A stretch of 20,000 nucleotides of DNA, from IMG/VR virus record IMGVR_UViG_3300021138_000015; one strand, 5' to 3'. The translations under genes were made by a program, and so were the position numbers. The notes beneath the pieces are model-generated. The model did no database searches and was not told the DNA's origin. It was given only the letters and a program-made list of their open reading frames with translations. Shown piece after piece: positions 1 through 20,000 of the stretch (its first letter is position 1; each line of letters starts with the position of its first letter). This DNA is from an uncultured virus (IMG/VR IMGVR_UViG_3300021138_000015). Taxonomy: Duplodnaviria > Heunggongvirae > Uroviricota > Caudoviricetes.

Positions 1-1599
1 GGTGTCTGTGGTCCATGGTGCATCACCCTTGTTAGGTTTGCCAAAATTGCGTAGTGTTCCATAGTCAAGTTTATTACCATTGGGCGGTGGTAATACTGTA
101 CTAGCTGGTCCACTTCCGGGCTTGGGCGGACAAACTGTAGTTGGCAAGGTCTGCGATGGAATAGCGTTAGGATCAACCCCAGGGGTGGCAGATCTAATCC
201 AGGGTTGATGTGTTGGAAAAACACCAACTATACTTGATGCAGCACCAGTAACAGAATTCCAAAGACCGGTACCCGAATCATAACTGGTGTCAGGATAGTC
301 GGTTTTTTGTAATGTTTTGCTTGAGACTTCTGGAGCATCAGCACCACTGTTAATGTCAACTGTTCCCCCGGCAATGGTAATAGCACCACCAGACCCTACT
401 GTTACTGTGCTACCGGCAGCAGTTAATGCGCCACCAGCACCTATGTTAGTTTTACCACCGTATAATAAAGCCGTAGCCGACGCACTGATGTTAATGTCTG
501 CAGATACAGCATTAATAACTGTGTCGGCATTGATATTAAGTTCTTTGCTGTTAATATTGATATTTCTGTCGGCGTGTAAATTTATATCTTTTTGAGACCT
601 AACACTAAAACTGCCAGCATTGTATATGTTCATGTCACCATGTTTGGCTAACTCAATCCAGGTTGTACCAGTAGAGTTGATAATAAACATAACACCTTCA
701 GTGTCGTTCATTAAAATAGTGTGTCCGCCCGATGATCTTAATCTTACTAGTCTATCTTTACCGGCAGCATCTCCGTCATCCATGACAAAGCTATGCCCAC
801 CATTACGAGCTTTAACCACGTAGTCTGTGGTTTTGAAAGTTCCGCTTTGAAGTTTTGCTTGATAATTAGGGTCGTTAGACGGATCGCCGGCACCGTGCGC
901 TCTACCAGGAGTACTAATACCAAAAACAGAACTAGGGCTTTCTCGTTGGCTACTGCTACTAATAGCACCGCGCACAGGATCGCGATCTAGACCCTGTTGA
1001 AATAGTATGCTGGCCTGTGTTTCGTGTATAGGTTTAGGATTATTGTAAAATGCAGATGTATAGGCATTATTGTCATTTTCGTTAAATTCAACAACCGGTA
1101 GTGTTTGACTATTGTCATTGAGCAAACTTTTTTTAACTGTGGCTGACACATGGCTGGTATCTTCTTCAGCCTGTGGAGCACCGGCTATACCAGGAACCAT
1201 ATGGTGGCTAAGTGTGGGATTTACACAAGCAAACCAATAACCGCGATCTGGGTCACCGTTGACAAAAGTGCATAATACTTGGTTGTTTAAGTCGGGTGGA
1301 ACCATCCACATACCATAGGTATGATTAGTAGTGTTGAATGCGTTGTTGGCTGTTGCTGGACCTACAAAAGTTGCTCCAAAGAAAGGACTGGCATAGCTGA
1401 CTGTTTGCCAATAATCTTCTTGATCCTCAGTACCGCCAAAGTCAGGAATCCAAACACGCAGTCGTCCACCGCGTATAGGGTCAGAGTTGTCTTTGACCAC
1501 TCCCATGTAGGTGGCCGCGTCGTATTTTATACCCGAAGCACGGGTTCTGTCCGTCCACTTGGGTAATTTTGATCCTACTACGCCGTTAATTTGTCCCAT
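1..1599 (-). CDS. gp5: Baseplate central spike protein, T4 gp5/VgrG-like (3' end runs off the window)
   Basis: Absent from the ORF track because it is truncated. Manual translation from ATG 1599 gives [15 protein letters not shown]...[26 protein letters not shown]...[31 protein letters not shown], typical of the gp5 N-terminal OB fold (DP..GR.RV). It is followed by [13 protein letters not shown]-like/[10 protein letters not shown] segments and Gly/Ile/Asn-rich beta-helix repeats ([28 protein letters not shown]). Confidence 0.85.
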   Translation of the reverse strand, partial: [533 protein letters not shown]

Positions 1600-1605
1600 A
1601 TTGTA

Positions 1606-1613
1606 TATTTAAT
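1606..1613 (-). promoter_or_regulatory. Putative T4-type late promoter (ATTAAATA), 6 nt before the gp5-like ATG
   Basis: The TAAATA core recurs in front of most structural genes in this window. No Shine-Dalgarno is visible. Confidence 0.55.
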
Positions 1614-1621
1614 TGATTAAT

Positions 1622-4429
1622 TTAAGCAAAAGAAATATCCTCGCCTATTGCTACTTCGGGTCCTGAGTCTGTGATGGCCGCAAGATCTGTTGTGTCTGCG
1701 TCTGATATTCCATCGTCAGTTGGGTCATTGTATAAATCACTGGTATCATCAAAAACCTGTGAGTCACTGGTGCTGTCATCTAAGGCCTCTGGTGGAGCAT
1801 TTTCCTCAGCAAACGGATCTAGTGGGAGATCTTCAAGACTTGGTATATCAGATATATTGTTAAGTAAGGAACCAGAAATTTTAGGATTATTGGCCAGTGC
1901 AGATTTTGCAACAGGTTTAACCGGATCTTCCTGGCGAGTTCGGTCTGTGCCTTTGGTGCGCAGATCTTCTGCTTGGTTTGGTTCTCTTACCATTTCTAAA
2001 GTTTGTGTAAATCGACCCTGACGAAACTCTGAATCTACTACAAGTATTCTATAAAGACCGCTGAATGCCGAAGTTGTTTCGGTATTGTTATAGTAGCTTA
2101 GTCCTTTGCCGGTAGTGTCAATATCTGCTGGTGTTTTAAAAGTTACTCTACAATAAACTGCACCGGCGTCCATGTTTAGACTGCTGCCTGTGTCTGAAGA
2201 AACCCGAGCGCCACCCGGAGTATAACCTTTTGATTCGGGCGTGAAAAATATATCGTCTTGTTTAATAAAATCGGGATCACCAACTATCTGTAGTTTTAAA
2301 TGTAGCATGTCTCCACTTAGTTGGCTATATACACTGTCTTTAAAACTCTGTGCGTTTTGTTTATCTCCGTCTTTGATAGCACCAGCAGTACTGTTATTGG
2401 TGTTGTTAATTACTGCTTCTTGCATAGTTGGCAACACTTCGTAACCGGTTTTTTTGGCACTCTTGCCCGCAGGAGGACTGATAGTCTGCGACTTTGGTGT
2501 TAGACCCGTATCTTCTTTGTTCTTTTTATTGACCTGTATGGCTGTAAAAAATAGTGCGTTAAAATCCATATCAAAATTAATAACATCACGATTTTTTCCA
2601 GTGTATAAAAAATCGTATTCTTTAACCGGCGGTGGCAAAGTTGAAATTGGAGCTCGCTCGTCACGCATGTTATAGTGTATGTAAGGTCTAATATAATAGG
2701 TAATCTTTTTAGCCCAGGTTTGTCGTGTGCTGTCAAATCCAGCAAGTTCGACTTTTGGAACAATTCGATACCAGTAAATCTGTTTTGCACCCAAGGCTGT
2801 GACTATACTGTCAGGATTGTTAGTGGTTGCAGTTTTTGATTCTGCATTGGTCAATTGATTCAGTATATAACTGCTGTTGGTAATCACAGTATCAACAACT
2901 GATTGTATACTAGTACCAGCATTAATAGCAAATGTTCCTGAGTTAAGTTGGTTAATGGGCGCACTGGCAGTGGTAGCCGATAGTGTAGGGTCATTGCTTC
3001 TGACCGCAGTATTTTTTCCAGCAGCACCTTGGCTGGTCATTGTAGTTTTTTTAGCGTCTGTTTTAAAACTTAAAGTTGCTGAACCCAATAGTGGAACTCC
3101 GACTAAGCCCACTGTTGATCCTTCTTGTATTACAAACGAAATCTGATCGGCCTGTGACATGGCCTGTCCTGATTTTTGCAAAGAACCAAACCAGGCGTTG
3201 TAGGCCGCTGCAAATCCATTACTGGTTTTAATTGAAGGTGGAGGTGTTGTATTTTTTGTTTCTGTGGTTCCTCCCGGGGTTCTAACAGCAGAATTTGCGC
3301 CAGTTGCATCGGGTTGTGTTACTGCCTGTGCATTTCCTGGAGGGTCTTGATACGCACCAGGATCTAGTTCTCCGCTGGTGGCCACTTGATTTTGAACATC
3401 TACTCTTATAGCATCATCTTGAATCTGTGTTTTTGCTGCCGTAACCGATGCTGTAGTTGAAGCATCAGCTGATCTGTTGTTTAAAAAATCACTGACTGTG
3501 GTAGCAACAATTTCAACCTGTACCGGTACTGCCTGTGTAGTAGAAAAATTAGCCTGATGCCCAAACGGCACGGCTTCGATCTGATATTCTGTGCCTCTTA
3601 CGCCGGCTCGCATTTTCATATTGATTAATCTGATAGGTATGCGTTTGGTTAGATTTGAAAGTGCGGCTGGGTTACCAGAATCATCATAGCCAAAAAAATC
3701 TAACTGTAACACATACGGAATAACAAGATAATTTTCTATTCGTAGTGTATTTTCAGTAAGATCCAATAGTCTATTGATCAAGGTCATGCCATAAGGCTCA
3801 ATGATAGTAAAACTTAAATTCACCGCATTTGATGCTTTATTCTGAGCATTCATGCCTATTACAGTTTTCATTTTAAAATCTTCAAAATAAAAATCATCTT
3901 TAAAGTATTTGCTACGTGTATCGTGAAATCTGCTGGCTGAACTGATCAAGGTGGCGGTATATTTGAGATTTTTAGGGTCAGCCAACAGTTCTGAATAGGC
4001 ATTAGAATCTAGTGCGTGTAAAGTCAAACCATATGTATAACCCGGATAGTTGTGTAATATGTTATCTAAGGTATTGCCAGTAGAAGTAGTACTGGTTGAA
4101 GAAGTGCTAGTTGCTTTAGTATTAATCGAGCCATCTTCGGCATTGGCAGTACTGGGATTTGACGTCAGTGATGCTTGTTGCGCTGGGTCTGGAGTATAAG
4201 GAACTGCTTCGCCTTCACTGTCCCAAGCATTAGGATTGTAAGGGTCAATGTTGGCGGCTTCGGTATCTGTTATTGCAGGTGTTCCACTAGGAACTGCTGT
4301 GCCGGTATTTTGTGTTTGTGCTGTGGCTAAACTACTGGTAGGATCTAACTCAGGACTATTTGGGGGTATTTCATTGACTACGGCATCTATGGCTGTATTT
4401 GATGAAGCTGTATCAGAAAAATCTGCCAT
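1622..4429 (-). CDS. Large baseplate hub-like structural protein (gp27/GpD-like fold inferred) with low-complexity N- and C-terminal tails
   Basis: 935 aa. Contains segments typical of hub proteins (LSFTIIEPYG, LQIVGDPDFIKQ, FSGLYRILVVDSEFRQGRFTQTLEMVR) and lies between the gp53-like and gp5-like genes. N-terminus is Thr/Ser/Pro-rich and C-terminus is acidic. Confidence 0.6.
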   Translation of the reverse strand: MADFSDTASSNTAIDAVVNEIPPNSPELDPTSSLATAQTQNTGTAVPSGTPAITDTEAANIDPYNPNAWDSEGEAVPYTPDPAQQASLTSNPSTANAEDGSINTKATSTSSTSTTSTGNTLDNILHNYPGYTYGLTLHALDSNAYSELLADPKNLKYTATLISSASRFHDTRSKYFKDDFYFEDFKMKTVIGMNAQNKASNAVNLSFTIIEPYGMTLINRLLDLTENTLRIENYLVIPYVLQLDFFGYDDSGNPAALSNLTKRIPIRLINMKMRAGVRGTEYQIEAVPFGHQANFSTTQAVPVQVEIVATTVSDFLNNRSADASTTASVTAAKTQIQDDAIRVDVQNQVATSGELDPGAYQDPPGNAQAVTQPDATGANSAVRTPGGTTETKNTTPPPSIKTSNGFAAAYNAWFGSLQKSGQAMSQADQISFVIQEGSTVGLVGVPLLGSATLSFKTDAKKTTMTSQGAAGKNTAVRSNDPTLSATTASAPINQLNSGTFAINAGTSIQSVVDTVITNSSYILNQLTNAESKTATTNNPDSIVTALGAKQIYWYRIVPKVELAGFDSTRQTWAKKITYYIRPYIHYNMRDERAPISTLPPPVKEYDFLYTGKNRDVINFDMDFNALFFTAIQVNKKNKEDTGLTPKSQTISPPAGKSAKKTGYEVLPTMQEAVINNTNNSTAGAIKDGDKQNAQSFKDSVYSQLSGDMLHLKLQIVGDPDFIKQDDIFFTPESKGYTPGGARVSSDTGSSLNMDAGAVYCRVTFKTPADIDTTGKGLSYYNNTETTSAFSGLYRILVVDSEFRQGRFTQTLEMVREPNQAEDLRTKGTDRTRQEDPVKPVAKSALANNPKISGSLLNNISDIPSLEDLPLDPFAEENAPPEALDDSTSDSQVFDDTSDLYNDPTDDGISDADTTDLAAITDSGPEVAIGEDISFA

Positions 4430-4432
4430 AGT

Positions 4433-4738
4433 TTAAAGCCCTAGGTCTGAGGTTAACGTTGCTTTATTAGGAATGTATATGGTAGTACCGGCACGGAAGT
4501 CCAGCAGTGGATCTTCAATTGTGTTAGGATTGCGAGCAGCAAATACCCACCATAGTCCTGAATCGCCATATAGGTCAAAGGCCAACATGTCGGGTCTAAA
4601 CTGATAGATAGAATTTATAGTATAAACTACATCATCGGGTTTGGTAGTAATGGGCCTATATGATAGAATGTCAAGGAAAGGCCCAAAGCTACTGGTAGTA
4701 TAGTATGCGCTATTTTTTTTGTAAGTAGGTGTGGACAT
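4433..4738 (-). CDS. Baseplate wedge protein, gp53/LysM-like
   Basis: 101 aa with the motif YQFRPDMLAFDLYGDSGLWWVFAARN...DP...G..IYIP, characteristic of gp53/tail-X LysM-like proteins. Confidence 0.8.
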   Translation of the reverse strand: MSTPTYKKNSAYYTTSSFGPFLDILSYRPITTKPDDVVYTINSIYQFRPDMLAFDLYGDSGLWWVFAARNPNTIEDPLLDFRAGTTIYIPNKATLTSDLGL

Positions 4739-5949
4739 TATAAGAATCCTGCTGTATCTTTACTGCCTGGGTTACCTAACAGTGCTCCACTGGCAAATTT
4801 ATTTAGACTAAAATTGTCGTATACATTACGACGACTGTATACTGGCTGTAGAGTAACCTGTAGTTGACTGCTAGTAGGTAACCTTACTGTGCCGGTACTA
4901 CTTGTGGGATTCTGATTAGGATTATTAGTAGTTCCAGTGTTTGTAGGTATTTCTAAATAGTCAACATTATCAGGCATGGTGTGTTGGAACGAGGTAATTA
5001 CACAGCTGACATGTGGCAAATAATATTGCCCATACCCGTCTAAGAATACAATTGGCGGTGGATTACCTGCAGTATCAGTTTTTTCCTGTGTGCCAAAAAA
5101 CATTTTAGTACAGGTTCTAAAAAAGTATATGGCATCCAGTAGATACTGCCCTTCAGTGACATTTTGTACAGTAAATTCGCCAGCAATGGTAATTGCTGCC
5201 ACATCTGAGCCTTCGTAAAAGTAATTTTTATAATTGCTGTGTGTCAGTGCCTGTTCTTGATATCTAGCATTGTGCGTAATTGTCACTGTAGGAATGTAGG
5301 GAAATATTACACCATTGGTTTTATCAATCAAGGTGTTCTTGCCAAATATAGGCGAAGCCAACAATGGACTTTGGCTTGGTAAGCTGATACGTATGCGCCA
5401 ATCTTTTTCTTTAGGAGTTCCGGCAACAGTATTAATATTAACTGTAGGATCCCCGGTTGGTCCTCCGGTATTTGACCCACCAAGATTAAGTCCCGACGCA
5501 GCTAATCTGCCTAAATTAGGATTCAGCAGTGAAGCAGTTGACCCTACTCCGTTCAGTAGATTGGGCCCAATGTTTCTAGCATAATCAACAGCACTGCTGG
5601 CACTTCTACTAATAAACCCTCCGGCTTGACTTAAAAAACCAGATGTATTTGGCGAAGTTTCTATAGGATCAGGAATAGACGGAGTACTGGATACTGTTCC
5701 TTCGTTGTCCGTGATAATAGTACTACCGTCATCAAAGGTTTGAATTGAGCTACCGTCGTCGTATATTGTTTGTCCTGGAATACCGTAGGTAGACGTGTTG
5801 GCAGTTGCAGTTTCTGCTTGCGCTAAACTGTTAGCAGTTTCTTGGGCTATAGCTTGGTTTGTAATACCGCTAGCAACTGTTTCATCGGTAGTGGTATTAA
5901 CTACGTCCCATAGTCCAGTATCAGCATTTTGTATAACTACATAAGACAT
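4738..5949 (-). CDS. Baseplate/tail-tube initiator-like protein (gp48/gp54-like tube fold inferred)
   Basis: 403 aa. The C-terminal half has GVIFPYIPTVT...HSNY...ITIAGEFT...GNPPPIVFLDGYG...CVITSF..T.P..VDY, typical of tube-initiator proteins. Its stop overlaps the next start (TAATG). Confidence 0.6.
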   Translation of the reverse strand: MSYVVIQNADTGLWDVVNTTTDETVASGITNQAIAQETANSLAQAETATANTSTYGIPGQTIYDDGSSIQTFDDGSTIITDNEGTVSSTPSIPDPIETSPNTSGFLSQAGGFISRSASSAVDYARNIGPNLLNGVGSTASLLNPNLGRLAASGLNLGGSNTGGPTGDPTVNINTVAGTPKEKDWRIRISLPSQSPLLASPIFGKNTLIDKTNGVIFPYIPTVTITHNARYQEQALTHSNYKNYFYEGSDVAAITIAGEFTVQNVTEGQYLLDAIYFFRTCTKMFFGTQEKTDTAGNPPPIVFLDGYGQYYLPHVSCVITSFQHTMPDNVDYLEIPTNTGTTNNPNQNPTSSTGTVRLPTSSQLQVTLQPVYSRRNVYDNFSLNKFASGALLGNPGSKDTAGFL

Positions 5950-5969
5950 TAATGTATCCTTATTACAAG

Positions 5970-5977
5970 TATTTATA
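5970..5977 (-). promoter_or_regulatory. T4-type late promoter TATAAATA for the baseplate operon
   Basis: Exact match to the T4 gp55 late promoter consensus, 20 nt upstream of ATG 5949. An AAGGA Shine-Dalgarno lies in between. Confidence 0.8.
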
Positions 5978-6008
5978 GATAAAATAAACTGCTAATATTA
6001 TAGAATGG

Positions 6009-6037
6009 TTGACCGGTGCAGATAAATATGTTAGTAT
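6009..6037 (+). promoter_or_regulatory. Sigma70-type promoter TTGACC-N17-TAGTAT with extended -10 (TG); a GATAAATA late-like box lies in the spacer (6021-6028)
   Basis: Near-consensus hexamers with 17-nt spacing, in the intergenic region upstream of the gp55-like gene. Confidence 0.7.
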
Positions 6038-6061
6038 GTGCTAACCTGTCAGGAGACAGCA

Positions 6062-6952
6062 ATTAGGAGAACTAAAATTAAGCACAATTATCTCAACAAC
6101 AAAGATATACTCAAAGAAATACACAAGAGCAAAACCACTTACTGTAGTTATACTCGTCAGGAATATCAAGATTATGACATGATATTACCCAGTGTAGAAA
6201 AAATTAATAAAAAGAATACCCTAGAAGCTCGTAAAAATCGTGCCGAACGACTGGCCAAATTAGCACACGAAGCTGCTGTAGCCGAATCCGGCGTCAAGCG
6301 TAAATTAGATGAATTTGAAATAAAACTCCGAGACATTGCTGATACCGATGTGGTATTTCGAATTATGACCTGGGACCATATTCCAGTAGATGATGTTAAA
6401 ACACGCAAAGCACGTATGACAGCACTGGATATTGAAGATTCAGAAGATCCCTTAATTACAGAATATGACGAAGAAGATACTACACACAACAAGTATGTCA
6501 AAGTAAACTTTCCACCTTTTCAGCATTGGAAGGTAAACGATGATGGTGAAGCTGTGTGTGTTGGTAAAAGTCATTGGTCCGGTGGCATGAAAACCGGTAA
6601 GTTTACACGGGATCACGGCAAAATGACTCCTAAACTGGCTCATATGTTTATTAAATTGTGTGAACGCTATGCCACACGTAGCAATTGGCGTGGCTATACC
6701 TATAACGATGAAATGCGTAGCCAGGCACTACTACAACTAAGCCAGATTGGACTACAATTCGATGAATCAAAATCTCAAAACCCTTTTGCCTATTATACTG
6801 CTGCAATTACTAATAGTTTTACTCGTGTTCTTAATATTGAAAAGCGAAATCAAAATCTAAGAGACGATATATTAGAAATGAACAACCTAACTCCAAGCTA
6901 CACTCGTCAGGGCGATTGGGGAGGCGGTATAGGACACGGAGCGGACGAATAA
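6062..6952 (+). CDS. gp55: Late-transcription sigma factor, T4 gp55-like (start uncertain: ATT 6062, ATT 6077 or GTG 6038)
   Basis: N-terminal NYLNNKDILKEI and C-terminal NWRGYTYNDEM...FDESKSQNPFAYYT..I.NSF.R.LNIEK match gp55 motifs. It lies directly upstream of gp47/gp46, as in T4-like phages. Confidence 0.85.
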   Translation: MRRTKIKHNYLNNKDILKEIHKSKTTYCSYTRQEYQDYDMILPSVEKINKKNTLEARKNRAERLAKLAHEAAVAESGVKRKLDEFEIKLRDIADTDVVFRIMTWDHIPVDDVKTRKARMTALDIEDSEDPLITEYDEEDTTHNKYVKVNFPPFQHWKVNDDGEAVCVGKSHWSGGMKTGKFTRDHGKMTPKLAHMFIKLCERYATRSNWRGYTYNDEMRSQALLQLSQIGLQFDESKSQNPFAYYTAAITNSFTRVLNIEKRNQNLRDDILEMNNLTPSYTRQGDWGGGIGHGADE

Positions 6953-6955
6953 TAT

Positions 6956-6984
6956 TTGATTTTTATCAAATTTTTGTCTATACT
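6956..6984 (+). promoter_or_regulatory. Sigma70-type promoter TTGATT-N17-TATACT, 8 nt before the gp47 ATG (probably leaderless); the -35 lies within the inverted repeat ATTTGAT-N4-ATCAAAT (6954-6971)
   Basis: Hexamers and spacing read directly from the sequence. No Shine-Dalgarno before ATG 6993. Confidence 0.6.
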
Positions 6985-6992
6985 GTACTACT

Positions 6993-8012
6993 ATGACTAA
7001 TCTATTTAAAAAAGCAGCGGTTTTCACTGACGTGCATTTTGGTTTGAAGTCCAACAGTACGCAACACAATGAGGACTGTCTCAATTTTATAAAATGGGCT
7101 ACTGCCCGTGCCCGAGCCGAAGGTTGTGAAACAGCCTTGTTCTTGGGCGACTGGCACAACAATCGTGCATCCATTAATATAGTCACACTCAATTATAGCC
7201 TACGTGCTCTGGAGCACCTAAATGAAAACTTTGATCAAACATACTTTATTCCTGGCAACCACGATCTGTATTATCGCGACAAGCGTGATGTACAAAGTGT
7301 GGAGTGGGCCAAACACCTATCTCGCATCCACATTTGTAACGATTGGACTACTATCGGCGACGTTACTATTGCTCCGTGGCTTGTGGGCGACGACTACAAG
7401 AAGCTGAAAAAACTGTCGGGCAAGTATATGTTTGGGCACTTTGAGTTGCCTGGATACCTAATGAATGCCATGGTGGCCATGCCCGATCACGGTGAAGTAA
7501 ATCCCAAAAACGATTTAGCCGGATTTGAACATGTGTATTCCGGGCACTTTCATAAACGACAGACTCGAGGCAATGTCACATACTTGGGCAACTGTTTCCC
7601 GCATAACTATGCCGACGCCGGAGACGATGATCGAGGGCTTATGATCTTAGAGTGGGGCCAAGAGCCAGTTTATCATAGTTGGCCCGATCAACCCAGATAC
7701 CGTGTATTCCAATTGAGTGATGTGCTCAAGCACACTGAGGCGATGCTACAACCAAATATGCATGTCCGAGTCAATTTGGATATTGATATCAGTTACGAAG
7801 AAGCTACATTTATCAAAGAAACATTTATTGAAACATATCAACTAAGAGAAATTACACTTATACCCGCTAAGGTAACAGACTTAACCGACTACGAAATAGC
7901 CGGTAATATTGAATTTGAGTCTGTGGATCAAATAGTGTATAGTCAACTTAATACCATAGACAGCAAACAATACGATCCAAATTTGTTGCTAGACATCTAT
8001 AGAAATCTATAA
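6993..8012 (+). CDS. gp47: Recombination endonuclease subunit, gp47 (Mre11/SbcD metallophosphoesterase)
   Basis: Phosphoesterase motifs DVHFG, LGDWHN, PGNHD, FGHFE and SGHFH; adjacent to an SMC-like ATPase. Confidence 0.92.
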   Translation: MTNLFKKAAVFTDVHFGLKSNSTQHNEDCLNFIKWATARARAEGCETALFLGDWHNNRASINIVTLNYSLRALEHLNENFDQTYFIPGNHDLYYRDKRDVQSVEWAKHLSRIHICNDWTTIGDVTIAPWLVGDDYKKLKKLSGKYMFGHFELPGYLMNAMVAMPDHGEVNPKNDLAGFEHVYSGHFHKRQTRGNVTYLGNCFPHNYADAGDDDRGLMILEWGQEPVYHSWPDQPRYRVFQLSDVLKHTEAMLQPNMHVRVNLDIDISYEEATFIKETFIETYQLREITLIPAKVTDLTDYEIAGNIEFESVDQIVYSQLNTIDSKQYDPNLLLDIYRNL

Positions 8013-8013
8013 T

Positions 8014-8748
8014 ATGAAAATTTATGTAGCTGGAGATAGTTGGGTTTACGGCGAAGGTTTAAAAAGCCCCAACACACAGGCATGGCCGGCGGTGTTAGGT
8101 AACAAACTAGGTGCAGAGGTATATAACGATTCGTGTTTGTCTGGCTCAAATGAACATTTTGTATATAGAGCAATAAAGCATTTAGAAAAAGATATTGATT
8201 TATATATAATAGTATGGACAAGTGTAGCTAAATTTACTTTTTACAAGTCCGACAATAATTTTGAAGCACATTTTAATCCTTTGCTAGTTCACAAATTTTT
8301 TGGTGAAGAAGATTATTATAAAATATGGGGAAGAACGTTATTCCAAGTTTGGTACAATAGATTGTATGCATTTAAACTGTGGCTACAACAAATTATACAA
8401 CTACAAACAATGTTTACCCAATACAATAAAAATTATCTAATGTTAAACACACATTATAATGACCTAGACCGTTGGTTAAACCCCTGGCCTGAATTTATTG
8501 ATTCAGTTAAAAAATTAATAAATTTTGATTTAATGACCGACGAGCAGATACGTGCCGAATATGACGAAATACAATTTTACCTTAGACAAATAGATACCAA
8601 TAGATTTTATGGATGGAATAGCTTTTATTTACACCAACTAAAAAGTATATTAATTGCAAATAATCATTGGCTAGGGAACCACCCAACGGCTGACGGGCAC
8701 ATGTATATTGCAGATATGCTATATGATAGTGCAAAAAAGTATGTTTAA
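8014..8748 (+). CDS. SGNH/GDSL-hydrolase-like protein
   Basis: N-terminal IYVAGDSWVYG (block I Ser), SGSNE (block II-like) and C-terminal GNHPTADGH..IA (block V His). Confidence 0.65.
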   Translation: MKIYVAGDSWVYGEGLKSPNTQAWPAVLGNKLGAEVYNDSCLSGSNEHFVYRAIKHLEKDIDLYIIVWTSVAKFTFYKSDNNFEAHFNPLLVHKFFGEEDYYKIWGRTLFQVWYNRLYAFKLWLQQIIQLQTMFTQYNKNYLMLNTHYNDLDRWLNPWPEFIDSVKKLINFDLMTDEQIRAEYDEIQFYLRQIDTNRFYGWNSFYLHQLKSILIANNHWLGNHPTADGHMYIADMLYDSAKKYV

Positions 8749-10510
8749 AATAAAAACTCTAACCGTAAAAAACTTTATGAGTGTAGGTAATACTACACAA
8801 GCCGTTAATTTTGATCGCCGCGATTTAACTCTGGTACTAGGCGAAAATTTGGACTTAGGCGGTGACGATTTGGGTGCAAGAAATGGCACGGGTAAGACTA
8901 CCATTATCAATGCACTGAGCTATGCTATGTACGGCAATGCTCTTACCAATATCAAAAAAGATAACCTAATCAATAAGACCAATAGTAAAAATATGATGGT
9001 TACTATTGATTTTGAAAAAGACGGCATAGATTATAGAATTGAACGTGGTCGTAAACCCAATGTAATGCGATTCTTTGTTGGCGATCAAGAAAAAGAAATT
9101 ACAGATGATGCCCAGGGTGACTCGAGAGAAACACAGCAAGAAATAGAACGTATGCTGGGTATGAGTCATGATATGTTCAAACATATTGTAGCTCTTAACA
9201 CTTATACAGAACCGTTTTTGTCGTTGAAGGCCAACGATCAACGTACTATCATTGAACAGTTATTAGGAATCACACTCCTGAGTGAAAAAGCTGACCGATT
9301 AAAAGAACTCGGTAAAACTACCAAAGACGCTATTACACAAGAAGAATTTCGTATTAAAGCAGTAACCGACGCTAATCGAAGAATCGAAGAACAAATTGAA
9401 AATCTAAAGCGTAGGCAAACCTTATGGAAAACACGACATGACGAAGACATCTCACGCTTGGAAACCGCTCTCGATCAGTTACTCGAAATTGATATCGACG
9501 AAGAGATTAAAGCACATCAGGCGCTTGCAACATATCGCCAGAAGGAGAAAGATATCAGTGACCTACAGTCGCATCTTCGACGTGCCCGGCAGGACCAAAT
9601 ACGCGAAAATAAGATTATTGAAAAACTCGAACAAGAGATCGCAACACTCAACAACCATCAGTGTCATACCTGTGGGCAAGAGTTCCACGACGCAAAACAT
9701 CTACAGGTCTTGGCGGGGAAACGGCAGGATCTCGCAACTGCTGAAGAAAACTTAATCACATTTACCAACGATGTAGCAGCTTTTACCGACGCACTAACTA
9801 CCTTAGGTGAGCTGGGTGCTGTTCCTACAACATTTTATGATAGCGAACAAGATGCTGTACAACATCGTGCTAGTGTGGCTAGCCTACAACAACAGCTGGC
9901 AGTTAAGTCCGAAGAAGACGACCCGTACCGTGATCAAATTGCAGAAATGCAGAGTCAAGGCATCGAAGAAATTAAATTTGATGTAATCAACGATCTGACT
10001 AATCTTAAAGAACATCAAGAATTTTTAATGAAGTTATTGACCAACAAGGACAGTTTTATCCGTAAACGTATCATTGATCAAAATCTAAGTTACCTAAATG
10101 CTCGTTTAGGTCAGTATCTAGATCGCATTGGCTTACCGCACACAGTTAAATTTAACAACGATCTAACTGTAAGCATTACCGAACTGGGCAGAGATTTAGA
10201 CTTTGATAACCTTAGTCGTGGCGAACGTAATAGACTTATATTGAGTTTGAGTTGGGCATTCCGCGATGTATGGGAAAGTCTATATCAACCTATTAACCTG
10301 TTGTTTATTGATGAGCTAGTAGATTCAGGCATGGACAGTTCAGGAGTAGAAAATAGTCTAGCTATCCTGAAAAAAATGAGTCGCGAAGCCAACAAATCAA
10401 TTTGGCTAGTGAGTCACAAAGATGAACTTGCAGGGCGTGTAAATAATACTCTGCACGTGGTTAAAGAAAATGGATATACCAGTTACAACACAGATGTAGA
10501 AATTGCGTAG
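8741..10510 (+). CDS. gp46: Recombination ATPase subunit, gp46 (Rad50/SbcC)
   Basis: MFKIKTLTVKNFMSVGN start (ATG 8741 preferred over TTG 8708), Walker A NGTGKTT, coiled coils with CHTC zinc hook, signature LSRGE, Walker B LFIDE and H-loop VSHK. Confidence 0.93.
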   Translation: MFKIKTLTVKNFMSVGNTTQAVNFDRRDLTLVLGENLDLGGDDLGARNGTGKTTIINALSYAMYGNALTNIKKDNLINKTNSKNMMVTIDFEKDGIDYRIERGRKPNVMRFFVGDQEKEITDDAQGDSRETQQEIERMLGMSHDMFKHIVALNTYTEPFLSLKANDQRTIIEQLLGITLLSEKADRLKELGKTTKDAITQEEFRIKAVTDANRRIEEQIENLKRRQTLWKTRHDEDISRLETALDQLLEIDIDEEIKAHQALATYRQKEKDISDLQSHLRRARQDQIRENKIIEKLEQEIATLNNHQCHTCGQEFHDAKHLQVLAGKRQDLATAEENLITFTNDVAAFTDALTTLGELGAVPTTFYDSEQDAVQHRASVASLQQQLAVKSEEDDPYRDQIAEMQSQGIEEIKFDVINDLTNLKEHQEFLMKLLTNKDSFIRKRIIDQNLSYLNARLGQYLDRIGLPHTVKFNNDLTVSITELGRDLDFDNLSRGERNRLILSLSWAFRDVWESLYQPINLLFIDELVDSGMDSSGVENSLAILKKMSREANKSIWLVSHKDELAGRVNNTLHVVKENGYTSYNTDVEIA

Positions 10511-10557
10511 TTTCAAGACTACATTACTGTTAAGCCGCAACGAGATAATTACTATGC

Positions 10558-10992
10558 ATGACATGGCTTTACGAAAATACCACAATCGAGTCCTTGCCCG
10601 AGGACTGTGTCGGTTTTGTTTATTTAATTACTAATAAACAGACCGGCAGACAGTACGTTGGAAAAAAACTGGCAAAATTTAGCAGGACCACTTATCGTAT
10701 GGTAAAATTAAAAAACGGTAACAAACGAAAGAAAAAGATTAGAAGTAAAATTGACAGTGATTGGCAGGAGTATTGGTCTAGTTCAGATGAACTTAAAAAA
10801 GATATAGCGTCGCTCGGGCAGGAAAATTTTACAAGAGAAATATTATTTTATTGTAAAAGTAAAGCAGAATGCACATACAGAGAGGCACAAGAGCAGTTTG
10901 CAAGAAAAGTGTTAGAGTCAGATGATTATTATAACGGACAAATAAGTTGCAGGATACACAAAAGTCACATCAATGGTAAACTTAATAAATAA
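10558..10992 (+). CDS. Small stand-alone GIY-YIG nuclease (T4 endonuclease II/DenA-like)
   Basis: GFVYLITN...QYVGKK, DW..Y.SS, FTREIL, E..EQF and terminal YYN motifs. It has a very basic insertion (RMVKLKNGNKRKKKIRSK). Confidence 0.75.
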   Translation: MTWLYENTTIESLPEDCVGFVYLITNKQTGRQYVGKKLAKFSRTTYRMVKLKNGNKRKKKIRSKIDSDWQEYWSSSDELKKDIASLGQENFTREILFYCKSKAECTYREAQEQFARKVLESDDYYNGQISCRIHKSHINGKLNK

Positions 10993-11053
10993 AAATGCCG
11001 ATCGCGACCTGGCAGGGTCCATCAGCTCTAACAGTTTACAAGGAACTATCAGC
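10984..11053 (+). promoter_or_regulatory. Late-like promoter AATAAATA plus structured 5' leader and Shine-Dalgarno of the homing endonuclease
   Basis: AATAAATA at 10984-10991; hairpin GACCT-GGCA-GGGTC (GNRA loop) at 11006-11019, enclosed by GCCGAT/ATCAGC; AAGGA Shine-Dalgarno at 11040-11044. Confidence 0.6.
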
Positions 11054-11701
11054 ATGACTATTTATTTGTACCTTAAGACCCACAACAAAACAGGATTAAA
11101 ATATCTTGGCAAGACTATTTCAAAGGATCCGCATTCGTATCAAGGCTCGGGCACTGTTTGGAAGCGTCACATTAAAAAACACGGTTACGATGTAACTACT
11201 GAAATTTTGCTTGAAACAAACGATCCAACCGAACTTAAAGAAGTTGGAACACACTATTCAAATTTATGGAATATTGTAGAATCCAAAGATTTTGCTAATA
11301 TAGTCCCCGAAATGGGAGACGGTGGGGCTCAACTGTGGACGATTGAAAGTAGACAAAAAGTATCTAAAGCAAATAAAGGCAGAAAACATTCTGAAGAAGC
11401 AAAAAAGAATTATTCAAAGGCGCAACAAAAACAAGCACAGCATTTAAGTAAAAAATTAAAAGAATATCTATCAATACCAGAAAATTACGAAAAAAGATAT
11501 AATCAACTAACATCAAATTGGAATAATCCAAAGCACCGAGAGAAAATGTCTAAGACAATGTCTTCTCTAAAATGGTGTAACGACGGTGTTAGAAATTACC
11601 GAAGATCTATTATTCCAGACGGAATGGTCGCAGGTAGATTATATCGCCATGGCTCCCATATTAAGAATAAAATAGACACCCAGTCAACAGTAAAAGACTA
11701 G
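11054..11701 (+). CDS. Free-standing GIY-YIG (Seg-like) homing endonuclease with NUMOD3-like DNA-binding region
   Basis: MTIYLYLKTHNKTGLKYLGKT...Y.GSG..W..HIKKHG...N...GDGG catalytic domain, then SKANKGRKHSEEAKK (NUMOD3-like) and KWCNDG. ATG 11054 has a Shine-Dalgarno, whereas the ORF-track start 10973 overlaps the previous gene. Confidence 0.85.
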   Translation: MTIYLYLKTHNKTGLKYLGKTISKDPHSYQGSGTVWKRHIKKHGYDVTTEILLETNDPTELKEVGTHYSNLWNIVESKDFANIVPEMGDGGAQLWTIESRQKVSKANKGRKHSEEAKKNYSKAQQKQAQHLSKKLKEYLSIPENYEKRYNQLTSNWNNPKHREKMSKTMSSLKWCNDGVRNYRRSIIPDGMVAGRLYRHGSHIKNKIDTQSTVKD

Positions 11702-12055
11702 CGCAGGTTAACGTCGTGCGCCCCAAAAACTGGATCTAGGATCGCAGGGCGGGAAGACTCAGCTGTGGTGAGCACTCAATCAGTATCCTTAACAGGACCC
11801 GGATCGCATACGCCTATAAGCGGTTTGATTGTTTGAAAGTATTAGGAACAGGCTAAAAGAGTGGGTAACACCCACACGTACATATTGATGTTAGCGTATT
11901 GATATGTGCCGCCGTCGTATAAAGACGCACTTCGAGGTACCGGACGACCGCCTCTGTAATAGTGTAACGCTAAGTGATTGTGCTACTCGGATGATGCCAA
12001 TTTCATTTTGCCCCTCGAGCGGGCAAAGTGTGACTGATTAATCTGGATGATACAG
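11701..12055 (+). ncRNA. Putative large structured non-coding RNA of unassigned class
   Basis: About ten hand-identified stems, several with G-U pairs that work only on the + strand, and a 7-bp loop-to-distal pseudoknot (TTAGCGT 11891-11897 / ACGCTAA 11967-11973). No ORF of 60 aa or more. Boundaries are approximate. Confidence 0.7.
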
Positions 12056-12079
12056 AAAAGCAAATATAATTAAAAAAAG

Positions 12080-12122
12080 ATTTCTGAACGAAGTGAAAGA
12101 AATAGATTAACGAAGTTAATCT
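12080..12122 (+). other. Two tandem hairpins with C(GAA)G loops after an A/T-rich tract
   Basis: ATTTCT-GA-AC-GAA-GT-GAA-AGAAAT (12080-12103) and perfect AGATTAAC-GAA-GTTAATCT (12104-12122). They could also act as a terminator for the minus-strand gene, since a T7 run follows on that strand. Confidence 0.6.
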
Positions 12123-12182
12123 CTGAATCAGAAGATAATATAATCAAATAACTATACTATCCTCTGACGCATTGACGGTATA

Positions 12183-12416
12183 TTACTTGCTTCTCCAAAT
12201 ACTATACAATACCCAAACTGCTACTAATCCGATTAGTCCTTGAGCACTTAGACCTGCTAGAGCGGCAGAAACATTACCGATCACAGATGTTGCTGGGAAA
12301 AAAGGAATAGCAACTCCTTTAAAAAGAATCTCTAGTACAATACCTAAAGCTATTAAACTAACACCTACATCAGCTAGTTGGCTAGCCCAAGTTTTAACTG
12401 TCTTAAGAACATCCAT
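12183..12416 (-). CDS. Small integral membrane protein (2-3 hydrophobic segments), function unknown
   Basis: 77 aa, hydrophobic. Strong AAAGGAG Shine-Dalgarno, upstream CTTAAATA box (12459-12466) and an 8-bp hairpin (12435-12455). Confidence 0.75.
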   Translation of the reverse strand: MDVLKTVKTWASQLADVGVSLIALGIVLEILFKGVAIPFFPATSVIGNVSAALAGLSAQGLIGLVAVWVLYSIWRSK

Positions 12417-12530
12417 TTTACGTCTCCTTTGGTTATACTGATTTTAGATCAGTATGATTATTTAAGGTGTATTTCTAGGGTTATTAATATATTTTAATGA
12501 TTTTGTCGCTAGGGATACTTATAGTACCCG

Positions 12531-12758
12531 TTAGAAAAACGGTAATCCAGACTTTTTGGTTGTCTCCATGTTGTCTTTGATTAGTTTGGCTATTAATTGT
12601 CGTTCTTCTGTGGATAGCTCCAAGGCTTCACTGTAGGTAAGACCACCGCGCATGTACCAACAAAAACTAAGTAGTTCGGCTTTTAGGGCTTTTGACTCTC
12701 TTTCAAGTTGATCTAACCACCGAAAAATTTCTTCGGTAGTCAGAGTCAAAAGCCTCAT
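12531..12758 (-). CDS. Small baseplate/tail assembly protein (gp51-like position; possibly the frameshift extension of the gp26-like protein)
   Basis: 75 aa with CWYMRGGLTYSEALELS..ER..I..LI. ATGA overlap with the upstream ORF and no evident Shine-Dalgarno. Confidence 0.65.
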   Translation of the reverse strand: MRLLTLTTEEIFRWLDQLERESKALKAELLSFCWYMRGGLTYSEALELSTEERQLIAKLIKDNMETTKKSGLPFF

Positions 12759-13597
12759 TCGAAAAAATTTGATTGATTAAATGTTAAAGTATTTTCAAAT
12801 TCTTTTTCACAATCTTTACAAGAGATTTTTAAAGGTTTTACTCGAAATGTATCTACTAGATTTTGAATGTGCTCTTTGATGTCATTGTATACCTGTCGGC
12901 TACACTGATTTAAAAACTCAGCAATTTGACTACGATCTTTTACTACAACTCCATCTTCGGTTTGGATACTGTCTATACTGACAGTCACTGAGTCTACATT
13001 CATCTGTCGTAATTTTTCAAAGCTGGCGTTAAATTGGGCAGTTTTTTCGTCTTGACTTAAATTTTCATTACGCACAATAGAATCAACTAAACGTTGTTCT
13101 TCATAGGTTATAAGTCCGGCTTGATTTATATCACGGTAGGTCTGTGGACGGAAGTTAAATGTTAAACCATCAATTTTAACCGGAGTAGAATAGTCAGCCT
13201 GCTCTAAGCCATCTAGTACTACAGTCAGGTCTACTGTGTATTCGTTGCTGGCTTTACAGTGCGAGCAGGTGCAGTTAATGTCCATGCCTTTACCGTAGCT
13301 GGCCAAGCGTATGGCAATAAACACCGGATCTAGATCAACTGCCGGCATGGTCCAGGGGTCTCGTATGCTAGGACAACAGCTCTTAATAACATTAATTACT
13401 CCTACCCCATTCATCAGTGCATCTGGTGTTTTTAGTGTTAGTTCGTCACGCACAGTCATTGGATATACTGGAATATCTCCAGTGACCGGTAAATCTATGC
13501 CGTTATCGGGGTAAAAACGGCCTCGACTGGGTAATTTTAAATAAATTGCCGGTTGTCTAAAATGACCGGATAAGGGATTAGTAGCAGGATTTGCCAT
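12755..13597 (-). CDS. gp26: Baseplate hub assembly chaperone, T4 gp26-like
   Basis: YLKLPS.G, PMT.RDE..L, D.D..FIAIR.AS.G, two CxxC-type motifs (CSHC, CKDC) and terminal NFF. GGAG Shine-Dalgarno. Confidence 0.75.
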   Translation of the reverse strand: MANPATNPLSGHFRQPAIYLKLPSRGRFYPDNGIDLPVTGDIPVYPMTVRDELTLKTPDALMNGVGVINVIKSCCPSIRDPWTMPAVDLDPVFIAIRLASYGKGMDINCTCSHCKASNEYTVDLTVVLDGLEQADYSTPVKIDGLTFNFRPQTYRDINQAGLITYEEQRLVDSIVRNENLSQDEKTAQFNASFEKLRQMNVDSVTVSIDSIQTEDGVVVKDRSQIAEFLNQCSRQVYNDIKEHIQNLVDTFRVKPLKISCKDCEKEFENTLTFNQSNFFE

Positions 13598-13610
13598 GGT
13601 TATTGAACTC

Positions 13611-13638
13611 CATAAATATATGTATAAATCTATTTATC
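13611..13638. promoter_or_regulatory. Divergent pair of late-type promoters: CATAAATA (+, 13611-13618) and GATAAATA (-, 13631-13638)
   Basis: Two TAAATA boxes on opposite strands in the 51-nt gap between the divergent gp26-like and tape-measure-like genes. Confidence 0.65.
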
Positions 13639-13648
13639 GTAAAAAACT

Positions 13649-16480
13649 ATGGCAGATGTAAAAGTTAACATACCCGGGATTGGCGAAGTAGTAGCTACTA
13701 ATGCTGCTTCAGAGGAAACGCTGAATAAACTCCTTGCAGTAATGAGCAAGACCGCTAAGGCTCAAGACCCTACACAGGGCATCTTTAAAAAGATGAACAA
13801 AGAGTTTGAGGATCAAAAGAAAGCTGCCGAAGAATTTGAAAAATCCCTAGAAGGTCTTACCAAAGAACAGAAAAAAGCCCTAGAAGCCGAACGAGCCAGC
13901 ACAATAGCAGCAGCAAGATGGGCAACAGCCTTAAACGGTGGCACACAGGCAGTTAGTGCCATTGGCATTACCTTAGGCAGTCTAGGCAAGAGTGTGCTTA
14001 GTCTTGGCGCACAAATGGCCACGTCTTATGATGACATGGCCAAAAACCCAATTGGAGCTGCTGCTGGACAAGTTAATACAGCCATTGACATGGCCAACAC
14101 GGCCATACACGGTGTTGCCGATGCAAGCGCAGGTGTAGCACACGCATTTGGCGGTATTCCAGTTATTGGTCCTGTTGTTTCGGGGCTTGGTGATGCGGCT
14201 TCTGCAGCAGCCAAAGGTCTAGCAGATCTTGCAGCAGCAGTATTACACGTAGCCAACGATGTAATGGCCAAAGAGTTTCAAAAGTCTGCAGATGCCTTAG
14301 ACAGCTATACTAAACAAGGTGCTAGTTTTGCTGGTGGTATGATGGAAATGCGTACACTAGCCAACGATGCTGGTATAAGTTTAGCTGTTCTTAAAGATGC
14401 CGCAAAATCTAGCAGTGAATCTATTAGAGCAGCCGGACTATCACAAGGCGAAGGAACAGCGGCCTTGGCCAATGGATTCCTTGCATCAACAAAAACAATT
14501 GGTAAAAGCGGAGCAAGTTTAAGCAACGAACTGATAGCACTGGGCTACAATTACCAGGAACAAATAGAAGTACAGGCTTCGTACATGTCTCAGCTGAAGA
14601 AGACCGGAGTTGATTTAAAAAATCTTACACCCGAAGACCTAGCTCGTGGCACAAGAGAATATGCACAGAATTTAAAAGTAATTAGTGACATTACCGGTCA
14701 AGATGCTAAAAAGCTCATGGATAAAGCGGCAACAGAAACACAGCGTGCCAGCATAATGAACGAGCTTGACACAAAACAAAAAACTGCTTATCAAAATGCC
14801 TTTGCGGCACTGGAAAAAATGGGCCCAGATGCTGACAAAGCACGGCAGGCTCTGTTCCAGATTATGAAAACTGGAACAACAAATGTAATAGGATATACTC
14901 AAGGTCCGGCATTGGAAATGATTAAAAACTTGGCCAATGGGGTTAAGTCTGGTAACATGGAATTTAAAGATGCCATTGGTGTAATGTCCGATTCAGCCAA
15001 AGAGGCAGCAGAAGCCAATAAAGGATCAGTGGGTGCAACCACAGACATGGTCAAAGGTTTTGGAATAAGTAGCGAAGCAGTTGATGGCTTTACACAAACT
15101 CAAAATTCATTATTAACTTTAAATTCTCAAAGTCTTAAAGAAATGGTCAACAGCAGTGACAAAAATGCCACTGCGCAGGCTGACCTGGCTGGGAAAGCTG
15201 GTAGTGTAGAACAAAGTTTTGCTGGAGTAACACGATCTGCACAGAATGCCGCGGTTGCAATGGAAGGACTAGCCAGTTCGCATCTAGGCGAATATGCCAA
15301 GTTGCTAGATGATACATTGTCAAAAACAACCGCGGCATTCCAAAAAGCCATTGATTTTATCAACAGCGGATTTGACCTAGAAACACTTAAACCAAAAGAA
15401 GATTTAGAAAAACAAAAAAAACTTGATGCACAAGATGAAGCAAATGCAAAAGCCGCTTCGTTTGCTGAAAAATTATTCAGTAGCCACTATATTGCTGTTG
15501 GGCTAGAAGAATTAGCCAAAGGTGCAGGAAAAGGTCTTGAAGCAGTAGGTGCAACAACTGTGGGCAGTTGGACAAAAGAACTTGGACAAAAGGCCCAAGA
15601 GGAACGTGTTAAGTCTGAAACCGAATACATAAAAAATAAAGACATACCTAAGTATGCCAATGGTGGTATAGCATCGGGCCCAACCACTGGATTTTTATCT
15701 ATGTTACACGGCAACGAATTAGTATTGCCATTGCAGGCAGACGGAACAATAAAACCTGGCACCGACGGATACAAAGCAATAATGGACATGCTGAGTGGTC
15801 CTAATGCTATGCCCAATATGACACCAAGCACCGGTGATTCAGCATCAAGGTCAATGCTGGAAGGATTTACCGGTTCGGTCGACAATGTTGCTAAAAGTGT
15901 AACTGGGTTAGTATCTGCACAAGAAGCAAGATTGGGTCAAACATCAGCTGATATTTCAAAATTATTAAGTAATCAAGACGCACAATTAAAACAATCAACA
16001 TCAATTACTGCTGATTTACTATCCCAAACCAGTGGTATTTTAGCAGATCAAACAGCAAAATTAAGTCAGCTAGTGTCTACAATGCCCGAGGATATTAAAA
16101 AGTCTTTCTTAGAAAGTCAGGCAACGCAAGGCACTAACTCGGTGCAGTTCAAAGATTTGTCTGACGCTATAGCCAATTCTAATAAAAATTTAACAGCACA
16201 AATGGCTGACGTAGGAACAAAATTTACTCCAACGGACTTTTCCAGTGCATTCTCTGATTTTTTAAATCCAATTGACAGTCTAACTGAATTAGTAAAAAAA
16301 TTAACAGATTCGGTGTCAAAAAACAGTTCAGACTCAGTAACCACTACAGCCTCTACACAGGATACGCAGACACAATCCAACGATATGGCCAGCCGTCAAC
16401 TAGAAACCATGCAGGAAATGGTAGCACACCTGCGTGAGCACAAAGACATCACACAAAAACTTCTTCATGCGAGTCTATAA
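13649..16480 (+). CDS. Tape-measure-like tail protein (gp29-like role inferred)
   Basis: 943 aa, Ala/Gly/Lys/Ser-rich and apparently helical. Contains the YANGGIASGP..G....LHG.E.V.PL motif common near tape-measure C-termini and lies next to the assembly chaperone pair. Confidence 0.7.
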   Translation: MADVKVNIPGIGEVVATNAASEETLNKLLAVMSKTAKAQDPTQGIFKKMNKEFEDQKKAAEEFEKSLEGLTKEQKKALEAERASTIAAARWATALNGGTQAVSAIGITLGSLGKSVLSLGAQMATSYDDMAKNPIGAAAGQVNTAIDMANTAIHGVADASAGVAHAFGGIPVIGPVVSGLGDAASAAAKGLADLAAAVLHVANDVMAKEFQKSADALDSYTKQGASFAGGMMEMRTLANDAGISLAVLKDAAKSSSESIRAAGLSQGEGTAALANGFLASTKTIGKSGASLSNELIALGYNYQEQIEVQASYMSQLKKTGVDLKNLTPEDLARGTREYAQNLKVISDITGQDAKKLMDKAATETQRASIMNELDTKQKTAYQNAFAALEKMGPDADKARQALFQIMKTGTTNVIGYTQGPALEMIKNLANGVKSGNMEFKDAIGVMSDSAKEAAEANKGSVGATTDMVKGFGISSEAVDGFTQTQNSLLTLNSQSLKEMVNSSDKNATAQADLAGKAGSVEQSFAGVTRSAQNAAVAMEGLASSHLGEYAKLLDDTLSKTTAAFQKAIDFINSGFDLETLKPKEDLEKQKKLDAQDEANAKAASFAEKLFSSHYIAVGLEELAKGAGKGLEAVGATTVGSWTKELGQKAQEERVKSETEYIKNKDIPKYANGGIASGPTTGFLSMLHGNELVLPLQADGTIKPGTDGYKAIMDMLSGPNAMPNMTPSTGDSASRSMLEGFTGSVDNVAKSVTGLVSAQEARLGQTSADISKLLSNQDAQLKQSTSITADLLSQTSGILADQTAKLSQLVSTMPEDIKKSFLESQATQGTNSVQFKDLSDAIANSNKNLTAQMADVGTKFTPTDFSSAFSDFLNPIDSLTELVKKLTDSVSKNSSDSVTTTASTQDTQTQSNDMASRQLETMQEMVAHLREHKDITQKLLHASL

Positions 16481-16483
16481 CAC

Positions 16484-16491
16484 GCTAAATA
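16484..16491 (+). promoter_or_regulatory. Putative late promoter GCTAAATA upstream of portal
   Basis: TAAATA box 18 nt before ATG 16510, with a GAGGA Shine-Dalgarno in between. Confidence 0.6.
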
Positions 16492-16509
16492 TAGCATAGA
16501 GGACAAGTT

Positions 16510-18228
16510 ATGGCAGGATGGAAAAAATACTTTAAAACCAGTAATATACCTGGTGCTGTTAGCCCGATCAGCGGCAGTAGCAATCAAGCTACTCCAGCAT
16601 TTACCAAATTTGGTAGTAATTTACCCGAAGTTTATATTGGGCATCCAAACCGTATTGAGCGTTATAATCAGTACGAGCAAATGGACATGGACTCAGAAGT
16701 CAATGCTGCATTAGATATCCTAGCCGAATTCTGTAGTCAAAAGAACGAAGAAAACCTAACAGCATTTGACATACACTTTCACGAAAAGCCCACAGACAAC
16801 GAAGTTAAGATTATCAAAGAACAACTACAGCAGTGGGTTAATCTGAACGAATTAAACAAGCGTATCTTTAAAATTGTTCGCAATACCATTAAGTACGGTG
16901 ATCAGGTGTTTATACGTGATCCAGAAACATTTAAACTGTTTTGGACCGAAATGTCTAAAGTAACTAAAGTTATTGTTAACGAAAGCGAAGGTAAAAAACC
17001 CGAGCAGTATGTGATCAAAGAGATACAGCCTAACTTCCAAAATCTAACAACCACAGCAGTAAGTACTAGTGATACATTTACCAATCACCCGCAGGTGGGT
17101 GGTCCCAGTGGTGCTTATGTACAGCCCAGAACACCGTATTCAGGTGGATCACGGTTTAGTCACGCACAAAATGAGTCAGTAGTCAATGCAGAACACATTG
17201 TTCATTTAAGTTTAACCGAAGGACTGGATATATTTTGGCCTTTTGGAAACTCAGTATTAGAAAATGTTTTTAAAGTATTCAAACAAAAAGAACTGTTAGA
17301 AGACTCAATTATTATCTACCGTGTGCAACGTGCTCCAGAACGTCGTATGTTTAAAATTGACGTAGGTAACATGCCAACCCACATGGCCATGGCCTTTATT
17401 GAGCGTATTAAAAACGAAATAAGTCAGCGTCGTATTCCTACTCAAACTGCTGGCGGACAAAACATGATGGATGCCACATACAATCCATTATCAACTAACG
17501 AAGACTTTTTCTTTCCGCAGACAGCAGATGGCCGCGGAAGCAGCGTAGAAATCTTACCCGGCGGACAAAACCTGGGTGAAATTACAGACCTAAAGTTTTT
17601 TACTAATAAACTATTCCGAGGCTTGCGTATTCCAGCTAGCTATTTGCCCACTGGTGTAGATGATGGTACACAAAGCATCAGCGACGGTCGTGTTGGCACA
17701 GCCTTGATACAAGAATGGCGCTTTAACCAGTACTGTATGCGTTTACAGTCGATGATTGTAGATCGACTAGATAAAGAATTTAAAATGTTTATGCGCTGGC
17801 GTGGTATAAACATCGACGGACAGTTATTTGATCTATGTTTTAATCCACCACAGAATTTTGCACAGTATCGTCAAGCTGACATTGACTCAGCTAAGATTGC
17901 TACATTTACACAGTTGGAAGCATATCCATATATGAGTAAGCGTTTCTTAATGAAACGTTATCTAGGCTTAACTGAAATGGAAATGAGCGAAAACGAAATG
18001 ATGTGGGCCGAAGAACGCGGTACAGCCGAAGTACCAGCCCCGGGACAAAGCCAGATGCGAGCAGCAGGTATTAGTGCTGGCGGTATAGCATCAGATTTAG
18101 AAGCAGTAACACCTGAAGCAGGAGCCGAAGGAGCACCAGGAGAAGCAGGAGCTGCAGGTCTAGGCGGAGCACCAGCACCAGCCGCAGGCGGTACACCAGC
18201 ACCAGCCGCAGGCGGTACACCAGCTTAA
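16510..18228 (+). CDS. gp20: Portal vertex protein, T4 gp20-like
   Basis: Y..M..DSEVNAALDI, LLEDSIIIYRVQRAPERRMFKIDVGNMP, EDFFFPQ..DGRGS.VE.LPGGQNLGEI.DL.FF..KL.RGL.IP.S are hallmark gp20 motifs. Confidence 0.95.
   Translation: MAGWKKYFKTSNIPGAVSPISGSSNQATPAFTKFGSNLPEVYIGHPNRIERYNQYEQMDMDSEVNAALDILAEFCSQKNEENLTAFDIHFHEKPTDNEVKIIKEQLQQWVNLNELNKRIFKIVRNTIKYGDQVFIRDPETFKLFWTEMSKVTKVIVNESEGKKPEQYVIKEIQPNFQNLTTTAVSTSDTFTNHPQVGGPSGAYVQPRTPYSGGSRFSHAQNESVVNAEHIVHLSLTEGLDIFWPFGNSVLENVFKVFKQKELLEDSIIIYRVQRAPERRMFKIDVGNMPTHMAMAFIERIKNEISQRRIPTQTAGGQNMMDATYNPLSTNEDFFFPQTADGRGSSVEILPGGQNLGEITDLKFFTNKLFRGLRIPASYLPTGVDDGTQSISDGRVGTALIQEWRFNQYCMRLQSMIVDRLDKEFKMFMRWRGINIDGQLFDLCFNPPQNFAQYRQADIDSAKIATFTQLEAYPYMSKRFLMKRYLGLTEMEMSENEMMWAEERGTAEVPAPGQSQMRAAGISAGGIASDLEAVTPEAGAEGAPGEAGAAGLGGAPAPAAGGTPAPAAGGTPA
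18170..18224 (+). repeat. 24-bp perfect tandem repeat (about 2.3 copies) encoding PAPAAGGT in the portal C-terminal tail
   Basis: CACCAGCACCAGCCGCAGGCGGTA at 18170 and 18194, with a partial copy at 18218. Confidence 0.9.
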
Positions 18229-18256
18229 CTTAACCCAATTTGGTAAATACTTAACT

Positions 18257-18490
18257 ATGTTCCTAAACGAAATGTACGACGAAGCTAAACCCGGTTATGA
18301 ATCTGAAAAAGATGATAACAGCGTTATGCATCTCAAAGATTTACGCAAAACACGACTAACGCTCGGACATCTAAATCGTCTGAGAATGGCCAACGATGTG
18401 CGTAAATTTGAGTTTGAACAAAAAATGGAACAGACCAAGGAACAGTATGCCGCACCGGCAGCAGAAGGTGGCGCAATCCCTGGATTGTAG
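18257..18490 (+). CDS. Small head-module protein (prohead core position)
   Basis: 77 aa with RKTRLTL..LNRLR. Lies between portal and scaffold-like gene, with a GGTAAATA box (18242-18249) 7 nt before the ATG. Confidence 0.7.
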   Translation: MFLNEMYDEAKPGYESEKDDNSVMHLKDLRKTRLTLGHLNRLRMANDVRKFEFEQKMEQTKEQYAAPAAEGGAIPGL

Positions 18491-18609
18491 TTGTATTACA
18501 AGATTATTACAAAAATTTCTCAAAAACCTTCAAAAAACACCGTTATTACACGGTAATCTACGCATATTAGTAAATACTTTACAGAGCTAATTTAACGAGG
18601 AGCCTCTAT

Positions 18610-19662
18610 ATGAACAAATATGAACAGTTGATTGAACACATCATCAACGATAACGAGCAAGCAGCAAAAGAATTATTTCATCAGATTGTGGTTGAGAAAT
18701 CACGTGACATCTATGAAAGTTTAATGGATGAAGAAATGGGCGGTAATCAAGCTCAGAGCTTTGTGCAAGATATTACTCAACAAGATGACGCAGCTCAAGA
18801 GCACGGTCTAGGTGAAGACGACGAAGAAGCCGGCGAAATTGAATTAGACGGCGGTGACGACGATTTTGGCGACGAAGAAACATTTGGCGGTGACGACACG
18901 GACAATGAACATGGCGAACACAGCGAAATTGAATCTAAGATTGACGAATTGTCTGCACAGTTAGAAGAATTAAAAGCCATGCTAGGCGGTGAAGAAGAGC
19001 ACGGTATGGGCAACATGGACAGCGACGAGCCATCCATGGACAGCGACTTTGACAGCGAAGAGCCAGAAATGGACAGCGACGAGCACGGGTTCGGCGAAAG
19101 CGAAGAAATTGCAGTCGAAGGCAAAAACCCATTTGCTAAAAGCGGTTCTGGCAAGTCTGGATCTGGTAAATCAGGTTCTGGCATGAGCGGTTCTGGCAAG
19201 TCTGGATCTGGTAAATCAGGTTCTGGCATGAAAGAAAGCTACAGAAAGACTGATGTAGAAATCATGAAAGAATACGTTGACAAGATCGGTGAAATATACA
19301 AGCAAGAGCCAGCAACAGGCGAAGGCAAAACTGTAGGCACAGGCGGCGACGCTCCAACAGTAAACACTAAAGGTGTTGTACGTGGACAAGGTCCTAAGTT
19401 TGACGGCGAAACAGCTGGTAACATCGTAAACGGTGGCAGCGAACAAGCTCCTGACAACAAAGCAATTCCAGAACCAAAAAATGAATATGCTAAAAAGCGT
19501 GGCGATTTGCCAGGCGCAGGTTCATTTAAGAACGTTCCAGGTGGCGACGCTGGTAAAACAAGTTTCAAAACAAAAGAATCTGCTAAAACAGCAGAAGGTA
19601 GTACAACAGACGGTTCCGTTCCTGTAAACAAGAAGAGCGAAATCGGCGGTAAAGTACGCTAA
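18610..19662 (+). CDS. Acidic prohead core/scaffold-like protein
   Basis: 350 aa, very Asp/Glu-rich N-terminal half with a short coiled coil (IESKIDELSAQLEELKAML). Lies directly before the prohead protease; AGTAAATA box (18569-18576) and GAGGAG Shine-Dalgarno. Confidence 0.7.
   Translation: MNKYEQLIEHIINDNEQAAKELFHQIVVEKSRDIYESLMDEEMGGNQAQSFVQDITQQDDAAQEHGLGEDDEEAGEIELDGGDDDFGDEETFGGDDTDNEHGEHSEIESKIDELSAQLEELKAMLGGEEEHGMGNMDSDEPSMDSDFDSEEPEMDSDEHGFGESEEIAVEGKNPFAKSGSGKSGSGKSGSGMSGSGKSGSGKSGSGMKESYRKTDVEIMKEYVDKIGEIYKQEPATGEGKTVGTGGDAPTVNTKGVVRGQGPKFDGETAGNIVNGGSEQAPDNKAIPEPKNEYAKKRGDLPGAGSFKNVPGGDAGKTSFKTKESAKTAEGSTTDGSVPVNKKSEIGGKVR
19141..19230 (+). repeat. 45-bp perfect tandem duplication encoding (SGSGKSGSGKSGSGM)x2
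   Basis: AGCGGTTCTGGCAAGTCTGGATCTGGTAAATCAGGTTCTGGCATG at 19141 and 19186. Confidence 0.92.
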
Positions 19663-19673
19663 TAGGAAACTAG

Positions 19674-20000
19674 ATGGCTTTATTACTTAAAGAGCATTTA
19701 ACTTTTGACAACGCACAAATGAAGGTGTTGTCGGAAGATTCTGCTGACGGTAAAGGTAAAGACCTTTACATGGAAGGGATATTCATCCAGGGTGGTGTTA
19801 AAAATGCCAACCAACGTGTTTATCCTGTGCAAGAAATTTCTAAAGCTGTTGAAACTATCAATGAACAATTAAAATCCGGTTACAGTGTATTAGGTGAAGT
19901 AGATCATCCAGACGACCTAAAGATAAACCTGGACCGTGTAAGCCACATGATCAACAAGATGTGGATGGACGGTCCCACTGGATTTGGCAAGTTAAAAATA
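19674..20000 (+). CDS. gp21: Prohead core protease, T4 gp21-like (3' end runs off the window)
   Basis: Manual translation: MALLLKEHLTFD...LYMEGIFIQGGVKNANQRVYP...LGEVDHPDDLKINLDRVSHMI...GFGKLKI, the gp21 signature (N.N.R.YP, GE.DHP, VSH). AGGA Shine-Dalgarno. Confidence 0.93.
   Translation, partial: MALLLKEHLTFDNAQMKVLSEDSADGKGKDLYMEGIFIQGGVKNANQRVYPVQEISKAVETINEQLKSGYSVLGEVDHPDDLKINLDRVSHMINKMWMDGPTGFGKLKI

Follow-up and report, generated by a model that had tools for sequence, protein, structure and literature searches.

A predicted large RNA gene with the Polynucleobacter-1 motif at its 5′ end

Positions 11686 to 12053 on the plus strand of the window (the whole 20,000-nt stretch of DNA analysed here), together with two trailing hairpins which reach position 12122, are predicted to encode, in a single copy, a large RNA with pseudoknots, and the tract is very probably a functional RNA gene. 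The Rfam motif RF01718 (Polynucleobacter-1) appears to represent only the 5′ third of this RNA, the full unit being of the order of 370 to 500 nt, while approximately 230 nt and the two 3′ hairpins are new here and belong to no Rfam family. Freshwater T4-like phages are the home of the family, and most of the copies found here are phage-borne.

The 5′ domain (positions 11696 to 11834, plus strand; helices P1 to P6) was matched by RF01718 with an Infernal score of 104.1 bits against a gathering threshold of 37 (E value, 5.8e-22), covering model positions 1 to 141 of 141. RF01718 alone passed its cutoff between positions 11500 and 12300, where the rows for snoR31, snoR116, cow-rumen-2, and MIR5998 scored 13 to 21 bits versus cutoffs of 44 to 180. 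The sequence-only reading had described the tract as unassigned, a description which is superseded for positions 11696 to 11834 and stands for the remainder; it had also anticipated that a strong Rfam match would remove the novelty of the RNA, which holds for the 5′ third, the loss being only partial because the approximately 230 nt and two hairpins lie outside any Rfam family. It had recognised no tRNA, tmRNA, RNase P RNA, or group I/II intron core, and this was borne out, as ARAGORN predicted no tRNA or tmRNA gene and no Rfam match was obtained, at E values of up to 10, for tmRNA families, RNase P RNA, group I/II introns, GOLLD, ROOL, HEARO, OLE, raiA, or the known self-cleaving ribozymes.

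The conserved core of the full-length gene (approximately 368 nt; positions 11686 to 12053) was delineated by nhmmer, 94 of whose 107 matches in related viral loci spanned the whole of the approximately 360 nt, and the 3′ part was present at every viral locus with room for the RNA. Conservation drops directly past position 12053, i.e., after the second of the two repeats described below. Each of five phage records holds one copy of the RNA. A blastn search of GenBank phages with the tract returned no match, and a 16-base pattern scan of genome contigs retrieved 120 loci, mostly chance matches, of which 2 were real. As had been noticed from the sequence, the tract contains no long open reading frame (ORF), the sole one encoding 45 amino acids (aa; positions 11904 to 12041), and is richer in GC than its flanks (0.45 to 0.49 over positions 11575 to 12024 versus 0.27 to 0.39).

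Small parts of the 20-kb stretch occur in six lake metatranscriptome runs, and the contigs of four of these cover only positions 12166 to 12300, at a 77-aa gene on the minus strand, and not the RNA, which is evidence neither way. A weak sigma-70-like promoter match (TCGCCA-18-TAAAAT; positions 11644 to 11673, plus strand) ends approximately 13 nt 5′ of the conserved RNA; since seven promoter-type matches occur in 2.2 kb where 7.2 are expected, this match is not significant on its own.

Covariation supports a multiply pseudoknotted fold

Comparison with 66 relatives supports a structure which is predicted to carry three long-range pseudoknots and a fourth of 3 bp. Both sides vary in 63 of the 88 proposed pairs, the three long-range pseudoknots included. 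Across the whole structure, 89.3% of cells are paired, as opposed to 76.2% upon shuffling and 36 to 45% with the partners slid, and the observed values were matched by none of 500 shuffles. Within the consensus helices of RF01718 (helices 3 to 9), 95.9 to 100% of cells are paired and both sides vary in 21 of 32 pairs. Pseudoknot PK0 joins positions 11687 to 11691 to the loop of P3 (positions 11762 to 11766), with both sides varying in three of five pairs and 87% of cells paired; its bacterial counterpart reads ACUACUG/CAGUAG. The bounds first given to the element, 11701 to 12055, are upheld as to the tract and corrected as to its start, which lies about 10 nt earlier, as AACAGT (positions 11686 to 11691) pairs with the loop at 11762 to 11766.

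Hairpins P7 (positions 11861 to 11875) and P8 (positions 11878 to 11909), corresponding to helices 10 to 12, vary on both sides in all 17 of their pairs. The loop of P8, UUAGCGU (positions 11891 to 11897), pairs with ACGCUAA (positions 11967 to 11973) to form PK1, a pseudoknot already apparent from the single sequence, in which 7 of 7 pairs vary on both sides, 96% of cells are paired, and covariation extends to the bacterial copies. The most conserved core (positions 11914 to 11964; helices 14 to 16) is composed of P11 (11928 to 11931 with 11961 to 11964), P10 (11934 to 11938 with 11950 to 11954), and PK2, in which GTCGT (11914 to 11918) pairs with ACGAC in the P10 loop (11944 to 11948); AGGUACCGGAC.ACCGCCUCUGUAA is near-invariant within it. 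Hairpin P12 (positions 12004 to 12030), located between the two repeats, folds in every distinct row, and in the bacterial copies its sequence is changed and the hairpin retained. Both trailing hairpins lie on the same strand. H2 (positions 12080 to 12103), found in phage loci and bacterial copies, has the form stem-GA-(AC-GAA-GU)-GAA-stem, which in relatives becomes stem-GA-GC-GNRA-GC-GAA-stem, while H3 (positions 12104 to 12122), a possible transcript end, has a perfect 8-bp stem and a C(GAA)G loop, its stems varying among loci with complementarity retained.

Nine of the twelve stems listed from the single sequence gained support from covariation in the 66 relatives: GCGCA/TGCGC, the hairpin at 11730 to 11747, CTCA/TGAG, CAATCA/TGATTG with the enclosed TCC/GGA, GTGGG/CCCAC, the 12-bp stem at 11878 to 11909, GCACT/AGTGT, GAGG/CCTC, and the stem at 12004 to 12030. 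Three small hairpins are replaced, CGC-CTATAA-GCG by GATCGC/GCGGTT (positions 11802 to 11807 and 11820 to 11825) and both CGTC/GACG and CGG-ACGA-CCG by PK2. The proposal of a large phage noncoding RNA on the plus strand is sustained by its covariation, G-U pairs, and pseudoknots and by the fact that about 100 viral contigs conserve it, while the roles suggested with it, as a ribozyme-like element, a protein scaffold, or a replication primer RNA, are conjectural. Folding energy, by which the sequence-only reading had proposed to refute the RNA, went against it, the single-sequence minimum free energy (MFE) being no better than that of shuffles (z = 0.03 for the plus strand and -0.05 for the minus strand). 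This result, the 45-aa ORF, and the lack of a transcript in the metatranscriptome contigs would fit a tract conserved only as a protein-coding region or for DNA-level sites, with no RNA being made; such an explanation is, however, extremely unlikely given the compensatory changes in 63 of 88 pairs, pseudoknots included, the indels which do not occur in threes (the unit between the repeats taking all lengths from 47 to 63 nt), and the 104-bit score of the Rfam covariance model.

Twin identical segments flank hairpin P12

Two single-stranded segments repeat the same seven nucleotides on either side of P12. Repeat 1 (positions 11985 to 11995, plus strand), just 5′ of P12, consists of ACUC followed by N7 (GGAUGAU), and repeat 2 (positions 12041 to 12051, plus strand), located at the 3′ limit of the conserved region, consists of AUCU followed by N7 (GGAUGAU); the base of P12 puts the two side by side. 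The two N7 segments match each other exactly in 64 of 67 rows, which represent 10 haplotypes, and the position pairs 11989/12045, 11990/12046, 11993/12049, and 11995/12051 are identical in 61 of 61 main-family sequences; a divergent phage copy has AGAUGAA in both repeats. The bacterial twin segments read GAACUC-N8 and GAAUCU-N8, all eight nucleotides being identical in 67 of 116 loci and seven of eight in 24 more; by a stricter match, the first six are identical in 102 loci, and the fully identical pairs alone comprise 14 haplotypes. It is rare for two unpaired segments to be constrained to strict identity, as they are here over two dozen haplotypes or more. From repeat to repeat the unit measures 47 to 63 nt, every value being taken, with indels that are not in threes.

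Several conventional roles for the repeats were considered and rejected. A promoter motif was discounted as the pattern is not spread across the 20-kb window. Phage N7 always reads as a sense codon followed by UGA or UAA and retains AUG; a start/stop or hop signal was nevertheless dismissed, as bacterial N8 segments (AUCGAAAG and others) contain neither AUG nor a stop and no ORF leads into them, and translational bypass of the T4 gene 60 type was dismissed on the grounds that no conserved ORF enters repeat 1, spacer indels are of 1 to 3 nt, and bacterial N8 is stop-free. A helix between N7 and UGUUUGA (positions 11830 to 11836) would need G-U pairs, shows no compensation, and overlaps P4, and a supposed third covarying copy of N7 in the P10 loop showed no association. 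With G-U pairs allowed, complements of N7 in cis number 0.43 sites per locus for a locus's own haplotype and likewise 0.43 for foreign ones, which leaves N7 no complementary partner in cis.

Searches for additional flank-plus-N sites, which covered near-exact 7- to 12-mers only, returned none standing out in the phage records or within 4 kb of the bacterial cassettes; at the whole-genome scale, one genome (G002) held 8 where about 1.5 were expected, and another (G052) held 1 where controls gave 3 and 6.

Identical sites on either side of a hairpin whose base joins them are what might be expected of a self-processing RNA, or of a processing substrate, cut or skipped at both sites such that the 47- to 63-nt P12 unit is released or removed, for example as a small or circular RNA. 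The size, pseudoknots, and invariant single-stranded stretches are within the range of ribozymes, and conservation stops exactly after repeat 2. We nonetheless regard such processing as quite improbable: no Rfam ribozyme family matched at E values of up to 10, the sites have no complementary guide, reads provide no evidence of it, and copying by template jumping would want for an enzyme, with reverse transcriptase (PF00078, RVT_1) found in none of the five genomes or records.

Genomic context in phages

In phages, the RNA is normally abutted by a 144-aa gene encoding a GIY-YIG domain only (here positions 10558 to 10992, plus strand; PF19835; E value, 3.7e-33), to which 62 BLAST matches were found among the ORFs flanking 63 loci. 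In the window, a 242-aa GIY-YIG homing-endonuclease-like ORF (positions 10973 to 11701, plus strand) is inserted between this gene and the RNA, its stop codon falling within the RNA; it has no Pfam match, and its GIY-YIG motif is taken from the translation. The next gene (77 aa; positions 12183 to 12416, minus strand) is convergent to the RNA, and the recombination-replication genes gp46 and gp47 adjoin the phage RNA locus. The placement directly after GIY-YIG genes, to which the sequence-only reading had drawn attention, is real as synteny and does not amount to dependence, because one of the genes is an inserted homing endonuclease and the bacterial RNAs have no GIY-YIG gene. A GIY-YIG protein as the partner of the RNA was likewise rejected: Melnitz, ACP17, and cyanophage ACG-2014f contain homologues of the 144-aa gene, but the space that follows these is too small for the RNA, and the one 149-nt gap, in Melnitz, gave no Rfam match. 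Neither a tyrosine recombinase nor DUF6641, the bacterial neighbours of the RNA, was found in the five phage records, two of which are 99 to 100% complete.

A bacterial cassette with DUF6641 and a tyrosine recombinase

The bacterial version of the RNA, of approximately 450 to 500 nt, was found in small Burkholderiales genomes and in lake metagenomes, where it appears to belong to a fixed cassette, being located between a divergent DUF6641 gene and a gene for a short tyrosine recombinase (PF00589) of about 190 to 240 aa. Among metagenome loci with room, DUF6641 lies upstream in 45 of 47 and the recombinase lies downstream, in the same orientation as the RNA, in 30 of 42, both neighbours being present in 16 of 19; gene orientation is uniform (54 of 54 and 41 of 41). 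No other DNA of the cassette is as well conserved as that of the RNA (210 of 210 pairs, versus 10 to 50 of 210 for the protein genes). The cassette is sporadic, occurring in 5 of 151 genomes searched, and the bacterial copies are chromosomal, in integrase-bearing islands, and show no sign of belonging to a replicon that excises.

The recombinases can be aligned over their full length with invertases of the FimB/FimE type, which work without RNA, and the short length of the recombinase therefore does not call for an RNA partner. An invertible segment gained no support: three inverted repeats about 930 to 955 nt apart failed to hold in 37 metagenome loci, and the inverted-repeat score over these loci was 9.35, versus 9.43 for direct repeats and 9.09 for shuffled sequence, a measure in which 9-bp repeats would not stand out. 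DUF6641 yielded a confident structure model (pLDDT, 86.7) without a fold match (Foldseek, best E value of 0.11; VIA, best Z of 5.0), fell among DUF6641 clusters only in a protein atlas, and is unnamed in the literature searched. Nothing relevant was found in the literature on RNA-associated tyrosine recombinases.

That 30 of 42 loci have a co-oriented recombinase gene downstream would suit a riboswitch-like leader acting in cis, whose fold senses a signal and controls the gene that follows (the recombinase in bacteria and the next gene in phages). In the table of the original survey, the motif is entered as probably cis-regulatory (Weinberg et al. 2010, PMC2864571), and H3 is terminator-like in some loci. 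This explanation is nevertheless of low probability, since the next gene is convergent in the window, so that a 5′ untranslated region (UTR) position does not apply, many phage loci (not counted) have a late-promoter-like TATAAATA between H3 and the next gene, the RNA is separated from the recombinase start by 300 to 1,000 nt, and the twin segments have no partner in cis with which to form alternative structures.

It is also conceivable that the bacterial cassette performs a mobile-element or defence function which requires the RNA and that the phage copy is a decoy, mimicking the RNA and titrating the host protein. Phages carry the RNA alone, RF01718 scores the phage and bacterial 5′ domains alike (104, 95, and 98 bits), the cassette is sporadic, and one bacterial copy adjoins Zorya-like genes. 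We consider a decoy very unlikely, however, as the cassette proteins matched no PADLOC model, a defence neighbourhood was seen at only one of four genome copies, and identical twin segments would be needless unless they are themselves what is bound.

Proposed role of the twin segments

The reading which we put forward, tentatively and with its mechanism included, is that the RNA may be a folded, trans-acting scaffold, with the twin segments as its programme. The foot of P12 would present the two unpaired segments, ACUC-N7 and AUCU-N7, which are held identical to each other yet differ between lineages, and each could pair with one short sequence that is shared by two nucleic-acid partners or present at two places of a single partner. 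The segment pair would thereby confer specificity on a DNA or RNA transaction, which in bacteria might be catalysed by the neighbouring recombinase; the phage, possessing the RNA alone, would rely on an enzyme of the host or be a competitor of the host's own RNA. Several observations weigh against such a scaffold, namely that the phage records contain neither the tyrosine recombinase nor DUF6641, that searches for near-exact 7- to 12-mers gave no clear extra genomic flank-plus-N sites, that 7 or 8 nt is short for a guide, that the FimB/FimE-type relatives of the recombinase function without RNA, that the recombinase is missing at 12 of 42 bacterial loci with room, and that the MFE z-score is 0.03 and the metatranscriptome contigs show no RNA coverage. 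A bolder version is distinctly unlikely: in it, the RNA would be the programmable subunit of an undescribed RNA-dependent DNA transaction, the twin 7- to 8-nt segments pairing with the shared core of two DNA partners, the adjacent short tyrosine recombinase joining those partners, and the RNA of lytic T4-like phages redirecting or blocking the host enzyme. If the segments address nucleic acids, they would define a new sequence-programmed system; if they do not, the RNA nonetheless offers phage genetics and structure determination a well-defined target.

Identity, as opposed to complementarity, with a site about 50 nt downstream is what would be needed for the upstream N7 of a transcript to form base pairs, at the downstream copy, with the template strand of the DNA. 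A folded transcript of this kind, similar to ColE1 RNA II, would stay at its own locus and act in cis, the persistent RNA-DNA hybrid serving as a primer or as a start of recombination and H2 and H3 acting on the displaced strand. The adjoining gp46 and gp47, the presence of the element both in phages and in integrase-bearing bacterial islands, and the conservation of H2 and H3 with their GNRA and GNA loops are in keeping with such an R-loop. It is unlikely all the same, as four pseudoknots and long invariant stretches far exceed the needs of a primer, it is not apparent why a second copy would be needed when the transcript is already complementary to the template, the bacterial copies are chromosomal, with no sign of an excising replicon, and none of the findings points to an origin. 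ColE1 RNA II is likewise a long folded transcript in which an upstream segment is the same as a downstream stretch; the present RNA differs from it in having no antisense RNA I, plasmid, or mapped origin, a far more complex structure, and repeats of 7 to 8 nt of varying sequence instead of G runs.

Relationship to known RNA families

Since 2010, Rfam has listed RF01718 as an orphan motif of 141 nt; as published, it comprises 16 representatives and stops after P4, and the Polynucleobacter-1 table entry gives Burkholderiales and fresh water or estuary (Weinberg et al. 2010, PMC2864571). The RefSeq copy given in the 2010 alignment is NC_009379.1, positions 2130772 to 2130906. In the literature searched, three papers named the motif, in lists or tables only and without giving it a function. 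The RNA described here shares with it the full 141-position model, helices P1 to P6, and habitat, whereas the real unit appears to be 2.5 to 3.5 times longer, adding the 5′ strand of a pseudoknot, a 3′ domain that contains a further two, the twin segments, and the two trailing hairpins; in addition, most copies found here are in T4-like phages, and the copy in the window is not in a 5′ UTR. The family model thus needs to be changed.

The bridge RNA or seekRNA of IS110 elements is a structured RNA beside a recombinase gene and has two variable, unpaired specificity segments, thereby resembling the present RNA, whose two unpaired segments vary by lineage. The neighbour here is, however, a tyrosine recombinase (PF00589) in bacteria and a GIY-YIG gene in phages, as opposed to the DEDD-type transposase of IS110, and the phage copies have no recombinase. 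The segments are also identical to each other, whereas those of IS110 address different target and donor sequences, and no clear target or donor DNA sites were found, near-exact 7- to 12-mers only having been covered. The noncoding RNA of DRT2, which has template-jump motifs, similarly has short identical unit ends held by a stem, but reverse transcriptase was found in none of the five genomes here and the unit is not a multiple of three.

HEARO (omega RNA), OLE, GOLLD, ROOL, and raiA are likewise large, pseudoknotted RNAs which emerged from comparative genomics, are partly phage-borne, and lie beside a gene for a nucleic-acid enzyme. The present RNA has no Rfam match to them at E values of up to 10, a different neighbouring gene, and a duplicated 7- to 8-mer in place of a variable guide at one end. 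HEARO was found first and later explained as the omega RNA of IscB, and the family described here now falls within the size and complexity range of such large RNAs, found first and explained later.

Extent of the RNA and its phage relatives

The tract is placed between converging genes, in that a + strand ORF (10973-11701) stops within it and the next gene (12183-12416, - strand, 77 aa) is convergent with it. The window belongs to a T4-like phage, and its Pfam matches include a phosphoesterase resembling gp47, an SMC/AAA protein resembling gp46, a baseplate protein and a T4 portal protein. As the sequence-only reading had judged, the tract is richer in GC than its flanks (0.45-0.49 versus 0.27-0.39) and contains neither tRNA nor tmRNA. 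Its description as unassigned holds for 11835-12055, which is covered by no known Rfam family in a permissive scan (E up to 10), and fails for 11696-11834 (+), which matches the full 141-position model of RF01718 (Polynucleobacter-1) at 104.1 bits, where the cut-off is 37. RF01718 represents the sole Rfam match in the 20 kb at curated thresholds, and permissive scanning of 11500-12300 (E up to 10) returned noise besides it. The 5' third of the RNA is thus already known. In its original description, Polynucleobacter-1 has 16 representatives, one of which is in RefSeq, with Burkholderiales and fresh water or estuary as sources, and is graded as a probable RNA that is probably cis-regulatory (Weinberg et al. 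2010, PMC2864571). Against this cis-regulatory reading stands the convergent orientation of the neighbouring gene in the window.

Searching IMG/VR with 16 bases of the 5' domain as a pattern retrieved at least 120 loci. Using window 11696-12055 as the nhmmer query, 107 of 121 loci matched, 94 of them across the whole query, while of the 13 partial matches 11 run off the end of the available DNA and 2 are divergent copies; among the matches listed, every locus with the 5' domain and sufficient room also had the 3' part. The Rfam model falls far short of the real unit in length. An alignment of the window with 66 of the 91 distinct loci among the matches listed, those flanked on either side by 15 nt or more, defined a conserved stretch from approximately 11686 to 12053, in which CUGGA..UC.CAGGGA.GGAA and AGGUACCGGAC.ACCGCCUCUGUAA are the most invariant; conservation ends directly after a short repeat (repeat 2, 12041-51).

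Two further hairpins, H2 (12080-12103, +) and H3 (12104-12122, +), are conserved 3' of repeat 2. H3 consists of a perfect stem closed by a C(GNA)G loop. In H2, a conserved GA...GAA internal loop, GA being 5' and GAA 3', surrounds a small stem capped by GNRA or GAA. The conserved form of this inner stem has 2 bp and a GNRA cap, and UGAGCG-NNN-GCGAA is the H2 sequence in most phage and bacterial copies. H2, which matches no Rfam family, may represent a protein-binding or kink-like module. As an uncounted impression, H3 is followed in many phage loci by a late-promoter-like motif, TATAAATA, and then by the next gene.

Contigs from four lake metatranscriptome runs cover, on the window, only the 77-aa gene next to the RNA. 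Over the part covered (12166-12300), they match this small hydrophobic-protein gene with zero differences, which indicates that the same phage strain was present in those RNA libraries, and all end at 12166-12182, just beyond its stop codon. The gene is probably well expressed.

Secondary structure and covariation

Eighteen helices comprising 88 pairs were derived from RNAalifold, a helix scan and mutual information, and were then counted on the alignment, which was produced by MAFFT and was not structure-guided. Standard pairs occupied 89.3% of cells, as opposed to 76.2% upon shuffling and 36-45% with partners slid; 63 of the 88 pairs changed on both sides (49.9 shuffled, 26-33 slid), as did 752 cells (224 and 107-151, respectively), and none of 500 shuffles reached the observed values. 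The pseudoknot that had been proposed from the sequence between 11891-97 and 11967-73 covaries at seven of seven pairs, its support being second among the helices to that of P1 alone. In two further long-range pseudoknots, the loops of P3 (11762-66) and P10 (11944-48) pair with 11687-91 and 11914-18, respectively; a weaker one of 3 bp joins 11696-98 to 11707-09, and three small hairpins of the initial proposal gave way to these pairings. The low pair counts of P12 are attributable to MAFFT register slips; this hairpin forms in every distinct row when folded separately. Against this fold, the single-sequence folding energy, named beforehand as a possible refutation, was no better than that of dinucleotide shuffles (z = 0.03; other strand, z = -0.05), a result given little weight here, the RNA being pseudoknotted and strongly covarying.

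Twin segments flanking P12

Mutual information revealed column pairs that share the same letter rather than complementary ones (11989/12045, 11990/12046, 11993/12049 and 11995/12051), all four being identical in 61 of 61 main-family sequences. These belong to repeat 1, ACUC-GGAUGAU (11985-95, +), and repeat 2, AUCU-GGAUGAU (12041-51, +), which immediately flank the P12 hairpin on its 5' and 3' sides, respectively. Of 67 rows, 64, representing 10 haplotypes, have the same 7-mer in both repeats; the remaining three rows form one divergent clade (CGACAGG and UGACAAG), and another divergent copy carries AGAUGAA twice. As every spacing from 47 to 63 nt occurs, nothing here is read in threes. A 45-aa ORF (11904-12041) extends over P8, repeat 1 and P12 to a stop just 5' of repeat 2; it is taken as spurious, since the indels of relatives are not in threes.

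No complement to the 7-mer is present from 150 nt upstream to 260 nt downstream of the RNA, the number of such sites per locus being 0.43 for own and foreign haplotypes alike. Pairing with the invariant UGUUUGA was tolerated, yet without compensation, and was rejected. Any mechanism must explain why twin unpaired segments with no partner in cis stay identical and are held together at the foot of P12, on the RNA's 3' edge. A cis-acting hybrid or primer RNA resembling ColE1 RNA II, one rival explanation, would be expected to show such identity of an RNA segment with a site downstream; another rival is processing, or a ribozyme reaction, at both repeats.

Bacterial relatives and their cassette

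RF01718 was detected in 5 of 151 genomes (1.7-3.1 Mb for those bearing it) sampled from one bacterial order, in four cases above the cut-off. The bacterial RNA measures approximately 450-500 nt, and its 3' domain, with the core AAAAGGAGAC.GC.AAACCGCCCUU, is recognisably homologous to the phage copy. P12, H2 and H3 are present, and the loop-to-tail pseudoknot of the phage RNA recurs, covarying as GCACUUY/RAAGUGC. The twin rule is kept with other letters, GAACUC-N8 and GAAUCU-N8, where N8 is the 8-nt repeated part. The bacterial core, used to scan metagenome contigs, yielded at least 119 loci (L255-L373), of which 116 contained both repeats as recognised by a simple regular expression. Among the matches listed, N8 was identical at 8 of 8 positions in 67 of the 116 loci, at 7 in 24 and at 6 in 17, the other 8 (3 or fewer) being mis-picks of another AATCT; under stricter matching, 102 loci showed identity throughout positions one to six. 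The 8-of-8 pairs alone represent at least 14 haplotypes.

Among the matches listed, 47 loci extend 700 nt or more upstream of the RNA, and 45 of these carry a divergent DUF6641 gene there; 42 extend 1800 nt or more downstream, and 30 of these have a PF00589 tyrosine recombinase gene (188-238 aa, same strand) on that side. Of 19 loci with both flanks, 16 possess both genes. Apart from the metagenome loci, copies of this three-part cassette occupy L252:5667-8213, L253:8130-10740 and L254:9292-11350 in the fetched sequences. Its best-conserved DNA is the RNA (210 of 210 locus pairs; protein genes, 10-50 of 210). The DUF6641 protein gave a confident predicted model with no fold match, and no publication on it was found in the literature searched. 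Zorya-like genes (an EH_Signature protein and an SNF2 helicase-Mrr nuclease fusion; L253:11662-17138) adjoin one copy. An invertible-segment switch found no support at bacterial loci, and the lack of RVT_1 in five genomes makes a reverse-transcriptase template jump unlikely.

Each of five phage records, two of them 99-100% complete, carries one RNA copy and neither PF00589 nor DUF6641; the phage RNA could alternatively be a decoy of the host RNA. Comparative sequence analysis establishes a conserved, structured, single-copy RNA gene common to phages and bacterial cassettes. Its full-length architecture, the bacterial cassette, the twin-identity rule and the mainly phage distribution among fetched loci appear to be new relative to the literature searched, and the full-length RNA is of solid interest for RNA biology.

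GIY-YIG genes beside the phage RNA

The RNA is demonstrably independent of the GIY-YIG genes that accompany it in phages, no GIY-YIG or gp46 homologues being present at bacterial loci among the matches listed. A phage ORF of approximately 141-149 aa, homologous to window 10558-10992 (PF19835, SegE GIY-YIG domain), usually stops within a few bases of the RNA, and BLAST of the ORFs flanking 63 phage loci gave 62 matches to this 144-aa protein among those listed. The family is widespread among cultured T4-like phages (356 records); in three examples the gene is followed by another gene at once or after a 149-nt gap, and one Melnitz stretch scanned downstream of such a gene had no Rfam match. In the window, a 242-aa ORF with a GIY-YIG motif (10973-11701) is inserted between the 144-aa gene and the RNA. 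It resembles a homing endonuclease inserted at this junction, because the C-terminus that the 144-aa protein usually has in other loci recurs in its last ~20 codons (…RHGSHIKNKI…), while the 144-aa gene of the window itself terminates in a diverged version. ORFs of 266-334 aa occupy the same place in four other loci (L081, L063, L039 and L068).

Proposed function

The reading judged most economical, albeit a doubtful one, is that the RNA would serve as a programmable scaffold, both twin segments of which would address one same short sequence on another nucleic acid, with a recombination reaction suggested by the bacterial neighbour gene. Such an RNA-programmed recombinase, a minority reading, would be of high interest if true. 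Against the scaffold reading, the recombinase is missing from phages, the segments are short, the cassette recombinases align collinearly with invertases of the FimB/FimE type, which function without RNA, and no target sites were found in phage records, near cassettes or, certain matches in one genome (G002) aside, in two genomes. G002 harbors two copies of the RNA 9 kb apart, with a recombinase directly downstream of one only. Outside both RNA loci, it contains eight extra AAYYYATCGAAW matches (C8:116068, C12:34163 and six others, by contig), where approximately 1.5 are expected and a reversed-pattern control gave 0; four of the eight read AATTCATCGAAT.
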